Shown: positions 1 to 62,254 of the stretch, piece after piece | Layout: each line of letters opens with the position of its first letter | How positions within the stretch are numbered: position 1 is the stretch's first letter | NCBI GenBank assembly: GCA_002796125.1 | Contig: PCWA01000015.1 | Location: 11,650-73,903 of the forward strand | Origin: Candidatus Ghiorseimicrobium undicola | GTDB lineage: Bacteria; Omnitrophota; Gorgyraeia; Ghiorseimicrobiales; Ghiorseimicrobiaceae | DNA length: 62,254 bases | Direction: 5' to 3' | Translations under genes and position numbers: made by a program | Notes under the pieces: model-generated | Databases searched by the model: none | Seen by the model: only the letters and a program-made list of their open reading frames with translations | Told to the model about the DNA's origin: nothing

Positions 1-29
1 AATGCTGGCGCAAGCCGTTAAATTGGTGA
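1..29 (+). CDS. 3' end of a gene truncated by the window edge, possibly PurL (FGAM synthase II)
   Basis: Frame from base 3 reads CWRKPLNW-stop, resembling PurL C-termini; purQ/purF lie just downstream. Only 8 codons are visible. Confidence 0.3.
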
Positions 30-80
30 ACGGAAGGCATAATAGCGCGATGGTAAGAATATGAGCCGCGGAGAGTAAAA

Positions 81-740
81 GTGAATAAGAAAAAAAATAA
101 TAAAAAAAACGATTTTACAAATGAAGAGACATGGCGTATTTTCCGCATAATGGGAGAATTCGTAGACGGGTTTGAAGTTTTATCCAAAGCGGGGAAGGCT
201 GTTTCCATATTCGGCTCCGCCCGCCTAAGCCCCGGAGATAAATATTATAATGTTGCCGTGCACTTGTCTTATCTGTTGGCTAAAGCAGGTTATGCTGTTA
301 TAACAGGCGGCGGCGGCGGTATCATGGAAGCGGGAAACAGGGGGGCAAAAAAAGCAGGCGGCCATTCTATAGGTTTAAATATCCAGATACCAATGGAGCA
401 AAGGCCGAATAAATATATAGATACGCTGCTTGATTTTCATTATTTTTTCGTGCGTAAGGTCATGTTTGTAAAATATGCCAAGGCGTTTATAATATTTCCC
501 GGAGGATACGGGACTATGGATGAGTTATTTGAGTCCATGACGCTGGTACAGACAAGGCGCATAGGAAAATTTCCTATTGTATTGGTAGGTAAACACTATT
601 GGCGCGGGCTTATAGATTGGATTAAGTCAACTGTCCTGGATAGGGGATGCATAGACAAATCTGATCTTAAGATATTTAATTTGGTAGATACTCCTGAAGA
701 GGCAGTTTCTGTTATTAAGAAATTTTATTCAAAGGCATAG
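81..740 (+). CDS. LOG family nucleotide monophosphate nucleosidase (TIGR00730-like)
   Basis: PGGYGTMDE motif (PGGxGTxxE), ITGGGGGIME, YFFVRKVMF. Confidence 0.9.
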   Translation: MNKKKNNKKNDFTNEETWRIFRIMGEFVDGFEVLSKAGKAVSIFGSARLSPGDKYYNVAVHLSYLLAKAGYAVITGGGGGIMEAGNRGAKKAGGHSIGLNIQIPMEQRPNKYIDTLLDFHYFFVRKVMFVKYAKAFIIFPGGYGTMDELFESMTLVQTRRIGKFPIVLVGKHYWRGLIDWIKSTVLDRGCIDKSDLKIFNLVDTPEEAVSVIKKFYSKA

Positions 741-760
741 GGGTTGAAAAATTTTAAATA

Positions 761-1561
761 ATGCAAAAACCAAAAACTTTAATTCTGCGTACCGCAGGAA
801 CGAATTGCGATAAAGAGACAAAATTTGCCTTTGAGTTAGCTGGAGCCAGCGCGGATCTGGTGCATATAAACCAGATTATACGAAAAGAAAAATCATTGTC
901 TGATTATGCGATTCTGGCTTTGCCTGGAGGTTTTTCCTATGGGGACGATGTGGCGGCAGGAAAAATCCTGGCTAACGAGCTGGTTTTCAGATTAAAGGAT
1001 GAGCTGGTAAAATTTCTCAAAGCAGGAAAGTTAATTATCGGAATCTGTAACGGTTTTCAGGTGCTGGTTAAATCCGGCATCCTCTCAACAGACAGCGTTT
1101 CTTTTAGGCAGGATTTCAGCCTTATCAATAATGACTGCGGAAAATTTGAAGACCGATGGACTTATTTACGGATTGCGGATTATGGCTCAGGAGTTAGGAA
1201 ATGTGTTTGGACGAAGAATCTGCAGGAGATGATACATCTTCCCGTAGCGCATGGCGAAGGAAAGTTTATAGCTAAAGATAAAAAGATATTGGAAAATCTG
1301 AAGGAAAACGGCCAGGTAGTTTTTCAATATTGTAACCATCAGGGAAAATTTACGGGATATCCGGATAATCCCAATGGTTCAGTAGATAATGTCGCGGGAA
1401 TATGCGATAATAGCGGAAGGGTCTTTGGCCTCATGCCGCATCCTGAGCGCCATATTCTAGGCACTCATCATCCGCGTTGGATGAGAGAGGGGCTAAAGAA
1501 AGAAGGCGACGGATTAGCGATTTTTCGCAATGGAGTAGAATATGCCAAGAAAAATTTATAG
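761..1561 (+). CDS. purQ: Phosphoribosylformylglycinamidine synthase subunit I
   Basis: GTNCD, PGGFSYGD, GICNGFQ catalytic Cys, MPHPER. Confidence 0.95.
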   Translation: MQKPKTLILRTAGTNCDKETKFAFELAGASADLVHINQIIRKEKSLSDYAILALPGGFSYGDDVAAGKILANELVFRLKDELVKFLKAGKLIIGICNGFQVLVKSGILSTDSVSFRQDFSLINNDCGKFEDRWTYLRIADYGSGVRKCVWTKNLQEMIHLPVAHGEGKFIAKDKKILENLKENGQVVFQYCNHQGKFTGYPDNPNGSVDNVAGICDNSGRVFGLMPHPERHILGTHHPRWMREGLKKEGDGLAIFRNGVEYAKKNL

Positions 1562-2999
1562 TTTCAAAAATGGGCTTGGACCTTTTCTAAATTTTGATAA
1601 GCCGAAAGAGTGCTGCGGTTTATTCGGTATATATGACAATTATGAAGCGCCCTGGCTTACTTATCTTGGGCTTTATTCCTTGCAGCACAGAGGAGAAGAA
1701 GCTTGCGGTATAGCGGTAAGCGACGGTAGGCGCCTGTCCATACTTAAAGGCACGGGTTTGGTCTCGGAGGTATTTAATGAAGAGAATATTAAAAAGCTAT
1801 CCGGTTTTTTAAGTATCGGGCATCTGCGTTATTCAACTACCGGTTCAAGTGTTTTAAAGAACGCCCAGCCTTTGGTAGTGGATTATCTTAGGGGTTCGTT
1901 AGCTATAGGCCATAATGGTAATTTAATAAATAGCATCGAGCTCAGGCGTAAGCTTGAAAATAGCGGCTCTACTTTTCAGACGACTACGGATTCCGAAATA
2001 GTAGTACAGCTTATGGCGCGTTCGCGCCATCCCGATGTTATTAAGCGCCTAATTTATGCTCTCAATAAGGTTAAGGGCGCTTACTCCCTGCTTTTGATGA
2101 CTAAAGATAAGGTTATCGGCGCGCGCGACCCTATGGGTTTTCGCCCTCTTGTTTTAGGAAGAATCAATAAAAGTTTTTGCCTGGCATCCGAAACTTGCGC
2201 CCTGGATTTAATCGGGGCAAAGCTGGTCAGGGAGATTGAGCCGGGAGAGATAGTGGTTATTGATAAAAAGGGCGTAAAATCTTTTAGGTTTTCGCCTAAA
2301 CAAAAAAAACATGCTTTTTGTATTTTTGAACATGTTTATTTTTCGCGCCCCGATTCGGTTGTCTTCGGTCAAACGGTATATTCAGTGAGAAAAAAACTAG
2401 GAGCAGAGCTTGCAAAAGAGCATTATGTGGATGCTGATTTAGTAATACCGGTGCCTGACTCAGGCACATCCGCGGCGATAGGTTTTTCTCAGGCATCTAA
2501 CATCCCCATGGAAATGGGTATTATCAGGAATCATTATATCGGCAGGACGTTTATCCAGCCCTCGCAGCATATACGCGACTTGGGCGTTAGGGTAAAATTT
2601 AATTTATTGCGCGATATAATTAAAGGCAAGCGCGTAATAATAGTTGATGATTCGATAGTGAGGGGAACGACATCCAGGAAGCGCGTTAAGGCATTCAGAG
2701 CCTTAGGGGCCAAAGAAGTACATCTGCGCATTTCATGCCCTCCCCATAAGTTTCCCTGCCATTACGGTATAGATTTTCACGATCAAAAAGAGTTAATAGC
2801 TGTGCGTCTTAGCCATGAGCGTATAAAAAAATACCTTAATGTAGAGAGCCTGGGGTATTTAAGTTTAGAGGGCATGCTAAAGAGCGTAAATTCCTCTTCT
2901 TGCGATTATTGTACTGCTTGCTGGACCGGTAATTATCCGCTAAAGTGGAAGGGCAAAATAGGGAAGAGTTCTTTGGAAAAGAAGTGCTGCGGAGTATAA
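1542..2999 (+). CDS. purF: Amidophosphoribosyltransferase
   Basis: KECCGLFG propeptide junction, LQHRGEE, GHLRYSTTG, VDDSIVRGTT PRPP loop, Fe-S cysteines. Confidence 0.97.
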   Translation: MPRKIYSFKNGLGPFLNFDKPKECCGLFGIYDNYEAPWLTYLGLYSLQHRGEEACGIAVSDGRRLSILKGTGLVSEVFNEENIKKLSGFLSIGHLRYSTTGSSVLKNAQPLVVDYLRGSLAIGHNGNLINSIELRRKLENSGSTFQTTTDSEIVVQLMARSRHPDVIKRLIYALNKVKGAYSLLLMTKDKVIGARDPMGFRPLVLGRINKSFCLASETCALDLIGAKLVREIEPGEIVVIDKKGVKSFRFSPKQKKHAFCIFEHVYFSRPDSVVFGQTVYSVRKKLGAELAKEHYVDADLVIPVPDSGTSAAIGFSQASNIPMEMGIIRNHYIGRTFIQPSQHIRDLGVRVKFNLLRDIIKGKRVIIVDDSIVRGTTSRKRVKAFRALGAKEVHLRISCPPHKFPCHYGIDFHDQKELIAVRLSHERIKKYLNVESLGYLSLEGMLKSVNSSSCDYCTACWTGNYPLKWKGKIGKSSLEKKCCGV

Positions 3000-3032
3000 T
3001 TATAAAATAAAAGACGAAAAAATTGAGAAATT

Positions 3033-4055
3033 ATGAAACAGTTGACTTATAAGAAATCCGGGGTGGATGTAAAGGCCGCCAATATTTTTGTCCAAAACAT
3101 AAAAAAAATAGTTAAGTCTACGCAGGGCAGGAATGTTCTGGCAAATATCGGGGGATTTGGCGGGTTATTTCAATTTGAAGCCGGAAAATATAAAAATCCC
3201 GTGCTTGTCTCATCTACTGACGGGGTAGGCACCAAGCTTAAGCTGGCCATCTTGGCGAATAAGCATGATACGGTCGGGATAGATTTAGTGGGGATGAACG
3301 TAAATGACATTTTATGTTGTGGCGCAAGCCCGCTTTTGTTTTTAGATTATATTGCCTGCGGCAAATTAAATAATAGCGTTTTGACAGATGTTGTTTCCGG
3401 CATAGCCAAGGGTTGCCGCATGTCTGGTTGCAGCCTTGTAGGAGGGGAGACCGCGGAAATGCCGGGAATGTATAAAGCGGATGATTATGACCTGGCCGGA
3501 TTCTGCCTTGGCGTTGTTGAGAGAGATAAAATTATTGACGGATCGAATATAAGGCTAAAAGATACATTAATCGGCATAGAATCTAACGGCCTGCATTCTA
3601 ATGGATTTTCTCTTGTAAGAAAAGTTTTTGCCTCAGGCGAACTTAAGAAGTATTCCGCAGAGCTGCTTAAGCCGACCCGTATTTACGTAAAATCAATTCT
3701 TGAGTTATTACGAGTTACGAGCTACGAGTTACGAGTCCCTGTTATTAAAGGCATTGCCCATATTACCGGCGGGGCGTTTTTTGACAAAATAATAAGGGTT
3801 GTCCCAAAGAAATTCGGGATCAAGGTTTATTATGATACCTGGCCTGTCCCGGATATATTTAAGCTGATACAGAAAAAAGGCAAAATCGCATCTAATGAGA
3901 TGTTGAAGACATTTAACATGGGCATAGGCTTAGTCTTGGTGGTAGACCATAAATATACAACCCTGACTATACGCAGACTTTTTGATTTGGGTCTTAAATC
4001 CTGGGCCATAGGAGAGATTGCCGCCAATAGTGGTAAGGTGGAGATAATTAATTGA
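3033..4055 (+). CDS. purM: Phosphoribosylformylglycinamidine cyclo-ligase
   Basis: TDGVGTK, GGETAEMP, SNGLHSNGFSL, HITGG, TFNMGIG. Confidence 0.97.
   Translation: MKQLTYKKSGVDVKAANIFVQNIKKIVKSTQGRNVLANIGGFGGLFQFEAGKYKNPVLVSSTDGVGTKLKLAILANKHDTVGIDLVGMNVNDILCCGASPLLFLDYIACGKLNNSVLTDVVSGIAKGCRMSGCSLVGGETAEMPGMYKADDYDLAGFCLGVVERDKIIDGSNIRLKDTLIGIESNGLHSNGFSLVRKVFASGELKKYSAELLKPTRIYVKSILELLRVTSYELRVPVIKGIAHITGGAFFDKIIRVVPKKFGIKVYYDTWPVPDIFKLIQKKGKIASNEMLKTFNMGIGLVLVVDHKYTTLTIRRLFDLGLKSWAIGEIAANSGKVEIIN
3709..3736 (+). repeat. Heptamer tandem repeat (TACGAGT-like x4) in-frame within purM
   Basis: tacgagt tacgagc tacgagt tacgagt, encoding part of LLRVTSYELRV. Confidence 0.85.
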
Positions 4056-4059
4056 AGGC

Positions 4060-5337
4060 ATGAAAATTTTAGTTATTGGTTCAGGCGGCAGGGAGCATGC
4101 TATTGCCTGGAGGATATCAAAGAGTCCTAAAGTAAGAGGGATTTTTTGCGCTCCCGGTAATGCCGGGATATCAGAAATTGCCGAATGCGTGGATATAGCC
4201 GCGGATGACTTGCAGGCCTTGGTTAAATTCGCAAAAGATAACTCTATTGATTTAACGGTTGTGGGGCCTGAAACAGCATTATGCCGCGGCATTGTTGATT
4301 TGTTTGAAAGTCAAAACTTAAAAATTTTCGGGCCGGGCAAATCAGCCGCACGGCTTGAAGGAAGCAAGCTTTTTGCAAAAGAGGCGATGGAGAGGTTCTC
4401 AATACCCACGGCCAAATACCGGGTATTTACGGATGCGCAATATCAAGACGCCTTAAACTATATTTCAGGTATAAAAAAGTATCCGATAGTCATTAAAGCC
4501 GATGGGTTGGCTGCCGGCAAAGGCGTAATTATCGCCAAAAGCAAAAATGAAGCAGAGGCGGCGGTAAAAGATATCTTGGTTGATAAGGTATTTGCCTCAA
4601 GCGGAGAGAAAATAATAATAGAGGAATGCTTAGAAGGCGAGGAAGCTTCAATACTTGCTGTTTGTGACGGAGAAAATTTTTTGTTACTGCCGCATTCTCA
4701 AGATCATAAAAGAGCCTTTGATAATGACCAAGGGCCCAATACAGGAGGCATGGGCGCTTATTCGCCGGCCCCGGTTGTAAAAGATGATATTTTAAATAAG
4801 ATAAATAAAGCGATAATTAAACCTTTGTTGGACGGCCTTAAAAGCGAAGGCAATATATACCGCGGTATTCTTTATGCCGGCCTGATGATAACTAAAGAAG
4901 GGCCTAAGGTGCTGGAATTTAATGTGCGTTTTGGCGATCCGGAGACACAGGCAATCCTTCCCAGAATAAAAACAGACTTGATAGATGTGATGTTTGCTTC
5001 AATAGAAGGCAGGCTTAGGGAGGTAAAACTGGAAATCGATTCGCGTTTTTGCGTCAATGTAGTGCTGGCTTCCGGCGGATACCCGGGCAATTATGAAAAG
5101 GGTAAAGAGATATTTGGTTTAGATGAAGCAGTAAAGATGCCGGATGTGATAGTATTTCATGCCGCCACCAGCAAAGAAAACGGCAAAATTGTAACTAACG
5201 GCGGAAGGGTGCTGGGAGTGACGGGATTAGGCAACACCATAAAAGAGGCAATTGCTAAGACCTATCAGGCAGTTGATAAGATTAACTTTGAAGGCATGCA
5301 TTATCGTAAGGATATCGGCAGAAAAGCCGTAAATTAA
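4060..5337 (+). CDS. purD: Phosphoribosylamine-glycine ligase
   Basis: GSGGREHA, KADGLAAGKGV, QDHKR, GPNTGGMG, EFNVRFGDPE. Confidence 0.97.
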   Translation: MKILVIGSGGREHAIAWRISKSPKVRGIFCAPGNAGISEIAECVDIAADDLQALVKFAKDNSIDLTVVGPETALCRGIVDLFESQNLKIFGPGKSAARLEGSKLFAKEAMERFSIPTAKYRVFTDAQYQDALNYISGIKKYPIVIKADGLAAGKGVIIAKSKNEAEAAVKDILVDKVFASSGEKIIIEECLEGEEASILAVCDGENFLLLPHSQDHKRAFDNDQGPNTGGMGAYSPAPVVKDDILNKINKAIIKPLLDGLKSEGNIYRGILYAGLMITKEGPKVLEFNVRFGDPETQAILPRIKTDLIDVMFASIEGRLREVKLEIDSRFCVNVVLASGGYPGNYEKGKEIFGLDEAVKMPDVIVFHAATSKENGKIVTNGGRVLGVTGLGNTIKEAIAKTYQAVDKINFEGMHYRKDIGRKAVN

Positions 5338-5373
5338 ATTACACAAAACAAGCAATGCTTGTTTTGTGTAATT
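5337..5373. repeat. 37-bp palindrome upstream of the transposase (REP-like)
   Basis: aattacacaaaacaagca-a-tgcttgttttgtgtaatt: perfect 18-bp arms with a 1-nt centre. Confidence 0.95.
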
Positions 5374-5383
5374 GGTGAATAGT

Positions 5384-6301
5384 ATGGATATAGAGAAACT
5401 GGTTGAGCAGGGGAAAGTCAAACGGATATTTCGGGCGCGCAATAAGATATCGTATTCAGGCGCTTGCTGCCATATAACTCAACGCGCTCCCGGCAGGGAG
5501 CTTTTATTTGTGGATGATAGGGATTATTTATATATGCTGCATTTATTGAAAACTAAATCCAAGAAATTTAATTTTCAGGTTTATTCCTTCGCGCTTTTAC
5601 CAAACCATTTTCATCTCCAAATATGTTTAGGTAAGGATAATTTATCGGCAGCCATAAAGAATATTTGTGAGACGTACGCGAAAATGTTTAATAAGAAATA
5701 TAGCCGCAAAGGGCATGTTTTTTGCGGCGCTTTCCGGCAGGCTTTATGTTTTGACGATGTTTATCTATTGGCCACCTCTTTATATATTCATCTTAATCCG
5801 GTAAGGGCAAGGCTCGTAGATAAGCCGGGAAAATATAGATGGTCATCATGCCGTCTTTATGTTAAACCGCAAACCGCTCCGGCATTTGTAAATCACGAAT
5901 TTATTTTAAAAACTTTGGACGACGATATCACTCGGGCTCAGAACGCCTATAGTCAGATTCTAAACAGATCTATTTTGATAACTGCGGAAGAAATTTGGAA
6001 TCATCGTAAAGCCATTGAAGACTTTACCAATCGTTTATCAGGGTGTATTAAGGCTTTAATAAGCAGTAATAATGTTGGCTCGATTTCACATAGTTTATGG
6101 AAGGCGGATCTTGATAAAGTGGTGGAACGGGTTCGGAACAATAAACGAGCTATGGATTTGGATGATTTAAAGGAAAGAAAATATGCTATAGAGCAATTGC
6201 GCGCGAGGGGATACGCGATGGATGAGATAGCAAATAAGTTGAAATTAAGCCGCAAGACATTATATAATATACTAAAATTACACAAAACAAGCATTGCTTG
6301 A
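5384..6301 (+). mobile_element. REP-associated tyrosine (Y1/HUH) transposase-like protein with C-terminal HTH
   Basis: PNHFHL (HUH), YIHLNPVRA (catalytic Tyr-x-x-x-NP), GHVF, YRWSS; C-terminal GYAMDEIANKLKLSRKTLYNIL HTH. Start moved to ATG 5384 (track start 5372). Confidence 0.85.
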
Positions 6302-6310
6302 AATGTGTAA
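6276..6310. repeat. Second, degenerate copy of the palindrome overlapping the transposase stop codon
   Basis: aattacacaaaacaagca-t-tgcttg-aaat-gtgtaa: left arm identical to 5337-5354, right arm altered at the tttt tract. Confidence 0.9.
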
Positions 6311-6332
6311 AATGAAGGAGAGAGGGAGAATC

Positions 6333-6815
6333 ATGGCGTCTAAAGCAGCGATAGTGATGGGCAGCGAATCGGATTTAGAGACGATGGAAGAGGCAAAAAT
6401 TGCCCTTGATGAGTTTGGTATTAAAAGCGCGGTAAAAGTGATGTCCGCGCATAGAAGCCCTAAGGCGGTAGTGGATTTTTCGCTTTCCGCCAGGGATAAG
6501 GGCATAAAGGTCATTATCGCCGGCGCCGGTGGAGCGGCGCATTTAGCAGGCGTAATTGCCGCGCACACTACTCTTCCGGTAATCGGCGTTCCGATAGAAA
6601 CCAGGAGTTTGAAAGGGCTGGATTCCCTTTTATCTACGGTGCAGATGCCGAAAAATGTGCCTGTGGCAACTGTTGCTATAGGAAAATCAGGCGCCAGAAA
6701 CGCGGGGATATTGGCAGCGCAGATTTTAGCGCTAGAGGATAAAAAGATTGCCAAGAAATTAGCGGGTTTTAAAAAGAAATTAGCAAAACAAGCCAAGAAC
6801 ATAAAATTAAATTAG
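6333..6815 (+). CDS. purE: N5-carboxyaminoimidazole ribonucleotide mutase / AIR carboxylase
   Basis: MGSESD, SAHRSP, AGAGGAAHLAG, VQMP. Start moved to ATG 6333 after a purine-rich RBS. Confidence 0.95.
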   Translation: MASKAAIVMGSESDLETMEEAKIALDEFGIKSAVKVMSAHRSPKAVVDFSLSARDKGIKVIIAGAGGAAHLAGVIAAHTTLPVIGVPIETRSLKGLDSLLSTVQMPKNVPVATVAIGKSGARNAGILAAQILALEDKKIAKKLAGFKKKLAKQAKNIKLN

Positions 6816-6821
6816 GAACGA

Positions 6822-7880
6822 ATGAAAACCCAGGTTATAAAAATTAACCCGCTGGATCCGGAAAAGGAAAAGATTAGGGACGCGGCGTTAGTTCTGGCAA
6901 ATGGCGGCTTAGTGGCTTTTCCTACTGAAACGGTATATGGATTAGGGGCTAATGTAAATAATGGCAGGGCTGTTGAGCGGCTCTATGAGGTTAAAATCAG
7001 GCCAAAAGATAAGCCGTTTACGGTTCAGATAGCAGCTAAGGAAATAATAGACGATTTTTCGTACAAAGTTTTACCGTTTGTTTATAGGTTGATAGACCGT
7101 TTTTGGCCCGGCCCGTTGACCTTGATTTTAGAATCCAGGGATAATAATAAAATAGGGCTGCGTATGCCGAACAATAAGATAGCGCTTGGGCTTCTGCATG
7201 CGGCTGCGATACCCCTGGCGGTTCCTTCCGCTAATATTTCATCTCATCCGCCTTCTCTGACAGCCAATGATGTCTTGAGAGATTTGGATGGAAAAATTGA
7301 GCTTATAGTTGACGGAGGTAAGGTAGAATTAGGGATAGAATCGACTGTTGTGGATGTGGTAAATTTACCTATCCGCATACTGCGTAATGGCGCCATAGGA
7401 GGCGATATTTTAGAAAAGATCGCCAATTCTAAAGAGATACTTTTTGTTTGCACGGGTAATTCTTGCCGTTCTGTCATGGCAAAGTATCTTTTGGAAAAAG
7501 AATTAAAGATAAGGAAAAGAGAAGATATATTTTGCGCCTCTTGCGGTATCGGCGCTTTAGGCGGAATGGAAGCCACTCCTTTTGTAAAGAGCTTATTAAA
7601 TGAAGAGGGGATTGATTCATCGGCTCACCGGGCGCGAAGATTGAATGAGTGGATGCTTAAGAGGGCAGATTTAATTTTAGCCATGGATAGTATTCATAAA
7701 GATGAGATTAACAGATTATACCCTGTTTTAAGAGAGAAGGTCTATTTATTAAGTGAATTTGCCGAAGGGGGAGATTCCGGGATATATGACCCCATAGGAA
7801 GGCCGGAAGAGGAGTACAGAAAATGCTTTCTTCAAATAAAAAAATTAATAAAAAAAGCGGCGGAAAAAATATGCCGGTAG
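6822..7880 (+). CDS. tsaC: Fusion: threonylcarbamoyl-AMP synthase (TsaC/Sua5 N-domain) + low-molecular-weight protein Arg/Tyr phosphatase
   Basis: FPTETVYGL, WPGPLT, PSANIS, GIESTVVD; then FVCTGNSCRS (CX5R) and DPIG. Confidence 0.9.
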   Translation: MKTQVIKINPLDPEKEKIRDAALVLANGGLVAFPTETVYGLGANVNNGRAVERLYEVKIRPKDKPFTVQIAAKEIIDDFSYKVLPFVYRLIDRFWPGPLTLILESRDNNKIGLRMPNNKIALGLLHAAAIPLAVPSANISSHPPSLTANDVLRDLDGKIELIVDGGKVELGIESTVVDVVNLPIRILRNGAIGGDILEKIANSKEILFVCTGNSCRSVMAKYLLEKELKIRKREDIFCASCGIGALGGMEATPFVKSLLNEEGIDSSAHRARRLNEWMLKRADLILAMDSIHKDEINRLYPVLREKVYLLSEFAEGGDSGIYDPIGRPEEEYRKCFLQIKKLIKKAAEKICR

Positions 7881-8314
7881 GTATAGCCTGCGATCACGGC
7901 GGATTTTTGTTGAAGCAAAAGATAAAAATTATTTTAGAGGCCGGGCGGTATAAATATATTGATTATGGAACCAGCACCGGTGAATCTTGCGATTATCCTA
8001 AGTTTGGAATAAAATTAATCATGGCAATATTAAATAAAAAAATAAACCGCGGCTTGCTTATCTGCCGTTCAGGAATAGGCTTTTCAATTCTGGCGAACAG
8101 GTTTAAGGGGATACGGGCCGCGCTTTGTTATAATGCAAAAGCGGCAAAGCGTTCGCGCCAGCATAATGATTCCAATGTATTAATTTTAGGCGCGGATTAT
8201 GTTAAAGCCAAAGATATTAAAAAAATTTTACAGGCATGGTTGAATGCCGAATTCGAAGGCGGCAGGCATCAGCGCCGCCTAAAACAGATTGAAAAATACA
8301 GTTATAAGCATTGA
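7871..8314 (+). CDS. rpiB: Ribose-5-phosphate isomerase B
   Basis: [30 protein letters not shown]. Start moved to ATG 7871. Confidence 0.92.
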
Positions 8315-8331
8315 GAGTAAGGGGCGTGAGA

Positions 8332-9570
8332 ATGAGCTACTTAAAGAAAACCGACAAGGAAATTTATGAAATTATAAATAAGGAATGCAGGCGCCAGGAG
8401 CAGAATTTAGAGTTAATCGCTTCTGAGAATTTCGCCTCAAATGCCGTATTGGAGGCGCAGGGTTCATGCCTTACCAATAAGTATGCCGAAGGCTATCCCG
8501 ATAAGCGCTGGTATGACGGCTGTGAGTTTGTTGATGAGGCTGAATCTTTGGCTATTACGCGGGCAAAAAAACTTTTTGGCGCAGAGCATGTTAATGTACA
8601 GCCACATTCCGGCTCTTCCGCCAATATGGCGGTTTATTTCGCGGTGCTTAAACCCGGCGATACCATCCTAGCCCTGGATTTATCCGCCGGCGGGCATCTT
8701 ACGCATGGGCACAGGCATAATTTTTCCGGGCGCCTTTATAATGTGGTTTGTTATGGCGTAGACCCTAAAACAGAAACTTTCGACTACGATAAGATTCATG
8801 AGCTGGCGTTAAAACACAAGCCGAAAATGATTTTGGCCGGCGCATCCGCATATCCCCGGACAATGGATTTTAAAAAATTCAGGCAAATATGCGATACCGT
8901 AGGCGCTTATTTACTTGTGGATATGGCGCATATAGCAGGGCTTATCGCCTGCGGGCTTCACCCATCTCCGGTTCCGCACGCCGAATTTGTTACTTCTACG
9001 ACCCATAAAACATTGCGCGGCCCCCGTGCCGGTTTTATAATCTGCAAGAATAAATTTGCCAAGAAAATTGACATGCAGGTTTTTCCGGGAATACAGGGAG
9101 GGCCTCTGATGCACGTAATCGCGGCTAAAGCAGTGGCTTTCAAAGAAGCCTTAGCGCCGTCTTTTAAAAAATACCAGCAAAGTGTGCTTAACAATGCAAG
9201 GGCCATGTCCGAAAGCTTAAAGAAAGAAGGTTTTCGTATTGTTTCCGGAGGGACCGATACGCATCTTTTGCTTGTTGATTTGCGCGGCTTTAATATTACC
9301 GGCGCTGAGGCGGCGGCGGTTCTGGATAAAGCCAATATCACGGTTAATAAAAATCTTATTCCTTTTGACACTACGTCGCCTACGGTTACCAGCGGAATAC
9401 GCTTAGGCAGCGCCGCTGTTACTACACGCGGCATGGCAGAGAAACAAATGCAAAAGGTTGCGGAATTTATCAGCCGCGTGCTTAAAGCGAAGAATGATAA
9501 TAAAACCATAGAGCTGATCAAAAAAGAAGTTCTAAAATTAACCGCTAAATTTCCTCTTTACAAAAAATAG
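8332..9570 (+). CDS. glyA: Serine hydroxymethyltransferase
   Basis: [25 protein letters not shown] (PLP Lys). Start moved to ATG 8332. Confidence 0.97.
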
Positions 9571-9574
9571 CGCA

Positions 9575-10033
9575 ATGGTAAAAAAACGATACCGGCCAAG
9601 TTGGGATGAATATTTTTTAGAAGCCGCGGAATTAGTAGCTAAACGTTCCACATGCCTACGCCGGCAGGTGGGGGCGGTGGCGGTACGTGATAAGCGTATT
9701 TTAGCTACGGGTTATAATGGCGCACCTTCAGGATTAAGTCATTGCGCGGATATTGGCTGTTTGCGCCAGAAACTCAAAATCCCGTCCGGGCAGCGTCAGG
9801 AATTATGCCGCGCTTTACATGCCGAGCAGAATATAATAATACAGGCGGTAATCCATAAAGTAGATTTAAAAGGTGCTACTATCTATGTAACTAACCAGCC
9901 TTGTGTTATATGCAGCAAGATGTTAATCAGTGTAGGTATAAGGGATATAGTAATACTTGATGGTTATCCGGATAAGCTGGCGAGAAAGATGTTGAGAGAA
10001 GCTAAAATTAAAGTAAGAAGAGTAAAAAAATAG
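9575..10033 (+). CDS. dCMP deaminase / ComEB family protein
   Basis: [27 protein letters not shown] Zn motifs. Confidence 0.9.
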
Positions 10034-10038
10034 CAATT

Positions 10039-10111
10039 CGTAATTAGTAACTTTTAATCCGTAGTTTTTAATTACCAGTTACTAATTACCAATTACTAAT
10101 TACTAGTTACG
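10039..10111. repeat. Heptamer array (ARTTACN x6) with an upstream inverted partial copy
   Basis: aattacc agttact aattacc aattact aattact agttacg at 10070-10111; cgtaattagtaact at 10039-10052 is the reverse complement of agttactaattacg. Confidence 0.85.
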
Positions 10112-10117
10112 AAAAAC

Positions 10118-10639
10118 ATGAAATGCCCTTTTTGCGGCTATCAGGAAGATAAGGTTGTGGATTCCCGCTCAAGCTCCGAAGGTGCCTCTGTGCGCAGGCG
10201 CCGCGAGTGCATTAAGTGCGGCAGGCGTTTTACGACTTATGAGTATATTGAAGATATGCAGCTTATGGTAATAAAAAAAGACGGCCGGCGGGAGGCCTTT
10301 GACAGAAAAAAAATACAGGCGGGCGTGGCAAGGGCCTGCGAGAAGCGCCCGGTAAGCATAGAGAAAATAGACGATTTAGTAACCAATACCGAAAGATTCA
10401 TTTTAAAAAAATTTGACCGGGAAGTGCCTTCAACTTTTATCGGCGAATTGATAATGACTAAATTAGCGCAGCTGGATGATGTTGCTTATGTGCGGTTTGC
10501 TTCGGTATATCGCCAGTTCAGGGATGTTAACCAGTTTATGAGTGAATTAAAAAATATCTTGGATAAAGGGGCTTCTTTTGAAAGATTGATTAAACCTAAG
10601 GCTAAAATTAAGCCTAATAAGAAGAAAAAGAAAAAATAA
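10118..10639 (+). CDS. nrdR: Transcriptional repressor NrdR
   Basis: MKCPFC, RRRECIKC Zn ribbon, ATP cone, VAYVRFASVY. Confidence 0.97.
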   Translation: MKCPFCGYQEDKVVDSRSSSEGASVRRRRECIKCGRRFTTYEYIEDMQLMVIKKDGRREAFDRKKIQAGVARACEKRPVSIEKIDDLVTNTERFILKKFDREVPSTFIGELIMTKLAQLDDVAYVRFASVYRQFRDVNQFMSELKNILDKGASFERLIKPKAKIKPNKKKKKK

Positions 10640-10667
10640 TTTTTAATATTATCGCCGGGAGTATATC

Positions 10668-11078
10668 ATGATCGCCATGGAGTTAAACAAAATAATCATT
10701 GATGAAAAAAGGCATGACCAGATTATAGTATTAAAGGAAAAAGCCGGCGAAAGGGTCCTTCCTATCGTTATAGGCATAACCGAGGCATCGGCTATAAAAA
10801 TACAGCTTTCCGGGGTGCAAACTCCCCGCCCGATGACCCACGATTTACTTAAAAACATCCTGGAAAACTTGGAAGCCACGATAGATAAGATAATCATTGA
10901 TAAGCTTCAAGATAATACTTTTCATGCCAAAATAGTGGTTAGCATGGATGGTAAAACAAAGTTTGTTGATGCCAGGCCTTCCGATAGCATAGCGTTGGCA
11001 GTAAGGACTAAATCTCCTATTTTTGTAGAAGACGAGGTTTTAAATAAGTCGACGCAGCTCGGTACAGGGGAAAAATAG
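10668..11078 (+). CDS. Bifunctional nuclease family protein (DUF151)
   Basis: LPIVIGITEA, RPMTHDL, FHAKI, DARPSDSIALA. Confidence 0.9.
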   Translation: MIAMELNKIIIDEKRHDQIIVLKEKAGERVLPIVIGITEASAIKIQLSGVQTPRPMTHDLLKNILENLEATIDKIIIDKLQDNTFHAKIVVSMDGKTKFVDARPSDSIALAVRTKSPIFVEDEVLNKSTQLGTGEK

Positions 11079-11079
11079 G

Positions 11080-12516
11080 ATGGACCTTATTATCCCTCTA
11101 AAAAAAAACCCTGTCCTTAAGAACGTCATAAGCTTTAGCCGTAAATCCGGATGTAAGGTTTATCTTGTCGGAGGATTTGTCCGGGATTTATTCTTGCGCA
11201 AAGAAAGCCTTGACCTTGATTTTGCCGTAGATAAAGATGCGATAAATTTTGCGCGATATGTCGCCGGAAAAATCGGCGGAAATTTTATTATCCTGGATAA
11301 GGAACACGGCTCAGCCAGGGTTATTGCCGGGCGCCGGGAGGCTTCTTTTACTCTGGATTTTACCGATTTTCGCGGTGAAGATATAACGGCGGATTTATCA
11401 AAAAGGGATTTTACGGTTAACGCCCTTGCCTTGGATATTTTAGATATAGCTGGCGCGCAAAAGCTTTCAGATATATTAATTGATCCTTATTCCGGCATCA
11501 GCGATATAAAAGCAAAGATAATCCGCGTTATAAACAATAAGACATTTTTAGAAGATCCGTTAAGAATGCTGCGCGCGTTTAGCTTGTCTGCTGTTTTGGG
11601 TTTTTCTATGGCCCAGAGCACTGTTAAGTTAATTTCGAGGAATAAAAAAGGAATAACCAATGCTGCTTCCGAGCGGATACGAGAGGAATTGTTTAAGATA
11701 TTGGCAACTGCTAACAGCGCGGATTTTTTTATAAAAATGGATAAGGCGGGGATTTTAAGCGCTATTATACCGCAGGTCAATTTAATGAGGGGCGTAGCCC
11801 AGGGCCCATACCACCACCTTGATGTCCTTAATCATTCGTTTGAAGCAATGCTGCAGATGGATAGGCTGTGTGAAGAATTAAAAAGGCGCGGTAAAATAAT
11901 GGCTTATCTTAAAGAAATTATTGCTTGTGGGCATCGGCGCATAGCCGTGCTTAAATTAGCCGCTTTTTTGCATGATATAGGTAAGCCGGACGCTTTAACA
12001 TACGATGCCGGAAAAACTAAATTTCACGGCCACGAATATATAGGCAAAAAAATTGCTGTCAAAATATGCGACAACCTCAAGCTTTCTTTAAAAGAGAAAG
12101 AAGCAATAAAAACAATGATCTTCTGGCACCTAAGGCCGGGATATCTTGCTGATTATCCTCATATAAGCGAAAGGGCCATATTCAGGTATTTTCGCGATAC
12201 GGCCGAAGAAGGGGTGAGTGTTTTACTTTTATCTATTTCTGATCAGCGCGCAACCCGCGGCCCATTGACTCATCAGGAAAGCCGGATACGCCATGAGAAG
12301 GTTTGTTTATGGCTTGCTAAAGAATATTTTCGCAGAAAAGAAGAGAAAAAGCTTCCGCGGTTAATTACAGGCAACGATTTAATTAAAAAGCTTAAGCTTA
12401 TTCCGGGCCCGATATTTGGCAGGATATTGGAGGCGGTTGAAGAAGAGCAGGCTGCCGGAGAAATAGCGACAAAGGCGCAGGCATTAAAATTAGCAAGACG
12501 GATGGCAAAATGTTAA
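11080..12516 (+). CDS. Class II tRNA nucleotidyltransferase with HD domain (probably CC-adding)
   Basis: GGFVRD, DLD, RDFTVNA, EDPLR, ERIREE, HDIGKP. Confidence 0.88.
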
Positions 12517-13394
12517 TTAAAGGCATTGAAATTGAAGTTGTGAACGCGGATATTGCCCGGATAGAAGTTGATGCCATAGTCAGCGGCGCTGACTCAAGCC
12601 TTACGATACGTAATAATTTAGCTAAATCATTCCATGCTGATCCCGGCATGCCGGTGTTGACTCAGGCCGAAGGGGTTTTAGCAAAATATATTATAGATGT
12701 TGTTGTTTTAAAAGATAACGGCGGGACTGATGAGTCAATTATAAGGAAAGCTGTAGCCGGAGCTTTAAAAATAGCGGATGGCAAAGGTTTTCGTTCTCTG
12801 GCATTTTCCGCCCTGGGTTGTGAAACGGGAAGGTTTGAGTATTCCGCCAGCGCAAAGATAATATCCCAGGAAATATTCCGTCAGATACAAGAAAATAAAA
12901 ATCTCAAACTTAAAAAAATTATTTTTGCCTTAAAAGATAATAACGCGTATGCCGCCTTTAATAAATCGGCGTTAGGATACCTTGGCTATATAAGCAAGAA
13001 AGCGCAATCCGGGCCTTTTATTACCGTAGACGCGATTATTAAGCTGGGAAAAGGGCTTGTCGTAATCGAGCGTACTAATCCTCCCTTTGGCTGGGCGCTC
13101 CCCGGGGGATTTGTTGATTATGGGGAGAGCCTTGAAGAGGCAGTCGTGCGAGAAGCCAAGGAGGAAACATCGCTGGATTTATATAACCTAGAACAGTTCC
13201 ATACTTATTCTGAATATGGCCGTGACCCACGCTTTCATACAATCACTACAGTATTCATAGCTGATGCCGAAGGTAAGCCGCGCGCTGATTCTGACGCGAA
13301 AAATATAAGGATAATAACTAAAAAAGACCTGCAAGAGCTAAGTTTTGCTTTTGATCACAAGGAAATATTAAAAGGATACTTTGGGCGATGTTAA
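12510..13394 (+). CDS. Macro domain (degenerate) - Nudix hydrolase fusion
   Basis: [12 protein letters not shown] and SLAFSALG macro elements; Nudix box [21 protein letters not shown]; RDPRFH; AFDH. Confidence 0.82.
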
Positions 13395-14428
13395 ATATAG
13401 ACGGAAGCCATTTGGAAGGCGGAGGCCAGATTTTAAGAACAGCAGCCGCCTTATCCATAATAACTCAGGTTCCTGTTAAAATAAGTAAAATACGCAAAGG
13501 CAGGAAAGAGCCCGGTTTAAAAGCCCAGCACTTGTCTGTTTTATCCGTATTTAAACAGTTATACGCGGCTAAAGTAGAAGGAGCAAAACTTTCTTCCAGT
13601 GAAATAGTTTTTATACCGCAGAAGAAAGTAAAAAATAATTTCTGCGATATAGATGTAGGGACAGCCGGTTCAATAGGGCTGATTCTTCAATCGGTGTTGC
13701 CGGCATGCCTTTTTACCGCCCCGGAGGACATGTTTATTAATATAAAAGGGGGCACCTGCGGATTGGGGGCTATGCCGGTTGATTATTATCTTAACGTAAT
13801 TTTCCCTTTGCTTTATCGTTCCGGGATAAGAGCGAAACTTCAGGTTATAAGGAGAGGTTATTACCCCAAAGGAGGAGGGGAAGTATCTTTGCAAATAAAA
13901 CCGGTAAAATATTTTCGGCCTATAGAATTAATCAAGCAGGGTGAAATAAAGAGGATTTCCGGATTAAGCATAGCAAGCGATAATCTTTCTTCGTCTAAGG
14001 CGGCTCAGAGGCAGGCGGAGGCCGCGGCCGGTGTTTTTCGCCGCAATCTCAAAGATATACCGGTAGAAATAAAATGCCAATATGTGCATACTTTTTCGGT
14101 AGGCTCGGAGATAAACATATATGCTTATACGGATAAAGATGTTATATTGGGTTCTGATGCTATAGGCGAACAGAAAAAAATGGCTGAAACCGTAGGTGAA
14201 GAAGCGGCCGATAAGCTGGTTAAGGAAATCGCCTCAGGGGCTTGCTGCGATAGGCATCTGAGCGACAATTTGATTCCTTATCTGGCTTTATTGGGAGGCA
14301 GGATTAAGGCCGGGGAGATTTCCGAACACACCAAAACAAATATCTGGGTAAGCGAGCTGTTTTTTGGTAAAATATTTAAAATAGAGGAAAATGAGATTGC
14401 GGTAGAAGAGGGAAGGTTTCGAAGTTAA
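13388..14428 (+). CDS. rtcA: RNA 3'-terminal phosphate cyclase
   Basis: [32 protein letters not shown], active-site His in DRHLSDNL. Confidence 0.93.
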
Positions 14429-14461
14429 TCCTGTTTGGCGGCGGGATTGAGGAGGAGGGCT

Positions 14462-14944
14462 ATGGCGATTATAAATTTTTCCAAAAAGAAAGGGCCATCT
14501 AAGAAAAAAATAAAGCCAAAAATAAATAAACAGAAAAAGAAAACCTCTTTTTTAAAGAAAAAGGCGCCCAAGGCAAGAAAGGTTAGTAAGCCGGCTGTTA
14601 AAACAAAGAAAATAAAATCTCCTATTAAGGCAGCCGCTAGGCGTTCATTAAAACGCTCAAAGCCGAACTTATCTAAATATACCCCCTCCCCAGATGAAAA
14701 ATTTGTAGGTAAAATTACTCATTATTTTCCTAAAGTAAAAGCCGCGGTAATCAAAATTAGCGATGGTAGCCTCAGCTTGAAAGACACGATACGCCTCAAG
14801 GGCCATACTACCGATTTTAAGCAAAATATAGTTTCTATGCAAATAGACCGTAGGCCGATCGAAAAAGCGCAAAAGCCCGATGAAATAGGCCTGCGGGTTA
14901 ATCAGCGCGTTAGGATTAATGATCAGGTTTATAAATTATTATGA
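14462..14944 (+). CDS. Lys-rich N-terminus plus EF-Tu domain II / U32 C-terminal-like beta-barrel
   Basis: VGKITHYFPKVKAAVI ... GHTTDFKQ ... SMQID ... IGLRV. Start moved to ATG 14462 after gaggagg. Confidence 0.7.
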   Translation: MAIINFSKKKGPSKKKIKPKINKQKKKTSFLKKKAPKARKVSKPAVKTKKIKSPIKAAARRSLKRSKPNLSKYTPSPDEKFVGKITHYFPKVKAAVIKISDGSLSLKDTIRLKGHTTDFKQNIVSMQIDRRPIEKAQKPDEIGLRVNQRVRINDQVYKLL

Positions 14945-15756
14945 GAGCGGCCATTGATAATTCGCTGCCAGGTAATCATCATTTTTTAAAAGATTATCCA
15001 AAAAAGACATTAAAAAATAAAGATTTAATGTTTCAAGATAAATTCCGTAAGCGCCAACATTTTATTTCCAAGAAAGCAGGTAGGGCGATACATGACTACC
15101 GCATGATAGAAGACGGCGATCGGATACTGGTTGGTGTTTCCGGAGGAAAAGACAGCCTGTCTCTGCTTAAAATTTTAGAGGATAGAAAAAAATTTGTACC
15201 TATAAAATACGACGTTATAGCTATGCATGTTGACTTTGGCTATCATTGCCTCGGCCCTGATTTGCTGGCAGATTATTTTAAGCGGCATGGTTATGAATAC
15301 CGGATTAAGAAGGTCGACATATTAAAGAAGGGCCAGAGCCGTGCGGATATAACTTGTTTTTGGTGCTCTTGGAATAGGAGGAAAACGATATTTAAGGCGG
15401 CCGAAAGCTTAGGCTGCAATAAAGTTGCCCTGGGCCACCATAAGGATGATATCGTAGAAACGGTATTGCTGAATTTATTTTTCCTTGGAGAAATCAGCGG
15501 TATGCGCCCGCGGCAGGAATTGTTTGGCGGTAAGCTTACTTTGATCAGGCCGCTTGCTTACGTTATGGAAGAAGAGATACGCGGTTTTGCCAAAACCCTT
15601 GATTTTCCCATACAGCGTTGTAAGTGCCCCAATTCTTTTACTTCAAAGCGTACATTTGTAGAAAAAATAATCGCTCAAATAAAAGAAGAATGCCCGGACG
15701 TAAAAACCAATATTTTTAATTCACTTAAACGCATAAAGAAAGATTATCTATTATGA
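14941..15756 (+). CDS. ttcA: tRNA 2-thiocytidine(32) synthetase TtcA family
   Basis: SGGKDS PP-loop, CFWC, GHHKDD, IRPL, CKCP. True start may be ATG 15028. Confidence 0.88.
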   Translation: MRAAIDNSLPGNHHFLKDYPKKTLKNKDLMFQDKFRKRQHFISKKAGRAIHDYRMIEDGDRILVGVSGGKDSLSLLKILEDRKKFVPIKYDVIAMHVDFGYHCLGPDLLADYFKRHGYEYRIKKVDILKKGQSRADITCFWCSWNRRKTIFKAAESLGCNKVALGHHKDDIVETVLLNLFFLGEISGMRPRQELFGGKLTLIRPLAYVMEEEIRGFAKTLDFPIQRCKCPNSFTSKRTFVEKIIAQIKEECPDVKTNIFNSLKRIKKDYLL

Positions 15757-16289
15757 ACAAAAAAAATAAAATTTTGCCGGCGGTTTTATATCCCGTAATA
15801 TTTTTATTAGTAGTATTTATTTCTTCGGGTTGCAGTACTTATAATTACGCAAGAGGCGGTGAAAGCTATGCTGGAGGGTATGTGGTTTTGCGTAATAATA
15901 ATATAATACCGGAATACACCATAGGCAGGGAAAATACTGCTCCGCAAGAATTAAGCCTGGCAAAAAAAAGATTTGGCAGAAGAAAAGATAAGGTTGACCG
16001 CTTTTATAAAAAAATTGGTATTTTCTACAGCCCATTTAATTCAATTGTAGGTTATCCGCGGGCTTTTCTGGGTGTATTATGCGGCTTATTCAAGCTTCCT
16101 TTCATGATAGTTTCCGATTACCGGTATGAGCATAACCCAAAATATAAAGAAATTATCGATAGTAGGGAAGAAAAAAGGAAAATGCGGCAGGATGAGGAGC
16201 TGGATAGATTAAAGCAGGAACTAAACCTTTTTATAGAAAAAGACTTAGAAATAGAAGAAGAGCTGGAAAAGGCTTTACAACTTAAATAG
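15753..16289 (+). CDS. Hypothetical lipoprotein
   Basis: Basic N-terminus, hydrophobic stretch and ISSGC lipobox; tight overlap with neighbours. Confidence 0.65.
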   Translation: MNKKNKILPAVLYPVIFLLVVFISSGCSTYNYARGGESYAGGYVVLRNNNIIPEYTIGRENTAPQELSLAKKRFGRRKDKVDRFYKKIGIFYSPFNSIVGYPRAFLGVLCGLFKLPFMIVSDYRYEHNPKYKEIIDSREEKRKMRQDEELDRLKQELNLFIEKDLEIEEELEKALQLK

Positions 16290-16291
16290 AG

Positions 16292-17548
16292 ATGAATTTA
16301 TTTATATTTATTATAGCGGTGTCTATAGGTATTAGCGTTGGTGTGGTTGTTGCGTTTATCTTACGGGCCGGGGATAAAAGAAAGATTAAAGAAATCGCGC
16401 AGGAGCTTTCCCGTGAAAACGAAGCTCAGCGCCGCGCGGATATCGATGCCGTTATTGAAAATGTAAAGGCAAATTTTGGAAAACTTTCTCTTGATGCTTT
16501 GTCAAAGTCTACGGAAGAACTTTTAAAATTAGCCGGATCGAAACTTGACACACAAAGGCAGCTGAATATTCAGGAAATGGAAAGAAACAAGGGCCTGATA
16601 GATCAACAACTGGTACGCATGTCTGCTGAACTTGAAAGCGTTTCTGAACTTGTGCGCTGCCTTGAGAGGGACAGAGAGCAGAAATTCGGCGAGCTGACTA
16701 ATCAGCTGAAGATGACTAATGAACAGAGCGTGTTGCTTATGCAGGTGACCAGTAGTTTAAGAGAGGCTCTGTCGGGGACGAAGTCAAGGGGCCAATGGGG
16801 AGAACGGATAGCTGAAGATGTTTTAAGGATTGCGGGATTTATTGAGAATATTAATTATTTAAAACAAAAGACTATTGAGAATGCCGGTTCCCGCCCTGAT
16901 TTCACGTTTTTACTGCCGCGCAACCTTAAGCTGAATATGGACGTTAAATTCCCCTGGGATAATTACGTTAAGTTTTTAGAATCTGAATCGGATACGGATA
17001 AATTAAAGTACCGCGATGATTTTTTACGGGATGTAAGAGCGAAGATTAAAGAGGTCACCAGCCGCGAATATATAAATCCGGAACAGGACACCGTTGATTA
17101 CGCGCTTTTATTTATCCCCAATGAGCAGGTTTATGCTTTTATTCATGAGCAGGATAGTTCAATTCTTGATACAGGCATAAAAAATAGGGTAATTTTTTGT
17201 TCACCGGTAACCCTTTATGCCGTTTTGGCCGTTATCCGCCAGGCTGTCGATAATTTTAGCTTAGAGCAGACATCGAATGAAATACTGTCATTATTGGGCA
17301 TGTTTAAAAAACAATGGGTTGAATTTTTGAAGAAACTGGAATCTTTAGGTAAAAAAATCGAAGACGCGCAGAAGGACTATGAGGCACTTACGACAACCCG
17401 CCAGCGGCAGCTGGAAAAACCTTTGAATAAAATTGAGTCTTTAAGAACGCAAAAGAAATTACCGATTGCCGATTTTCCAGGCGAGGATCAATTTTCCGCT
17501 TCCGAAGAAATTAAGGAAGGTGGAAAGGAGGCGTATGAGGGTAAATGA
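16292..17548 (+). CDS. rmuC: DNA recombination protein RmuC
   Basis: N-terminal TM and coiled coil, RGQWGE, RPDF, DVKFP, LFIPNE, SPVTL. Confidence 0.92.
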   Translation: MNLFIFIIAVSIGISVGVVVAFILRAGDKRKIKEIAQELSRENEAQRRADIDAVIENVKANFGKLSLDALSKSTEELLKLAGSKLDTQRQLNIQEMERNKGLIDQQLVRMSAELESVSELVRCLERDREQKFGELTNQLKMTNEQSVLLMQVTSSLREALSGTKSRGQWGERIAEDVLRIAGFIENINYLKQKTIENAGSRPDFTFLLPRNLKLNMDVKFPWDNYVKFLESESDTDKLKYRDDFLRDVRAKIKEVTSREYINPEQDTVDYALLFIPNEQVYAFIHEQDSSILDTGIKNRVIFCSPVTLYAVLAVIRQAVDNFSLEQTSNEILSLLGMFKKQWVEFLKKLESLGKKIEDAQKDYEALTTTRQRQLEKPLNKIESLRTQKKLPIADFPGEDQFSASEEIKEGGKEAYEGK

Positions 17549-17760
17549 AGATTGATATACGCATAATTCCCAATGCTGGAAAAAATAAAATATTGAAGCA
17601 GGATAACGGGTTAAAAATATATATAAATGCTCCTGCTGTTGAGGGCAAGGCCAACAAGGCTTTAATCAATATCCTGGCGGATTATTTTGATCTGCCAAAG
17701 TCGCGGATTAGCATAATAAAGGGAGAAAAATCACGTAATAAAGTAGTTGATATAACATAA
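17545..17760 (+). CDS. DUF167 (YggU) family protein
   Basis: PNAGKN, APAVEGKANKAL, KGEKSRNK. Confidence 0.88.
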   Translation: MKIDIRIIPNAGKNKILKQDNGLKIYINAPAVEGKANKALINILADYFDLPKSRISIIKGEKSRNKVVDIT

Positions 17761-18461
17761 TGATAAGAGTAGAAAACAGTTTTCGCATATTTTCCGGTTT
17801 TAATATTATTGCCTCTTTCAGCGGCGGAGAGAAAAATTTAGGCCTTGATTATATGGAAGGCGTAAAAAACCGCAAAGAATTCCTTGATTTTTTAGGGCTA
17901 AATTATGAAAATTTAGTTTCTGCCGGGCAGGTACATGGCAAGAACATATCATTTGCCGGTATTTCGCAAAAAGGAAAAGTCATCGCGAATACGGACGCCC
18001 TTATTACTAATGTAAAAAATATAATTCTTTCCGTGTTTACCGCGGATTGCCTACCTATATTTATCTATGACAGGAAAAATAATGCGCTAGGTTTAGTGCA
18101 TGCCGGATGGCGCGGCAGCCGGCAACTTATCGTGGTGGATACAATTACTCGGATGGCTAAAAATTTTAATACAAAAACCGAAGATTTATTTTGCGCGTTT
18201 GGGCCGGCGATAGGGGCATGTTGTTATCAGGTTGGCGATGAATTTAGGGATTATTTCGATGATGGGTTATCGATACGCGGCAATAAGCCCTATTTGGATT
18301 TAGCATATCTTAATAAAAAACAGCTTTTTTCTTTAGGGCTAAAGGATAAGCAGATAGAGGATGTCGGTATTTGTACTTGCTGTAACGAAGAAAATTTTTT
18401 CTCTTATCGTAGGGAAGGAAAAAATACGGGGCGAACAATGTCGGTGATGATGCTAAAATAA
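17760..18461 (+). CDS. pgeF: Peptidoglycan editing factor / purine nucleoside phosphorylase YfiH family
   Basis: QVHG, DALIT, TADCLP, HAGWRG, GPAIGACCY, FFSYRR. Confidence 0.92.
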   Translation: MIRVENSFRIFSGFNIIASFSGGEKNLGLDYMEGVKNRKEFLDFLGLNYENLVSAGQVHGKNISFAGISQKGKVIANTDALITNVKNIILSVFTADCLPIFIYDRKNNALGLVHAGWRGSRQLIVVDTITRMAKNFNTKTEDLFCAFGPAIGACCYQVGDEFRDYFDDGLSIRGNKPYLDLAYLNKKQLFSLGLKDKQIEDVGICTCCNEENFFSYRREGKNTGRTMSVMMLK

Positions 18462-18466
18462 AAGGA

Positions 18467-18955
18467 TTGATTATGCCTAAAGTCTTAATTGCTTATTATT
18501 CACGTTCGGGAACAACAGAAAAAATGGCTAAATTGATTGCGCGGGGCGTTTCTAAAGAGGGAATAGAGCCCGATATCAGAAAGGTGGCTGATATAAAAGC
18601 AGAGGAATTATTAAAATACGACGGCATAGTCATCGGGTCGCCGACTTATTATGGAACAATGAGTTATGAGGTAAAAAAATTATTTGATGAAAGCGTGAAA
18701 TTCCATGGAAAACTTGAGGGAAAAGTGGGCGGAGCTTTTTCCTCAAGCGCCAATGTCGCCGGGGGGAATGAAACAACCATTATGGATATAATAGATGCGC
18801 TTTTAATCCATGGCTTAATTGTACAGGGAGACCCGCGAGGAGACCATTATGGGCCGGTAGCGGTAGGATCCATTGACGGGCGCGCGGAAAAAGAATGCCT
18901 GAAATTCGGAGGAAGAATAGCAAATCTGGTAAAAAAAGTAGGGGAGGAGGCTTAG
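18467..18955 (+). CDS. Flavodoxin / WrbA-like NAD(P)H-dependent oxidoreductase
   Basis: YYSRSGTTEKMA, GSPTYYG, GGNETT, HYG. Confidence 0.88.
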   Translation: MIMPKVLIAYYSRSGTTEKMAKLIARGVSKEGIEPDIRKVADIKAEELLKYDGIVIGSPTYYGTMSYEVKKLFDESVKFHGKLEGKVGGAFSSSANVAGGNETTIMDIIDALLIHGLIVQGDPRGDHYGPVAVGSIDGRAEKECLKFGGRIANLVKKVGEEA

Positions 18956-18957
18956 TT

Positions 18958-19170
18958 ATGTCCATCGCCAGAAGTCAGATACATGATTTGAATAATTTTT
19001 TAAATAAGATTACCATAACCTGCGGCAGCATGAAAGATATGCTTGAAACAGGCCCTTTAAGTGGCATGCCCGTTGAGAGGTTAGAAAAGATTAATACTGA
19101 GCTGATTTCCGCCTTTTCAAATATAGAACAGTCAGCTATGGATATATCCGCCATGTTATTTAAGGCTTAG
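18958..19170 (+). CDS. 70-aa hypothetical protein resembling a stand-alone HisKA H-box helix pair
   Basis: ATG after ggaggagg; IHDLNNFLNKI. Track ORF 18895 extends it upstream, overlapping the previous gene. Confidence 0.55.
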   Translation: MSIARSQIHDLNNFLNKITITCGSMKDMLETGPLSGMPVERLEKINTELISAFSNIEQSAMDISAMLFKA

Positions 19171-19182
19171 GTTGCCTAAAGT

Positions 19183-19387
19183 AAATTGCCTAAATTGCGG
19201 CTGATTAGTATCGCCGCTTTGGCCCGATTTCTCGCGGGGACGCGTAATTTTCCCCAGCGTGGAAAATTACGCTCGGCTACTCGGCCTCGCTCTGGCCAAT
19301 ATGTAATCAAAGGCCAACCGTGCCCGCTCGGCCTGCGTACGCCCCGCTCAAAATCAGGCCAAGCCGGCAGATGAATTTAGGCAATTT
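19183..19387. mobile_element. MITE-like structured element with 14-bp terminal inverted repeats
   Basis: aaattgcctaaatt (19183-19196) and aatttaggcaattt (19374-19387); internal 12-bp hairpin gcgtaattttcc/ggaaaattacgc (19242-19272); GC-rich interior. Confidence 0.65.
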
Positions 19388-19461
19388 TCAGTATACTGCC
19401 AAGGTTTAAGATAGTAAAGCTGCAGCCATGTTTTTATGGTAAAATTGTAAATGGATGTTAT

Positions 19462-19776
19462 ATGCATATAATGATTTTTGTTACCGCCAAAGATGTTGGC
19501 GAAGCAGAAAAGATCGCAAGGCACTTGCTTGATAATAAGCTTGCGGCGTGCGTAAATATTATTAACCAGGTTAAGTCTTTATTCTGGTGGGAAGGCAAGC
19601 TGGATAATGCTGCTGAGGTATTGATGATTATAAAGAGCAGAGAAGATTTATTTGATAGATTGCAAAATGCTGTTAAATCTTTGCACAGTTATGATGTGCC
19701 TGAAATAATAGCTTTGCCTATAGTCAAAGGCGATAAAGATTATCTAAATTGGATAGATAAATCCGTGCTTACTTAA
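19462..19776 (+). CDS. cutA: Divalent-cation tolerance protein CutA
   Basis: LAACVNI, SLFWWEGK, HSYDVPEI, YLNWI. Confidence 0.95.
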   Translation: MHIMIFVTAKDVGEAEKIARHLLDNKLAACVNIINQVKSLFWWEGKLDNAAEVLMIIKSREDLFDRLQNAVKSLHSYDVPEIIALPIVKGDKDYLNWIDKSVLT

Positions 19777-19778
19777 AG

Positions 19779-20495
19779 ATGGAAAATATTTTTAGTTATC
19801 TGGATAACATCTCGGTTAATTTAGCCAAAACTTTGGATCTAAATTCAGGCATAGCTTTCATTTTGGTTTTTGCCGCCGGAGTTATTGTGAGCTTTACCCC
19901 ATGCATTTACCCTTTAATACCCGTAACCGTGGGATTTATTGGCGCCAGGAACTCTGGGTCTAAGCTAAAGGGTTTTCTTTTAAGCCTTGCGTATGTAGTT
20001 GGTATGGCTATTACCTATTCGTTATTGGGCGCAATTAGCGCTTTGGGAGGCAAGACCTTTGGCAGTTTTACTAATAAACCTATTATTCATTTTTTTGTAG
20101 GCAATATTTTTCTCTTAATGGGTATTTCTATGCTTGGCGTGTTCAATATTTCTCTGCCGTTTATATTTTGCCGGAGTCAAATAAAAGGAAACGGCGTTTG
20201 GTATGCTTTATTGCTGGGTGTGCTTTCCTGTTTTGTTATCAGCCCATGCACGGCGCCTGTATTAGGCGCTATTTTAGTATTTGTTGGCACAAAACAGAAT
20301 ATACTATATGGCATCAGCCTTTTATTTACATTTGCCTGCGGTACGGGATTCGTACTTGTTTTGGCAGGGACATTTACAGCCCTGCTTGGTTCCCTGCCTA
20401 AATCCGGGCGATGGATGGAGAGGGTAAAGAAATTTTGCGGTTTTATATTAATTCTGGCCGCAGAGTATTTTTTTATAAAAATGGGGGGATTATGA
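19779..20495 (+). CDS. Cytochrome c biogenesis CcdA / DsbD transmembrane domain protein
   Basis: SFTPCIYPLIP and SPCTAPVLGAIL redox cysteines; multiple TM helices. Confidence 0.9.
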   Translation: MENIFSYLDNISVNLAKTLDLNSGIAFILVFAAGVIVSFTPCIYPLIPVTVGFIGARNSGSKLKGFLLSLAYVVGMAITYSLLGAISALGGKTFGSFTNKPIIHFFVGNIFLLMGISMLGVFNISLPFIFCRSQIKGNGVWYALLLGVLSCFVISPCTAPVLGAILVFVGTKQNILYGISLLFTFACGTGFVLVLAGTFTALLGSLPKSGRWMERVKKFCGFILILAAEYFFIKMGGL

Positions 20496-21007
20496 AGAAA
20501 ATATTTTTATCGCTATTGTTGGTAAGTTTAGTTTTTATGAATTGTCTATGTAGTTTTGCGGATGTGATTAAGCCCAAAAATACTGAAGATGCCTGTGAAT
20601 GTCCTCCTTCATTAGGTAAAGCCCCTGATTTTCAATTGAAAGATTTAGACGGAAAAGAGGTTAAATTATCGGATTTCAGAGGAAAAGGCGTAATTCTATT
20701 TTTTTGGGCTAGCTGGTGCGTAAGGTGTAAAGACCATTTACCGGAGATAAACCAGATTTACGGAATGCTTAAGGATAAAAACATCGAGCTTCTTGCCATC
20801 GATGTAGGAGAGACGGCTAAAAAAGTAAAAAGATTTATGAAGAAAAACCCGATAGATTTTCCGGTCTTGCTGGATGTCTCGCAGAGCGTATCTCAGTCAT
20901 ATGTGGTTGTAGGCGTGCCGACTTTTATAGTTATGGATAAAGATGGATATCTGAAATTCCAGAATCATTTCTGGCCGTATGACTATGAAAAATATTTATG
21001 TGAATAA
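20492..21007 (+). CDS. TlpA/ResA-like thioredoxin family protein
   Basis: Signal peptide, APDFQL, FWASWCVRC, GVPT. Start moved to ATG 20492. Confidence 0.9.
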   Translation: MKKIFLSLLLVSLVFMNCLCSFADVIKPKNTEDACECPPSLGKAPDFQLKDLDGKEVKLSDFRGKGVILFFWASWCVRCKDHLPEINQIYGMLKDKNIELLAIDVGETAKKVKRFMKKNPIDFPVLLDVSQSVSQSYVVVGVPTFIVMDKDGYLKFQNHFWPYDYEKYLCE

Positions 21008-21012
21008 AATGG

Positions 21013-21040
21013 TTGTAAAAAAATTTTAATATGTTATAAT
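21013..21040 (+). promoter_or_regulatory. Putative sigma70 promoter of the por operon
   Basis: TTGTAA-16-TATAAT with an extended TGn. Confidence 0.55.
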
Positions 21041-21103
21041 ATTTTTTCCGTGTTTCAAAATTGTTAAAAATAGCTTGTTAGCTAAAAGCGAATAGCGGTC
21101 AAT

Positions 21104-21649
21104 ATGAAAGAAATCCGTATACATGCAAGGGCGGGGCAGGGGGCGATAACTACGGCAACTATTTTGGGGCAGGCCTATTTTATGAATAATAAATATGCCT
21201 ATGCTTTTCCTCATTTCGGCGCAGCCCGTATGGGCGCTCCCATGAACGCGTTTGTCAGAGTTGATGATAATCCTATAAGGCTGCGCAGCCAGGTGACTAG
21301 CCCCGATTACCTTATCGTAGTTGATCCAACCCTTATGCGCGGATTTGATTGTTATACCGGTTTCAAAAGTAATGGCATTGCCGTAATTAATACCAGGGAA
21401 GGGCTTGATATTCCTAAGCCTAAGGATAATCAGAAAATTTATCTTTTGCCGGCCAATGATATCGCATTGAAAATAATCGGCAGGCCTTTGGGTAATACGG
21501 TGCTGCTGGGAGCCTATGCCGCGGCAACCGGGGAAATCGAACTTGATGGTTTAATTCAGGCGGTAGAAAAACGATTTTCGGGTAAAATAGCCCAGATGAA
21601 TATCGAAGCTGCTAAGGCAGGTTACGAATATATAAAACCTAAAAAATAA
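21104..21649 (+). CDS. porC: Pyruvate:ferredoxin oxidoreductase gamma subunit
   Basis: HARAGQG, FGAARMGAP, VVDPTL, NTVLLGA. Confidence 0.9.
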   Translation: MKEIRIHARAGQGAITTATILGQAYFMNNKYAYAFPHFGAARMGAPMNAFVRVDDNPIRLRSQVTSPDYLIVVDPTLMRGFDCYTGFKSNGIAVINTREGLDIPKPKDNQKIYLLPANDIALKIIGRPLGNTVLLGAYAAATGEIELDGLIQAVEKRFSGKIAQMNIEAAKAGYEYIKPKK

Positions 21650-21681
21650 TCTTTTTTCATAATTTTACGGGCATCACCCGT

Positions 21682-21963
21682 ATGGGTTTCAGAATGGAAG
21701 CGAAAAAAATATATCATAATATAGGGATAGCTAAGCCGGAATCGAGCAAAGCCAATAAAACAGGTTCATGGCGGGTTGAGGCAAAACCTAAATTTTTGCA
21801 AAAAAACTGTATTGCCTGCAAGATGTGTGTTTTTATATGTCCGGAGGGATGCATTACCGGAGAAGGTAAAAATACTTTTATTTGCGATTATGACTATTGT
21901 AAAGGATGCGGTAATTGTGCGGTAATATGCCCGAAAAAAGATATAGAGATGATTAAGGAGTAA
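21682..21963 (+). CDS. porD: Pyruvate:ferredoxin oxidoreductase delta subunit (2x 4Fe-4S)
   Basis: TGSWR, CIACKMC..CP, DYDYCKGCGNC..CP. Confidence 0.9.
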   Translation: MGFRMEAKKIYHNIGIAKPESSKANKTGSWRVEAKPKFLQKNCIACKMCVFICPEGCITGEGKNTFICDYDYCKGCGNCAVICPKKDIEMIKE

Positions 21964-21969
21964 AATAAA

Positions 21970-23127
21970 GTGAAGCAATTTTTAGAAGGTTCGCGCGCGG
22001 TAGCCGAGGCGGTAAAATTATGTAAACCCGGCGTAATTTCTGCTTATCCGATTACGCCCCAAACACATATCGTCGAAGACCTCGCGCAGATAATCGCGGA
22101 TGGAGAATTAAAGGCTGAATTCGTTAATGTTGAAAGCGAACATTCGGCGGCATCAGTAGTTCTGGGTTCGGCTGCTTGCGGCGTGCGTTCTTTTACCGCC
22201 ACCAGCTCGCAAGGCTTTCTTCTGATGATAGAAGTTTTATTCAATATAGCAGGTATGCGCATTCCTCTTGTTATGACTTGCGCCAACCGGGCTATATCAG
22301 CGCCGTTGAGCATATGGAATGATCAGCAGGATTCAATGACCGCCAGAGACAGCGGATGGATTCAGCTTTACGCGGAGAATAACCAAGAGGCAGTTGATTT
22401 TCATATTCAGGCCTACAAAATCTCCGAAAATAAAGACGTGATGCTTCCAGTCATGGTTTGCATGGACGGCTTTATTTTAACTCATGGCGCCGAAGTGGTA
22501 GATATGCCGGATGCGGCAGAGGTGGATAAATTTCTGCCGCCATTTAATCTTATAGACAAACTTGATATCAATTCTCCAAAAACATTGGGCGCTTTTGCTG
22601 ATCCGAATTATTATATGGAGGCAAGATATGCCATGCAGGCGGCAAATGAAAATGCTTTAAAGGTTATCCCAAAAGTTGCTGATGAGTTTAAACAAATATT
22701 CGGCAGGCATTCCGGAGGTTTGGTGGAGGCATATAAAATAGACGATGCCGAACAGGTAATAGTCGCGATGGGTTCAATAGTGGGGACAATCAAAGAGACG
22801 GTGGATGAATTGCGCGCTCAGGGTAAAAGAGTAGGGGTATTGAAAATTATTACTTACAGGCCTTTCCCTCGGAATGAAATTATTCGCGCTTTAAAAGATG
22901 TCCCGGAGGTTGCCGTGTTGGAAAAGGCTGTTTCGTTAGGGAATACCGGGCCTTTGTATTCAGAGCTGCGCGCGGATATTTTAGGAAAAGGTAAGTGTTC
23001 GAAAATAAGCGGTTTCATCATAGGCTTAGGCGGCAGAGACATTACTAAGGAATCTATAAAAGAAGTTTTTGGTTCGCTTTCTAAAGAAGAAACCGCGTGT
23101 AAGTTTATCGGACTTAAAGAGGAATAA
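21970..23127 (+). CDS. porA: Pyruvate:ferredoxin oxidoreductase alpha subunit
   Basis: AYPITPQT, ESEHSA, TSSQG, YRPFP, GLGGRD. Confidence 0.93.
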   Translation: MKQFLEGSRAVAEAVKLCKPGVISAYPITPQTHIVEDLAQIIADGELKAEFVNVESEHSAASVVLGSAACGVRSFTATSSQGFLLMIEVLFNIAGMRIPLVMTCANRAISAPLSIWNDQQDSMTARDSGWIQLYAENNQEAVDFHIQAYKISENKDVMLPVMVCMDGFILTHGAEVVDMPDAAEVDKFLPPFNLIDKLDINSPKTLGAFADPNYYMEARYAMQAANENALKVIPKVADEFKQIFGRHSGGLVEAYKIDDAEQVIVAMGSIVGTIKETVDELRAQGKRVGVLKIITYRPFPRNEIIRALKDVPEVAVLEKAVSLGNTGPLYSELRADILGKGKCSKISGFIIGLGGRDITKESIKEVFGSLSKEETACKFIGLKEE

Positions 23128-23130
23128 ACC

Positions 23131-24012
23131 ATGCCAATTGGTGTTAAAACATTATTTAGCCCGGGGCACACTGCTTGCGCCGGATGCGGCCAGGCAATAG
23201 GCGCGCGTTTAGTTCTAGATACGGCAGGCCCTAACACAATTATCGCAAATAATACCGGCTGCCTGGAAGTTTTTTCTACTAAATTTCCGGAGACGGCTTG
23301 GGGCGTACCCTGGATACATTCTCTATTTGAAAATGCGGCGGCAGTGGCATCTGGGATAGAAGCTGCTTTGAAATATCTCGGCATAAAGGATAAGATAAAT
23401 GTTATTGCTCAGGCTGGTGATGGCGGGACGGCCGATATCGGCTTGCAAGCGCTTTCAGGAATGTTGGAACGCGGACACGATATTCTTTATGTTTGTTATG
23501 ATAATGAAGCTTATATGAATACAGGCATACAGCGCAGCGGACTGACCCCTTTTGAGTCTAATACCACAACCAGCCCGCCCGGCAAAGAATCTTTAGGGAA
23601 TCCTCGTCCTAAGAAACCGATGCCGGAGATTGCCGCGGCTCACGGCATCCCTTATGTCGCGACGGCGTCAGTGGGCTATCCGCAGGATTTGCAGAAAAAA
23701 GTTAAAAAAGCTTTAAGTATAAAGGGCCCTAAATATTTACAGGTCCATGTGCCTTGCCCTTTAGGCTGGAGGCATCTGTCTAATCTTACTTTTGATATTG
23801 CTAAGCTTGCGGTTGAATGCGGGCTTTATCCGCTGGTAGAAATAGAAAACGGAAAACTTTCTCAAGTGCGCAAACTTGTTAAGATTAAGCCTGTGGAGGA
23901 ATATTTGAAGCCGCAGGGGCGGTTTAAACATATTATGAGCTTGCCGGAACAGATAAAAGCAGTACAGCAAATAGCCGATAATAATATTGAGCACTACGGC
24001 TTGAAAAGTTAG
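23131..24012 (+). CDS. porB: Pyruvate:ferredoxin oxidoreductase beta subunit
   Basis: [36 protein letters not shown] motif, PCPLGW. Confidence 0.93.
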
Positions 24013-24027
24013 AGGAGGGGATTAATA

Positions 24028-24210
24028 ATGGCAAAGGTTACAGTTGATGCCTCGACATGTGTCGGGTGCGGGCTTTGTGAGCAGAATTGCCCGGATGTAT
24101 TTGAGGTAAAAGATGACGGCATAGCATATGTTAAAGCAAATGAATGTTCATCTTGTGATTTAAAAGAAGTGGCAAGCCAATGCCCGGTGGAGGCGATAAA
24201 AGTAGAGTAG
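24028..24210 (+). CDS. Ferredoxin
   Basis: CVGCGLC..CP and CPVEAI; strong RBS gaggagg. Confidence 0.9.
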   Translation: MAKVTVDASTCVGCGLCEQNCPDVFEVKDDGIAYVKANECSSCDLKEVASQCPVEAIKVE

Positions 24211-24221
24211 TAATTTTGGCT

Positions 24222-25667
24222 TTAGTTGACGTAGCTTGTTAGATTGGATTTGATTTTTAAATTTTGGAGGAACTTAAAAAATTCCTCCATTTTTTTATCT
24301 GTGATCAGCTTATCTCTAAAATCATCTTTTTCCTTTTCAAATTTTTCTTTATTTATTTCCACCCGCTGAATGACAGCTAAGATTATATAGAAAGCTTTTG
24401 GGGTTTTTATTATCCGGCTGATTTCTTGCGCTTTTAGATTAAAGGCAGCTTCAGAGAATTCTTCCGATATGCCGATATCTTCAATATAAGAATCCCTTTT
24501 GAAAAGCGGGGTTTCCTTGCTTTTAAGGTTCATTTCTTTGGCTAATTTATCTATATTGCTGTTTTTCTCATTTGTTTTAGCGATAAATTCCTCTGCCTTT
24601 TTCTCTGCTATAAAACGCATTTTTTCCTGCTTCAAAATATTTTTTATTTCTTCTTTTATTTCACTAAACTCCGGGATATAAGCTTCTTTTTTTTCTGCTA
24701 GGGCTAAAATATAAATCCCGCGGGCCGTATCGACAGGCGCGCTTATTTCTTTTGGGCCCAAATTAAAAGCTATTTTATTAAATTCTTCCGACCAGCCGAT
24801 TTGGGGCACCGGCTGATTTGGCGCAAAGAAACCCGTTTCTCTTAAGGACATGTGTTCGCTTTGGCTGATTTTTTGAAAATCACCCGCATTGTTGATTTTT
24901 TTCCTTATTTCAAGAAGTTGATTTTTAGCTTTTGTTTTTTCTTCTTCCTGGGCGCCTTCGGCATAATCAAATCCGGCATATTGTATATTTACGATTATCG
25001 GGCGCATGAAATTATTTTTATTTGCGTCGAAGTATGCTGCTAGTTCTTCCTCACCTATCGCAATTTCATTTATGTGTGATTCCGGTTCGAAGGCTAGATA
25101 CTTAACCATTATTTCTTCGTTTTTTTTCCGGTATTCTTCTTCCAGGCCTTGATCGTCTATAGTAATGCCGTCTGTTATCTGCTGGTATAGTTTGCTTATT
25201 TTGAGGCTGTCGCGTACGGTTTCTTCGAAGACGCGTTTCGGCGTGCGTAAATATCCCAGCACAATATTATCATAGACCCCCTGGTTAAACCTCCCGTCTT
25301 TTTCAAATAGAGGGGTTGATTGTATGGCAGATATTATCTCCGGGTCAGCGACTTTTATTTTTCGTCTTTTAGCTTCATAAAGCAGGATTAATCTTTCCCA
25401 TGCCTGCTGTGTCAGGTTAAGATATTTTTCTATAGAAGAAAGCTTTTCTCCATATTGCAATACAGCCTGATTTTTTACGGCGATAAGCGAATCTTCATAT
25501 TGCGCTAAGCTTATTTTTCTACCGAATATTCTTCCTGCGGAATCTGTATCTTTATTCTGGCGCATCATGCTCGCCGAACCCCATAATATAAAAGCGGGGA
25601 TGATAATTATAGCTAACCCCCACAGTATTTTTTTTGCGGTTTTCCTTTGGCGCAATTGTTTAAGCAT
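24222..25667 (-). CDS. SurA N-terminal / PpiD-like periplasmic folding chaperone
   Basis: N-terminal TM (IIIPAFILWG), SurA-like helical domain, degenerate rotamase segments. Confidence 0.8.
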   Translation of the reverse strand: MLKQLRQRKTAKKILWGLAIIIIPAFILWGSASMMRQNKDTDSAGRIFGRKISLAQYEDSLIAVKNQAVLQYGEKLSSIEKYLNLTQQAWERLILLYEAKRRKIKVADPEIISAIQSTPLFEKDGRFNQGVYDNIVLGYLRTPKRVFEETVRDSLKISKLYQQITDGITIDDQGLEEEYRKKNEEIMVKYLAFEPESHINEIAIGEEELAAYFDANKNNFMRPIIVNIQYAGFDYAEGAQEEEKTKAKNQLLEIRKKINNAGDFQKISQSEHMSLRETGFFAPNQPVPQIGWSEEFNKIAFNLGPKEISAPVDTARGIYILALAEKKEAYIPEFSEIKEEIKNILKQEKMRFIAEKKAEEFIAKTNEKNSNIDKLAKEMNLKSKETPLFKRDSYIEDIGISEEFSEAAFNLKAQEISRIIKTPKAFYIILAVIQRVEINKEKFEKEKDDFRDKLITDKKMEEFFKFLQNLKIKSNLTSYVN

Positions 25668-25718
25668 TTTTTCTCCGTTTTTTATAGATGGCGTTGTTTA
25701 TTATATTTTATGCATAAT

Positions 25719-25746
25719 ATGATACATGAAATAAGCCCGGTGTCAA
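25719..25746 (-). promoter_or_regulatory. Putative sigma70 promoter of the PpiD-like gene
   Basis: TTGACA-16-TATCAT on the minus strand. Confidence 0.5.
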
Positions 25747-25765
25747 CCATCCGCATATATTTTTC

Positions 25766-25794
25766 TTTACAAAGCATAATCTTGACTGTATAAT
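25766..25794 (+). promoter_or_regulatory. Putative sigma70 promoter of hisG
   Basis: TTTACA-17-TATAAT. Confidence 0.55.
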
Positions 25795-25825
25795 AAATTC
25801 TCCCTCTTACGTTAACAAAGACATG

Positions 25826-25937
25826 CTCCGCTGCATAAACATTGAAAAATTATCGTAGAGAATTTTTCAATATTCCGCGGAGTTAATTCGCCCATACAAC
25901 TTACGTTCGCTTCGTTCCGTAAGTTGTGGGCCCATTA
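25826..25937 (+). repeat. Mosaic hairpin element: degenerate type-2 module plus type-1 module
   Basis: ttgaaaaatt-atcgtagag-aatttttcaa hairpin, then taattcgcccatacaacttacg...cgtaagttgtgggcccatta; same modules as at 34629 and 51148. Confidence 0.85.
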
Positions 25938-25939
25938 AA

Positions 25940-26815
25940 ATGAATAAGCTTAAATTAGGTATTCCAAAAGGAAGTCTTCAGGCGGCGACTATTGCCATGC
26001 TAAAAAAGGCTGGTTTTGAAATTAAAATCAGCGAGCGTTCATATTCTCCTTCTATAGATGATAGCGAGATAGAGCCTTTCTTAATCAGGGCCCAGGAGAT
26101 TTCCCGCTATGTAGAAAATGGAGTTTTGGATTGCGGCATTACAGGCAATGACTGGATATTGGAGAATAAATCAAAAATTTTGCGCGTCGCCGACCTAGCT
26201 TATGCTAAGCAAACGGTTAGTCCTGTAAGATGGGTTTTGGCTGTTCCCGAAGAATCCCGGATAAAAAATGCAAAAAGCCTCTCCGGCAAAAGTATAGCTA
26301 CTGAATTAGTAGGCGTAACCAAACAATATTTAAAAAAACACAAGATTAATGCTAGAGTTGAATTTAGCTGGGGCGCTACTGAGGTAAAAGTCAAGGCGGG
26401 ATTGGTTGATGCCATAGTTGAGCTTACAGAGACCGGTTCGTCATTGCGGGCTAATAATCTGCGCATAGTCGATACAGTATGTTTTTCTACCACACAGTTT
26501 ATTGCCAATAAATCTTCTCATAAAGACAGCTGGAAAAAAACGAAAATAGACCAGATCCGCCTGCTTTTATCCGGCGCTATAGGCGCTGAAGGTAAAGTTG
26601 GCCTTAAGATGAATGTGGCAAAAAATAATGTAAGGCGGATAATCTCTTTATTGCCGGCGCTTAAAAATCCTACAGTCTCTTCGCTAAGCAGAGGTGACTG
26701 GTATGCGATAGAAACAGTGGTTGAAGAAAAGATTGTAAGGTCTTTGATTCCAAGGTTAACTAATGCCGGGGCAAAGGGCATTATTGAATATCCGCTGAAT
26801 AAAGTAATATCTTAA
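25940..26815 (+). CDS. hisG: ATP phosphoribosyltransferase (long form)
   Basis: [34 protein letters not shown]-terminal regulatory domain. Confidence 0.96.
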
Positions 26816-26821
26816 AAGTAA

Positions 26822-26882
26822 CCAGAAGCCATGATCCAGGATCCAGTATTTTTTCTGGCAGCTGGTTTATGGCTGTTGGTTT
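26822..26882. repeat. Inverted pair of heptamer tracts
   Basis: ccagaag ccatgat ccaggat ccagtat, then ctggcag ctggttt atggctg ttggttt. Confidence 0.6.
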
Positions 26883-26901
26883 CTCTAAAAGTGAGGGTTA
26901 A

Positions 26902-27000
26902 ATGCCTTGCGGTAGGAAGCGTAAAAGAAGAAAAATAGCGACTCATAAAAGAAAAAAAATGCGGCGCAAGCTTCGCCATCTCAAGAAGAGAGATTGGTAA
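26902..27000 (+). CDS. 32-aa basic protein, AURKAIP1/COX24 (bS22/mS38-like) family
   Basis: Not in the ORF track. Hand translation MPCGRKRKRRKIATHKRKKMRRKLRHLKKRDW, preceded by gaggg. Confidence 0.75.
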   Translation: MPCGRKRKRRKIATHKRKKMRRKLRHLKKRDW

Positions 27001-27037
27001 TAAAAATCGCTAAGTTTATTTCAGCTTAGTGTCTGCC

Positions 27038-28027
27038 ATGCCATTTTTTCATAGAAAAATAACCGTAAGTTATAAGATCGCGCTTATAGCTGGATTTGTT
27101 TTTCTCTATTCCAGCTGTATTTTAGCCGCGCCCAGAGACAGAAATAAGAATAGTTATCAACACTATTTAAAGGCCGCGTTATTGGATAGGCTTGGCAGCG
27201 TGGAATCCGCTATCGAACAATATGAAGAAGCGGCTAAGCTTGATAAGGACTCGGCAACAATCCATTTTAATCTGGGTGCCGATTATGCAAGGATCAATGA
27301 TTTGGATAGGGCCAAAGAAGAGCTGGAATTGGCTCTTGAGCTGGAGCCCGAAAACCTGTCAGCGCGTTTTCTCCTGGCTTTAGTTTATTCTTCGTTAAAA
27401 GAAGAGGATGCCGCGTTAAAGCAGTACACCTTAATATTAGAAAAACAGTCTGAATCTGATCCGGATAATACCAATATAATTATTGCGCTTGCGCAATTAT
27501 ATTACCAGCAAAATGATATCGGCAAGGCTGTCTCTCAATATCGGCATTTGATTAGTATCTCGCCGGATATGCATGAGGCCTACTTATTTTTAGGAATATT
27601 GTTAAGCGAATCGGGAGATAATGAAGCGGCTATAGCTAATATTAAAAAATCTTTAGAGCTTAATCCGGATAATCCGGATGCTCAGAATTCTCTTGCTTAT
27701 TTTTATGCCGAAAAAGGAGAGAATTTGGAAGAAGCTTTGAATTTGGCCAACAAGGCTTTAAAAAAAGACGCCGATAACGGAGCCTATATAGATACCCTTG
27801 GCTGGATTTATTTTAAACAGGGCCTCTTGGATAAAGCCATGGAGAAGCTTGAGAGGGCTGTTATGATATTGGAAGATCCCGTAATATATGAGCATTTAGG
27901 AGATGTCTATTCTGCCAAAGGCCTTTATGAAAAAGCATTGGATATATGGAAGAAGGCTTTATATGTGGATCCAGCAAGAAAAAGCATAGAAGGAAAAATT
28001 GATGCCTTACAGCGAAAAGGAAATTAA
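27038..28027 (+). CDS. Tetratricopeptide repeat protein with signal peptide
   Basis: Multiple TPR units; NSLAY, YIDTLGW, EHLGDVY. Start ATG 27038 (track GTG 27029). Confidence 0.88.
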   Translation: MPFFHRKITVSYKIALIAGFVFLYSSCILAAPRDRNKNSYQHYLKAALLDRLGSVESAIEQYEEAAKLDKDSATIHFNLGADYARINDLDRAKEELELALELEPENLSARFLLALVYSSLKEEDAALKQYTLILEKQSESDPDNTNIIIALAQLYYQQNDIGKAVSQYRHLISISPDMHEAYLFLGILLSESGDNEAAIANIKKSLELNPDNPDAQNSLAYFYAEKGENLEEALNLANKALKKDADNGAYIDTLGWIYFKQGLLDKAMEKLERAVMILEDPVIYEHLGDVYSAKGLYEKALDIWKKALYVDPARKSIEGKIDALQRKGN

Positions 28028-28823
28028 AGAGCTGGAAAAAACAGCAAAGCATATCCGTTATCAGATAGTGCAAATGATTTCCTGCGCAGGCAGCGGACAC
28101 CCCGGGGGGAGCCTGTCCGCTACCGATTTGATAACAGCTCTTTTTTTTAAAGTGCTTAGGTTTGATAGTAAGAATATCGATTGGCCCGACAGGGACAGGT
28201 TCCATATGTCTAAGGGGCATTGCTGTCCGCTATGGTATGCGGTATTGGCTGAAGCGGGATATTTTCCAAAGGGTGAATTAAAGACATTGCGTAAATTTGG
28301 CAGCTGCCTGCAAGGCCATCCGGATAAACGTACCAGGGGCATCGAGGTGCCTTCCGGTTCATTGGGGCAGGGATTGTCCGTAGCTTTAGGCATGAGCTTG
28401 GCAGCCAAGATAGACAAGAAAGATTATCGCGTATATTGTCTGTTGGGTGATGGCGAGATACAGGAAGGTAACATCTGGGAGGCGGCAATGGCCGCGGCTC
28501 ATTATAAGCGTAATAATATCTGCGCCATTTTAGACTATAATGGTTTTCAGATTGACGGCGGGATTAAAGATGTCATGTCCCTTGAGCCTTTGATTGAAAA
28601 ATGGAACGCTTTCGGATGGCATACGTTAGCTATTGACGGCCACGATATGCGGCAGATCCTGAATGCCTACAATGAGGCAAAGAACGTAAAAGATAAACCG
28701 ACAATAATCATAGCAAAAACCATAAAAGGCAAAGGCGTATCTTTTATGGAAAATGTAGTTGATTTTCACGGCAGGGCTCCCACAAAGGAAGAAACAGAAA
28801 TAGCATTAAGAGAATTAAGCTAA
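28002..28823 (+). CDS. Transketolase N-terminal subunit
   Basis: GSGHPGGSLS, RDRFHMSKGH, GSLGQG, GDGEIQEG. Confidence 0.95.
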   Translation: MPYSEKEIKELEKTAKHIRYQIVQMISCAGSGHPGGSLSATDLITALFFKVLRFDSKNIDWPDRDRFHMSKGHCCPLWYAVLAEAGYFPKGELKTLRKFGSCLQGHPDKRTRGIEVPSGSLGQGLSVALGMSLAAKIDKKDYRVYCLLGDGEIQEGNIWEAAMAAAHYKRNNICAILDYNGFQIDGGIKDVMSLEPLIEKWNAFGWHTLAIDGHDMRQILNAYNEAKNVKDKPTIIIAKTIKGKGVSFMENVVDFHGRAPTKEETEIALRELS

Positions 28824-28845
28824 ATTAAAAAATTCTATTTAGATT

Positions 28846-29790
28846 ATGGCTGAACTATTATATCAACGTGATGTATACGGCAAGACTTTAGTCGAGATAG
28901 GTAAGGCTTATCCGGAAGTAGTGGTTTTGGATGCTGATTTATCCAGTTCAACCCGCACAAAAATATTCGCGCAAGCTTATCCGGACAGGTTTTTCAATTT
29001 TGGCGTAGCCGAACAAAATATGATGGCTACCGCGGCAGGGTTGGCAAGTTGCAATAAAATAGTATTCGCTTCAACCTTTGCCGTTTTTGCCACCGGCAGG
29101 GCATGGGACCAGATAAGGACCTCTCTTGCATATCCGGAATTTAACGTTAAGATAGTGGCCACTCATAGCGGCGTTACGGTTGGCCCGGACGGCGCGACCC
29201 ACCAAGCGTTGGAAGATATAGCGCTGATGCGTGTTTTACCGAATATGACAGTAGTCGTGCCTTGTGATGGGCCTCAGACGCGCGATGCGGTATTAGCCAG
29301 CGTTAAGAACCCGGGGCCGTTTTATATCCGCTTAGGCAGGGCTAAAGTTCCGACAATAGAAGGAAAAGGCGAGTTTAAATTGGGTAAAGCCGACATCTTA
29401 TCGGAAGGCGGCGATATAACTATAATAGCTTGCGGGTCTATGGTGCAGATAGCCTACGAGGCGATACATTCTCCGGAATTAAAAAACATATCCTGCCGCC
29501 TTATAAATATGCATACAGTGAAGCCGATAGATTCCCAGGCAATAATAAAAGCTGCGAAAGAAACAAAAGCCATAGTCGTAGCAGAGGAGCATTCTGTTAA
29601 TGGCGGCCTTGCTTCAGCGGTTGATGAGGTGGTCGCAGAAAACAATCCTACCTATGTATTAAGATTAGGCGTTAAGAATAAGTTTGGCCAGTCCGGTGAG
29701 CCGCATGAATTACTTCAAGAATATAATTTAAGCACTCCCGATGTTATCGCCACAGTTAAGAAAGCCTATCGTTTTGCAAAGGCCAAGTAG
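28846..29790 (+). CDS. Transketolase C-terminal subunit
   Basis: DADL, GVAEQNM, GPDGATHQ, EEHS. Confidence 0.95.
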   Translation: MAELLYQRDVYGKTLVEIGKAYPEVVVLDADLSSSTRTKIFAQAYPDRFFNFGVAEQNMMATAAGLASCNKIVFASTFAVFATGRAWDQIRTSLAYPEFNVKIVATHSGVTVGPDGATHQALEDIALMRVLPNMTVVVPCDGPQTRDAVLASVKNPGPFYIRLGRAKVPTIEGKGEFKLGKADILSEGGDITIIACGSMVQIAYEAIHSPELKNISCRLINMHTVKPIDSQAIIKAAKETKAIVVAEEHSVNGGLASAVDEVVAENNPTYVLRLGVKNKFGQSGEPHELLQEYNLSTPDVIATVKKAYRFAKAK

Positions 29791-29852
29791 ATCCGATGGT
29801 TCAATTATCTTTCTGCCTCTGATGCTTCTTCCTTTTTCCATTTTTTCCTTTT

Positions 29853-30719
29853 ATGATCAGTAAAATCTTACTTAAAAGCCCGGCCAAGATAAACCTCTGC
29901 CTTCAGGTATTAAGCAGGAGGCCGGACGGTTATCATAATATTAAAACTATTTTTGAAAGAATAAATTTGTACGATGAATTAGAGATTAGGAACATTAAGC
30001 ATGATAAAATAAAGGTTTCTTGTGATAACCCGGCTATCCCGGGCGGTGAAAATAATATTGTTTTTATTACGGCTAAACTGCTAAAAGACGATTTTAATAT
30101 CCGCTCAGGCGTAAGTATCCATATAAAAAAACGTATTCCGCATGCTGCCGGGTTAGGGGGTGGTTCAAGTAACGCGGCATCTGTTCTTCTGGGACTAAAC
30201 AGATTGTGGGATATAAGGTTAGGTAAACGGGAACTTATTAAATATGCCAAAAGAATAGGCGCGGATGTAAGTTTTTTTATAGAGAATAGCCCCTTTGCTC
30301 TTGGAACGCAAAGAGGGGATAAAATTTCTTCTTTAGGCATAAAAAGGACGTTTTGGCATGTTTTAGCAGTGCCTGAATTACATGTTTCAACGCCGCTAAT
30401 ATATAAAAGTTTCGCTAAGTATTTAAGATTGACAAAACCCCCTTTTAATACTAAAATAATACTTCGTGCTTTGAATAGCGGCGGCCCGGATGAAATCAGG
30501 CCGTTTATATTCAACGATCTATCGCTTGTCAGCGCTAGGCGGTATAAAATAATCGCTAAAATTATTGAAAGCCTGAAAAATTATGGCTTGATTTCAGGCA
30601 TGTCTGGCAGCGGGCCGTCTGTTTTTGGGTTATCGGAAACTAAAAAGCATGCAGAGCGCGCGGCGCGTAACTTATCCAGATTTAAGAAGTTAAGGATTTT
30701 TGTGGCAAAAACTTGTTGA
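29853..30719 (+). CDS. ispE: 4-diphosphocytidyl-2-C-methyl-D-erythritol kinase
   Basis: PAKINL, GYHNI, AGLGGGSSNAA, GADV, MSGSGPSVF. Confidence 0.95.
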   Translation: MISKILLKSPAKINLCLQVLSRRPDGYHNIKTIFERINLYDELEIRNIKHDKIKVSCDNPAIPGGENNIVFITAKLLKDDFNIRSGVSIHIKKRIPHAAGLGGGSSNAASVLLGLNRLWDIRLGKRELIKYAKRIGADVSFFIENSPFALGTQRGDKISSLGIKRTFWHVLAVPELHVSTPLIYKSFAKYLRLTKPPFNTKIILRALNSGGPDEIRPFIFNDLSLVSARRYKIIAKIIESLKNYGLISGMSGSGPSVFGLSETKKHAERAARNLSRFKKLRIFVAKTC

Positions 30720-30747
30720 GCCGGATTAGGTAACAAGGAGGCATCGT

Positions 30748-31152
30748 ATGGAGATAACAGAGGTAAGGGTTTTTCTGCGTAACGATGAGGACAAAAAATT
30801 AAAAGCTTATACAACGGTCACTTTTGATAATGTGTTTGTTGTTCGTAATATAAAAGTAATCGAGGGTAACAATGGTTTATTTATTGCTATGCCTTCGCGA
30901 AAAATCAAGCAATCATGCCCAAGGTGTAATTTTAAAAATGAATTGCGGAGTAAATTCTGTAATCAATGCGGGGGGCAGTTGCCTGTGAACGCCAAGCCTA
31001 ACGCTGATGATGATAAGCAGGCAGAGCACCGGGATACCGCTCATCCTATTACTCAGGAGTTTAGGGAGCAGCTTCAAAGAAAAATTTTAGAGGCGTACGG
31101 CAAAGAAAAGACAGGTGCAAGCGGAAATTTAGGCCTGCATAATGTTGCTTAA
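30748..31152 (+). CDS. spoVG: SpoVG family nucleic-acid-binding protein with Zn-ribbon insertion
   Basis: MEITEVRV, GLFIAMPSRK, HRDTAHPI; inserted CPRC...CNQC. Confidence 0.9.
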   Translation: MEITEVRVFLRNDEDKKLKAYTTVTFDNVFVVRNIKVIEGNNGLFIAMPSRKIKQSCPRCNFKNELRSKFCNQCGGQLPVNAKPNADDDKQAEHRDTAHPITQEFREQLQRKILEAYGKEKTGASGNLGLHNVA

Positions 31153-31326
31153 TTATACAATAGCTTGAATGCTCAACCGCATGACTTATTCCTGTTTCAT
31201 CCCTGGTGAAAAATAAAAATTATAAAAGTATAGTAAAAACTTATGCCTCGGACAGCAAATTCTTGCCTTATTTTAAGGGGTATAATGTTTTTAGTGCCCA
31301 GGCAAGCAGTTTTTATTAAATTATCT

Positions 31327-31397
31327 TGGGATGTCGTCTAATGGTAGGACACGAGAATTTGGGTCTCGCTATTCTGGTTCGAGTCCAGGCGTCCCAG
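31327..31397 (+). tRNA. tRNA-Gln (anticodon TTG), CCA not encoded
   Basis: Acceptor TGGGATG/CGTCCCA with G73; anticodon stem CGAGA/TCTCG; T loop TTCGAGT; the ispE-tRNAGln-prs neighbourhood is typical. Confidence 0.9.
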
Positions 31398-31425
31398 TTT
31401 GATTTTGCCTTTGGCAAAATCAAAC
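31397..31425 (+). terminator. Perfect 13-bp hairpin directly after tRNA-Gln
   Basis: gtttgattttgcc-ttt-ggcaaaatcaaac; no U tract follows, so it may be a processing stem instead. Confidence 0.45.
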
Positions 31426-31507
31426 AGAGCGATTGAGCAATAGAAAATGGAACAATAGAGCTAATGCTCAATTGCGGTCTAATGTTCTATTGTTCAAAAG
31501 CCGATGC

Positions 31508-31594
31508 ATGGCTTTCATGCTTGAAAATCTAGAAGTATATAAGAAGGCAATCACTTTTGCTGATGAGATTAGTGATTTAACAGAGAAGTTCTGA
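31508..31594 (+). pseudogene. Truncated four-helix-bundle (IVP-like) protein gene
   Basis: Hand translation MAFMLENLEVYKKAITFADEISDLTEKF-stop matches the family's typical FExLxVYxKA N-terminus; stop lies 5 nt before glmU. Confidence 0.7.
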
Positions 31595-31599
31595 AAGTT

Positions 31600-32877
31600 A
31601 TGTTTAATAAAAAAAATAATTTAGCTGTATTGATATTGGCGGCTGGAAAAGGAACGCGCATGAAATCGCGCGTTACCAAGGTCCTTCATGAATTACGGGG
31701 AGCGCCCTTGCTTTCTTATCCTATAGGCCTGGCTGTTTCTTTGGGGGCCAAGGAAATTATTGTCGTAGCCGGTAAAAACAAAAAGGCGATAATAAATTTT
31801 GTCAGCAGCCGTTATGAGCAGAAAAATATAAAGGTTATCGAACAGAGAAAGCTTTTAGGGACAGCGGATGCCGTTTCTTCATCTATGGTTAGGCTAGGCC
31901 GCGGGATTTCCGATCTGCTGGTGCTTTACGGGGATCAGCCGTTATTATCGCTAAAAACAGCCTTAAGCCTGCTCGCTGCGCATTACCGTAATAGGAGTGT
32001 TTGTACTTTGCTTACCGCGAAAATTGAAGATGCTGCCGGTTACGGCAGGATTATAAGAAACCCGGAAGGAAATATTATCAAAATTTGCGAAGACGCGGAT
32101 TTATCTTTTCAGGATGCCGGGATCAACGAGGTTAACGCCGGCAGCTGTATTTTTAAAAAAGATGAATTGGCAAAGGCTTTAAAACTCATCAGGCCCGACA
32201 ATAAGAAAAAAGAATATTATCTGACAGAAGCGATAGGGCTATTGGCAGAGGCAGGAAAAAATATAAGTTCTGTTTATCCTAAAGAGCAATATGAAGTATT
32301 GGGCATTAATTCCCGTTACGATTTGATGAATCTGGAGAACATCCTTAATAAAGAAGCCATAAAAAGATTACTCGATAAAGGCGTTACTATTTTAAGCCCG
32401 GAGACGACGTTTATTGACTATAATGTTAAGATTGGCAGGGATACGCTGATTAAGCCGTTTGTGTATATAGGCGGCAATGTATCCATAGGCAAAAACTGTG
32501 TTGTAGGTCCGTTTTGCCACATAAGAGGCGGCAGTAAAATTAACGATAATTCCGTAGTAGGCAGCTTTGCTGAAGTGAACCGTTCTTTTATCGGCAAGAA
32601 TTGCCGCATTAAGCACTTTTCTTATCTGGGAGATGCCCGTTTGGGCAGAGATGTTAATATCGGCGCAGGCACTGTAACGGCTAATTTTGACGGTAAAAAT
32701 AAAAATATTACAAAGATTGGCGATAAGGCGTTTATCGGCTCGGACAGCATCTTGATTGCTCCCGTAAAAGTTGGTAAATCCTCTGTTACCGGAGCAGGGA
32801 GCGTTATTACAAAAGGAAAAGATATTCCGGATAAAGCGATTGCTTTGGGCGTCCCGGCCAAGATCTATGCTAAATAA
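31600..32877 (+). CDS. glmU: Bifunctional UDP-GlcNAc pyrophosphorylase / glucosamine-1-P acetyltransferase
   Basis: LAAGKGTRMKS, LGTADA, YGRII, EYYLT, HFSYLGDA, hexapeptide repeats. Confidence 0.95.
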   Translation: MFNKKNNLAVLILAAGKGTRMKSRVTKVLHELRGAPLLSYPIGLAVSLGAKEIIVVAGKNKKAIINFVSSRYEQKNIKVIEQRKLLGTADAVSSSMVRLGRGISDLLVLYGDQPLLSLKTALSLLAAHYRNRSVCTLLTAKIEDAAGYGRIIRNPEGNIIKICEDADLSFQDAGINEVNAGSCIFKKDELAKALKLIRPDNKKKEYYLTEAIGLLAEAGKNISSVYPKEQYEVLGINSRYDLMNLENILNKEAIKRLLDKGVTILSPETTFIDYNVKIGRDTLIKPFVYIGGNVSIGKNCVVGPFCHIRGGSKINDNSVVGSFAEVNRSFIGKNCRIKHFSYLGDARLGRDVNIGAGTVTANFDGKNKNITKIGDKAFIGSDSILIAPVKVGKSSVTGAGSVITKGKDIPDKAIALGVPAKIYAK

Positions 32878-32888
32878 CAGGAGAAAAG

Positions 32889-33836
32889 ATGAATAAACTT
32901 ATGGTTGTCAGCGGCAATGCGAATCCTAAACTTGCCAAGGAAATCTGTGCCTGCCTGCGGGTAAAACTTGGCGATGTCCTGGTAGGCAGGTTTAGTGAAG
33001 GCGAAATAAGAATTAAAGTTAACGAAGATGTCAGAGGTAAAGACGTATTTGTAATACAGCCGACATGCCCTCCGGTTAATGATAACTTAATGGAATTGCT
33101 TATCCTGCTTGATGCTTTGCGAAGGGCATCAGCCAAGAGGATTACGGCGGTTATACCTTACTATGGTTATGCGCGCCAGGACAGAAAAGACCAGCCGCGT
33201 GTTCCCATAACAGCAAAGCTCGTAGCTAATCTATTGGATAACGCCGGGGCGGATAGGGTGCTTACCATGGATTTACACGCAGGCCAAATCCAGGGTTTTT
33301 TTGATATACCGGTAGACCATCTTTTTGCTATAAATGTTTTTGTAGAATATATTGAAAGAATGAAATTTGATAATCTGGTTGTTGTGTCTCCGGATGTGGG
33401 CGGCATCAAGATGGCCAGGGCTTATGCGAAAAGGCTTTCGGCCGCTTTAGCGATAGTAGACAAACGCCGTATTTCTCCGGAAAAGGCCGAGGTGATGAAT
33501 ATACTTGGCGAAGTTAAAGACAGAGATGCCCTGATTGTCGATGATTTGGCCGCAACCGGCGGCTCATTAGTTGAAGCCGCATCAGCGATCAAAAAGGCAG
33601 GGGCAAAGAATATATACGCGGCTATTAGTCACGGAGTATTATCCGGCAATGCTAATGAAAATATAGCGCAATCTGTAATAAAGGAACTCTTTATAACGGA
33701 TACTATACCCTTTAAGCCGGCTGAATCCAATAAAAAGATAAAAGTGCTTTCCGTGGCCGGTCTTTTGGCGGAAGCGATAAGACGCATACGCAAGGAAGAA
33801 TCTGTAAGTTCATTGTTTGATGGGATAACGCAGTAA
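32889..33836 (+). CDS. prs: Ribose-phosphate pyrophosphokinase
   Basis: YYGYARQDRK, DLHAGQIQGFF, SPDVGG, VDDLAATGGS. Confidence 0.97.
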   Translation: MNKLMVVSGNANPKLAKEICACLRVKLGDVLVGRFSEGEIRIKVNEDVRGKDVFVIQPTCPPVNDNLMELLILLDALRRASAKRITAVIPYYGYARQDRKDQPRVPITAKLVANLLDNAGADRVLTMDLHAGQIQGFFDIPVDHLFAINVFVEYIERMKFDNLVVVSPDVGGIKMARAYAKRLSAALAIVDKRRISPEKAEVMNILGEVKDRDALIVDDLAATGGSLVEAASAIKKAGAKNIYAAISHGVLSGNANENIAQSVIKELFITDTIPFKPAESNKKIKVLSVAGLLAEAIRRIRKEESVSSLFDGITQ

Positions 33837-33911
33837 ATAGGCCAAGGATTAAAAATTAAAGAAAAACAAAAAAATACTGAGGATTTGTATTTTTAAAGGG
33901 AGTAGAAAAAA

Positions 33912-34631
33912 ATGGAAGAAATTATTCTTATGGTGGGTAAAAGAACTGAAATCGGCACTAAAGAAGCAAATCAGCTTAGGAAATCAGGATTTATCCCCGG
34001 AGTAGTTTACGGGGAGGCAAAATCAGAAGCAATAAAGATTTCCAGGTCTATATTGCTTAAATTCTTGCATGAACATAAAGGTGAAAACTTGATAATAAAT
34101 TTAAAAATTGATGAGGGGGATGCCAAGAAAGCAAAAAGCAGTACGGTGATGATTAAAGAAATACAGCTTGACCCGGTCAGCGATGAAATAATACACATCG
34201 ATTTTAATAGGATATCCATGACTAAAGCCATAACGGTTAAGGTTCCTGTTGAAGCCAAGGGCGAATCTATAGGCGTAAAAGCTGATGGCGGAGCGCTGGA
34301 ACATATTTTATGGGAACTTGAAATAGAATGCTTACCTAAAGATATACCTAATTCTATAACTATAGATGTAAGCCAGCTAAAGATCGGCGATGCAATACAC
34401 ATAAAGGATATCAAATTTCCTGAAGGCCTTAAAGTTAAGCATGAGCTAAACGCTATTGTTTTATCTATTGCTCCTCCTGCGAGAGAAGAGGTTCCCGCCG
34501 CCGGGGCAGAGGTACTTGCCGGAGAAGGCGAGGCTGAGCCGGAAGTAATTAAAGAGAAAAAGAAAGAGGAGGCGGCTAAAGAGCCTAAGGAAGCGGTAAA
34601 GGAACCTAAAGAAACAAAGGAAAGCAAATAA
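33912..34631 (+). CDS. rplY: 50S ribosomal protein bL25 (CTC long form)
   Basis: IPGVVYG, QLDPV, HIDF, GGALEH, CLPKDIP, acidic tail. Confidence 0.95.
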   Translation: MEEIILMVGKRTEIGTKEANQLRKSGFIPGVVYGEAKSEAIKISRSILLKFLHEHKGENLIINLKIDEGDAKKAKSSTVMIKEIQLDPVSDEIIHIDFNRISMTKAITVKVPVEAKGESIGVKADGGALEHILWELEIECLPKDIPNSITIDVSQLKIGDAIHIKDIKFPEGLKVKHELNAIVLSIAPPAREEVPAAGAEVLAGEGEAEPEVIKEKKKEEAAKEPKEAVKEPKETKESK

Positions 34632-34873
34632 TTCGCACTTATCCGCCTACGGCGGATGTGCTTATTTCCCGATGGCTAAACACTGCGTAGATTTCTTACG
34701 AAATCTACTTGTAGCCATCGGAATAATTCGCGCCTATCCGCCTACGACGGATGCGCTCATTTCCCTCGCCTATACGCTTGTAAATTTCTGGTGAAATTTA
34801 CTGCCCAGGCTTCGGGATTAATTCGGCCATACAACTTACGTCGGCTTCGCCTCCGTAAGTTGTGGCCTCATTA
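34629..34873 (+). repeat. Mosaic array of alternating hairpin modules (1-2-1-2-1)
   Basis: Type 1 at 34629-34666, 34724-34761, 34819-34873; type 2 at 34667-34723, 34762-34817. Confidence 0.9.
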
Positions 34874-34874
34874 T

Positions 34875-35456
34875 ATGAAGCTAATAGTTGGCTTGGGCAA
34901 CCCGGGTTATAAATATGAAAATAGCTGGCATAACTTGGGCAGGAAGGTAGTTAAGTGCTTAGCCAGAGATTTAAAATGTTCTTTTAAAAGAGTAGAAAAC
35001 TTAGAGAGTTTTATTGCAAAAACAGAATATAAAGGAGAAAAAGTTTTGTTGGCATTACCGGACAGATTTATGAATTTATCCGGCAGGGCCGTTAGAATTA
35101 TAAGTGAGAAAAAAAATATTCAGCTCTGCGATATGCTTATAGTTTTTGATGATATAGATATCAATTTTGGCGCCATAAAGATTAAGCATGGTGGTGCGAG
35201 CGCAGGCCACAGAGGCGTCGAATCCATTATAGAAAGGTTGGGTTCGTCCTGCTTTAGCCGCCTGCGGATAGGAATAAAGACTCAAAAATCCGGGGATAAA
35301 AAAGCCTTGTTGAGTGATTACGTATTATCTAATCTTGACTCTCAGGAGAGGGATAAATTCAAAGATATATCCGGGAATTCAATCGAGTGTATAAAAATCT
35401 GGATTACCGGCGGAGTTAAAAAAGCGATGAATGATTTTAATAAAAAAATTCACTAA
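34875..35456 (+). CDS. pth: Peptidyl-tRNA hydrolase
   Basis: MKLIVGLGNPG, HNLG, FMNLSG, GHRGVES, RLRIGI. Start moved to ATG 34875; the track extension reads through the repeat. Confidence 0.95.
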   Translation: MKLIVGLGNPGYKYENSWHNLGRKVVKCLARDLKCSFKRVENLESFIAKTEYKGEKVLLALPDRFMNLSGRAVRIISEKKNIQLCDMLIVFDDIDINFGAIKIKHGGASAGHRGVESIIERLGSSCFSRLRIGIKTQKSGDKKALLSDYVLSNLDSQERDKFKDISGNSIECIKIWITGGVKKAMNDFNKKIH

Positions 35457-35482
35457 TTTGGATTAGTATGAGAGGAGTAAGC

Positions 35483-35776
35483 ATGTTAAGAAAATATGAA
35501 GCTATGTTTATTTTAAAGCCGGATTTGGATGAACAAAAAGTCAACAGCTTATCCAAGCAGATAACCGAGACGATTGTTAAAGCGGAAGGGAAAGTTGGCG
35601 CCAGTGAGGTTTGGTCTGGAAAGCGTAAATTTTGCTTCCCCATTAAAAAATTCAGCGAAGGCATGTATTATCGTGTTGATTTTGTCATAGAATCCAGCAG
35701 GATTGATTCTTTGAAGCAAGGTTATAAGCTCAACGAAGATATACTGAGGTTAATGATAAATAGCTTAGAGAAATAG
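35483..35776 (+). CDS. rpsF: 30S ribosomal protein bS6
   Basis: YEAMFILKP, W.GKRKF.FPI, GMYY, ILRLM. Start at ATG 35483 after gaggag. Confidence 0.93.
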   Translation: MLRKYEAMFILKPDLDEQKVNSLSKQITETIVKAEGKVGASEVWSGKRKFCFPIKKFSEGMYYRVDFVIESSRIDSLKQGYKLNEDILRLMINSLEK

Positions 35777-35831
35777 TGCCGGAGTATTGAATTTTTCAAA
35801 ATTAGGTTTGAAAAGTCAGGAAGGAGAATTA

Positions 35832-36287
35832 ATGGCTAGTTTGAACAGGATATTTTTAATTGGGAATTTAACTAAAGACCCTGAATTGCGCTATACGCCT
35901 TCGGGTATCGCGGTTGCCAATTTACGCATTGCCGTAAACAGGCGTTTTCGCGATAAGAATGGCGAGCAAAAAGAAGAGACCTGTTTTATTACTGTTGTCG
36001 TCTGGGATAAGCAGGCCGAGGCCTGTAATCAATATTTAAGAAAAGGCAGTGCTGTCTTTACGGAAGGCAGGTTGCAGTCGCGTTCTTGGGATGCTCCGGA
36101 CGGTACAAAGAGAAATACAATAGAAGTAAGGGCTGATCGCGTGCAATTTCTGGCAACACAACGGCAGGCATCTGAGAAGCCGGCAGGCAGCGGAAACGTT
36201 TCAGCGGAAGAACCCCGGGTTGGTTATGAAAGCCGCAATGAGGAAGATTCAAGCGATGATACTTCCTGGGCGGGCAATGAGGAATAA
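35832..36287 (+). CDS. ssb: Single-stranded DNA-binding protein
   Basis: LIGNLTKDPELRYTPSG, EGRLQSRSW. Start at ATG 35832 after aggag. Confidence 0.96.
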   Translation: MASLNRIFLIGNLTKDPELRYTPSGIAVANLRIAVNRRFRDKNGEQKEETCFITVVVWDKQAEACNQYLRKGSAVFTEGRLQSRSWDAPDGTKRNTIEVRADRVQFLATQRQASEKPAGSGNVSAEEPRVGYESRNEEDSSDDTSWAGNEE

Positions 36288-36380
36288 TATTGATAATATT
36301 CCGGCAGAAAGATATTTTTAATTACCGCGCCATTATGGGCGTAGTGGATATACGGATGCCGGAGGGAGGTAAATGACGAA

Positions 36381-36623
36381 ATGATTAAAAGATCGAAACC
36401 CAGAGAACACCTAGGAATTGTGGTTAAAAAACACTGCAGGTTTTGCAGGGATGGCGGAGTGAATTTTGATTACAAGGAATCAAAGCGCCTGGAGAAGTTT
36501 TTAAACGAAAGAGGGAAAATTTTGTCCCCGCGTATAACCGGTAATTGTGCCAAACATCAGAGGAAGATAACAGTTTTGATAAAACGCGCGAGATTTTTGG
36601 CTTTACTGCCGTATGTTAAATAA
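36381..36623 (+). CDS. rpsR: 30S ribosomal protein bS18 (Zn-binding form)
   Basis: [30 protein letters not shown]. Confidence 0.96.
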
Positions 36624-36697
36624 TATATTAAAAGCTTTCCGGGTAGTAGAATAAAACGGATTGTTTTGAGATAGAAAAGTCAGGAGGTAAGCAAATC

Positions 36698-37141
36698 GTG
36701 AAGGTAATATTACAGCAGGATGTTAATAAACTAGGGAAAAAAGGGGCAATGGTTAAGGTTAAAGACGGATTTGCGCGTAATTTTTTACTGCCGAAAGGGA
36801 TTGCCCTTACCGCGACCCAGGAAAATTTAAAAAAAGTAGAAAGAAATTTAGCGAATCAGGCTCAGCGCATAACTGAAGAGAAGGGCAAAGCTCAGGAATT
36901 GGCAGATAAGCTTTCGGCGATTTCCTGCACAATATCCGTAGACGCGCATGAAGAAGACAAGATATATGGCAGCGTTACGGCTGCGCATATCCTATCTGCG
37001 CTTGAAGCAGAAGGAATAATATTGGATAAAAAACAAGTTCTTCTGAAAGATCCGATTAAATCCCTGGGTATATATGATGTGGAGTTAAGGCTCCATCCGG
37101 AAGTTAAGGTAAAATTGAAGGTTTGGGTAGTAAAGAAGTAA
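36698..37141 (+). CDS. rplI: 50S ribosomal protein bL9
   Basis: MKVIL, VKDGFARNFLLPKG, IYGSVT, LHPEV. Confidence 0.97.
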   Translation: MKVILQQDVNKLGKKGAMVKVKDGFARNFLLPKGIALTATQENLKKVERNLANQAQRITEEKGKAQELADKLSAISCTISVDAHEEDKIYGSVTAAHILSALEAEGIILDKKQVLLKDPIKSLGIYDVELRLHPEVKVKLKVWVVKK

Positions 37142-37142
37142 C

Positions 37143-37163
37143 AAGAAGCCAGCAACCAGAAGC
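37143..37163 (+). repeat. Short heptamer tract
   Basis: aagaagc cagcaac cagaagc; similar to the tract at 26822. Confidence 0.4.
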
Positions 37164-37190
37164 GGTTTCTGCCGCGCGAAGAGAGATAAA

Positions 37191-38531
37191 ATGTCCGATC
37201 CGATTCTAGATAAAATTCCGCCTCAGAATATCGAAGCGGAAATGGCTGTCCTTGGCTCTATGCTTCTTGAAGAAGACGCGATACATGACGCAATCGAAGT
37301 TTTAGATGAAAGCCATTTCTATAAAGATATTCACCGTAAAATTTTTTCCTGCGTTGTTAACTTATCTAAGCAGAATAAGCCCGTAGATTTGATTACGCTT
37401 ACCGCGGAATTAAAAAGTATAAATTCGCTGGATGATATCGGCGGAGCAAGCTATTTGACTTCTCTGGTAAATGCCGTGCCTACGGCCGCCAACGTAAAAA
37501 ATTACGCGCGCATAGTTAAAGAAAAAAGCGTATTACGGCTTTTAATAAACAAATCAACGCAGATAATTACTGATAGTTATAATGCCGATAGCAATGTTGA
37601 TGAATTACTGGATAAAGCAGAAAGCGTAATTTTTGAAATTTCCGATAAGCGCGTGGAGGGAAGTTTTCTGCCGATACATGAATTGGTGAACGATGCGGTA
37701 GAGCGCATTGATAAGCTTTACCAGAATAAATCGCAGGTTACGGGTTTGCCTTCAGGGTTTGTAGATTTCGATAGAAAAACAGCGGGATTTCAATCCTCCG
37801 ATTTGATTATTATCGCCGGCAGGCCTTCTATGGGCAAGAGCGCTTTTTCTCTTTGTATTGCTAACTATATCGGGGTGATGGAAAAAATACCCGTTGCTTT
37901 TTTTAGCCTCGAAATGTCCAAGGAGCAGCTTGTGCAGCGGCTATTGTGTCTGCATGCCAGGGTAGACGCGCATAGCGTCAGAACAGGTTTTCTTTCTACA
38001 TCAGATTGGCCAAAGATTACTGCCGCAGCAGGCAAACTTTCAGAATCGGCAATCTTTATTGACGATACCCCGGCGATATCGATATTAGAGTTGCGCGCCA
38101 AGGCCCGCCGGCTTAAATCGCAATATGGCATAAAATTGATAATCGTAGATTACCTTCAGCTTATGCGTAGTTCGATCAAATCACAGGAGTCAAGACAGCA
38201 GGAGATTTCTGAGATATCGCGTTCGCTGAAAGCCCTGGCCCGCGAATTGGATGTGGCCCTTATTGCCATAAGCCAGCTTTCGCGTGCAGTAGAGTCGCGC
38301 ATTGACCATAAGCCGCAGCTTTCGGACTTAAGAGAGTCGGGAGCCATTGAGCAGGATGCGGATGTGGTTGTTTTTCTGTTTCGCGAGGAATATTATAATC
38401 CTACGGAATCCAATAAGGGGCTGGCTGATGTTATAATCTCCAAGCAGAGAAACGGCCCGGTGGGGACGATTAAGCTCACTTTTCTAAAAGAATATACAAA
38501 ATTCGAGGATTCTGCGCGTGTATTTGAATGA
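37191..38531 (+). CDS. dnaB: Replicative DNA helicase
   Basis: PPQNIEAE, GRPSMGKS, FSLEMS, DYLQLM, SQLSR, LRESGAIEQDAD; no intein. Confidence 0.98.
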   Translation: MSDPILDKIPPQNIEAEMAVLGSMLLEEDAIHDAIEVLDESHFYKDIHRKIFSCVVNLSKQNKPVDLITLTAELKSINSLDDIGGASYLTSLVNAVPTAANVKNYARIVKEKSVLRLLINKSTQIITDSYNADSNVDELLDKAESVIFEISDKRVEGSFLPIHELVNDAVERIDKLYQNKSQVTGLPSGFVDFDRKTAGFQSSDLIIIAGRPSMGKSAFSLCIANYIGVMEKIPVAFFSLEMSKEQLVQRLLCLHARVDAHSVRTGFLSTSDWPKITAAAGKLSESAIFIDDTPAISILELRAKARRLKSQYGIKLIIVDYLQLMRSSIKSQESRQQEISEISRSLKALARELDVALIAISQLSRAVESRIDHKPQLSDLRESGAIEQDADVVVFLFREEYYNPTESNKGLADVIISKQRNGPVGTIKLTFLKEYTKFEDSARVFE

Positions 38532-38568
38532 GGCGGCGCGTTGCAGTATTTTGGCCTCGTTAAATTAT

Positions 38569-38597
38569 TTGACTAATTTAAAATATTTATTTATAAT
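38569..38597 (+). promoter_or_regulatory. Putative sigma70 promoter of bamA
   Basis: TTGACT-17-TATAAT, ending 9 nt before the ATG. Confidence 0.55.
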
Positions 38598-38606
38598 AGT
38601 TTAATT

Positions 38607-41000
38607 ATGAAAAAACTACAAAAAGCATTGCGGTTTTTAGGGATCTGTTTATTTTTTGGCGGGTTTATCTGCCTTATTTTTTCTTCTTATTCTATTGCCG
38701 AAGATAAGGGCGGGGAAGATTTGTCCTCTACGGAGGAGGCGGATTTAGACGCGGTAGAGAAGAAGATAACCGTATTGGATATAGAAGGCAATGAAGGCAT
38801 CAGCTCAAGCGTCATCTTATCCAAAATAAAAACCCGTGTAGGCCAGCCATATTCGGTAAATATAGCCAGAGATGATATAAAACGGCTTTATGAATTAGGC
38901 TACTTCAGCGATATAAAAATTATTCTTGAAGATTATCAGGATGGCATAAAAGTTGTATTTTCTTTGAAAAAAAAGCCGATTGTCGCTACTATTGCCTTTA
39001 AGGGCGTAAAATCAATGAATAGGGAGAAAATCCGTAAGGTGACCAATACCCAGGCCGGGCAATACCTGGATTATGTCAAATTAAATCAAGATGTCAAAGA
39101 AATACAAACCTTATACGAGAAGAGGGGATTTTCTAATGCCGCGGTGGAATATAAAGTTAATTTAGACAGCCAACAGGAAAAAGCGGATATTGATTTCATT
39201 ATCGAGGAAGGTAAAAGGGTAAAAATAAAAAGGATTACGCTTTTTGGGGTCAATAGCTTTAAAGATAAAAGAATACTTAAATTAATGAAGACTAAAAAGA
39301 AAGGCTGGTTTAGGGCCGGTTTACTTAAGGAAGACGACCTGGAAGAAGATCTAGAAAGAATATTATCATTTTACAGGGCTAATGGCTTTGCTGATGTTAA
39401 AGCCGAAAAAGAAGTTGAGCGCACAAGAAATTATATATATATTACAATTACCGTAGAAGAAGGAAAGCAGTATCATGTAGGCAGCCTTGCTCTTGAAGGC
39501 AATAATATTATTGCCTCAAGCGATATCCATGACAAGCTATTATTGGTGGGAGGGGAGATTTATACAGAAGATAAATTACGCGATGATGCGGCGGCTATCC
39601 AGACCCTTTATTTCGAAAAAGGTTATATTTTTGCCAGGGTTGATTTTAGCACTTCCCTAAATCCTGATGAGGGGTTAGTAGATATTACATACAGTGTTAT
39701 TGAAAATGAAGTGGCTTATGTCAGGCGTGTAAATGTGCGCGGCAATATAAAAACTAAAGATAAAGTCATCAGGAGGGAATTGCGTATTAATCCCGGAGAG
39801 CAGTTTGACGGCAAGAAGCTTAAAAGAAGCAGGGAAAGATTGTATAACCTTGGTTTTTTTGAAGAAGTCGGCTTTGATATGTTAGATACAGATAATCCCA
39901 ATACGAAAGATTTGGTAGTTGAAGTAAAAGAGGCAAAGACGGGGGAATTTAGTTTTGGCGGAGGCTATAGCTCTGTGGATCAATTCATAGGATTTTTTGA
40001 AATAGCCCAGAGAAATTTTGATTTTAAGAATTTCAAAACTTTTACTGGCGCGGGGCAGGATTTAAGGCTTAAAGCCCAGTTAGGCTCTATATCGAATAGC
40101 TTTGAGCTTAGTTTTACCGAGCCTTGGATTTTTGACTATCCTTTGTCATTTGGATTTGACGCTTACAGGACAGATCGTGAGAGGGAAAGCGATGTTGGTT
40201 ATGGTTTTGATGAGGATAGAAGCGGGGGGGATATAAGGCTGGCTAAAGAATTCGGTGAATTTATCAAAAGCGGCTTAACTTACCGCATAGAAAATGTAAA
40301 GATAAGCAATATCCCTTCCGATGCAACTAGTGATTTAAAAAATGAAGAAGGAGAAAATTTAATAAGTAGTTTGGGTTTTAGCCTGGTACGCGATGACCGC
40401 GATAATATTTTTAGCCCGACCAGAGGCACTGTTTTGGGCGGATCAATAGAAGTGGCAGGCGGGCCTTTTGGCGGAGACAAGGATTTTTATAGGGTTATCG
40501 GCCGGGGAGTCTATGATATGCCGGTTTTCAAGATCGGGAAAACAAAGCGTGCTGAAGAGGCAAAATATTCGGTCCTGGAGTTCCGCCTGCGCACCGGGAT
40601 AGTAGATGAATTTGATGATTCAGAGAGTGTTCCGATATATGAAAGATTTTATCTAGGCGGTTCAAACAGCGTAAGGGGTTATAATGAGCGTAAAATCGGC
40701 CCCCTGGATTCTGTAACGGAAGACCCATTGGGCGGAGAGGCCATGGTTTTGGCTAACATTGAATATGTCCATCCTATAGTTGATTTTATTAAAGGGGCCG
40801 TATTTTACGATGTCGGAAATGTATGGGCGGATTCGAAGGATCTGGGTAATGGTGGATTTAAAGCCGGTATAGGTTTGGGCGTACGTATTAAGACGCCGAT
40901 AGGCCCGATAAAACTGGATTATGGTTTTCCTCTTAATGAAGAACCGGGAGAAGATACGAAGACCGGTAAATTCCATTTTAGCGTAAGCCGCGGATTTTAA
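38607..41000 (+). CDS. bamA: Outer membrane protein assembly factor BamA
   Basis: POTRA repeats, KDKVIRREL, VRGY motif, GIGLGVRIKTPIGPI, C-terminal Phe. Confidence 0.96.
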   Translation: MKKLQKALRFLGICLFFGGFICLIFSSYSIAEDKGGEDLSSTEEADLDAVEKKITVLDIEGNEGISSSVILSKIKTRVGQPYSVNIARDDIKRLYELGYFSDIKIILEDYQDGIKVVFSLKKKPIVATIAFKGVKSMNREKIRKVTNTQAGQYLDYVKLNQDVKEIQTLYEKRGFSNAAVEYKVNLDSQQEKADIDFIIEEGKRVKIKRITLFGVNSFKDKRILKLMKTKKKGWFRAGLLKEDDLEEDLERILSFYRANGFADVKAEKEVERTRNYIYITITVEEGKQYHVGSLALEGNNIIASSDIHDKLLLVGGEIYTEDKLRDDAAAIQTLYFEKGYIFARVDFSTSLNPDEGLVDITYSVIENEVAYVRRVNVRGNIKTKDKVIRRELRINPGEQFDGKKLKRSRERLYNLGFFEEVGFDMLDTDNPNTKDLVVEVKEAKTGEFSFGGGYSSVDQFIGFFEIAQRNFDFKNFKTFTGAGQDLRLKAQLGSISNSFELSFTEPWIFDYPLSFGFDAYRTDRERESDVGYGFDEDRSGGDIRLAKEFGEFIKSGLTYRIENVKISNIPSDATSDLKNEEGENLISSLGFSLVRDDRDNIFSPTRGTVLGGSIEVAGGPFGGDKDFYRVIGRGVYDMPVFKIGKTKRAEEAKYSVLEFRLRTGIVDEFDDSESVPIYERFYLGGSNSVRGYNERKIGPLDSVTEDPLGGEAMVLANIEYVHPIVDFIKGAVFYDVGNVWADSKDLGNGGFKAGIGLGVRIKTPIGPIKLDYGFPLNEEPGEDTKTGKFHFSVSRGF

Positions 41001-41125
41001 GTAAGGAGTAGAAGATAACCAAGAAACATCCTGCGTTTTTAAGGCAGCCGGCGCTTAAGGGAATCGCGCCGCTGTGCACTTGTGGGCAATTGCGTAGGTG
41101 TTCACTAATTGTGAAGGAGCAAGAG

Positions 41126-41635
41126 ATGAGAAAGAGAATATGGATATTTGTTTTTTTATTTTTGTCATGTTTTTTGTACGATAAGTCTGTTTTCGCCGCA
41201 GATAAATTCGCATACGTAAATTTGGGCAAAATTTTTAATGAGTATATAGTGACCAAAGAATACGATAAGGAGCTGGAAAAGAAACAAAAAAGTTATGAGC
41301 AGGATCGCGATAAAAAACTTGAAGAAATAAAGAGTATGCAGGATAAGCTTAGCCTTTTAAACGATAAAGAAAAAACTAAAAAGCAAACCGAAATGCAGGA
41401 AAAAATATCCGCTTTCAAAGAATATGAAAACGGCATATTGCAGGATTTAAGGAAGGAAAGAGACGATAAAATCAAAGGCATATTGGAGGATATAGAAGAG
41501 GCTGTACGCCAATACGCCGTGAAAGAAGGATATACGCTGGTATTTAATGATAGGGTTTTGGTGTATCAGGATAAAAGTTACGATATAACAGAGGCGATCA
41601 TCGCAATTGTTAACAGCAATTTAAAGAAGAAATAA
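41126..41635 (+). CDS. skp: OmpH/Skp family chaperone
   Basis: Signal peptide, FAYVNL, coiled coil, GYTLVF, DITE. Start moved to ATG 41126. Confidence 0.9.
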
Positions 41636-41661
41636 AAAGAAGGGCTTTTAGCCCTAATAAT

Positions 41662-42723
41662 ATGCCTAAATTTGAAAAAACTTTATCTGAAATCGCAAAG
41701 ATTATAGATGGAGAAGTGGTTGGTGACGGCAGCATAGTTATTACCGGTTTATGCGGCATAAAAGAAGCCAACCCGGGAGATTTGACCTTTGTGGCCAATT
41801 CTAGATACCTACCTTTGATTAAGCATACGCAGGCTTCAGCTGTTATCACTTCCAAAGATATTGAATCGGCTTCTAAGCCTATAATTAAGACAGAAAATCC
41901 TTCTTGGGCGTTTGCCAAGATGGTTTCTTTTTTATCTCCTAATCATGCCTTGCATCCGGCGGGAATACATCCTACGGCTATATTAGGTAAAAATGTAAAA
42001 TTGGGTAAAAATGTCGCGATTGGCCCGTATACAGTAGTTGAAGATGAGGTTTCTATTTCAGATGATACTACTATATATGCCAGTTGTTATGTAGGGCATC
42101 ATTGCGTTATAGGGGCATGTGTGTTGGTTTATCCGAATGTTTCAATAAGAGAAAGAGTAGTTATAGGAAAGAATGTTATTATACATAGCGGTAGTGTTAT
42201 AGGCTCAGATGGTTTTGGTTTTGCCACTGTTCGCGGTATACATGAAAAAATCCCGCAAATAGGCACGGTTTTAATTGAAGACAATGTGGAAATTGGTGCA
42301 AATGTTACAATTGACAGGGCGCGTTTTGATAAAACCATAATAGGTAAAGGCACAAAGATAGATAATCTTGTCCAGATCGCCCATAATGTAGTTATAGGAG
42401 AAAATTCAATTGTTGTATCACAGGCAGGGATTTCAGGAAGCACGACGATAGGTAAAGGCGTGATATTGGCAGGACAGGCAGGCATCGTAGGGCATATTAC
42501 GATAGGGGATGGGGCAGTCGTTGCAGCCCAGGCAGGGGTGACAAAATCAGTACCTGCGAATACAAAGGTTTCCGGTTATCCCGCTAAGCCGCATGAAACA
42601 GCCAAGCGGGTTAATGCCTGCCTTCAGAGATTACCGGAGCTTCATAAAACGATCAATCTATTGAAAGAAAAAATCAAAGAATTAGAGGAGAAATTAAATG
42701 ATAGAAAAGCAGCAGACCATTAA
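41662..42723 (+). CDS. lpxD: UDP-3-O-acylglucosamine N-acyltransferase
   Basis: [30 protein letters not shown]. Confidence 0.96.
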
Positions 42724-44023
42724 AAAAGAACTTAGTATAAAGGGGGTTGGCCTGCATACAGGCAATGAAGTAACGGTTAGGTTTAAATCTGCCGCCGTAA
42801 ATTCCGGAATAAATTTTATAAGGGTAGATTTGCCGGAAAGGCCGGTTATAAAAGCGGATATCAAAAACCTTCTTGATTTAAATAAAAGCCCGCGCCGGAC
42901 GTCTGTAGGCTGCAACGGTGCTGAGATCCATACTATAGAACACCTAATGGCTGTTCTTTGCGGCTTGTGCATTGACAATATAGCTATAGAGATAGATGGC
43001 AATGAAGTGCCCGGGCTTGATGGCAGCGGCATCGGTTTTTTAGAAATCTTAACAAAGGCCGGGATACAAGAGCAGGAGGCCGCGCGTAAATATTTTCTTC
43101 TAAAGGAGCCGGTATGGGCAGAAGAAGAAAATACTTCGCTGGTTATTGTTCCTGCTTCAGATTTTCGCATATCTTATACCTTAAGTTATGAGCATACAAT
43201 ATTAGGGGATCAATATTTTGATGCGGTTATAGATTGCAACGCCTTTTCTAAAGATATCGCTTCTTCCAGGACGTTTTGCCTTGAGGAAGAATCTACTACT
43301 CTGCAAAGCCAGGGATTGGGAAAAGGGGCCAGTTATGATAATACGCTGGTTGTCGGTAAAACCGATATAATTAAGAACAAATTAAGGTTTGAGAATGAGT
43401 TCGTCAGGCATAAGGTATTGGACTTGATAGGAGATTTATACTTATTAGGCCTGCCCCTTAAAGGCCATGTTATCGCTTTAAAGAGCGGCCATCCTTTGAA
43501 TATTAAGTTATTAAAAAAAATATCACAGCAGAAAGACAGGTATGAAATGGCCGGCATAAAATCCGGCATCGGGATTGATTATACATCCGGTAAAGAATTA
43601 GATTCTCAGGCAGTTATGAATATTCTTCCGCACCGCTATCCGTTTTTATTTGTGGACAGGGTGTTGCAGCTTGAGGCTGGTAAGCGCGCCGTTGGAGTAA
43701 AAAATGTTACTATAAACGATAATTTTTTTAATGGCCATTTCCCCGGCAAGCCGGTTATGCCCGGAGTTTTGATAGTTGAAGCTATGGCTCAGATAGGAGG
43801 AGTTATGATGCTGGCTTCTGAAGAGCATAGAGGAAAGCTTGCTTATTTTCTCGCCGCCGATAATGTAAGGTTTCGAAAAACTGTTTTACCCGGAGACCAG
43901 CTGGTGCTTGAAGCGGAGGCGGCAAAAATAAAATCTAAGACCGGAAAGGTCCGCGCCCGGGCTTTAGTTGACGGCAAGGTAGTTGCGGAAGCGGATTTGA
44001 TGTTCGCATTGGTTGATTCATGA
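42698..44023 (+). CDS. lpxC: Bifunctional LpxC deacetylase / FabZ dehydratase
   Basis: [20 protein letters not shown]; then [30 protein letters not shown]. Confidence 0.96.
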
Positions 44024-44191
44024 ATTAAGCCGCGGCTTAAAAAGTAAAATACCAATAAAGCATTTATTTAAAATCGCCCTTGATATGGTAAACCCGGCGT
44101 TCTTATGGACGCGGGGATGAGTGTCAAGGGCGTAGCTCAAACAGTAACTTATGGAAAAGCGCGCATGTCATAAGTTGCAGTTTTGTTGATT

Positions 44192-44971
44192 ATGAATATA
44201 GACCAGACGGCAATTGTTTCCAAAAAGGCTAGCTTAGGCGTCAATATCGAAGTCGGGCCATATAGCATTATTGAAGACAATGTGATTATCGGTAAAAATA
44301 CAAAAATCGGCGCGCATTGCCATATATGTAAAAATACCACTATTGGCGACAACTGCAGTATATTTACCGGTGCGGTAATAGGCAGCATACCGCAGGATTT
44401 AAAATTTTCAGGAGAAGAAAGCCTTTTATTTATCGGCAATGATAATATAATACGGGAGTATTCGACTATAAACTTGGGTACGGGCAAAGGCGGTAAAACA
44501 GTAATCGGCTCAAGAAACCTGATTATGGCTTATTCCCACGTAGCGCATGACTGCATGGTGGGCAATGATTGCGTTATTGCAAACGGGGGAACTCTTGCAG
44601 GGCATGTTCAAGTCGCAGATAAGGCGATTATAGGAGGGTTGGTGGCAATACATCAATTTAGCCGCGTGGGTACGCTTTCTATTATCGGCGGTTGTTCTAA
44701 AGTTGTTCAGGATATTCCGCCATATTCTACTTGCGACGGCCATCCTTCAAGGGTTTATGGCTTAAACCTTATAGGCTTAAGAAGGTCCGGCCTGGATAAC
44801 AAAATTATTGTTCAGTTAAAGCAAGCTTTTAAGATTATTTTTTTCTCACAGCATACTATTAATAGCGCGCTACAAGAGATTAAAAAAGAAATTCCAAATT
44901 CCCAATATCTTTCCCAGTTATTAGATTTTATGACTACGTCTAAGAGAGGCGTTTGTAAAGCGGTTCGTTAG
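44192..44971 (+). CDS. lpxA: UDP-N-acetylglucosamine acyltransferase
   Basis: PQDLKF, IREY, HVAHDC, LAGHV, HQF. Start at ATG 44192. Confidence 0.96.
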   Translation: MNIDQTAIVSKKASLGVNIEVGPYSIIEDNVIIGKNTKIGAHCHICKNTTIGDNCSIFTGAVIGSIPQDLKFSGEESLLFIGNDNIIREYSTINLGTGKGGKTVIGSRNLIMAYSHVAHDCMVGNDCVIANGGTLAGHVQVADKAIIGGLVAIHQFSRVGTLSIIGGCSKVVQDIPPYSTCDGHPSRVYGLNLIGLRRSGLDNKIIVQLKQAFKIIFFSQHTINSALQEIKKEIPNSQYLSQLLDFMTTSKRGVCKAVR

Positions 44972-45059
44972 TTATTGGCCGCGGCCAAGCTTTTAGGCGT
45001 CCGATTGCGCGTTGCCTGTCGGCCTTATCAGAGTTTCAAAAATAATTACTAAAAATATT

Positions 45060-45878
45060 ATGGAAAAAAACACATTCAAAAAAATTGGCCTTATAGCCGG
45101 TTCCGGCCGCTTCCCTTTATTGTTTTCGCAAGAGGCGAAAAAAAACGGCGTAAGTGTCGTGGCTATAGCGGTAAAAGGCGATACCTGTAATAAGCTCAAT
45201 CGCTGCGTTGATAAAATTATCTGGCTTAAAATTTCTGAATTCAAGAGAATATTCGATATTTTTAAAAGCGAAAATATAGATAAGGCGGCCATGGCAGGTC
45301 AAATTAGCCCGAGGCGCCTTTTTGACAAAAGGAATAATTTTGGCCCGGAATTAAAAAAGTTACTAGAACGTATTAGGGATAAAAAAGCTGATACTATTTT
45401 TTCCGCTGTTGCCGAAGAATTGAATAGCCATGGCATAGAGGTAATAAGTTCGCTTCTTTTTCTTTCAGAATATATACCGCAAAAGTCAGTATTGACAAAG
45501 CGTAAGCCTGTCGATTCACAGTGGCAGGACATATATTTCGGGCTGGATATTGCTAAAAAAATAGCGGGTTTGGATATAGGCCAGACGGTTGTTGTTAAGC
45601 AGAAAGCGGTTCTTGCTGTTGAAGCGCTGGAGGGGACGGATGTAACTATAGCCAGAGGGGGCTTGATTGGGCGCGGCAATTCCACTGTTATTAAAGTGAG
45701 CAAGCCGAATCAGGATATGCGTTTTGATGTTCCCGTTGTGGGCCTTAAGACTATGCGTAGGCTATCGGCTTCAGGGATAAATTGCCTGGCGCTCGAAGCA
45801 GGCAGAACCATTATTTTGGATAAAAAGGAAGTAATAAGTTTTGCCGACAAAAAAGGTATTATAATTGCCGCTGTATAA
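45060..45878 (+). CDS. lpxI: UDP-2,3-diacylglucosamine hydrolase LpxI
   Basis: GLIAGSGRFP, DIGQTVVV, EALEGTD, QDMRFDVPVVG. Start at ATG 45060. Confidence 0.93.
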   Translation: MEKNTFKKIGLIAGSGRFPLLFSQEAKKNGVSVVAIAVKGDTCNKLNRCVDKIIWLKISEFKRIFDIFKSENIDKAAMAGQISPRRLFDKRNNFGPELKKLLERIRDKKADTIFSAVAEELNSHGIEVISSLLFLSEYIPQKSVLTKRKPVDSQWQDIYFGLDIAKKIAGLDIGQTVVVKQKAVLAVEALEGTDVTIARGGLIGRGNSTVIKVSKPNQDMRFDVPVVGLKTMRRLSASGINCLALEAGRTIILDKKEVISFADKKGIIIAAV

Positions 45879-45911
45879 TTCGCCCATATCTCGCCGCAGG
45901 CGGATGGATCC
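45876..45911 (+). repeat. Solitary type-1 hairpin module beginning in the lpxI stop codon
   Basis: taattcgcccatatctcgccgcaggcggatggatcc; closely similar to the reverse complement of 51475-51513. Confidence 0.8.
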
Positions 45912-45925
45912 AGTAATTTAAAAAC

Positions 45926-46645
45926 ATGAAGTACATATACGGACCTGTTAAATCCAGGCGCCTTGGGCTTTCCCTTGGGATATCTTTGGTGCCTTATAAG
46001 ATGTGCAATCTGGATTGCATATATTGCCAGCTGGGGCCGACGGCAAAACGCACGCTGAAAAGAAAACAATATATTAAGATAAAAGATATTATAAGCGAGC
46101 TAAGCGAATTTATCAATTCAGCGGATTTTAAGAATATGAATATCGATTATATAAGCCTTTCAGGTACAGGTGAACCTTTATTGAATTCAAAAATAGATGT
46201 TTTAATAGATGAAATAAAAAAACTTAGCACTATACCGATTGCTTTGATCACTAATGCGTCTTTGTTTAAAGAGAAGCGCATACGAGATAGTATTTTGGGT
46301 GTCGATTTGATTATGCCTTCTTTGGATGCCATAGATAATGAGACATTTAAAGCTATTGACAGGCCGGCTAAAGGGTTATGCATAGAGGATATCATAAAAG
46401 GCCTGGTTAATTTAAGGAATGAATTTGGCGGCAAGATCTTTCTGGAGATAATGATCGTCAAGGGAGTCAATGATAATCTTAGTTATTTCCAGGAGTTTAA
46501 ACATGTTATCGCAAGAATCGACCCCGATAAGGTGCATCTTAATGTCCCCAAAAGGCATACATCGGAAGCGGGGGTTTCTGTCCCCGATAGAGAAGTATTA
46601 AAAAAAATATGTAAAATTTTAGGCGATAAATGCGAAATAATATAA
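45926..46645 (+). CDS. Radical SAM protein (COG0731-like)
   Basis: YGPVKSRRLGLSLGI, CNLDCIYC, SGTGEP. Confidence 0.88.
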   Translation: MKYIYGPVKSRRLGLSLGISLVPYKMCNLDCIYCQLGPTAKRTLKRKQYIKIKDIISELSEFINSADFKNMNIDYISLSGTGEPLLNSKIDVLIDEIKKLSTIPIALITNASLFKEKRIRDSILGVDLIMPSLDAIDNETFKAIDRPAKGLCIEDIIKGLVNLRNEFGGKIFLEIMIVKGVNDNLSYFQEFKHVIARIDPDKVHLNVPKRHTSEAGVSVPDREVLKKICKILGDKCEII

Positions 46646-46654
46646 TTTCGACTA

Positions 46655-47092
46655 ATGCGGATAATTACAAAAAATAGCGAAGAGACAAAAGAATTCGGCA
46701 GAAAGCTGGCAAAGAAATTGAAACCTTGTTCTGTCATCGCGCTTTTCGGCGGATTAGGGTCGGGAAAAACCGTTTTGACAAAGGGAATAGCTGATGGCTT
46801 GGGAATAAAAAAAGCGGCTGTTATAAGCCCTACATTCGTTTTATTGAGGGAGTATGCTTCCGGTAAAGTTAAATTATATCATTTTGATTTATACCGGATT
46901 AAAAAAACAGATATCTTAAGTCTTGGGATAGACGAGTATTTATACGGCGACGGCATAAGCGTGGTTGAGTGGGCTGAGAGAATCGAAGACTATCTTCCTC
47001 GGGACTGCATGAAAATAGAAATTTCCGTTTTGGGCGAAAATAAGCGCTTGATTAATGTTAAAATGCGGCAAATAAAATCTCAGGCCCGATGA
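46655..47092 (+). CDS. tsaE: tRNA threonylcarbamoyladenosine biosynthesis ATPase
   Basis: GGLGSGKT, SPTF, HFDLYR, VEWAE. Confidence 0.95.
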   Translation: MRIITKNSEETKEFGRKLAKKLKPCSVIALFGGLGSGKTVLTKGIADGLGIKKAAVISPTFVLLREYASGKVKLYHFDLYRIKKTDILSLGIDEYLYGDGISVVEWAERIEDYLPRDCMKIEISVLGENKRLINVKMRQIKSQAR

Positions 47093-47790
47093 AGATATTA
47101 GGCATTGATACTTCTACTAAATTTTTAAGTATTACTTTGACTGAAAATGAAAAAGTTATTTTTGATTACCGTTATAACGCGGGCAGGAAGCATTCTGTCC
47201 TGCTTTTAGGCGCTTTAGAGAGGATGCTTAATAGAAGCAATATTAATATTGATAATATCGGCGCCTTTTGCGTAGGTTTGGGGCCGGGGTCCTTTACCGG
47301 CATGCGTATTTCGATGTCTATGGCTAAGGCATTTTCTTTCGGGCTGGGTGCCGGAATTTTAGGTATTCCTACCCTGGATGTAATCGCGCATAACATAAAG
47401 GAAAATGGGAATATCTCTGTAATATCGGATGCGCGCAGGGGTAATGTATATAGCGCGTTTTATAAGAGAGAAAACGATAAAGTCAGGAGATTGACGCCTT
47501 ATTTGCTTCTGGATTTTGATAATTGGCTGGGCATGCTGAATAAAAAGACATTTATCACCGGTGAAGCTATTGCCGGCAATAAAGATAAATTACGCGCTTG
47601 CAATAATGCGCTTTGCCTTCCTGAGGAATTTTGGTACCCCGGCGGTAAAAATTTAAATAAGCTCGCTTATGATAGGATCCTGAGCCATGGCCATGATGAT
47701 ATTGCTAAGTTGAACCCCATGTATCTTTACCCTAAGGAATGCCAAATTAAGCCGCAGATTCCACAGATTAAAAAAAGCAAAAATGAATAA
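47089..47790 (+). CDS. tsaB: tRNA threonylcarbamoyladenosine biosynthesis protein TsaB
   Basis: LGIDTS, KHS, GPGSFTGMRI, DARRG, PMYL. Confidence 0.95.
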   Translation: MKILGIDTSTKFLSITLTENEKVIFDYRYNAGRKHSVLLLGALERMLNRSNINIDNIGAFCVGLGPGSFTGMRISMSMAKAFSFGLGAGILGIPTLDVIAHNIKENGNISVISDARRGNVYSAFYKRENDKVRRLTPYLLLDFDNWLGMLNKKTFITGEAIAGNKDKLRACNNALCLPEEFWYPGGKNLNKLAYDRILSHGHDDIAKLNPMYLYPKECQIKPQIPQIKKSKNE

Positions 47791-48904
47791 AATCGGTTAT
47801 CGTCCGACATGGGCAGAAGTTAATTTAGCAAACATAGCTTATAATATAAATTCTATACGTAAGATTGTGCCGGAAGAAACCGAAATATTGGCTACCGTTA
47901 AAGCGGATGCTTACGGGCACGGCTTAATTCCGGTATCAAAAAAACTGATTTCTTTGGGTATAAAGTATTTGGGCGTCGCCAGTATCGATGAGGCGATAAC
48001 CTTGCGCCATGCCGGCATAAAATCATCCATCCTTGTGTTGGGAGGCATATTCTTAAAAGATTGCCCTGCCATAATAGATTACGGTTTGGCACAAACGGTA
48101 TTTAGCGAAGAAATCGCAGCTGGCTTAAATGCCCAAGCCAGCAAAAAGAGAAAACCGGTAAAAATACACATAAAAATAGATACGGGAATGGGCAGGATTG
48201 GCATCTGGCATAAAGACGCCCTGACTTTTGTAAAGGCGGTAAATAAACTTGCTTATCTTAAGATAGAGGGTATTTTTACTCATTTATCTTCTGCCGATAG
48301 TGATGCGGATTTTACGCGCAGGCAGATAAGTTTATTCAAGGAATTATTAAAAAAAATAGATTGTTGCGGCATATCCATACCCCTAAAACATGCTGCTAAT
48401 AGCCTTGGTATGGTTAATTTTAAGTCCAGCCATTTTAATTTAATCAGGCCGGGAATTGTTATTTATGGCCTTTATCCTCAGCGCGCGCTAAATATTAAAA
48501 TCAAACCGGTATTAAGCCTTAAGACAAAAGTTGTTTATTTAAAAAAAGTGCCCGGCGGCAGAAGCATAAGTTATAACAAGACCTATGTAACCAAGAGAAA
48601 AACTGTTATCGCTGTTTTGCCTGTCGGCTATGGCGACGGCTATCCCAGGGCGCTTTCTAATAAAGCAGAAGTCATTATTAAAGGCAGGCGGGTTAAAGTC
48701 GTCGGCAGGGTTTGCATGGACCAGACAATGGTAGATGCAGGCTCGGTTAAGAATCTGTCCGTAGGGGATGAAGTTACCTTAATCGGCCAAGATAAGAATA
48801 GCTTTGTTAGCGCAGAAGAGCTGGCCGCTTTATCGGATACCATATGTTATGAAATAGTCTGTGGTTTGGGTAATAGGATACCGAGAGTTTACCTGAATAA
48901 ATGA
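47783..48904 (+). CDS. alr: Alanine racemase
   Basis: VKADAYGHG, KIDTGMGR, GIFTH, GYGDG, GRVCMDQ, TICYE. Confidence 0.97.
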   Translation: MNKIGYRPTWAEVNLANIAYNINSIRKIVPEETEILATVKADAYGHGLIPVSKKLISLGIKYLGVASIDEAITLRHAGIKSSILVLGGIFLKDCPAIIDYGLAQTVFSEEIAAGLNAQASKKRKPVKIHIKIDTGMGRIGIWHKDALTFVKAVNKLAYLKIEGIFTHLSSADSDADFTRRQISLFKELLKKIDCCGISIPLKHAANSLGMVNFKSSHFNLIRPGIVIYGLYPQRALNIKIKPVLSLKTKVVYLKKVPGGRSISYNKTYVTKRKTVIAVLPVGYGDGYPRALSNKAEVIIKGRRVKVVGRVCMDQTMVDAGSVKNLSVGDEVTLIGQDKNSFVSAEELAALSDTICYEIVCGLGNRIPRVYLNK

Positions 48905-48960
48905 AGCTCCGCAGGTTAAAGCCCGCGGTTTTGGAGCGTCGGGATAAATCGATAAAGCCT

Positions 48961-50052
48961 TTAGGAAAGCCTGCGCACGGCAAATAGGCTTGCCGAAATG
49001 AATACTCCGTGGCTTAAGACAGCGGATATAATGGGCGGGATGAGTCCGGTTTTCCCAAAGGCAATACTTGTTTGGTTGAAGACATAGTATATAAAACTTA
49101 TTCCTATGCAGACGCCCAGGGATGCTATGGCTTGGCCTCTTTTTCTTGAGCCGAGGGCGAAAGGTATTCCCACCAGGATTATTATAAAACTTGTAAACGG
49201 ATAGCTGTAGCGGTTGTAGAGGTCTACTTTAAGGTTTCTGATTACGGCGACTGCCCCGCTTTTTGAAAGCCTGTTTACATAATCTTTTAGCTGTGCTATA
49301 TTCATGAACGCTGTCTGTTGCTGCTGGCGCAGAAAATCGGCCGGCCGGTCATCAAGCCGCATGAATTTATTCTCGAAATAAAACGGCTCGCCGATTAACT
49401 GGCCGTCTTGATTAAAATAGGAAATGACGCATTTGCGGAACAGCCAGCTATCTTTCCTGAAATAAGCATATCTTGCCACTGTTTTAGAAACGACATTTTG
49501 ATTTTTGTCGTGTTCGAGCATCGTTACATTTTCCATCATTTGTTTTTTCGGGTAATATATATCTATAACAAAATGGCGGTTATTTTGCCCGTATATCGCG
49601 AGATTATACATTTTACTGGGCTGGCCGTTATTATTCTTTTCAAATATCTCATTTTTCATCCGGTAACTAATCTGTTGCGCTTTTGGCAGGAAGCGCTCAT
49701 TTACCATAAAAATAAGTATACTGATTATAAATCCGAATATAAGGACGGGCTGCGATATCCGCCAGATGCTTAGGCCGCTTGCGCGCATGGCGATGATTTC
49801 GTTATTCTTGGATAATGTCCCTATAGAATAGAGAAGGCTCAGCAGGCAGGCCATTGGAGAGACCTGGATGTATATAAGCGGTATAAATGAGAGGTAATAG
49901 TTTATTAATAAGGATAACGCTACCTGATCTTTTAAAATATCATCTAAATGGGAAAATAAATCTACGATTATATATAAAAACAGAAATACAAGTATGCAAC
50001 ATATATAGGCTGAAACCATGGATTTAGTTAAGTATCTGTCTAAAATGCGCAT
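48961..50052 (-). CDS. lptG: LPS export ABC transporter permease LptG
   Basis: MRILDRYL start (moved from 50106), NNEIIAMRASG, 6-TM layout with periplasmic domain. Confidence 0.88.
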   Translation of the reverse strand: MRILDRYLTKSMVSAYICCILVFLFLYIIVDLFSHLDDILKDQVALSLLINYYLSFIPLIYIQVSPMACLLSLLYSIGTLSKNNEIIAMRASGLSIWRISQPVLIFGFIISILIFMVNERFLPKAQQISYRMKNEIFEKNNNGQPSKMYNLAIYGQNNRHFVIDIYYPKKQMMENVTMLEHDKNQNVVSKTVARYAYFRKDSWLFRKCVISYFNQDGQLIGEPFYFENKFMRLDDRPADFLRQQQQTAFMNIAQLKDYVNRLSKSGAVAVIRNLKVDLYNRYSYPFTSFIIILVGIPFALGSRKRGQAIASLGVCIGISFIYYVFNQTSIAFGKTGLIPPIISAVLSHGVFISASLFAVRRLS

Positions 50053-51146
50053 ACAAGCATAGTAAGGATTGTGCCTAGCAGGCCGAATATGATATTTGGT
50101 ATCCACATGGCAAGTTCCGGCATGGGGTATCCATGCAGGCCAAGGTATTTCGCCAGGGCGCCTGCCCCCAGGATTAATAGGTAGTATATTCCAAAAATAA
50201 CAAAACCCAAGCCTAAATTTACGGATTTTAACCTTTGCTTGGCAATCATGCTTAAAGGACAGCCGATTAAAGCCAGGATCAGGCAGGCGAACGCGAGCGA
50301 GATCTTTGTTTGTATTTCTATGGAAAGCGGGCTATAGTCCATATCTGATTTAGCAAGGCGCCTGATTTCCTCATTAAGTTCTTTAAGTGTCATGTCTTTT
50401 GGTTTTTTAACCGTTTTACCATTGGTGGGTTTTGCGACATTTAAGTTTATAAAGTATGTTTTGAAGTTCAATTTATAAAACATATTAGGATCATTCGGGT
50501 TGGGTTCGTCGCTGGAACCGTCGATAAGCTTTAATTTGATTATTCCCTGTTCCGGCAAAGATATAAATTCCCCTTTTTTGGCAATAATTGTGCGCGCGGG
50601 CTTGCCGGGCCCTTGAGGTTCGTATATGCGTATATTTTCCAATTTATTGCCTTCGATTTTGTAAATAAACAATATATATTTTTGGAATGAATCAATAAAT
50701 GTCCCCGCCTCAAGCGTAGCCGTAGGGTTTTTGAAGCCTATATCAAGCATGGCCCTTCGCTTTTCAAAATTTGCTTTAGGCATAATAGTCGTGTTGAATA
50801 TTACCATAAAAAGGCTGAACATCAGCCCGAGGGTTATTACCGGCATGACGATATGCATAAGATTTATCCCCGCCGCTTTTATCGCCGTTATCTCGTTATC
50901 AGATGAAATTCTACCCATAGACCAGAGAACGCTTGTAAATATAGCCAAGGGGAGTATGAAGCTTAAGGGGTAGAATAAGGAGTAGAAAAACAGTTTACCT
51001 ACCGAGAAGACTTCAACGCCTTTATTTATTATCAGCGCCGTGTATTGAGTCAGGAAGACCAGAGAAAAAATAAACAACAAGACCGCAAGAGATAATATAA
51101 AAGGAGTTATAAATTCTTTTAATACATATTTACGCAGTATTTTCAT
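50040..51146 (-). CDS. lptF: LPS export ABC transporter permease LptF
   Basis: MKILRKY, DNEITAIKAAG; first of the paired permeases. Confidence 0.88.
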   Translation of the reverse strand: MKILRKYVLKEFITPFILSLAVLLFIFSLVFLTQYTALIINKGVEVFSVGKLFFYSLFYPLSFILPLAIFTSVLWSMGRISSDNEITAIKAAGINLMHIVMPVITLGLMFSLFMVIFNTTIMPKANFEKRRAMLDIGFKNPTATLEAGTFIDSFQKYILFIYKIEGNKLENIRIYEPQGPGKPARTIIAKKGEFISLPEQGIIKLKLIDGSSDEPNPNDPNMFYKLNFKTYFINLNVAKPTNGKTVKKPKDMTLKELNEEIRRLAKSDMDYSPLSIEIQTKISLAFACLILALIGCPLSMIAKQRLKSVNLGLGFVIFGIYYLLILGAGALAKYLGLHGYPMPELAMWIPNIIFGLLGTILTMLVCAF

Positions 51147-51147
51147 T

Positions 51148-51513
51148 TAATGAGGCCATAACTTATGGAGGCGGAGCCGGCATAAGTTATTTGGCCGAAT
51201 TATCCCGAAGCCTATCAGGGTAAAATTCGAAGAAATTTACCCTGATGTTTAGGCGAGGGATGCCGCTATCATCTAATGAGCGCATAACTTACGGAGTTCG
51301 AAGAACGACGTAAGTTATTTGCGCGAATTAATCTCCTCGCTTAAGCAAGGGGTAAATTCTCGAAGAGAATTTACCCCTTAAGCTTCGGAGTAGGTTAGAA
51401 CTTATTAAGCTTGAACCTACCCGCAGCCTATCGGGTAAATGTCGTAGAGATTTACCCGATGTTTAGGCAAGGGAAGGAGCGCATCCGCCTTGCGGCGAGA
51501 TAAGTGCGAATTA
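51148..51513 (-). repeat. Largest mosaic hairpin array: three type-1 and three type-2 modules with short spacers
   Basis: Type 1 at 51148-51202, 51274-51330, 51475-51513; type 2 at 51203-51260, 51332-51390 (inverted), 51420-51474. Confidence 0.9.
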
Positions 51514-52215
51514 ACTCGCAAACGTCAATACCGAAACATTTTTTGCCCCGGCTTCTTTTAATATTCTCGATGCTTCAGAGCATGTTGCCCCGGTAGTTAA
51601 TACATCGTCTATCAAAAGTATATTTTTACCGGTTATTTCTTTTTTGTTTTTAATTTCAAATACGCCGTTCATATTAAGAAATCGTTCTTGAAAACCAAGT
51701 TTTGTTTGTGTGTTTCTGTTGCATATTTTTATTAAATTATTACTGCTGAGAGGGATGTTAAAGGCTCCTGATATATTTTCAGCTATAAGTTCGGCTTGGT
51801 TAAATTCTCTTTCTCTCAACTTCGCAGGATGCAAGGGTATGGCTGCCATCATATTAAAGTTTTGTACCGGTATGCGGAAAATATTTATAAAATTGTGCAT
51901 TATGCGCGATATCGTGTATATTAGTTTCATTTTACGACGGTATTTAAATAAGTGTATAATCTCTGCGGCTTTGCCGCGGTAACAGCATGGGCTAAAGGCC
52001 CGTTGGAAGTGAAGCGTGTATTTTTGGCAATGGCCGCAGCGGGCTCTTTGTAAATGCCTGCCGCAACGTTTACAGAAAGGCGGAACATTTCTTTCTATGG
52101 CGTTAAAACATGAATGACAAATGATACCCTTTTTTTCTATCAATTGATTTTTGCATATGGGGCATAGCGCAGGATAGATAATATTGATAAAATTTTTCAG
52201 AACAGCCGCTGGCAT
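51511..52215 (-). CDS. comF: ComF family phosphoribosyltransferase-like competence protein
   Basis: CPIC/CHSC/CKRC Zn ribbon, REFNQAE, LIDDVLTTGAT. Confidence 0.92.
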   Translation of the reverse strand: MPAAVLKNFINIIYPALCPICKNQLIEKKGIICHSCFNAIERNVPPFCKRCGRHLQRARCGHCQKYTLHFQRAFSPCCYRGKAAEIIHLFKYRRKMKLIYTISRIMHNFINIFRIPVQNFNMMAAIPLHPAKLREREFNQAELIAENISGAFNIPLSSNNLIKICNRNTQTKLGFQERFLNMNGVFEIKNKKEITGKNILLIDDVLTTGATCSEASRILKEAGAKNVSVLTFAS

Positions 52216-52223
52216 AATGCTTT

Positions 52224-52252
52224 ATATTACAATATGGGCATGGCTTTGTCAA
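52224..52252 (-). promoter_or_regulatory. Putative sigma70 promoter of comF-lptFG
   Basis: TTGACA-17-TAATAT on the minus strand. Confidence 0.55.
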
Positions 52253-52358
52253 CCCCGTACTAATTTTTGCAATAGCCTTTAGATATAATTCAGGAAAATT
52301 TTGTTTAATCAGGCCGGAGATTTATTTGATATGTCAGAAAAACTGAGGCTCAATTCAA

Positions 52359-52387
52359 TTGACATCTTAGGCGGCAGATAGTAAAAT
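52359..52387 (+). promoter_or_regulatory. Putative sigma70 promoter of pyrE
   Basis: TTGACA-17-TAAAAT. Confidence 0.65.
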
Positions 52388-52393
52388 AAAGTT

Positions 52394-52978
52394 ATGCCAC
52401 AAGATAAAAATACTACTGAGCTGAAACAAAGGCTGTTTGGCCTATTAAAGAAATATTCGTATAAAGAAGGGCGTGTAGTTCTGTCTTCCGGCAAGGTTGC
52501 CGATTACTATATTGACGCCCGGATTGTAACACTTAGCTCGGAAGGCGCGTATTTAACCGCCGCGATAATATTAGGCCTTATTAAGGCGTGTCCTGCGCTG
52601 GATTTATCCGGGGTTTCCGCGGTGGGAGGGCCTACTCTTGGGGCGGATCCTTTTTTGGGCGCTATAGCAGCCATGGCATATCTGGATAATAACCCATTGA
52701 AAACATTTATAGTTAGGAAAGCCGCTAAAGAACACGGCAGCGGCCGAAGGATTGAAGGCCCGGCTTTAACCCGGGGAGAGCAAGTTCTCCTGGTTGATGA
52801 TGTGGCCACATCCGGGAAATCGCTTATTGATTCTATAAAGGCGCTAAAAGAAGAAGGCCTGATAGTTAAGGCTGCCGTTGTTATAATAGACAGGTCCGAA
52901 GGCGCAAAAGAAGCCCTTGCCGGTGTTGATTGCCCCCTTATTTCTATTTTTAAAGCCACCGATTTTAGAAGCCAATAG
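52394..52978 (+). CDS. pyrE: Orotate phosphoribosyltransferase
   Basis: LSSGK, YYIDAR, GPTLGADP, RKAAKEHG, VDDVATSGKS. Confidence 0.95.
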   Translation: MPQDKNTTELKQRLFGLLKKYSYKEGRVVLSSGKVADYYIDARIVTLSSEGAYLTAAIILGLIKACPALDLSGVSAVGGPTLGADPFLGAIAAMAYLDNNPLKTFIVRKAAKEHGSGRRIEGPALTRGEQVLLVDDVATSGKSLIDSIKALKEEGLIVKAAVVIIDRSEGAKEALAGVDCPLISIFKATDFRSQ

Positions 52979-52990
52979 ACAAAATAAAAT

Positions 52991-53572
52991 ATGAAACCGT
53001 TAATATTGGCCTCTAAATCCAGAGCCAGAGCCGAACTACTCAAAAAGTGCGGATTTAAATTTAAAATTTTTCCTTCTAATGCCAGGGAATTAAAAGTCTT
53101 GCCGCACCATGCAGTCAAAGAGATCCTTATAAAAAATGCTTTAAATAAGGCAAAAACAGTGAGCGGATATTTTAAAAAAGGTGCTGTGATAGCCGCGGAT
53201 ACCGTCGTCTTGCAAGGAGGCAGAATATTCGGAAAACCAAGTAACCTAAAAGACGCTTTTTTGACAATCAAAAGATTATCTAATGCCCCTTCATCTGTTT
53301 ATACCGGCCTTGCGGTTATCGACATAGAAAACAAGAAAGGCTATGTTGATTATTGCAAAACAAAGGTTTGGCTGTCTAAGCTTTCCGATAAAGAAATAAA
53401 AAATTATCTCAAGAACAGTAAAGGTCGCCATATTAATTTTGCCGGCGGTTTCGATATACAAGGCAGGGGTAGTTTATTTATCGAAAGGATAGAGGGCTGC
53501 TTTTATAATGTCGTTGGCCTGCCGTTGCCCAAGCTCTATAAATTACTTAAAAAATGCGGAATAGAAATATAA
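52991..53572 (+). CDS. maf: Maf family nucleoside triphosphate pyrophosphatase
   Basis: LASKSRAR, KA, ADTVV, GKP, AGGFDIQG, NVVGLP. Confidence 0.92.
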   Translation: MKPLILASKSRARAELLKKCGFKFKIFPSNARELKVLPHHAVKEILIKNALNKAKTVSGYFKKGAVIAADTVVLQGGRIFGKPSNLKDAFLTIKRLSNAPSSVYTGLAVIDIENKKGYVDYCKTKVWLSKLSDKEIKNYLKNSKGRHINFAGGFDIQGRGSLFIERIEGCFYNVVGLPLPKLYKLLKKCGIEI

Positions 53573-54348
53573 TAACATTTTTTTTACTAGTTACTAGTTA
53601 CTGGTTACTGGTTACTATTTTTTCCGGCTGTGCCTCCGAATATAACCTAGCGACCGGCAGGGAAGAAATGCTATTTTATTCTACTGAAAAAGAAATAAAT
53701 TTAGGCAGGTCTATTTCCAGGCAAGTTGAAAGTAAATATAAATTGCTAGCCAGCGACTTATTACAGAAAAAAATAAATGATATAGGCCAGAAGATTGCCG
53801 ATGCCTGCGATAGAAAGGATTTAGTTTATTATTTTAAAGTTATTGATGACGAAGAGGTTAACGCTGTTTCCTTGCCCGGGGGTTATGTTTATGTAAATAA
53901 AGGCCTTATCGATATCGCCAGCGATGATGAACTAGCCTGTGTTATGGGGCATGAAGTGGCGCATATAGTGGCGCGCCACAGCATAAAAAAATTACAGGCA
54001 TCAATGGGATATATGCTGGCCAGAATACTTGCGGCACAGACGGTTGAGAATTCGCAGGCGGTTTACGGGGCCGATCTGGCTTTTGGGCAAATTATGCTGG
54101 GGTATTCGCGGGAAGACGAGTTGCTGGCGGACAAGGTAGGCGTAAAGTACGCGGATAAGGCAGGGTTTGACCCCAAGGCGATGATTAGCTTTTTGGAAAA
54201 ATTAAAAGATGTCAATCGTAAAAAACCCATAGCTCCTTTATCTTATGGGCGTACCCATCCCTATATATCGGATAGAATTAAAACCGTCAAGCAGGAACTG
54301 GGAGAGAATATAACTTTTAAAGATTATATCAACAGCCAGGAAGAATAA
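53554..54348 (+). CDS. M48 family metallopeptidase lipoprotein
   Basis: FSGC lipobox, VNAVSLPGG, HEVAH (HExxH), YSREDE..AD, THP. Confidence 0.92.
   Translation: MRNRNIITFFLLVTSYWLLVTIFSGCASEYNLATGREEMLFYSTEKEINLGRSISRQVESKYKLLASDLLQKKINDIGQKIADACDRKDLVYYFKVIDDEEVNAVSLPGGYVYVNKGLIDIASDDELACVMGHEVAHIVARHSIKKLQASMGYMLARILAAQTVENSQAVYGADLAFGQIMLGYSREDELLADKVGVKYADKAGFDPKAMISFLEKLKDVNRKKPIAPLSYGRTHPYISDRIKTVKQELGENITFKDYINSQEE
53584..53618 (+). repeat. Heptamer tandem repeat (TTACTRG-like x5) inside the M48 signal peptide
   Basis: ttactag ttactag ttactgg ttactgg ttactat, encoding LLVTSYWLLVT. Confidence 0.88.
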
Positions 54349-54364
54349 GAGGTTATCGGCGTTA

Positions 54365-55489
54365 ATGGGCTCGAAAGTATCTATAGTAAAATGTGCTGAT
54401 TATAAAAAGGAAAATGTTGATTTTGCCGTAAAAAAGGCCTTAGCATTAGTTGGAGGTATTCCTGATTTCATTAAGCCGGGCGCGCGCGTTTTGCTAAAGC
54501 CGAATTTATTGATGAGTATTGAGCCGGAAAGGGCGATTACTACGCACCCTGAAGTAGTCAGGCCGGTAATCAGGATTTTAAAAGATATAGGTGTTAAAGT
54601 TTATATCGCGGATACCCCTAGCGTATGGGGCAAAAAAGAAGATATAGAAATAAAAGAGCTCTATAAAAAAACAGGTATGGCGTCCATAGCAAAAGAGGAG
54701 GGAGCTGAGTTAATAACCCTAAAGCAGAAATCCTTTAAAAAGGGCCTGCCCCTGGCGAGTTTTATTGATGAGGTTGATGCGGTTATCAATATTGCTAAAT
54801 TTAAAACACACGGGCTGATGATATTAACGGCCGCGGTAAAAAATCTTTTCGGTTTAATCCCGGGATTGTTTAAAAGCGAACTGCATAAAAAATATTTTAA
54901 GGCGCGGGAGTTCGCCGCCATGCTTCTGGATGTATATGAGTCTGTTTCTCCGGCTTTAACTATTGTTGATGCCGTTGATATTATTGAAGGAGACGGGCCG
55001 GCCACCAGCGGAGAGAAGCGCCATGTTGGATTAATTCTCGCGGGCAGGGATGCTATAGCCATAGATAGCGTGTTGGCAAAGATTATGAATCTTACGCCCG
55101 AAGATATCCCCGTAATAGCAGCCTCAGGCAGGCGCAATCTGGGATGCAGTGATTTAAGGTCAATTGAAATCCTTGGAGAGAATTTAAATGATGTTATTTT
55201 AGCTGATTTTAAACTGCCCAATCCGGCAATGATATATAAAATTCCCAAGCCGGCTTTTGAAATCTTTAAAAAATTATTGGATTACCGCCCGGAGATTGAT
55301 CCGACGGTATGCGTAAAATGCAATAGATGCCGTCAGATATGCCCGGAGAAAGTGATTACACTGGAACCAAAGATCAAAATTGATTATTCCCGGTGCATCC
55401 GTTGTTTCTGCTGCCAGGAAGCTTGTCCTGAACGGGCAATTTCCACGCGGAAATCATTTTTGGCAAAAATATTGGGAATGCGGGGGTGA
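54365..55489 (+). CDS. DUF362 domain protein with 2x 4Fe-4S ferredoxin domain
   Basis: LLKPN, TTHP, KFKTH, AVKNLFG, CVKCNRC..CP, CIRCFCC..CP. Confidence 0.88.
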   Translation: MGSKVSIVKCADYKKENVDFAVKKALALVGGIPDFIKPGARVLLKPNLLMSIEPERAITTHPEVVRPVIRILKDIGVKVYIADTPSVWGKKEDIEIKELYKKTGMASIAKEEGAELITLKQKSFKKGLPLASFIDEVDAVINIAKFKTHGLMILTAAVKNLFGLIPGLFKSELHKKYFKAREFAAMLLDVYESVSPALTIVDAVDIIEGDGPATSGEKRHVGLILAGRDAIAIDSVLAKIMNLTPEDIPVIAASGRRNLGCSDLRSIEILGENLNDVILADFKLPNPAMIYKIPKPAFEIFKKLLDYRPEIDPTVCVKCNRCRQICPEKVITLEPKIKIDYSRCIRCFCCQEACPERAISTRKSFLAKILGMRG

Positions 55490-55492
55490 TAT

Positions 55493-56539
55493 ATGGCTAT
55501 TGAAACAATAAAGTGGCAAGGAAATAAAGTGAAGCTTATAGACCAAACCAGACTGCCTTTGCATCTAAAGCATATCGTCACTTCGGATTTAAAGACTCTT
55601 ATACACGCGATAAAGATGCTGCAAGTCAGAGGCGCCCCTGCTATCGGCATAGCCGCTTCTTTTGGCGTAGTTTTGGGCATGAGAGATTCAAAGGCGAAAA
55701 GCTTTGCCTTATTCTATAAAGAATTGTCTGCCGTAATTAAACAGCTCGCTTTGTCGCGGCCTACAGCAGTAAATCTTTTTTGGGCTTTGGAAAGGATGAA
55801 AAATACGGCTTTGTTTAATCGCGCCAAACCGGTAAGAAAAATCAAACAAGCTCTTTTAAAAGAATCTTTAAAAATATTGGAGGAAGATAAAGCCATCTGC
55901 CGCTCTATGGGTAAAAATGGGGCGCGGTTGATTAAAGCTAAAGACAGGGCGCTTACGATATGTAATGCCGGGGCCCTTGCTACGGGGGATTTTGGTACGG
56001 CGCTGGGGGTTTTTTATCAGGCAAAGAAAGAGGGGAAGAAATTTAAAGTTTACGCCTGTGAAACCCGGCCGCTTCTTCAGGGAGCGCGCCTTACGGCTTG
56101 GGAACTTAAACAAGAAGGCATAGATACTACATTAATCTGTGATAATATGGCGGCAAGCCTGATGGAGCGCGGCTTAATAGATAAAGTTTTTGTGGGGGCA
56201 GACAGGATAGCGGCTAATGGCGATACCGCTAATAAAATCGGAACTTATAGTTTGGCGGTTTTGGCAGGTTATCATAAGATTCCTTTTTACGTTGTTGCGC
56301 CTGTATCCACTTTTGATTTAGAGATTGCAGGCGGAAAAGAAATTCCCATCGAACAGCGCTCGCCGGAAGAGGTTACTGCCTTATGCGGCAGGCGCATTGC
56401 GCCGCATGGAATAAAAGTTTATAACCCGGCTTTTGACGTTACCCCGCATGAATTAATCAAGGCAATTATCACGGAAAAAGGCATAATAAAGTCTCCTTAT
56501 AAGGTGAATATCAAAAAAATATTAGGATGCATGAGATGA
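55493..56539 (+). CDS. mtnA: S-methyl-5-thioribose-1-phosphate isomerase
   Basis: DQTRLP, VRGAPAIG, RPTAVNL, TICNAGALAT, ETRPLLQGARLT, NKIGT, FDVTP. Confidence 0.95.
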   Translation: MAIETIKWQGNKVKLIDQTRLPLHLKHIVTSDLKTLIHAIKMLQVRGAPAIGIAASFGVVLGMRDSKAKSFALFYKELSAVIKQLALSRPTAVNLFWALERMKNTALFNRAKPVRKIKQALLKESLKILEEDKAICRSMGKNGARLIKAKDRALTICNAGALATGDFGTALGVFYQAKKEGKKFKVYACETRPLLQGARLTAWELKQEGIDTTLICDNMAASLMERGLIDKVFVGADRIAANGDTANKIGTYSLAVLAGYHKIPFYVVAPVSTFDLEIAGGKEIPIEQRSPEEVTALCGRRIAPHGIKVYNPAFDVTPHELIKAIITEKGIIKSPYKVNIKKILGCMR

Positions 56540-57438
56540 GCTTGTCTAAATTAGGCGAGTTTGCCTTAATTGATAGATTTAAAAGGCTGATAAAGCTTGA
56601 TAAAACTGTCTTTAAAGGTACAGGAGACGATTGCGCGGTTTTGAAATTTGACCGCAAGCATTACCAGCTTTTAACCTCTGATATGATAGTAGAGGGGGTG
56701 GATTTTACCTCCGGCACAAATCCGTATCTGGTGGGCAGAAAAGCAATAGCGGTTTCTGTAAGCGATATTGCCGCCTGCGGAGGAATCCCCGGACATTGTC
56801 TCGTTTCTTTGGCTATGCCGAGACAGACAAAGCTTGAATTTGTTGATAATCTTTTTCGCGGCATGCGGGAGGTAGCGGAAAAATACGGTATAAATATAGT
56901 AGGGGGCGACTTAAGCAGGTCTCGGCAGCTGACTATTGACGTAAGCATGCTGGGGCTGGTTAAGAAAAAAGAGCTGGTATTGAGAAGCGGGGCAAGGGCA
57001 GGTGATTTTATTTTTTTGACCGGCCCGCTGGGAGGCTCATTTAAATCAGGGCATCATTTAAAGTTTACGCCGCGCATAAAAGAATCACGTTATCTGGCAG
57101 AGAATTTTAATTTACATTCCATGGTTGACATATCTGACGGGCTTATCGCCGATTTGGGGCATATTTTGGAAAGAAGCCAAAAAGGCGCGGTGATTTATGA
57201 GGAGCTTATTCCCAAAAATAAATATGCCCTTTCTTTAAAAGACGCTTTGTATTCCGGAGAGGATTTTGAACTGCTCTTTACGTTACCGCAGGATGCGGCA
57301 AGAAGGCTTCTAAAGAAGCAAAAGGGGATGCGTTTTTTTCTCATCGGCCAGATTATCAGCGGGCCGAAAAAGATTTTATTGGTAGATGTCAAAAGGCGAT
57401 GCCGTGAACTTGAAACAAAAGGATTTAGGCATTTTTAA
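56536..57438 (+). CDS. thiL: Thiamine-monophosphate kinase
   Basis: GEFALI, GDDCA, VSDIAACGG, GGD, DISDGL, GEDFELLF. Start ATG 56536 (alternative 56527). Confidence 0.95.
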   Translation: MSLSKLGEFALIDRFKRLIKLDKTVFKGTGDDCAVLKFDRKHYQLLTSDMIVEGVDFTSGTNPYLVGRKAIAVSVSDIAACGGIPGHCLVSLAMPRQTKLEFVDNLFRGMREVAEKYGINIVGGDLSRSRQLTIDVSMLGLVKKKELVLRSGARAGDFIFLTGPLGGSFKSGHHLKFTPRIKESRYLAENFNLHSMVDISDGLIADLGHILERSQKGAVIYEELIPKNKYALSLKDALYSGEDFELLFTLPQDAARRLLKKQKGMRFFLIGQIISGPKKILLVDVKRRCRELETKGFRHF

Positions 57439-57468
57439 TGAGCCCATCCCCAAATTCAAAACCTATTT

Positions 57469-57541
57469 GCGCCCGTAGTTCAATGGATAGAGCACTAGTC
57501 TTCGGAACTAGGTGTTGGGGGTTCGACTCCCTCCGGGCGCG
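57469..57541 (+). tRNA. tRNA-Arg (anticodon TCG), CCA not encoded
   Basis: GCGCCCG/CGGGCGC acceptor, CTAGT/ACTAG stem with loop CTTCGGA, A20 in the D loop, TTCGACT. Confidence 0.95.
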
Positions 57542-57569
57542 CAATAAATATAATAAATACAAGCGTATA

Positions 57570-57598
57570 TTGCAAAACCGGGCGTTCTTTGTTACAAT
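57570..57598 (+). promoter_or_regulatory. Putative sigma70 promoter of tRNA-Lys
   Basis: TTGCAA-17-TACAAT with TGn. Confidence 0.6.
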
Positions 57599-57622
57599 AT
57601 TAATTTCCGATAGCTAAAATTT

Positions 57623-57698
57623 GGGCCATTAGCTCAATTGGTAGAGCAGGACACTCTTAATGTCAAGGTCGATGGTTCGACTCCATCATGGCCCACCA
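57623..57698 (+). tRNA. tRNA-Lys (anticodon CTT), CCA encoded
   Basis: GGGCCAT/ATGGCCC with A73 and CCA; loop CTCTTAA; G27-A43 mismatch. Confidence 0.95.
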
Positions 57699-57702
57699 AA
57701 TA

Positions 57703-57738
57703 AAATCCCTTAGCTGAATAAGTTGGGGATTTCATTTT
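57703..57738 (+). terminator. Probable intrinsic terminator after tRNA-Lys
   Basis: aaatccc...gggattt stem followed by cattttg. Confidence 0.5.
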
Positions 57739-57747
57739 GTATCGTTC

Positions 57748-57776
57748 TTGCAAAAGACTGGATTTTAAGCTAAAAT
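57748..57776 (+). promoter_or_regulatory. Putative sigma70 promoter of archease-rtcB
   Basis: TTGCAA-17-TAAAAT. Confidence 0.55.
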
Positions 57777-57800
57777 GTTTTGTGGTAACAAAACATAATC

Positions 57801-58220
57801 ATGCCTAACTATGAATTCCTAGAGCATACCGCAGATATCGGTATCAGGCTAAACTCCAGGAGCCTGCAAGAATTATTCAAAAATGCCGCTTTGGCGATGT
57901 TTGATATTATTGCTGAAAGGAAGTCCGAAAGCGGTAACCGGGGGCTGGAAAAATTAACCCTTAAACAAGAGGCAGAAAATAAGGAAGAGCTTCTTGTTAA
58001 TTGGCTCAACGAACTCCTTTCCTTATCCAGCGTAAAAGAAATAATATTTACCGATTTTAAGATAGATAAATTAAGCGAAACCGCTTTAGAAGCGGCTGCT
58101 TTTAGCCGGCCGGTTGCAGATTTTACCGTCAATACGGAAATTAAAGCGGCAACCCGCCATGAGTTAAAAATCGAAAAGACGGGTTCCTTATGGCAGGCCG
58201 AAGTTATATTTGATGTTTAA
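57801..58220 (+). CDS. Archease
   Basis: YEFLEHTADIG, LLVNWLNELL, EIKAAT.H, C-terminal FDV. Confidence 0.95.
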   Translation: MPNYEFLEHTADIGIRLNSRSLQELFKNAALAMFDIIAERKSESGNRGLEKLTLKQEAENKEELLVNWLNELLSLSSVKEIIFTDFKIDKLSETALEAAAFSRPVADFTVNTEIKAATRHELKIEKTGSLWQAEVIFDV

Positions 58221-58280
58221 GATACGATTACACTGATTTTTTAGGAATGATTACACGGATTAAAATATGCGAGATGAAAA

Positions 58281-61271
58281 ATGCCTGAGAATTGGCAGGG
58301 AAAATTGGAAAAAATAGATAATTACCGCTGGCGCCTGCCGAAAACATATAAACCGGGCATGCGCGTTGAGGGAATTGTTTATAGCGATGAAAAATTATTA
58401 AAAGATATTTTTCATGATAAGGCATTGGAGCAGGTGGCTAATGTCGCCTTTTTGCCTGGTATTGTAAACGCCTCTTTAGCCATGCCGGATATTCACTGGG
58501 GATACGGTTTCCCTATCGGGGGCGTGGCGGCAACGGATATAGGCGCAGGCGGTGTGGTATCTCCCGGAGGTGTTGGTTTTGATATAAATTGCCTTACCGG
58601 GGAATCAAAAATATTGACCGATAAGGGATTTACGGTAAAGATTAAGGATTTAGAGGCTGATTGGAAGAAGACTAAATTGATAACAATGAACTTTTCAAAA
58701 AAGATTAAGGAAGAAACGGATTTATTTAGATTTATTAAAGTCAGGCCTAAAGAGAAAATTTTGCAAATAACTACTTTCGGAGGCCAGAAAATAAAGGCAA
58801 CGCGAGACCATCCGTTTTGGACCGAAGATGGGATGGTTGCTCTCAAGCGTCTTAAGCAGGGGGACAAGGTCGCGGTTTATCCGTTTGCCGGCGTTGATTT
58901 TGAGAACCCGAGCGACGAGGTTATTATTGACGAAAAAGACGTTTTAAATTTATTGTCGCGCCTGAAGAAAGATTTAGGCGGCAATGCTAAAGCACAGATT
59001 ATCAATCAGTTAAAGAAAAGAGGTTTACTGCCTTTACGATATAATTCTAGCGCGTTGCCTTACTTGATTAAGGTAGCCGGTTACTCTATTGGCGACGGCA
59101 ACGTGCATTTTGTAAAGCTTAGAGGCAAAGGGATAAGCTGGTTTTGGGGAAAGTCTGATGATTTAGAATTAATCAGAAGAGATATAGAAAAAATAGGTTT
59201 TAAGTGTTCTAAGATTTATAGCCGTCAGAGGAAGCACAAGATACAAACGTGGTATGATTTGGTTGAATTTGAGAATCTTGAAAATTCCTGTAAAGTATGC
59301 TCAAGTGCTTTTGCGATAATGCTTGTTTTGCTGGGAGTTCCATTTGGTAATAAAACAGATACGCCGTATTTAATGCCAAAGTGGCTTTTTAGGGCGCCGC
59401 TTTGGCAAAAAAGATTGTTCTTAGCCGCTTATTTTGGAGCGGAGATGAGCGCGCCAAAATCTTTCTTGGAACATGGATATAACCTTTATTGTCCGGTTGT
59501 TTCGATGAATAAACGGGAGTCGTTGGTTGATAATGGAGTTGCGTTTTTGGAAGGGGTATCCAAGCTTTTGTCTGAGTTTGGAATCTCTGCGTTGAAAATA
59601 AGCCGCAATGCTGAATACATATCAAAGAAAGGAACCTTGCATTACCGCCTAAGGTTGATTTTATCTAATAAATCTGAAGACTTGATAAATTTATATAGTA
59701 GGGTAGGATTTGAGTATAACCGGCAAAGGTCTTTTTTGGCTAATACCACGGTACAATTTTTGCGGCATAAAGATGAAATTTTGCGTACGCGTCAAGAAGC
59801 CGAATCAAGCGCTATTGGGCTGCATGCACAGGGTTATAGCGCAGAAAAAATTTATAAAATGTTGGGGTCTAAATTTGTGAATATGAGATTTATTGAAAGG
59901 TCTGTTTATGGAGAGAGAAAGACTGATCCCCGGATTAGTTCCGCCGCTTTAAACTTCGCCGATTTCATTGATGAACATACACAAGGTCTCGGCTATTCCG
60001 GGATGATTTGGGATAAAATAGTTTCTATTGCAGAGTCACCATTTGAAGAATATGTATATGATTTTACTGTTAATCATCAAGACCATAATTTTATTGCTAA
60101 TAATTTCGTGGTTTCAAACTGCGGCGTCAGGCTGTTAAAAACAAACTTGCAATATAATGATGTTAAAGATAAAATCAAGGATTTGACTTGCGTCTTATTT
60201 TCAAACGTGCCCAGCGGGGTCGGCTCAAAGGGCGACATAAGAGTATCGGTTAAGGAGGAGAGAGAAATCCTGCTCAAAGGCGCAGGGTGGGCAGTGGCGA
60301 AAGGCTACGGCATAAAAGAGGATTTAGAATGTACCGAGGAATCCGGCGCGCTTTCCGGCGCGGACCCGGAAGCGGTTTCCGAGCGGGCCTATGAGCGGGG
60401 CAAGGCGCAGTCAGGCACGCTTGGCTCGGGTAATCATTTTCTGGAAATACAAGTGGTTGATCAGCTTTATGACCGCCAGCTCTCAGATGCCTTTGGGCTT
60501 GATTTAGGGCAGGTAATGGTGATGATACATTCCGGCTCGCGAGGCTTTGGCTATCAGATCTGCGATGATTATGCCAGAAGCATGGTGCGCTGCCTGCAGA
60601 ATTACAATATTAATGTGCCGGATAGGCAGCTTGCCTGCGCCCCTGTTAATTCTCCGGAAGCCAAAGCGTATTTAGGGGCAATGAGATGCGCGGCAAATTA
60701 TGCTTGGGCGAACAGGCAGTGCCTGATGCATCTTGCGCGCAGGTGTTTTGAAAAATTTTTTAATGCTTCATGGCAGGGGTTGGGAATGCATCTTATTTAT
60801 GATGTTGCCCATAATATCGCGAAAATAGAAAAATATAATATTGACGGCGAGGAAAAACTATTGTGCGTGCACCGTAAAGGCGCCACTCGGGCATTTGGCC
60901 CCGGAAACCCGGCCTTGCCTCCGAAGTATAAAAATACAGGCCAGCCGGTGATTATCCCCGGCGACATGGGAAGGAATTCTTATCTTTTGGTAGGGACAAA
61001 AAAAGCCGAAGAGGAAACTTTTGGCTCTACCTGCCATGGAGCAGGGCGCCTTAAATCGCGCACAGCGGCAACGCGCTCCGTAAATTTTAGCGCGTTAATG
61101 AAACAATTGGAAGCAAAAGGAATTACGGTGATGGCTTCGGGACGCGGCACGATAGTTGAAGAAGCACCTGAGGCCTATAAGGATGTAAATGAGGTCGTGG
61201 ATGTTGTGCATAGTGCCGGCATATCCAAGCGGGTAGCACGCATGCGTCCCTTAGGCGTAATCAAAGGGTAG
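58281..61271 (+). CDS. rtcB: RNA-splicing ligase RtcB containing an intein
   Basis: MPDIHWGYGFPIGG, VGFDIN|C, GTLGSGNHFLE, HSGSRG, AHN, HRKGAT, STCHGAGR, EEAPEAYK. Confidence 0.97.
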   Translation: MPENWQGKLEKIDNYRWRLPKTYKPGMRVEGIVYSDEKLLKDIFHDKALEQVANVAFLPGIVNASLAMPDIHWGYGFPIGGVAATDIGAGGVVSPGGVGFDINCLTGESKILTDKGFTVKIKDLEADWKKTKLITMNFSKKIKEETDLFRFIKVRPKEKILQITTFGGQKIKATRDHPFWTEDGMVALKRLKQGDKVAVYPFAGVDFENPSDEVIIDEKDVLNLLSRLKKDLGGNAKAQIINQLKKRGLLPLRYNSSALPYLIKVAGYSIGDGNVHFVKLRGKGISWFWGKSDDLELIRRDIEKIGFKCSKIYSRQRKHKIQTWYDLVEFENLENSCKVCSSAFAIMLVLLGVPFGNKTDTPYLMPKWLFRAPLWQKRLFLAAYFGAEMSAPKSFLEHGYNLYCPVVSMNKRESLVDNGVAFLEGVSKLLSEFGISALKISRNAEYISKKGTLHYRLRLILSNKSEDLINLYSRVGFEYNRQRSFLANTTVQFLRHKDEILRTRQEAESSAIGLHAQGYSAEKIYKMLGSKFVNMRFIERSVYGERKTDPRISSAALNFADFIDEHTQGLGYSGMIWDKIVSIAESPFEEYVYDFTVNHQDHNFIANNFVVSNCGVRLLKTNLQYNDVKDKIKDLTCVLFSNVPSGVGSKGDIRVSVKEEREILLKGAGWAVAKGYGIKEDLECTEESGALSGADPEAVSERAYERGKAQSGTLGSGNHFLEIQVVDQLYDRQLSDAFGLDLGQVMVMIHSGSRGFGYQICDDYARSMVRCLQNYNINVPDRQLACAPVNSPEAKAYLGAMRCAANYAWANRQCLMHLARRCFEKFFNASWQGLGMHLIYDVAHNIAKIEKYNIDGEEKLLCVHRKGATRAFGPGNPALPPKYKNTGQPVIIPGDMGRNSYLLVGTKKAEEETFGSTCHGAGRLKSRTAATRSVNFSALMKQLEAKGITVMASGRGTIVEEAPEAYKDVNEVVDVVHSAGISKRVARMRPLGVIKG
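58590..60119 (+). mobile_element. Intein (510 aa, residues 104-613) with LAGLIDADG homing endonuclease
   Basis: Block A CLTGES, block B ATRDHPF, VAGYSIGDG and FLAAYFGAE, block F/G VYDFTV..HNFIANNFVVSN, +1 Cys; removing it leaves a 486-aa RtcB. Confidence 0.95.
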
Positions 61272-61304
61272 TGAAACATATCTTTGTAGAAAGGAAGAAA
61301 AACT

Positions 61305-61670
61305 ATGGACAAAAAAGATATTAATATTACAATAGTAGAAAACGAAGATCCAGAAGTAAAATTTATAAAATTAGAAGGCATTTTGGATGCCTTAACCAGC
61401 GCTAAATTGGATAAATTTATGTTTGAGTTGGTGCGTAAAGGAAATATTTGCCTTATAGTAGATTGTGGGGGCTTGACATATGTTAACAGCACGGGGCTGT
61501 CAAGTTTGATATTGTATCATATACAGATGAAGAGAAGAAGCGGCGCCCTTAAATTAATTAAGCTTAGTGATGTGATTAGGGATTTAATGGATGTTTCAGG
61601 CGCGGATAAGCTTTTAAAAATATATAATAGCAGGGAAGAGGCGGAGAAGGATTGGAAAATCAGCAAATAA
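61305..61670 (+). CDS. STAS domain anti-sigma factor antagonist
   Basis: LEGILDA, VDCGGLTYVNSTGL phosphoacceptor loop. Confidence 0.9.
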   Translation: MDKKDINITIVENEDPEVKFIKLEGILDALTSAKLDKFMFELVRKGNICLIVDCGGLTYVNSTGLSSLILYHIQMKRRSGALKLIKLSDVIRDLMDVSGADKLLKIYNSREEAEKDWKISK

Positions 61671-61700
61671 ATAGAAGCTTTATAACTAACGAGGTTAAAA

Positions 61701-62138
61701 GTGAATAGAATAAAAATAGAAATGCCTGGTGAATTTTTATTTGTAAGAGGCGTAAGGGGCTGCATTGCCAATATCGCGCACAATTTTGCTTTTAGCGACA
61801 GGGAAATATATCATATTGAAACAATTGTTGATGAGGTATGCAATAACGCGATAGAACATGGCGGGAAAAAATCGGAAAAGCCGGAGGAAAACATAATCAG
61901 GCTAGATTGTGTTTTTGATGCCGGTAAGCTGGAATTGGCGGTGACCGATAAAGGCGGCGAAGGTTTTGATTTGGCTGAAATGATTGAAAGTAACAGGAAA
62001 TTAGCTGAGGACGCGGTTAATTTTAACAGGCGGGGAAGAGGTTTGCTTATCGTCTATAAATTCGTAGACGACTTGGACGTAAGCACGAACAGCGAAGGGA
62101 CTACGGTAAGACTGCTTAAGCGCGCAAAGAACAATTGA
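61701..62138 (+). CDS. Anti-sigma factor Ser kinase-like ATP-binding protein (RsbW/SpoIIAB family)
   Basis: EVCNNAIEHG (N box), DKGGEGF, GRGL, GTTV. Confidence 0.88.
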   Translation: MNRIKIEMPGEFLFVRGVRGCIANIAHNFAFSDREIYHIETIVDEVCNNAIEHGGKKSEKPEENIIRLDCVFDAGKLELAVTDKGGEGFDLAEMIESNRKLAEDAVNFNRRGRGLLIVYKFVDDLDVSTNSEGTTVRLLKRAKNN

Positions 62139-62254
62139 TATTTTTAGATGCCGGCAACACGGTATTTTACAAATTACTATCCATGCTCTGCGGGTTCCTT
62201 CGCAAAATGAATGATACGAGATAGATAACTTCTCGGTAAAGGTGGGTTAGGTAT

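Follow-up and report, generated by a model that had tools for sequence, protein, structure and literature searches.

What is the block of about 976 bp (5337-6312) that lies between purD and purE of Candidatus Ghiorseimicrobium undicola, co-oriented with the pur operon, and how did it get there? The window, that is the whole stretch of DNA that was analysed, is 62,254 nt long, and all positions refer to it. The original prediction placed a Y1 transposase ORF between two copies of a palindrome, with purD on one side and purE on the other, and this layout was present, give or take a base. The features and the evidence for each are as follows:

4060-5337, plus strand: purD (phosphoribosylamine-glycine ligase), from the ORF list, homolog names and Pfam GARS_N/GARS_A/GARS_C on the identical L001 gene.
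5337-5373, no strand assigned: palindrome copy 1, 37 bp, from the sequence, a pattern search, the ssDNA fold and solo-copy matches.
5374-5383, plus strand: 10-nt leader from copy 1 to the ATG, from the sequence, with a Shine-Dalgarno-like GGTGA in the 5374-5378 region.
5384-6301, plus strand: Y1 HUH enzyme gene, 305 aa, from Pfam Y1_Tnp, the alignment, NF047646, the AF2 model and the fold match.
6239-6268, plus strand: promoter-like TTGAAA-18-TATAAT (11/12 matches), from a consensus scan, within the 3'-terminal part of the HUH gene and ending 7 nt before copy 2.
6276-6312, no strand assigned: palindrome copy 2, 37 bp, from the sequence, repeat family D15, the ssDNA fold and homologous loci with a like mismatch.
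6313-6332, plus strand: spacer with the purE ribosome-binding site GAAGGAGAGAGGGAG, from the sequence.
6333-6815, plus strand: purE (AIR carboxylase), from the gene call and Pfam AIRC on identical DNA of L001 and L002.

The final base of the purD stop codon TAA (5335-5337) doubles as base 1 of copy 1, and the A/T-rich left edge of the palindrome adjoins this codon. Copy 1 was confirmed to be a perfect palindrome with 18-bp arms, AATTACACAAAACAAGCA and TGCTTGTTTTGTGTAATT, which are complementary at 18 of 18 positions around the central base A5355; its TTACAC...GTGTAA core spans 5339-5371, and it is the longest perfect palindrome of the 62-kb window. Copy 2, which starts 939 nt after the start of copy 1, has the same left arm, from which the C-terminal residues of the ORF product are translated. 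Copy 2, with T6294 as its central base, also contains the stop codon of the ORF (TGA, 6299-6301). The changes in its right arm are TTT to AAA (6301-6303) and TT to AA (6311-6312). This arm had been described as decayed, but the alteration is the 3-nt same-strand tract typical of the family, and the same AAA/AAA mismatch was found in L003, L011, L014, L018 and L168. As single-stranded DNA, copy 1 was predicted to form a hairpin of -16.9 kcal/mol (z = -7.5) and copy 2, interrupted by a 3x3 internal loop, a fold of -8.5 kcal/mol (z = -5.3). A 23-mer of the palindrome occurred at two places only in 62 kb, compared to an expected 0.00 in 100 shuffles, and the window held no solo copy, a point against the REPtron/TIRtron-like reading given below. 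Inspection of the sequence showed no GTAG or GTGG adjoining either copy, in line with the prediction that the palindrome has no such foot. Both copies were also found at the gene borders, as had been claimed, but their description as direct repeats gained no backing, since the copies are near-palindromic and match almost equally well in direct and inverted orientation (34 versus 35 of 45), which leaves the two undecidable in the window. As marks of the element boundaries or of a target-site duplication, both GTAAAT (left flank) and GTAAAAT (right end) are ambiguous.

The HUH ORF starts with ATG at 5384, with GGTGA 6 nt upstream, and the alignment agrees with this start in that homologs have MD(I/V) as their N-terminus. 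On the other side, the start of purE (6333) follows the end of copy 2 by 20 nt, with the purE ribosome-binding site intact 3' of copy 2. When 6311-6343 was joined straight to the last purD sense codon (5334), it translated as NEGERENHGV followed by a stop, and the spacer 6313-6332 may be what is left of an earlier 3' tail of purD. The promoter-like site at 6239-6268 may, judged by its match to the consensus, direct transcription outward into purE. Its TATAAT coincides with the codons for a conserved Tyr-Asn pair in the HTH, the consensus scan found no more promoter-like sites in the region than in shuffles, and the site is probably incidental since a comparable one was present in just 10 of 53 homologous loci. 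A promoter reading of the palindromes was rejected on these same codons and counts. The terminator reading was also rejected, as copy 1 lacks a T run and the sole terminator-like call on a palindrome came from the minus strand, at the inner stem of copy 2, and so was a reading of TTACCCA/TTACACA as DnaA boxes, for which there was no Bac_DnaA_C match. Rfam gave only chance-level matches far under the gathering scores, and a search for the motif strings in the literature returned nothing relevant.

The 305-aa product is a Y1 HUH enzyme, as the original prediction had it. Residues 33-140 aligned with positions 7-119 (of 121) of the Pfam profile PF01797 (Y1_Tnp) and scored 27.9 bits, where the cutoff is 23. 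The HUH core comprises approximately residues 21-155 and is followed by a helical linker and a C-terminal helix-turn-helix (HTH) at approximately 260-303. In an alignment of 15 homologs from several phyla, with 43-51% identity to the window protein, N74-H75-F-H77 and Y134 (in SLYIHLNP) were invariant, as were the YRWSS motif (Y151-R-W-S154-S155) and Q271, L272, G276 and I282 of the HTH. The AF2 model of the protein (pLDDT 78.9) placed Y134 within a predicted helix, 125-141. With Foldseek, the best PDB match was 4er8_A, E. coli TnpA-REP bound to a REP hairpin (E = 1.3e-6, TMt 0.75), followed by 2vjv_A (IS608), 2f4f_A (IS200) and ISDra2 TnpA; a profile search of PDB sequences did not reach TnpA-REP, which the fold search found. 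NCBIfam NF047646 (RayT) aligned over positions 4-146 of 146 with 61.3 bits, under its equivalog cutoff of 80. The C-terminus gave weak Pfam matches to HTH_22, HTH_38, HTH_7, HTH_23 and HTH_28 at residues 248-303, PDB profile matches to resolvase and response-regulator HTHs, and a transcriptional repressor as its best PHROG match.

Homologous loci came from Omnitrophota, Elusimicrobiota, Desulfobacterota and PVC genomes, and a flanking repeat was counted when its score was at least 17. Two copies of a 33-45-nt TTAC..GTAA quasi-palindrome stood at the gene borders in 56 of 82 loci, compared to 2 of 208 shifted controls, and homologues elsewhere thus have flanking palindromes of this kind, in line with the original prediction. 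In L003, L006 and L168, which have unrelated contexts, the gene was bounded on either side by a copy of the locus's own palindrome (34-42 nt). In 47 of 53 loci the downstream copy began no more than 30 nt from the stop codon, and additional copies of a locus's own motif were present within 2.5 kb in 29 of the 53. Orientation of the flanking copies was direct in 38, inverted in 11 and ambiguous in 4 of these loci; the mostly direct orientation counts against the REPtron/TIRtron-like reading given below. Neighbouring genes were co-oriented with the HUH gene in 34 of 44 loci upstream and 30 of 47 downstream. Co-orientation at this level is probably about ordinary for adjacent bacterial genes. With that expectation as the baseline, a preference for co-oriented operon neighbours was dropped, and the prediction that housekeeping operons are the general target found no backing in these counts.

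The family consensus reads TTAC(A/C)C...G(T/G)GTAA and contains a same-strand A/T tract. It is built of an outer stem of conserved sequence (TTACAC/GTGTAA), in many cases a non-pairing tract of 3 nt of A or T, a short inner stem and a small loop, and the TTT/TTT form of the tract was seen in 120 of 218 Desulfobacterota 33-mers. Pairs of the inner stem were 78% and 92% Watson-Crick, compared to about 50% after partner shuffling, and both C-G and G-C occurred. Symmetric co-variation of this kind in the arms is also to be expected of an operator for a dimeric HTH, which counts against the REPtron/TIRtron-like reading. A further point against it is that the A/T tract has one polarity with respect to the gene in Omnitrophota-type loci and the reverse in Desulfobacterota-type loci. 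Four MAGs had two genes each, and these paralog pairs were 52-58% identical. The HUH-HTH family is widespread in uncultivated bacteria and barely described.

A syntenic relative, L178, was found by protein search and was the only one found. Its gene order is purF-purM-purD-purE-sua5-rpiB-glyA, purD and purE overlap by 4 nt, and the purE ribosome-binding site sits within the purD tail. The comparison of purD-purE junctions thus gave an empty site, with neither palindrome nor insert. Among 80 relatives, purD and purE were adjacent in L110 only. At a second junction, the P0015 homolog (L168) lies between rnfA and rnfB and is bounded by an exact 42-nt direct repeat, the copies of which run from the rnfA stop to the ATG of the next gene; the rnfA-rnfB junctions of 36 relatives, scored for the gene and not for the L168 motif, contained no HUH gene. 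These comparisons, which are between species or genera and not between strains, support an origin of the unit by insertion at a conserved gene junction. A search for a strain-level empty purD/purE site found none, and a 99%-identical purD variant (L176, L177) had the same insert. The insert was present in every contig of the window species that was found, and with paralogs only 52-58% identical no recent mobility was visible, an observation that counts against the REPtron/TIRtron-like reading.

The palindrome was also found without the gene. Three solo copies of the window palindrome occurred in other metagenome contigs, all extragenic and with no HUH gene nearby, and two of the three were 2-3 nt past a stop codon. 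Copy 1 is identical at 37 of 37 positions to the solo copy in L297, and L299 also matches. Solo-copy contigs had a tetranucleotide correlation of 0.95-0.98 with the window, and as the relative L178 likewise reached 0.96, an origin from the same genome is uncertain, which likewise counts against the REPtron/TIRtron-like reading. The proposed search for the palindrome in other DNA succeeded in metagenome contigs and gave nothing in GTDB-representative contigs, where an exact-pattern scan found no copy and where the species is absent (best purD match 62%). In Desulfobacterota, a variant of the motif occurred in more than 120 stretches, on several contigs per MAG, as singlets, tight dimers and clusters. 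The HUH gene was absent from 71 of the 79 stretches that were fetched, and 110 of 122 oriented copies lay outside long ORFs. Within 680 kb of other loci, mostly from Omnitrophota, the generic motif had one match, which is the chance level, so the motif is no general feature of Omnitrophota. A preferred orientation of the solo motifs with respect to their neighbouring genes was considered and dropped as unconvincing (24 versus 13).

We consider 5337-6312 to be probably a REPtron/TIRtron-like unit, that is a Y1 HUH-HTH gene bracketed by its cognate quasi-palindromes which entered purD/purE as a block. This kind of unit is already known, and the repeats are a new GTAG-less class of REP-like repeats. 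TIRYT/TIRtron (Di Nocera et al. 2013, PMC3733652) probably corresponds to TnpA-Y1 subclass 2.1, according to Quentin et al. 2018 (PMC6006769). With TIRYT the protein encoded in the window shares its RAYT-like Y1 HUH type, a length of about 300 aa, a C-terminal HTH and a serine motif after the catalytic Tyr (here YRWSS). As in a TIRtron, a long, at times self-complementary repeat borders the gene on both sides and can reach into the 3' end of the ORF, and the repeat is a moderately abundant dispersed family in some genomes. The taxonomic distribution is patchy in both cases. In contrast to TIRtrons, the published TIR consensus GGGGWSAS is absent, with TTAC(A/C)C...G(T/G)GTAA in its place, and the copies are mostly direct (38/53, with 11 inverted), whereas TIRs are inverted. 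The shared features suggest that the window family may belong to subclass 2.1. Quentin et al. did not find REP-like sequences near subclass 2.1 genes (PMC6006769), whereas such repeats are the rule beside genes of the window family.

The second relative is the RAYT/TnpA-REP REPtron (E. coli yafM; 4ER8; PMC3333891, PMC8266576), which provided the best structural match and, in NF047646, an end-to-end alignment. As in REPtrons, cognate palindromes flank the gene, extragenic copies in Desulfobacterota are solo, dimeric or clustered, and the stem has a conserved irregularity; from reading the paired loci, co-resident paralogs each have their own motif variant. E. coli TnpA-REP requires a stem irregularity and acts strand-specifically on single-stranded REPs (PMC8266576). 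In contrast to REPtrons, the canonical, guide-like GTAG (or CGTC) tetranucleotide at the hairpin foot is absent, which counts against the REPtron/TIRtron-like reading, and the palindromes are A/T-rich. The protein differs from RAYT in scoring below the NF047646 equivalog cutoff (61 versus 80 bits) and in its extra 150-residue C-terminal region with the HTH, which agrees with the distinct subgroup that had been predicted. Furthermore, the gene and both palindromes are found at varied loci, including operons, and not at one vertically inherited locus.

How a REPtron/TIRtron-like unit would work can be proposed from these likenesses. The unit or its ancestor would enter the tight purD/purE intercistronic junction as one block. 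Each palindrome would fold to a hairpin once the DNA becomes single-stranded, for instance at replication forks, and the HUH domain would bind this hairpin and cleave and rejoin the DNA alongside it via Tyr134. Like the bulge of E. coli REPs, the tract left unpaired may serve to mark the strand, and the HTH may bind the conserved outer arms sequence-specifically or control expression of its own gene. Solo palindromes probably owe their spread to this enzyme acting in trans, which would explain the window-type solo copies elsewhere as well as the solo, dimeric and clustered copies of Desulfobacterota.

An autonomous insertion sequence of the IS200/IS605 type is an unlikely alternative that nevertheless has several features on its side. 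The palindromes would be left and right subterminal hairpins, the element would move as a peel-and-paste ssDNA circle, and the solo copies would be MITE-like or remnants. Like IS200, IS608 and ISDra2, the unit has a HUH-Y1 core with a fold close to the IS608 and IS200 TnpA proteins, is approximately 1 kb in size and has its coding sequence between two similar hairpins on one strand, with 38 of 53 flanking pairs direct. Complete units occur in unrelated contexts, orthologous junctions (purD/purE and rnfA/rnfB, compared between species or genera) are without them, and many homolog-bearing Logan contigs are 917-1025 bp long, about the unit size, which may reflect graph breaks at repeats. On the other hand, no genome had identical or near-identical copies, an absence that weighs little in MAGs where repeats may be collapsed, and co-resident paralogs were 52-58% identical. 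The protein has an HTH, is twice the size of TnpA-IS200 and scored best against RayT and 4ER8. Both ends are one sequence and not a distinct left and right end with different cleavage sites, no conserved target tetranucleotide could be defined, and the solo motifs of Desulfobacterota are far more numerous than the genes, just as there are more REPs than RAYT genes.

It is rather improbable that a REP-like palindrome was already present at purD/purE and that the HUH gene integrated there site-specifically by single-strand recombination, duplicating the palindrome, with excision leading back to purD-palindrome-purE. The original prediction had proposed both the insertion at, or duplication of, a pre-existing palindrome and the restored junction, and neither gained support: the sole syntenic relative, L178, has no palindrome at its overlapping purD and purE, and a metagenome 23-mer scan gave no purD-palindrome-purE contig. 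No site was found with a solo palindrome where a relative has the full unit, and the inverted copies in 11 of 53 loci are an arrangement that the model does not produce. What speaks for it is that solo copies elsewhere lie just past stop codons, like copy 1 after purD, that the L168 copies form an exact direct repeat from the rnfA stop to the next ATG, and that copy 1 is identical to solo copies with copy 2 as a variant form. We give as slim a chance to an integron-like but HUH-driven cassette that would use one hairpin for both ends. The excised ssDNA circle would consist of the gene and a palindrome, and the solo palindrome left behind would be a landing pad; as a linker with TAA on its left and a start codon on its right, the palindrome would fit the purD|purE and rnfA|rnfB stop/start overlaps without breaking them. 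Finally, it is very improbable that the palindromes are dsDNA operators of the C-terminal HTH (for autoregulation, perhaps as roadblocks or terminators) in a domesticated protein that no longer moves DNA: the invariant HTH residues, the repressor as best PHROG match, outer arms conserved as sequence beyond pairing, and one site directly upstream of the start codon with another at the gene end would suit it, but the HUH motif and Tyr, invariant in 15 proteins from several phyla, argue for retained chemistry, the conserved non-complementary tract and co-varying inner stem are easier to reconcile with a strand-specific hairpin than with a symmetric operator, the model needs hundreds of extragenic solo sites to be operators without an obvious target, and the unit is demonstrably an insertion at purD/purE and rnfA/rnfB.

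REPs and RAYT enzymes have so far been understood almost wholly from Proteobacteria with GTAG-tagged REPs, and the present loci extend the phenomenon to uncultivated phyla (Omnitrophota, Elusimicrobiota, Desulfobacterota and PVC bacteria). The large HTH-bearing branch of Y1 enzymes (subclass 2.1/TIRYT) was reported without REP-like partners, whereas the clade described here has a defined cognate repeat. The grammar of this repeat comprises an outer stem that is conserved, an unpaired A/T tract that may mark the strand and an inner stem that co-varies, and the repeat provides a concrete substrate for the biochemistry of an uncharacterised enzyme class. Two clean natural insertions at operon junctions give a handle on how such a unit enters without harm to the host operon.

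The sequence between purD and purE matches the layout in the original prediction, with the purD stop followed by a palindrome, an ORF, a second palindrome copy and purE. The features, by window position, are as follows.

4060-5337, plus strand: purD, with its TAA stop at 5335-5337
5337-5373: palindrome copy 1, perfect, 37 bp, with arms AATTACACAAAACAAGCA and TGCTTGTTTTGTGTAATT and centre base A5355
5384-6301, plus strand: HUH ORF of 305 codons, from ATG at 5384 to TGA at 6299-6301, with GGTGA in the 10-base gap after copy 1
6276-6312: palindrome copy 2, with the same left arm as copy 1, which codes for the final residues of the ORF, and centre base T
6333, plus strand: start of purE, preceded by a strong GGAG-rich ribosome-binding site

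The palindrome pair is not a product of chance; the proposed 23-mer was found at only two sites in 62 kb, copies 1 and 2, with 0.00 expected from shuffles, and no perfect palindrome in the window is longer than copy 1. Folded as single-stranded DNA, copy 1 gave -16.9 kcal/mol (z = -7.5) and copy 2 gave -8.5 kcal/mol with a 3x3 internal loop. The right arm of copy 2 differs from copy 1 by TTT to AAA and by a terminal TT to AA. The 3'-terminal part of the HUH gene holds, at 6239-6268, a near-consensus promoter-like site, TTGAAA-18-TATAAT, directed toward copy 2 and purE; its -10 element is formed by conserved Tyr-Asn codons of the HTH, and comparable sites were present in only 10 of 53 homologous loci.

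The 305-aa protein scored 27.9 bits against Pfam Y1_Tnp, above the gathering score of 23, and aligned end-to-end with the NCBIfam RayT model NF047646 at 61 bits, below the equivalog cutoff of 80. The Pfam search also returned weak matches to several HTH families at residues 248-303. An alignment of 15 homologs, each with 43-51% identity to the window protein, revealed an invariant HUH motif (N74-H75-x-H77), catalytic tyrosine Y134 (SLYIHLNP), Y151-R-W-S-S and several HTH residues. The best PDB match of the AlphaFold2 model (pLDDT 78.9) was 4ER8, the E. coli REP-associated tyrosine transposase with a bound REP hairpin (E = 1.3e-6, TM 0.75 over the target), followed by the IS608, IS200 and ISDra2 transposases. 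The Y1_Tnp, NF047646, HTH, invariant-residue and fold results together place the window protein in the RAYT branch of Y1 HUH enzymes, with a C-terminal HTH as an addition. At E <= 1e-30, an exhaustive search gave 89 cluster representatives (50% identity), most of them full-length; at E <= 1e-10 it gave 9127 that have only the core in common. Named sources of homologs were Omnitrophota, Elusimicrobiota, WOR-3, PVC and Deltaproteobacteria MAGs, interleaved at similar identity, and HUH genes sharing one genome were divergent paralogs (52-58% identity) rather than recent duplicates. On the contigs that carry homolog P0115 (L169-L175; JGI samples 33000625xx and 33000627xx), a segment starting TAAAGCGGGACGCTCTTAAAAAAG lies about 270 nt upstream of the intact gene and is joined to another copy of the same gene at three different positions. 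One junction is at the start codon, and the other two follow codon 17 and approximately codon 50. Similar 100-nt stretches are present in the two flanks, and the downstream flank has a tRNA-like 3' part (GGTTCGAATCCTGGCCTCTCCACCA). The copies could be nested or in tandem, or the gene could be the target of another element.

Homologs in unrelated neighbourhoods have their own palindrome in two copies at gene borders, for example ACTTTACAAAATCAGCAATGCTTAAAATGTAAAG twice at locus L003 (spacing 968 nt) and TAACTTTACATTTTAGTTA.TAAC/TGACAAAAGTGTAAAGTTAG twice at locus L006 (spacing 969 nt). A flanking repeat scoring at least 17 was present at 56 of the 82 loci with sufficient flank, which, together with the Y1_Tnp score above threshold and the NF047646 score below the cutoff, bears out the prediction of an HUH enzyme that has its own flanking hairpins and forms a distinct subgroup. 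The same procedure shifted by 1.4 or 2.1 kb found a repeat at 2 of 208 control positions. In 47 of 53 loci, the downstream copy begins no more than 30 nt from the stop codon, and in 20 loci copy and ORF overlap. When copy 2 was compared with copy 1 and with its reverse complement, 38 of these 53 pairs were direct, 11 inverted and 4 ambiguous; the window pair is ambiguous, with 34 versus 35 matches.

The repeats are built in three layers: an outer stem (TTAC(A/C)C, TTTACA or TTGACA with complements), an A or T tract of 3-4 nt that is very often identical on both sides and therefore cannot pair, and a short inner stem with a loop. Among 218 distinct Desulfobacterota-type 33-mers (TTACCCA-N19-TGGGTAA), pair 6-28 was C-G in 197, G-C in 19 and a non-pair in 2, and positions 8-10/24-26 were TTT/TTT in 120, with complementarity of just 25-30%. 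Inner pairs 13-21 and 14-20 were 78% and 92% Watson-Crick, compared to about 50% for shuffled partners and 10-35% for slid positions. The right arm of copy 2 had been read as decayed; instead, because a same-strand tract is typical of the general motif form in the family, copy 2 (AAA opposite AAA) is the canonical form, as found in both copies at L003, L011, L014, L018 and L168, and copy 1 is a fully paired variant. Tract polarity relative to the gene is opposite in the two types, with A on the coding strand in the Omnitrophota-type and T in the Desulfobacterota-type.

The unit is an insertion at both the purD/purE junction and an rnfA/rnfB junction. The window species is absent from the GTDB set, in which the best purD match was 62%, and a protein search led to P0124 (67% identity) on contig L178, where the gene order is the same as in the window (purF, purM, purD, purE, sua5/LMWPc, rpiB, glyA). 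There, purD runs 4 nt into purE (TTATGA) and neither a palindrome nor an HUH gene is present, which leaves without support the idea that recombination between the copies restores a junction with one palindrome. The 22 nt after copy 2, which hold the purE ribosome-binding site, read NEGERENHGV* when fused to the final purD sense codon and, judged from the sequence, may derive from an earlier tail of purD. The insert is present in every contig of the window's species, including a 99% purD variant, and thus no strain-level polymorphism was seen. The rnfA/rnfB case, on contig L168, is cleaner. Homolog P0015 is bracketed by two exact direct copies of a 42-nt sequence, TAACTTGACAAAATGAGCAATGCTTAAAATGTAAAGTTATGG; copy 1 has the TAA stop of rnfA at its left edge and the ATG of the HUH gene at its right edge, and copy 2 contains the HUH gene stop and ends with the rnfB ATG. 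Of 36 relatives in which both rnfA and rnfB were present, with RnfA up to 81% identical, none had an HUH gene at this junction, and most had a spacing of 1-7 nt. The same junction, normally abutting (ATATGATAATG), carries unrelated palindrome-rich inserts of 45-127 nt in several Omnitrophota relatives (L301, L307/L310, L315, L317, L319, L320 and L323), some of which end in ...CATGATA and so recreate the junction; the site seems prone to small structured insertions.

The repeat also occurs as dispersed extragenic copies. A metagenome scan for the 23-mer gave three further contigs with one perfect palindrome apiece: L297 (37/37 identity to copy 1), L299 (matching copy 1 across the whole palindrome) and L298 (edges ATTT...AAAT). 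Two lie 2-3 nt past the stop codon of a long ORF and the third between two minus-strand genes, with no HUH homolog in the 5-12 kb examined around them. One of these contigs shares its sample with a contig of the window's species. Their tetranucleotide correlation with the window was 0.95-0.98, compared to 0.98-0.99 within the window, but a same-genome origin is not provable because L178 also scores 0.96. The scan did not return Ga0066649_10005769 (L001), although both copies lie on that contig; the contigs from which the window derives seem not to be visible in the scanned collection, and copy counts for this organism are therefore lower bounds. The Desulfobacterota variant, TTACCCATTTC-N13-TTTGGGTAA, was found in at least 120 stretches, with several contigs per MAG, and 71 of the 79 stretches examined among the matches listed lacked the HUH gene. 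Some of its copies are single, while others form head-to-tail dimers with 2-4 nt between the units or clusters at 50-125 nt, and 110 of 122 oriented copies fall outside long ORFs. In 29 of 53 gene loci, Omnitrophota-type ones among them, the locus's own motif recurs in extra copies within 2.5 kb. Tight dimers of the 33-nt motif, 2-4 nt apart, were seen in Desulfobacterota at L180, L185, L194, L206, L209, L223, L235 and L249. The 13-nt centres of the two units are mutually reverse-complementary with identical A/T tract polarity, so the dimer could fold, in a REPIN-like arrangement, into one long hairpin interrupted by two internal loops of A.A or T.T.

The window also holds a second, unrelated extragenic hairpin repeat family at 25841-25935, 34627-34880 and 51140-51500, all between ORFs. 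Its units of about 60 nt, such as TAATTCG..CATACAACTTACG-loop-CGTAAGTTGTGG..CATTA, are intermixed with GGGTAAAT..ATTTACCC and AATAATTCGCACTTATCCGCCTACGGCGGATG hairpins in BIME-like clusters. An A/T-rich inverted repeat at 10028-10108 has 31-nt arms, 84% complementary and 12 nt apart, with TAATTAGTAAC-like words.

Among published descriptions, the unit comes closest to the TIRYT/TIRtron of Di Nocera et al. (PMC3733652), with which it shares the long protein with a C-terminal HTH, the serine motif after the catalytic tyrosine, and flanking repeats that can be self-complementary and can extend into the 3' end of the gene. In contrast, the published TIR motif GGGGWSAS is absent here and the repeats are mostly direct. 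According to Quentin et al., TIRYT probably corresponds to TnpA-Y1 subclass 2.1, near whose genes REP-like sequences were not found (PMC6006769), whereas such repeats flank the genes here. The unit resembles a REPtron in its proposed way of working, but differs from RAYTs in two tests of membership, the NF047646 cutoff and the GTAG tag, which is absent; it resembles IS200 in layout but without multicopy behaviour. On the basis of these likenesses and differences, the unit is assigned to a RAYT-like clade that bears an HTH and has REP-like repeats of a class of its own. None of the papers searched mentions the motif strings.

The family combines a Y1 HUH enzyme, its catalytic set intact, with cognate structured border repeats across phyla, and orthologous junctions lack the unit. 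By analogy with the biochemistry of TnpA-REP and TnpA-IS608 (PMC3333891, PMC3479197, PMC8266576), the repeats would work as single-stranded hairpins. The unpaired tract may mark the strand, as does the AA/GC bulge of E. coli REPs, in which restored pairing abolished activity. Tyr134 would cut and rejoin DNA beside the hairpin, and the enzyme would have brought its own gene into place and would spread solo copies. The HTH may serve to tether the enzyme to the conserved outer arms, or it may be used for autoregulation. This reading does not account for the mixture of direct with inverted pairs, for the difference in tract polarity between the two types or for the exact unit ends. Rather than a new principle, the finding is a well-defined enzyme-repeat pair, widespread in uncultivated phyla, with two clean insertions at operon junctions and an activity that is proposed by analogy.

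Follow-up and report, generated by a model that had tools for sequence, protein, structure and literature searches.

In the genome of Candidatus Ghiorseimicrobium undicola (Omnitrophota), a tRNA-Gln gene is followed by a hairpin, a set of degenerate inverted tracts and a 28-codon reading frame that ends just before glmU. What this arrangement is, and where else it occurs, was addressed by computational analysis of a stretch of 62,254 nt around the junction (the window) and of related loci. An earlier note on this DNA had read the peptide as the start of a four-helix-bundle (IVP) gene and the whole as the relic of a heptamer-flanked mobile cassette. The IVP family is very large, listed as being of unknown function and known mainly from rRNA insertions and as a relative of Avd; Leptospira and others carry ORF-bearing intervening sequences (IVSs) in their 23S rRNA. 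The best explanation overall is that the junction sequence is probably a decayed copy of a two-part Omnitrophota cassette of ~450 nt, which may be a selfish relative of these IVSs.

Organization of the tRNA-Gln/glmU junction

The features of the locus are listed in Table 1. The tRNA, the 13-bp hairpin, the inverted tracts and the 28-codon ORF before glmU were all recovered where they had been placed before. The cassette starts with the last base of the tRNA-Gln gene. The P1 arms, GTTTGATTTTGCC and GGCAAAATCAAAC (31397-31409 and 31413-31425), are 100% complementary, and the final base of P1 is the C of CAGAGC. P2 is formed in the window by GCGATTGAGC (31429-31438) and GCTCAATTGC (31466-31475). 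The stump ORF begins with an ATG at 31508, comprises 28 codons (MAFMLENLEVYKKAITFADEISDLTEKF) and stops with a TGA (31592-31594) 5 nt upstream of the glmU ATG at 31600.

Table 1. Features of the tRNA-Gln/glmU junction in window coordinates
Feature	Position	Strand	Evidence
tRNA-Gln(UUG)	31326-31398	+	ARAGORN; Rfam RF00005, 50.1 bits
P1 hairpin, 13 bp perfect, 3-nt loop	31397-31425	+	inverted-repeat search
CAGAGC, conserved single-stranded motif	31425-31430	+	alignment of copies
P2 stem, enclosing the 5' heptad-like arm and a variable loop	31429-31475	+	pairing and covariation
5' arm of 7-8-nt units, ATTGAGC AATAGAAAAT GGAACAATAGAGC	31432-31462	+	periodicity; direct repeat
Conserved core ATTGCGGTCTAAT	31471-31483	+	single exact copy in window
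3' arm GTTCTATTGTTCAA, complementary to 5' arm	31484-31497	+	arm-arm duplex
IVP gene relic (PF05635/TIGR02436), codons 1-28 and TGA	31508-31594	+	subfamily HMM; DNA alignment
Deletion junction, IVP codons 29-114 and 3' flank missing	31595-31599	+	L094 alignment; blastn end point
glmU, host gene abutted by the stump, outside the cassette	31600-32877	+	ORF position

The inverted tracts are real. A perfect match extends over 10 nt (GAACAATAGA/TCTATTGTTC, 31450-31459 and 31486-31495), and the 12-mers noted earlier carry one mismatch; longer versions are imperfect (GCGATTGAGCAATAG/CTAATGCTCAATTGC, 15 nt, 87% complementary; TTGAGCAATAGAAAAT/ATGTTCTATTGTTCAA, 16 nt, 88% complementary). To call them heptamer-like is fair, if loose, as the arms reach self-identities of 0.54 and 0.50 at lags 7 and 8, respectively, compared with ~0.27 at other lags. 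A stretch of 125 nt folds at -50.2 kcal/mol (z = -6.6), a value reached by 0 of 200 shuffled sequences. This score and the match of the peptide to a subfamily HMM (see below) put the layout beyond chance. The junction is matched letter for letter in contigs of two groundwater metagenome runs and is thus no assembly artefact. The gene order tRNA-Gln to glmU is kept across Omnitrophota loci.

An Rfam scan of the stretch matched the tRNA alone and returned no family for the leader, and a consensus scan of the spacer gave no promoter or terminator candidate that was convincing. The core was also considered as a tRNA mimic. It shares the 8-mer GTCTAATG with the tRNA-Gln D-loop, yet has no tRNA-like fold and is negative in ARAGORN, so that this idea was discarded.

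Identity of the 28-codon reading frame

The window ORF is a genuine stump, as had been proposed, and represents the N-terminus of a four-helix-bundle gene (114 aa) from the PF05635/TIGR02436 family. Its match to Pfam PF05635 is marginal (16.6 bits, E = 0.0096, cutoff 33.8) but in exact register with profile positions 1-23, which cover the first helix and its L-x-V-Y/W motif. A subfamily HMM built from intact close relatives matches clearly (E = 1.5e-8) over positions 1-28 of 114. The stump has no NCBIfam match, and a PDB search with a 25-aa peptide gave noise only. The intact relatives (114 aa) score 112.7 bits against PF05635 (E = 1.2e-32) and 105.7 bits against TIGR02436, match PDB entries 2GSC and 2RLD, and are identical to the stump at 26 of its 28 residues. 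Since it lies below the cutoff with 28 of ~114 residues and its intact relatives score high, the stump is a pseudogene fragment of a family member rather than a member protein; the complete four-helix domain of ~105 residues is missing from the window ORF, which ends after codon 28.

The DNA leads to the same result. In a 180-column alignment, positions 31425-31596 share 87.8% identity with L094 and L098, two loci that carry the intact gene. The homology runs continuously from the leader into the ORF and stops at 31596. Within the 84 coding bases, the L094 alignment shows 7 differences from the intact copy, 5 of them synonymous. The Shine-Dalgarno sequence reads AAGGTGA in intact copies and AAGCCGA in the window. 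A deletion has removed codons 29-114 and ends 4 nt short of the start codon of glmU. No population variant with an intact gene was found at this site, contigs of runs X1 and X2 matching the window exactly, and the window contains no further gene of the PF05635 family.

The PF05635 family is related to the Avd protein of DGRs, with which it shares the four-helix-bundle fold (PMC10053308). An intact relative of the stump weakly matches bAvd (PF22296, E = 0.006), but intact relatives reach only 21.6 bits against the Avd equivalog NF033474 (cutoff 80), and the unit, moreover, stands beside tRNA and housekeeping genes; no reverse transcriptase or template/variable repeat was seen with it.

Structure and conservation of the leader

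The leader is a conserved module of ~105 nt that consists of P1, CAGAGC, a covarying 10-bp P2, heptad-like arms and the core ATTGCGGTCWAAT (RNA consensus AUUGCGGUCWAAU). Metagenome copies were fetched with a pattern fixing CAGAGCRATYGA and ATTGCGGTCWAAT, so that diverged relatives are under-sampled and the invariance of the fixed motifs in this set is given by construction. CAGAGC is, however, invariant in four junction copies that were aligned before the pattern search, with L002, L003 and L055 chosen by their match to ATTGCGGTC; the core is invariant in these three loci at the same tRNA-Gln/glmU junction. P1 varies in sequence in the four junction copies with its pairing kept, and in 78 of 81 unique copies a hairpin borders directly on CAGAGC.

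P2 covaries. Among 75 unique copies, 95.7% of its cells are paired, as against at most 41% in slid registers, and its covariation score is 0.245 compared with 0.104 after shuffling (0 of 500 shuffles as high), with pair types UA 44/CG 28; GC 48/AU 18/UA 3; and CG 35/AU 25. The duplex between the two arms has a mean energy of -17.2 kcal/mol, compared with -6.8 kcal/mol for shuffled sequences, and is better than shuffled in 73 of 81 copies. The 3' arm can either close a long hairpin or engage P2 in a pseudoknot, and both registers pair about equally well (77.4% for the long hairpin; 75.5% for the pseudoknot helix, or 86% when counted with P2). The sense strand out-folds the antisense strand in 53 copies, compared with 28 in which the reverse holds (p = 4e-4). 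The element is 84% identical to its counterparts in L002 and L151, where the neighbouring genes are 65-76% identical, and the tRNA itself is conserved about as strongly as the element. Such high conservation need not stem from horizontal spread and could instead have arisen through purifying selection acting on a host RNA.

Both repeat arms lie upstream of the ORF in the Omnitrophota subfamily, which makes the leader self-contained. The idea that a stem surrounds the ORF, which is the arrangement of rRNA IVSs, was dropped: there is no upstream-downstream complementarity around 12 intact copies, whose duplex energy equals that of shuffled sequences (-39.7 vs -39.3 kcal/mol). The earlier description of a heptamer-flanked mobile cassette captures a recurrent and decaying cassette, but not the position of its arms. 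Upstream of the 'gcgctgt' hairpin subfamily, an Rfam scan gave no match of note.

Copies, genomic placement and decay

In total, 128 copies of the element were found in 100 fetched loci, 21 of which carry at least two; several contigs in this set represent one organism sampled twice. Of the 110 copies that fit the exact pattern, 26 are followed by an IVP gene or stump (HMM E <= 0.01), with five shorter gene stubs also visible by eye. The gene starts 15-35 nt beyond the leader, and all genes of the subfamily in 1.37 Mb adjoin an element. Gene clade tracks arm class, L152, L090 and L166 forming one clade with 98/95 support. Leader and gene thus travel together, with matching subtypes.

Loci that have nothing else in common carry the unit, which most commonly begins with the last base of a tRNA gene. 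Among the 110 exact-pattern copies, 41 have a tRNA gene (11 isotypes) on the same strand 18-43 nt before them, and intact cassettes stand behind tRNA genes in many uncultured Omnitrophota. The element also precedes ilvN, secE, rpsM, rpsH, pyrH, gpsA and glmU, in the sense direction and 15-150 nt from their start codons. The possibility that ATTGCGGTC marks a glmU-specific leader was rejected, as the metagenome scan puts the element before many unrelated genes. In tandem arrays, the period is 448 nt if the gene is present and 151 nt if it is absent, and small repeats of other kinds are nested within some copies.

The cassette is scattered on the host tree. At the tRNA-Gln/glmU junction, five carriers need five changes on the GlmU tree, as many as with shuffled labels, and L001, the sister of the window, lacks the element there. 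An unbiased genome sample contains the element in only 3 of ~45 Omnitrophota loci. In many copies the gene has eroded and only the leader persists. Decay took place independently: stumps of 28, 13, 7, 32 and ~7 codons as well as frameshifted copies are found in the window, L106, L151, L111, L086/L165 and L055/L137. The unit's behaviour as a recurrently acquired, decaying cassette is supported by these data.

Boundaries of the kind left by known mobile elements were sought downstream of 10 gene-carrying copies (9 intact; the upstream flank of L128 is cut at the contig end). No target-site duplication, terminal inverted repeat or tRNA-end repeat was detected, and repeats of the tRNA end or of P1 downstream of gene-carrying copies did not exceed chance; the idea of an att-type or target-duplication boundary after intact genes was hence dropped. 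No recombinase, transposase or reverse transcriptase was seen linked to the cassette unit, and no single population showed both a filled and an empty site, which counts against mobility. The unit is too small to hold an integrase. In L166 and L090, a second hairpin and CAGAGCAAT follow the gene and represent the start of a further element copy. Related hairpin-leader-gene starts are seen in metatranscriptome assemblies, whose contigs are unstranded and may contain DNA; they hint at transcription of cassette relatives.

Relationship to known elements and proposed mechanism

No paper describing an Omnitrophota leader with an IVP cassette was found. The closest parallel is the IVS in helix 45 of the Coxiella burnetii 23S rRNA, a 428-nt selfish element with an eroding S23p-family ORF that is cut by RNase III; ORF-carrying 23S IVSs are also present in Leptospira and others (PMC4990558). 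The two are similar in size (~450 nt here, from the 448-nt tandem period) and in cargo (S23p/PF05635, of which the window keeps the stump alone). Both lodge in a stable-RNA transcription unit, have a long imperfect stem and an ORF that erodes in place, and show the patchy distribution expected of horizontal spread. Unlike the IVS, the Omnitrophota cassette is located after tRNA genes or in mRNA spacers rather than in a 23S helix (25 or 45), has both arms upstream instead of pairing around the ORF, and adds P1, CAGAGC, P2 and the core ATTGCGGTCWAAT. Moreover, excision by RNase III is known for the IVS, whereas here it is a prediction.

The cassette may be a selfish, horizontally spreading relative of ORF-carrying rRNA intervening sequences that would be carried along when a stable-RNA gene is transcribed. 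At the RNA level, the long imperfect stem could serve as a site of processing or insulation, probably for RNase III, and cleavage of the stem would part the tRNA from the cassette mRNA. The IVP protein, in turn, would probably bind the folded leader. The copy in the window appears to be dead as a gene, its leader now presumably acting as a spacer or as the 5' leader of glmU. Across a candidate phylum, the IVP gene comes with its own conserved folded leader, which offers the family a defined candidate nucleic-acid partner. In the annotation of Omnitrophota genomes, the cassette accounts for one class of conserved structured spacers and for the small stump ORFs beside tRNA genes.

Alternatively, the leader might be a vertically inherited host RNA with a cis-regulatory or processing role (an attenuator, a thermometer-like switch or a tRNA 3'-trailer signal), with the IVP gene as one client and nothing mobile. 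The hairpin directly behind the tRNA would suit such a role, as would the sense orientation of the element ahead of the seven start codons named above, the two mutually exclusive pairings (P2 versus the long hairpin), the more stable sense strand and a conservation that outdoes that of the flanking genes. It is nonetheless unlikely in view of the scattered presence of the element at one and the same junction, its rarity in the unbiased genome sample, the mutually unrelated genes downstream, the tandem arrays of 151-nt and 448-nt units, the small repeats nested in some copies and a very strong tie to one eroding gene family (26 of 110 copies).

Slightly less probable still is a DNA palindrome of the REP/BIME or MITE type, moved as single-stranded DNA by a distant transposase such as an HUH enzyme, with the IVP gene as a passenger. 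Like REP/BIME-RAYT systems and MITEs, the element is a short, palindromic, multi-copy intergenic repeat that forms tandem and nested mosaics and exists in gene-less copies, and the same window contains a palindrome-bracketed HUH-type gene (5372-6301). However, P1 and the arms are unlike the palindrome that brackets this gene (ATTACACAAAACAAGCAATGCTTGTTTTGTGTAAT), and a kinship of P1 with it was ruled out, the sequences being unrelated. No linked HUH transposase, terminal inverted repeat or target duplication was found for the cassette, which is tied in strictly fixed orientation to a small, non-enzymatic-looking gene and shows agreement of gene subtype and arm subtype. Its strand asymmetry, with G-U pairs in the sense strand, fits RNA at least as well as DNA.

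A chance reading frame or a DGR Avd remnant unconnected to the inverted tracts, to which the low Pfam score, the missing NCBIfam match and the relationship to Avd might point, can be set aside as extremely improbable, since it is already contradicted by the HMM match and by 88% collinear DNA homology through leader and ORF to intact genes, and since the intact relatives fall far below the Avd cutoff and the window holds no other gene of the family.

The cassette also differs from tRNA-targeted islands, as no direct repeat of the tRNA 3' end was found downstream of the 10 gene-carrying copies. Compared with integron attC sites (R''/L''-L'/R', GTTRRRY core), which lie at the 3' end of a cassette, the structured site here is located 5' of the ORF; by eye, GTCTAAT agrees with RYYYAAC in 6 of 7 positions, yet it has no complementary partner.

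Heptamer repeats in the window and in cyanobacteria

The element had been put forward as a candidate source of the heptamer arrays found across the window, a link that the comparison did not support. These arrays consist of other units (TTACGAG, TAATTAC/CAGTTAC and TTACTAG), contain neither CAGAGC nor ATTGCGGTC and no core, and do not match a profile of 75 element sequences even at E = 100. Arrays with a period of 7 are present in these loci at a density of roughly one per 10 kb, and their units differ widely; because they are so frequent and diverse, they appear to represent a general genome feature rather than offspring of the cassette.

Heptanucleotide tandem repeats are known in cyanobacteria as STRRs. 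Arrays of this kind share with the arms of the cassette a 7-nt period, an intergenic position just before start codons and a phylogenetic spread that is unexplained; they differ in being simple direct arrays, with which neither a core nor a hairpin partner nor a linked gene is associated. TAACTGA, a repeat found in Beggiatoaceae, Cyanobacteria and Bacteroidetes and described without mention of the four-helix-bundle family (PMC4679880), is similar in its reverse complement to the window arrays of the CAGTTAC and TAGTTAC types.

The earlier statement that four-helix-bundle genes are often flanked by 7-mer repeats was borne out in an independent sample from cyanobacteria. Seven of nine plasmid genes of the PF05635 family are flanked by short-period arrays, mostly of 7-nt units, which are inverted in six of the seven; the intact Omnitrophota copies, by contrast, have no upstream-downstream complementarity. 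Of 45 genes on plasmid pANA02, none comes close to the IVP-family gene in the strength of pairing between its two flanks. No paper on four-helix-bundle genes enclosed by inverted heptamer arrays was found, and this controlled test links the IVP family to the long-unexplained cyanobacterial heptanucleotide repeats. The two groups share the protein family, arms of repeats with a period of ~7 nt and a gene packed closely between host genes, for example cas10/cmr3, cas6/cas4 or nrdB/nrdA in cyanobacteria. In cyanobacteria, however, the gene stands between two complementary arrays, whose units vary from copy to copy without a shared core, whereas in Omnitrophota the arms stand together upstream, around a conserved core and behind an obligatory hairpin.

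A broader and decidedly tentative reading is that PF05635/TIGR02436 proteins and heptad-arm hairpins form a cross-phylum class of self-propagating cassettes, in which a pentameric protein would recognise a folded repeat (RNA or ssDNA) beside its own gene. The Omnitrophota form would then be derived, homing to tRNA 3' ends and leaving gene-less leaders that are kept by the host, and the ORF-less heptamer hairpins of these genomes would be empty targets or remains of cassettes.

The tRNA-Gln/glmU junction

The window derives from an uncultured Omnitrophota bacterium; two Omnitrophota-type MAGs encode GlmU proteins sharing 62% and 58% identity with that of the window. The genes are arranged in the order ispE, spoVG, tRNA-Gln(UUG), glmU and prs. 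The spacer between tRNA-Gln and glmU contained all features described in the earlier note, namely a hairpin, inverted tracts and a short ORF (see table). A 125-nt stretch of this spacer was predicted to fold with -50.2 kcal/mol (z = -6.6), far better than its shuffles, and the junction was exactly reproduced in contigs from two groundwater metagenome runs.

Coordinates and composition of the features analysed (positions refer to the window; L-numbers denote comparison loci)
Feature	Position	Description
tRNA-Gln(UUG)	31326-31398	
Spacer, tRNA-Gln to glmU		201 nt
Perfect hairpin	31397-31425	13 bp
Nested inverted tracts		10, 15 and 16 nt; 87-100% complementarity
ORF	31508 (ATG) to 31594 (TGA)	28 codons; stop 5 nt before glmU ATG
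glmU	31600-32877	
Heptamer array	3708-3736	
Heptamer array	10069-10110	
Heptamer array	53584-53617	
Tracts	26822-26882	
Element part 1, P1 hairpin		variable sequence; abuts CAGAGC in 78/81 copies
Element part 2		CAGAGC, 3' of P1
Element part 3, P2 stem		10 bp; GCRATYGANN pairs with NNTCRATTGC
Element part 4, 5' arm		7-8-nt units, inside P2
Element part 5		variable A-rich loop
Element part 6, core		GGTCWAAT, after P2
Element part 7, 3' arm		complement of 5' arm
Gene remnant, window		28 codons
Gene remnant, L106		13 codons
Gene remnant, L151 (same tRNA-Gln/glmU junction)		7 codons
Gene remnant, L111		32 codons
Gene remnant, L086 / L165		about 7 codons
Gene, L055 / L137		frameshifted

The leader module

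When tRNA-Gln/glmU junctions were compared, hairpin and tracts proved to be a single conserved module (the element, or leader), found at the same junction in three other genomes (L002, L003 and L055). The copies in L002 and L003 lacked an ORF, while that in L055 was followed by a frameshifted and internally deleted gene. Metagenome contigs were then scanned with the pattern CAGAGCRATYGA-N(25-55)-ATTGCGGTCWAAT, which returned 96 contigs. Contigs, genome loci and window together provided 110 exact-pattern copies (~81 unique). Among the metagenome copies, CAGAGCRATYGA and ATTGCGGTCWAAT are invariant by construction, being fixed by the pattern; the pairing partners, arms, P1 and genomic contexts are free of this constraint. 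A profile search detected 128 copies in 100 loci. No Rfam 15 family matched the element.

P2 was paired in 95.7% of cells (75 unique copies), as opposed to at most 41% in slid registers, and showed compensatory changes (UA 44/CG 28; GC 48/AU 18/UA 3; CG 35/AU 25), with a covariation score of 0.245 compared to 0.104 for shuffled alignments (0/500 shuffles as high). The arms were periodic, with an identity of 0.54 at lag 7, 0.50 at lag 8 and ~0.27 elsewhere, and their duplex had a mean energy of -17.2 kcal/mol (-6.8 kcal/mol after shuffling; better in 73/81 copies). Two alternative pairings are available to the 3' arm, a long hairpin formed at the expense of P2 or a pseudoknot in which P2 is retained, and the two registers were about equally well paired (77% and 75.5%, respectively). 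The sense strand folded better in 53 copies and the antisense strand in 28 (p = 4e-4), and G-U was the most frequent pair at one arm position, suggesting that it is the sense strand that folds, either as RNA or as single-stranded DNA. Two copies (L122, ~13315, reverse strand; L138:736-800) carried the GC hairpin CCTGCCTGCCGGCAGGCAGG within the 5' arm, and other short inserts were located at the same place in L109, L114 and L120; these are nested mini-elements. The 8-mer GTCTAATG was shared by the core of the window element (31477-31484) and the D-loop segment of tRNA-Gln (31336-31343). No tRNA-like fold results from it, and the match may be coincidental.

The truncated gene

The peptide encoded by the short ORF (the stump) matched Pfam PF05635 marginally (16.6 bits, E = 0.0096), in register with profile positions 1-23. 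In metagenome loci, the same upstream sequence was followed by an intact 114-aa ORF. The ORF of contig L094, which begins MAFMFENLEVYKKAITFADEVSDLTEKFSKGNYY, was assigned to PF05635 (E = 1.2e-32) and TIGR02436 (105.7 bits), matched PDB entries 2GSC and 2RLD and shared 26 of its first 28 residues with the window peptide. A subfamily HMM was constructed from 12 distinct relatives, of which 10 were intact and 2 C-terminally altered; its positions 1-28 matched the stump with E = 1.5e-8. In a 180-column DNA alignment, the stretch 31425-31596 of the window was 87.8% identical to L094 and L098, with homology ending at 31596. The HMM match and this collinear identity bear out the claim of a truncated four-helix-bundle gene, of which the stump is, as judged by homology, a genuine remnant; codons 29-114 were evidently lost by a deletion reaching the start of glmU. 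Among the 84 coding bases, 7 differed from the intact copies, and 5 of these differences were synonymous; given also the 87.8% identity, the window copy was therefore a functional gene until fairly recently. The Shine-Dalgarno sequence AAGGTGA of intact copies has changed to AAGCCGA in the window. No clear Shine-Dalgarno sequence lies between the stop codon of the stump and the glmU start codon (31592-31602). It is possible that glmU is translationally coupled to the relic ORF; such coupling could account for the latter having been kept open.

Linkage, decay and distribution

A gene or stump (HMM E <= 0.01) was located 15-35 nt after the leader in 26 of the 110 copies, 15 of them full length, and shorter stubs were visible by eye in five more (L151, L086, L165, L131 and L172). 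Conversely, all subfamily genes in the 1.37 Mb of loci examined adjoined an element. Arm subtype agreed with protein clade, the three TCGA-armed copies (L166 being classed by eye) forming one clade with 98/95 support. Stump lengths were unlike between lineages (see table), and the conversion of a gene-bearing unit into a lone leader has therefore happened many times. Leader and gene thus form one unit, the cassette, that recurs, decays and leaves its leader behind.

Copies beginning 18-43 nt (the length of P1) 3' of a same-strand tRNA gene made up 41/110 and involved 11 isotypes (Gln 17, Ser 7, Glu 5, and others); the remainder precede mutually unrelated housekeeping genes, including ilvN, secE, rpsM, rpsH, pyrH and gpsA. 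At least two copies were present within 14 kb or less in 21 loci. Tandem 448-nt leader-gene units occurred in L090, and tandem 151-nt leaders in L173 and L097. In a GlmU tree (45 loci), five changes were needed to account for the five carriers at the tRNA-Gln/glmU junction, and shuffled labels did not need more; the sister of the window, L001, lacked the element. The window copy was 84% identical to those of L002 and L151, with 65-76% for neighbouring genes (DNA). By these sequence comparisons, the element behaves like a recurrently acquired one.

The earlier note had read the stump as the relic of a mobile cassette. A recurrent, scattered and decaying unit is consistent with this reading; counting against mobility, no target duplication, terminal repeat or tRNA-end copy was found downstream of intact genes, no linked enzyme was found, and metagenome contigs yielded no filled/empty polymorphism at the window junction. 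In L166 (reverse strand) and L090, a second hairpin and CAGAGCAAT were observed 3' of the intact gene, with arms and gene bracketed by a ~27-nt direct repeat that could be a recombination footprint or merely reflect adjacent copies. A different structured insert (~170-400 nt) occupied the tRNA-Gln/glmU spacer of L001 (3768-3989), L023, L057, L069 and L009. In the first four, it ended in a duplicate tRNA-Gln 3' end (by eye), which in L001, the closest relative of the window, reads ...gagtccaggcgtcccag. The insert is apparently another, unrelated element that shares the site.

Heptamer arrays around cyanobacterial relatives

The statement in the earlier note that genes of this family are often flanked by 7-mer repeats was tested independently on nine cyanobacterial genes, retrieved from a plasmid collection by tblastn. 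Six had a short-period array upstream and its complement downstream, as in Nostoc (GTAGGGA x8 with TCCCTAC x5) and Anabaena (GGTGACA-type units with CTGTCAC x4), one had direct arrays on both sides (AAAGCTA x14 and AAAGCCA x9) and two had none. On plasmid pANA02 of Anabaena sp. 90, the flanks of the four-helix-bundle gene paired with -88.2 kcal/mol, by far the strongest value among 45 genes (next best -45.0, median -30.4 kcal/mol). The arrays at 7/9 genes and this pairing show that the statement is right for the family. No published statement of heptamer flanks was found: family-name searches returned only DGR and annotation papers, and the article on TAACTGA heptamers (PMC4679880) does not mention the family. 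Four-helix-bundle genes were wedged inside plasmid operons with gaps of ~35-45 nt (L179, L182, L183 and L181), between cas10 and cmr3 in Picosynechococcus, cas6 and cas4 in both Anabaena and Pseudanabaena and nrdB and nrdA in Nostoc. A complete DGR pair, comprising a reverse transcriptase and an annotated Avd (L186:9043-10539), lies on pANA02, 34 kb from the heptamer-bracketed gene; these relatives therefore coexist as separate systems.

Comparison with 23S rRNA intervening sequences

Among described entities, the ORF-carrying 23S rRNA intervening sequence comes closest. That of Coxiella, a horizontally acquired, selfish element of 428 nt, contains an S23p ORF undergoing erosion and is excised by RNase III (PMC4990558). 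The cassette (~450 nt) resembles it in size and cargo, in erosion and in residing within a stable-RNA transcription unit, but differs in location and architecture. Its ORF is not enclosed by the arms: pairing between the upstream and downstream sides of 12 intact copies equalled that of shuffled sequences (-39.7 and -39.3 kcal/mol). The cassette is a new architectural form of the intervening-sequence type rather than a categorically new system.

In the proposed mode of operation, one transcript would span the upstream tRNA and the cassette, the imperfect ~20-bp stem would act as a site of RNase III-type processing or of insulation and separate the tRNA from the cassette mRNA, and a pentamer-forming cassette protein would bind the folded leader. 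As a combination, these steps are possible if rather doubtful. PDB 2GSC was deposited with five chains, from which we infer a pentamer, and related hairpin-leader-gene starts were present in metatranscriptome assemblies, which weakly supports transcription. The window leader is today a mere occupant of the spacer, its gene being dead.

Other heptamer arrays of the window

The cassette had been put forward as a candidate source of the heptamer arrays in the window. The three heptamer arrays in the table and the tracts at 26822-26882 consist of units other than those of the element, lack both of its conserved motifs and failed to match its profile even at E = 100; period-7 arrays of dozens of unit types occurred at a density of roughly one per 10 kb in the loci examined. 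The arrays therefore do not appear to stem from this cassette. A looser link is conceivable, in which they would be the targets or the remnants of different cassettes belonging to this class. Overall, the observation made in the earlier note was upheld, and its interpretation in part only. An inverted heptamer palindrome (10039-10110), in which GTAATTAGTAAC faces a six-unit TAATTAC/CAGTTAC/TAGTTAC array, lies directly upstream of an nrdR-like start codon (10118); its units are similar to TAACTGA, a repeat of Beggiatoaceae and Cyanobacteria (PMC4679880), when the latter is read as its reverse complement. Two other arrays are translated in frame: TTACGAG x4 (3708-3736) lies within an ORF (3033-4055), and TTACTAG/TTACTGG x5 (53584-53617) encodes LLVTSYWLLVT, the hydrophobic signal-peptide core of a lipoprotein, shortly followed by an ...SGC lipobox.

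Follow-up and report, generated by a model that had tools for sequence, protein, structure and literature searches.

The gap between rplY and pth (34629-34873, + strand) in the window, by which we mean the whole 62,254-nucleotide stretch analyzed, is occupied by five abutting hairpins of two types in the order T1-T2-T1-T2-T1, all in the same (direct) orientation. The array extends from stop codon to start codon: the TAA of rplY (34629-34631) forms the first three bases of the first unit, T1a, and the ATG of pth (34875-34877) lies 1 nt beyond the end of the last unit, T1c. The alternating 1-2-1-2-1 array that the first-pass annotation had placed in this gap was thus borne out, and each unit also folded alone. 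The units are:

34629-34666, + strand: T1a, a short T1 (TAATTCG..TTATT); 16.2 bits with the long-T1 model; -16.3 kcal/mol, z -4.8
34667-34723, + strand: T2a hairpin; outer stem TCCCGATGGCTA/TAGCCATCGGAA, inner stem GTAGATTTC/GAAATCTAC; -26.7 kcal/mol, z -7.7
34724-34761, + strand: T1b, a short T1; 20.7 bits with the long-T1 model; 89% identity with T1a
34762-34818, + strand: T2b hairpin; stems TCCC/GGGA, GCCT/AGGC and GTAAATTTC/GAAATTTAC; -20.4 kcal/mol, z -4.2
34819-34873, + strand: T1c, a long T1 (TAATTCG..CTCATTA); 73.7 bits, E 1e-21

The energies of the five independent folds ranged from -11.6 to -26.7 kcal/mol (z -2.2 to -7.7). Folded as a whole, the array again gave five hairpins; its z-score was -8.4 for the + strand and -10.9 for the - strand, and none of 200 shuffles folded as well. 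T1a and T1b represent a short subtype that shares the T1 foot and 4-bp helix but has the inner stem ATCCGCC/GGCGGAT; they scored 16-21 bits with the long-T1 model vs. 70-74 bits for the four long copies. Unit lengths in the array are 38, 57, and 55 nt, and Tandem Repeats Finder reported a 95-nt period (2.1 copies, 75% matches), which together with the similarity of T1a and T1b indicates local duplication. The array also yields a spurious in-frame extension of pth from 34791.

T1/T2 modules also occupy three other places in the window, at 25825-25937 (+), 51148-51513 (-), and 45876-45915 (+), and the T1 tally for the 62 kb came to nine units at four sites. The features at these sites are:

25825-25883, + strand: T2-like hairpin of the second array, in the hisG 5' leader
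25884-25937, + strand: long T1 of the hisG leader; 73.3 bits; ends 2 nt before the hisG ATG (25940)
51148-51513, - strand: third array, filling the gap between a comF-like and an lptF-like gene and ending 1 nt before the ATG at 51146
51513-51475, - strand: short T1 of the third array, starting on the comF-like TAA
51474-51419, - strand: T2 of the third array
51418-51331, - strand: T2 variant of the third array
51330-51274, - strand: long T1 of the third array, followed by a 13-nt spacer (the two long T1 of this array score 72.0 and 70.6 bits)
51260-51203, - strand: second T2 of the third array
51202-51148, - strand: second long T1 of the third array
45876-45915, + strand: lone short T1, partly decayed, starting on the TAA stop of an lpxI-like gene; the next ATG is at 45926

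All units of the third array are direct. The lone T1 scored 10.8 bits, which alone is not significant, and was recognized by its TAATTCG border and CTCGCC/GGCGG stem. A promoter-like site (TTTACA-17-TATAAT, 25766-25794) lies directly upstream of the hisG array, so that the entire array would fall in the 5' UTR.

T1 is a hairpin of ∼55 nt with an invariant foot, (T)TAAT/ATTA(A), and a fixed 2x2 TC/TC internal loop. Above the foot comes a freely covarying 4-bp helix (G-NN-C); an A-N bulge separates it from a 10-bp helix (A-Y-AACTTA-Y-G / C-R-TAAGTT-R-T), whose tip spans 3 to 110 nt. Inspection showed the T1 tips to be C-UUC-G triloops, which ruled out a UUCG tetraloop as a hallmark of RNA. T2 is a hairpin of 55-60 nt with closing pairs (A)YCCC/GGGR(T). 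Covariation in T1 was assessed on 56 copies selected without demanding pairing. In this set 99.7% of cells were paired, vs. only 26-43% when the partners were slid, and the four variable pairs covaried (84 double-change cells vs. 29 ± 6 in shuffles). Among the 150 model hits, double changes occurred at 12 of the 18 pairs (385 cells vs. 110). Columns T5 and C6 were invariant and the opposing T and C at least 90% conserved across the 56 copies. The conserved borders with a fixed mismatch, and the stems that vary between copies yet stay paired, both proposed from the window alone, were therefore upheld. The outer helices of T2 also covary. RNAalifold on a MAFFT alignment of T2 recovered only these, because the inner stems were misaligned.

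A pattern for the 5' half of T1, TAATTCGNNCANAYAACTTAYG, matched more than 115 stretches in ∼77 species-representative assemblies, nearly all of them Omnitrophota among the matches listed, and the T1 model gave ∼150 hits in 0.7 Mb of Omnitrophota loci. The primary sequence of T1 is thus conserved across the phylum and is not confined to the source genome. For Ca. Velamenicoccus, from a limonene enrichment (PMC12583861), the matches listed include one copy, an atypical one of 133 nt (L020). Rfam 15 holds no family for the modules: hits at gathering score were tRNAs and FMN riboswitches only, and at E ≤ 10 a single spurious hit of 13.5 bits appeared. The modules had been said not to resemble enterobacterial repeats, and indeed blastn (word size 11) against 5,426 E. 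coli genomes gave no match at E ≤ 0.01. BLAST against PLSDB plasmids showed no similarity, no module was found in viral contigs, and the literature searched held no account of these repeats. T1/T2 is apparently an undescribed family of structured intergenic repeats across Omnitrophota. With strong covariation and no match to an Rfam or REP family, the first-pass proposal of a new mosaic family under selection for structure holds. A correction to its BIME-like label is that the units of the array point the same way and do not alternate as BIME REPs do.

The modules are strictly extragenic (0 of 150 copies truly intragenic). Seventy of 111 T1 copies have a co-oriented start codon within 45 nt of their end; 32 of these lie at most 6 nt from the ORF start, and 33 are further off and precede an SD-like motif. 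On the other side, the upstream stop codon supplies the first three bases of the leading module in 22 of 53 intercistronic arrays, and in 3 of 3 in the window. Two explanations suggest themselves for modules lying flush with stop and start codons: insertion at TAA/TTA, or a role in mRNA. T1 precedes the same genes in distant species (lptF, ilvB, ribH, ribBA, and purE), which exceeds a rough chance estimate of ∼2 pairs, and it is kept before orthologous genes while the adjacent T2 is swapped. In co-directional gaps the ratio of direct to reversed T1 is 55:17 (17 of 72 reversed). Orientation tracks genes and not the replichore; a replication-linked orientation was ruled out, as GC skew is positive window-wide and yet arrays lie on both strands, following the genes. 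Only 1 of 81 T1 was in a convergent gap, which carries little weight because such gaps are rare in these genomes. Modules also occur upstream of promoters. An SD-like motif precedes merely 16 of the 58 window genes, which weakens T1 as a Shine-Dalgarno replacement: starts that do without an SD are common in the genome, and T1 need not substitute for one. The T1 tail was considered as a pairing partner for an extended 16S 3' end, but no 16S gene was found in the window or in any locus.

The occupied gap differs between lineages. The rplY-pth gap is 17 nt in relative L120 and 36 nt in L060, both without array, and the hisG leader of L065 has none; across 20 kb of synteny, the model found 0 T1 in one and 1 T1 in the other of the two closest relatives. 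The ribBA-ribH junction of L089 reads GAA TAA, then three modules ending in CTCAT, then TAAGGAGGAGGAAAATG, and the same site in L031 is without a T1-family module. If the array and a single TAA are taken out of the L089 sequence, what remains is a normal stop-SD-ATG junction. Upstream of ribBA the three-module composite appears reversed in L031, between flanks TTA..TTA, where L089 has a single module. These composites end in two inverted T1-family hairpins that are ∼65-75% alike, whereas arrays in the window are direct. In L012 and L023, solo T1 copies are bounded precisely by a TAA on either side. Such flanks (TTA..TTA when reversed) were seen in all four of L089, L031, L012, and L023, and TAA also lies within the conserved 5-bp foot; the flanks may simply be part of the foot TTAAT/ATTAA and not a target duplication. 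Filled and empty sites (rplY-pth, the hisG leader, ribBA-ribH, L016/L045, and L043/L045), all compared between distant relatives, differ as if by insertion at TAA/TTA. At the other extreme, an orthologous T2+T1 leader in L026 and L046 is identical at 141 of 141 positions, loops included, vs. a 78.5% background. Five contigs with the rplY-pth locus are of the same strain (>99.8% identical) and have identical arrays. The next relative by Pth is at 52% identity, and a Pth pattern scan of genome contigs found no close relatives. No parent IS with T1/T2 ends was seen in the window or loci.

We examined strand preference and transcription signals. G.U and A.C pairs numbered 35 and 21 in T1, and 99 and 92 in T2, i.e., no strand asymmetry, and the antisense strand folded slightly better than the sense strand, as expected for pairing maintained in DNA. 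Asymmetry in G.U pairs and fold energy was consequently dropped as proof of an RNA role, since the sense strand is not favored. No promoter-like site was found within the rplY-pth array, which would thus be transcribed with rplY and pth and fold as a string of stable hairpins. Between 34400 and 35000 there is one weak terminator-like site, equal to the shuffle mean of 1.0. The modules were rejected as intrinsic terminators: T1 and T2 lead into the next module and have no T-run.

On balance we favor, by a modest margin over even odds, the reading that Omnitrophota harbor a large family of extragenic palindromic repeats, similar in kind to BIMEs and NIMEs, two module types of which make up the array as a local mosaic. 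The modules would spread and turn over as DNA via insertion at TAA/TTA, which would regenerate the upstream stop codon and spare the downstream ribosome-binding site. Spacer-free arrays such as 1-2-1-2-1 would arise where modules reinsert or duplicate at the TAA-bearing feet of units already in place. The insertion enzyme would be one other than the Y1 transposase of the window. In the window and loci, no transposase or nuclease emerged as a partner; GIY-YIG genes were considered and set aside, since the window has none and only 5 of ∼120 loci do. If the transcribed hairpins act like E. coli REPs and the intercistronic hairpins of phage T7, they would cap the upstream message and shield the downstream 5' end, and would affect how translation terminates at the rplY stop and starts at the pth AUG. 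Selection would preserve T1 once inserted, so the module is probably tolerated or used by the host. Conservation of primary sequence throughout a phylum is unusual for a selfish repeat. This conservation, the 141/141 leader, the shared target genes, the 55:17 bias, and the gene-following orientation fit a host-level function, probably at the RNA level, better than pure selfishness.

The same points feed a competing explanation, which we regard as possible but clearly less probable than the mobile mosaic: T1, with T2 as companion, would be a dedicated cis-acting RNA signal of Omnitrophota for mRNA punctuation, functional and not a passenger. A conserved factor, be it an endoribonuclease or the ribosome, would recognize the invariant foot and helix of the transcribed T1, where polycistronic RNA would then undergo cleavage or protection; the upstream message would end in a 3' hairpin, and the downstream one would be leaderless or have a very short leader. 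This would agree with phylum-wide sequence conservation accompanied by covariation, with T1 3' ends 0-6 nt from the start codon (32) or directly before an SD-like motif (33 of 70), and with arrays that begin at the stop codon or the expected transcription start. It would also agree with an orientation that follows transcription and not the replichore, the identical L026/L046 leader, the retention of T1 before orthologous genes as neighboring T2 are exchanged, and the single convergent-gap copy among 81. Convergent gaps, however, are rare, and starts without an SD are common anyway (SD-like motif before 16 of 58 genes). Moreover, the sense strand has no excess of G.U over A.C and folds less well than the antisense strand, relatives do not consistently carry the modules at the same genes, and some modules are reversed (17 of 72 in co-directional gaps) or lie upstream of promoters. 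The most specific form, in which T1 is a phylum-specific punctuation mark and a conserved Omnitrophota factor cuts or protects there, resolving operon RNA into units with 3' hairpins and leaderless or short-leader messages, we put forward as a speculation with a smaller chance still. If punctuation is true, a substantial share of the genes in T1-rich lineages would have T1 as their common leader, and movement of the repeat would serve to bring genes under such expression.

That the modules are classical REP/BIME elements, mobilized by a RAYT that binds ssDNA hairpins, seems improbable. In its favor, the modules are imperfect palindromes of small size that lie outside genes in many copies and cluster as mosaics; the window does contain a RAYT-like Y1_Tnp gene (5384-6301), and this RAYT family is frequent in Omnitrophota. 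But the gene and its homologues in three loci of other Omnitrophota (L123, L124, and L125) are flanked by long perfect hairpins of their own that are unrelated to T1/T2 (4 of 4 loci), and at these flanks the T1 model gave weak 18-bit hits to those hairpins and nothing else. These flanking hairpins rule out the RAYT-like gene as the partner of T1/T2, so the suggested association with the gene at 5384 failed and the modules are very probably not a REP/RAYT system. In addition, T1 has no GTAG or CGTC tag, and the RAYT family is present too in Elusimicrobia, WOR-3, and other groups, whereas T1 is nearly all Omnitrophota among the matches listed. The least probable reading, which we give hardly any credence, is that T1 is an attC-type folded-DNA recombination site for a tyrosine recombinase: a foot, a 2x2 unpaired spacer, a bulged helix, and a 3-110 nt tip parallel attC, as does its place directly after stop codons and before the next ORF, but the foot TTAAT/ATTAA misfits the core RYYYAAC/GTTRRRY, the flanks are syntenic housekeeping genes and not cassettes, several modules stand in tandem without intervening ORFs, and no integrase gene was seen nearby.

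Omnitrophota are widespread, uncultured, ultra-small, and probably predatory or host-dependent bacteria, and to our knowledge their gene expression is unstudied. Conservation of both sequence and structure in at least 77 species, flush between stop and start codons, is unusual: T1/T2 is either the most widely conserved REP-like family known to us or a shared mRNA leader/intercistronic signal. In practice the repeat marks transcribed intergenic regions, aids the placement of start codons, and can account for assembly breaks. It is also a concrete RNA or ssDNA ligand for seeking a protein partner, and the T1 covariance model is directly convertible to an Rfam-style family.

Among known systems, integron attC sites share structure-conserved hairpins between ORFs, with foot, unpaired spacer, bulge, and variable tip; they differ in flanking cassette genes, where syntenic housekeeping genes flank T1, and in their core RYYYAAC / GTTRRRY, the T1 foot being TTAATTCG / CTCATTAA. 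The intercistronic RNase III hairpins of phage T7, which punctuate polycistronic RNA, are likewise irregular and have internal loops. Neither T7 hairpins nor attC match the modules in sequence, and no cleavage or recombination evidence was found here.

Mycobacterium MIRUs are intercistronic tandem units, translatable direct repeats whose ends overlap flanking stop and start codons. T1/T2 arrays similarly fill an operon gap exactly and overlap the upstream stop codon, but their units are hairpins. A MIRU-like coding repeat was ruled out because the 95-nt period (units of 38, 57, and 55 nt) is not a multiple of three.

Correia/NEMIS MITEs produce a TA duplication, and RNase III cuts their transcribed copies. 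Like T1/T2 they are non-coding and co-transcribed, have long hairpins and, as in the composites with reversed T1' .. direct T1, an inverted-repeat architecture, and show insertion-like filled and empty sites with short A/T-rich flanks (here TAA/TTA). The stems of T1/T2, however, covary within and between genomes, whereas MITE copies decay; T1/T2 have no known parent IS, are conserved phylum-wide, and form direct, not inverted, arrays in the window.

NIMEs are Neisseria dRS3 repeats alternating with RS units, and the pneumococcal BOX element has the form boxA-boxB(n)-boxC. Both resemble T1/T2 in being modular and intergenic, with a short conserved palindrome interspersed in alternation among more variable units and a number of modules that depends on the locus. 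Their sequences are unrelated, each is restricted to a genus, and they are not known to follow the stop/start-flush rule.

REPs sit mostly at the 3' ends of genes, whereas most T1 copies abut a start codon instead. The REP/BIME elements of Enterobacteria and Pseudomonas share with T1/T2 the form of short imperfect palindromes, extragenic and in many copies, in mosaics of at least two unit types; they too are co-transcribed with flanking genes and keep their stems paired by compensatory change. An E. coli gene is reported to be translated less when a REP lies less than 16 nt from its stop codon (PMC12306157, citing Liang et al., 2015); in the rplY-pth array the first hairpin starts on the stop codon itself. 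T1/T2 differ from enterobacterial REPs in sequence, in having no GTAG/CGTC tag (the feet are TTAAT..ATTAA in T1 and AYCCC..GGGRT in T2), and in not flanking the RAYT-like gene. REPs in BIMEs alternate in orientation, whereas the arrays at 34629-34873 and 51148-51513 are all-direct; some arrays of other genomes do have a reversed T1' ahead of a direct T1. Finally, the primary sequence of REPs is conserved within a species or genus, and that of T1 throughout a phylum.

The rplY-pth gap was examined as an array of two hairpin module types, T1 and T2. Five hairpin units without gaps make up 34629-34873 (245 bases) in the order T1a-T2a-T1b-T2b-T1c; T1 units start with TAATTCG and end with (C/T)T(C/T)ATT(A), and T2 units start with TCCC and end with GG(G/A)A. 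The TAA stop codon of the rplY ORF (33912-34631) forms the opening bases of T1a, and T1c ends at 34873, 1 nt before the pth ATG at 34875. The first-pass annotation, which had described abutting 1-2-1-2-1 hairpins in this gap, was correct. Single units fold independently (z -2.2 to -7.7), and the full array also folds as five hairpins (z = -8.4 for the + strand, -10.9 for the - strand). TRF detected a 95-nt period (2.1 copies, 75% matches), and T1a and T1b are 89% identical. No promoter-like site was found within the array, and the terminator-like sites around it (one, weak) were no more numerous than in shuffles; this makes transcription of the array together with rplY and pth most likely. Directly 5' of the array, tandem repeats of 21 nt and 9 nt (..KEPKEAVKEPKETKESK) at the rplY 3' end (34567-34628) encode a tail rich in Lys, Glu, and Pro. 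Pth has its conserved N-terminus, MKLIVGLGNPG, from 34875 on. An open frame from GTG 34791 within T2b continues in frame into pth (34791-34874), so gene callers could add a false 28-codon N-terminal extension over T2b and T1c.

Other copies in the window are as follows.

25825-25937, + strand: T2-like hairpin and long T1 (~55 nt); 3' end 2 nt from the hisG ATG
45876-45915, + strand: short T1 (the subtype of T1a and T1b, with another inner stem), decayed; starts on the TAA of an lpxI-like gene
51148-51513, - strand: six to seven modules occupying the comF-like/lptF-like gap; the first opens on the comF-like TAA, and the last stops 1 nt short of the lptF-like ATG

A TTTACA-17-TATAAT site (25766-25794) lies immediately upstream of the hisG array, which would therefore be a 5' leader. 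Every array in the window is co-oriented with the genes it adjoins; since GC skew is positive over the entire window, array orientation tracks transcription, not replichore. The sole spacer in the comF-lptF array, at 51261-51273 (- strand), reads CTCATTA-G-ATGATAGCGGCA and looks like an old T1/start-codon junction stranded by later T2 and T1 insertion downstream. The T1 covariance model, R1, scored the four long T1 of the window at 70-74 bits and short T1 at 11-21 bits.

The T1 consensus is (T)TAAT-TC-G NN C-A N-[A Y AACTTA Y G]-tip-[C R TAAGTT R T]-G NN C-TC-ATTA(A), with a tip of 3 to ~110 nt. In 56 copies chosen by a pattern with no constraint at N, Y and R, standard pairs occupied 99.7% of cells. 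The four variable pairs covary, with 84 double-change cells vs. 29 ± 6 in shuffles and only 26-43% pairing when partners were slid, and the 4-bp helix occurs in at least 10 complementary versions, including CGC/GCG (31), CCC/GGG (16), GCC/GGC (12), CTC/GAG (4), and CAC/GTG (4). R1 found ~150 true T1 copies in 0.7 Mb of Omnitrophota loci, among which double changes were present in 12 of 18 pairs (385 cells vs. 110, in a model-fitted alignment that leans towards structure). A sister subtype, AAGTTCG...CTCACTT, shows a flipped C:G at the centre of the long helix and is mostly found in reversed orientation. A hairpin closed by (A)YCCC/GGGR(T), the T2 module, stands immediately before 85 of 111 T1 copies. 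Several conserved T2 bodies are shared between genomes; the window type is ..GCYTAARC..AAATTTC-loop-GAAATTT..TARGC.., and its outer helices also covary (one pair: CG 15, UA 4, GC 3, AU 2).

The 5' half of long T1 (TAATTCGNNCANAYAACTTAYG) gave at least 115 matching stretches in the species-representative genome collection, from at least ~77 assemblies, nearly all labelled Omnitrophota or Omnitrophica among the matches listed; the complete genome of Ca. Velamenicoccus archaeovorus is one of them. Planctomycetales-labelled MAGs with T1 are mislabelled relatives: one such locus, L026, is syntenic with L046 from an Omnitrophota MAG at 78.5% identity. The sole match outside the phylum among those listed, in Thiospirillum, was rejected as a chance match lacking the 3' half. 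The T1 pattern had no match in viral contigs, and the array had none by BLAST in E. coli genomes and plasmids. Rfam 15, the novelty check proposed in the first-pass annotation, returned no family at the module sites either at gathering score or at E<=10, and a full-text search of the literature on Omnitrophota and REPs found no comparable repeat. The T1/T2 family is phylum-wide in Omnitrophota, far larger and older than is visible from the window alone. With strong T1 covariation and no match in Rfam or E. coli genomes, the proposal stands that the modules form a new mosaic family selected for structure.

No T1 copy is truly within a gene. A co-oriented ORF (at least 70 codons) starts within 45 nt of the T1 3' end in 70 of 111 copies, an opposite-sense ORF in only 4. 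The distance to the start is bimodal: 32 of the 70 lie no more than 6 nt away (typically CTCATTAAATG), and among the more distant cases an SD-like motif is present in 33 (typically CTCATTAAGGAGG..ATG) and missing from 5. In 22 of 53 arrays after a co-directional gene, the upstream stop codon doubles as the first three bases of the opening T1-family module (TAAGTGAGG.. 17, two or three of which in fact end at an overlapping TGA; TAATTCG.. 4; TAATGAG.. 1). Co-directional gaps hold 55 direct and 17 reversed T1, divergent gaps 8, and convergent gaps 1. T1 need not substitute for an SD, because SD-less starts are common in the window genome: GGAG, GAGG, or AGGA occurs in the 20 nt preceding the first ATG in only 16 of 58 long ORFs (a crude count on uncurated starts). 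Many start codons in the window have an A/T-rich context; the stop codon is TAA in 31 ORFs, TGA in 14, and TAG in 13 (crude count).

Contigs carrying the same Pth as the window are all from the same strain with an identical array, and the next-closest Pth is 52% identical; the window lineage is isolated. In syntenic regions of relatives, arrays are absent or located elsewhere. Between rplY and pth, L120 has 17 nt, L060 36 nt, and L121 ~144 nt of unrelated sequence; no array is present in the hisG leader of L065, and R1 found no T1 in 20 kb of L120 and one in L121, before spoVG. The 17-nt spacer of L120, the closest relative (9033-9055), reads TAATTTCGGTCTATTGCTAAATG and resembles two T1 feet (TAATT.CGG / TCTATT) without a body; it could be a deletion scar or coincidence. 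The ribBA-ribH gap of L089 reads GAA TAA, then T1'-T2-T1 (T1' being the reversed subtype) to ..CTCAT, then TAAGGAGGAGGAAAATG; without the array and one TAA, the sequence would be an ordinary stop-SD-start junction, and L031 has no T1-family module in this gap. L031 carries the same three-module composite, reversed and flanked by TTA..TTA, upstream of ribBA, after the FMN riboswitch terminator and before the ATG, where L089 has a single module. T1-family modules thus placed between aptamer/terminator and start codon were seen in ribBA FMN riboswitch leaders of three species.

L031 1834-2233: three modules in the ribBA leader
L089 5123-5336: one module in the ribBA leader
L058 600-1000, - strand: T2 and T1 in the ribBA leader; aptamer-like sequence below the Rfam gathering score

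Solo T1 in L012 and L023 sits exactly between TAA and TAA, with the next ATG 2 nt away. These filled/empty and TAA-flank patterns look like insertion at TAA/TTA, which would explain the spacer-free arrays, each resident foot supplying a new TAA. Target duplication is not proven by the flanks, since TAA itself belongs to the conserved 5-bp foot (T before TAAT in 96 of 111 copies, A after ATTA in 103). Upstream of glmS, beside a tRNA gene, a T2 and T1 segment lies between direct repeats of the tRNA 3' end (L037 5130-5880, - strand, 26 nt repeated twice; L043 3330-3760, a 14-nt piece present four times). These repeats look like integration remnants; the corresponding gap in L045 is empty. Small GIY-YIG ORFs (80-116 aa), which look like free-standing mobile nuclease genes, are inserted in conserved operons of other Omnitrophota at spoVG/glmU (L121 6551-6901), atpA/atpG (L124 8429-8722), and beside a tRNA (L037 5519-5758). 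None was found in the window, and their link to T1 across loci is not consistent.

In L026 and L046 (78.5% identity over 7.5 kb), the stretch from T2 start to ATG is identical at 141/141 positions, loops included (chance ~0.785^141 = 1e-15), and the promoter just upstream is also nearly identical. Four more distant orthologous pairs (L019/L088, L011/L070, L053/L114, L090/L113) have T1 before the same gene with the same 4-bp helix variant, the T1 tip being divergent and T2 replaced. The 86 genes downstream of T1 include 8 homologous pairs, lptF (window and L056) among them, against a roughly estimated ~2 by chance. Because of this identity, retention, and excess, T1 appears to stay intact long after reaching a site.

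The most likely account, towards which we lean, is that the modules spread as DNA and that their hairpins would be co-transcribed and tolerated or used by the host. A dedicated RNA punctuation or leader function of T1 is a serious rival and the more interesting account; it would fit the location in leaders and intercistronic gaps, the orientation with genes, and the constraint on the identical leader and on T1 before orthologous genes, but we consider it possible rather than probable. Against a purely RNA role, T1 has no sense-strand excess of G.U over A.C (35 vs. 21, model-fitted alignment), T2 G.U pairs number 99 in sense and 92 in antisense folds, and the antisense strand folds slightly better (+3.0 kcal/mol for T1, +0.9 for T2), largely because the TC/TC loop is GA/GA on the other strand.

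The suggested association with the RAYT at 5384 was not borne out, and a RAYT system for T1/T2 is very unlikely from the four loci covered, in which the Y1_Tnp genes are flanked by their own unrelated hairpins. ORF 5384-6301, between purD and purE, encodes a Y1_Tnp protein (RAYT/IS200-like) with a C-terminal HTH, and the gene (5339-6310 with flanks) lies between two copies of a perfect 33-nt hairpin of its own, TTACACAAAACAAGC-AAT-GCTTGTTTTGTGTAA. Homologues are frequent in Omnitrophota and are also present in other groups, among them Elusimicrobia and WOR-3. Three further Omnitrophota loci (L123, L125, and L124, where the gene lies within the ATP synthase operon) repeat this layout: a long perfect hairpin, its sequence specific to each genome, stands on both sides of the gene, and in no case do T1 or T2 take its place. 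Since several defining features of REPs and BIMEs are absent, the T1/T2 family is best classed as a new variant within that broad kind.
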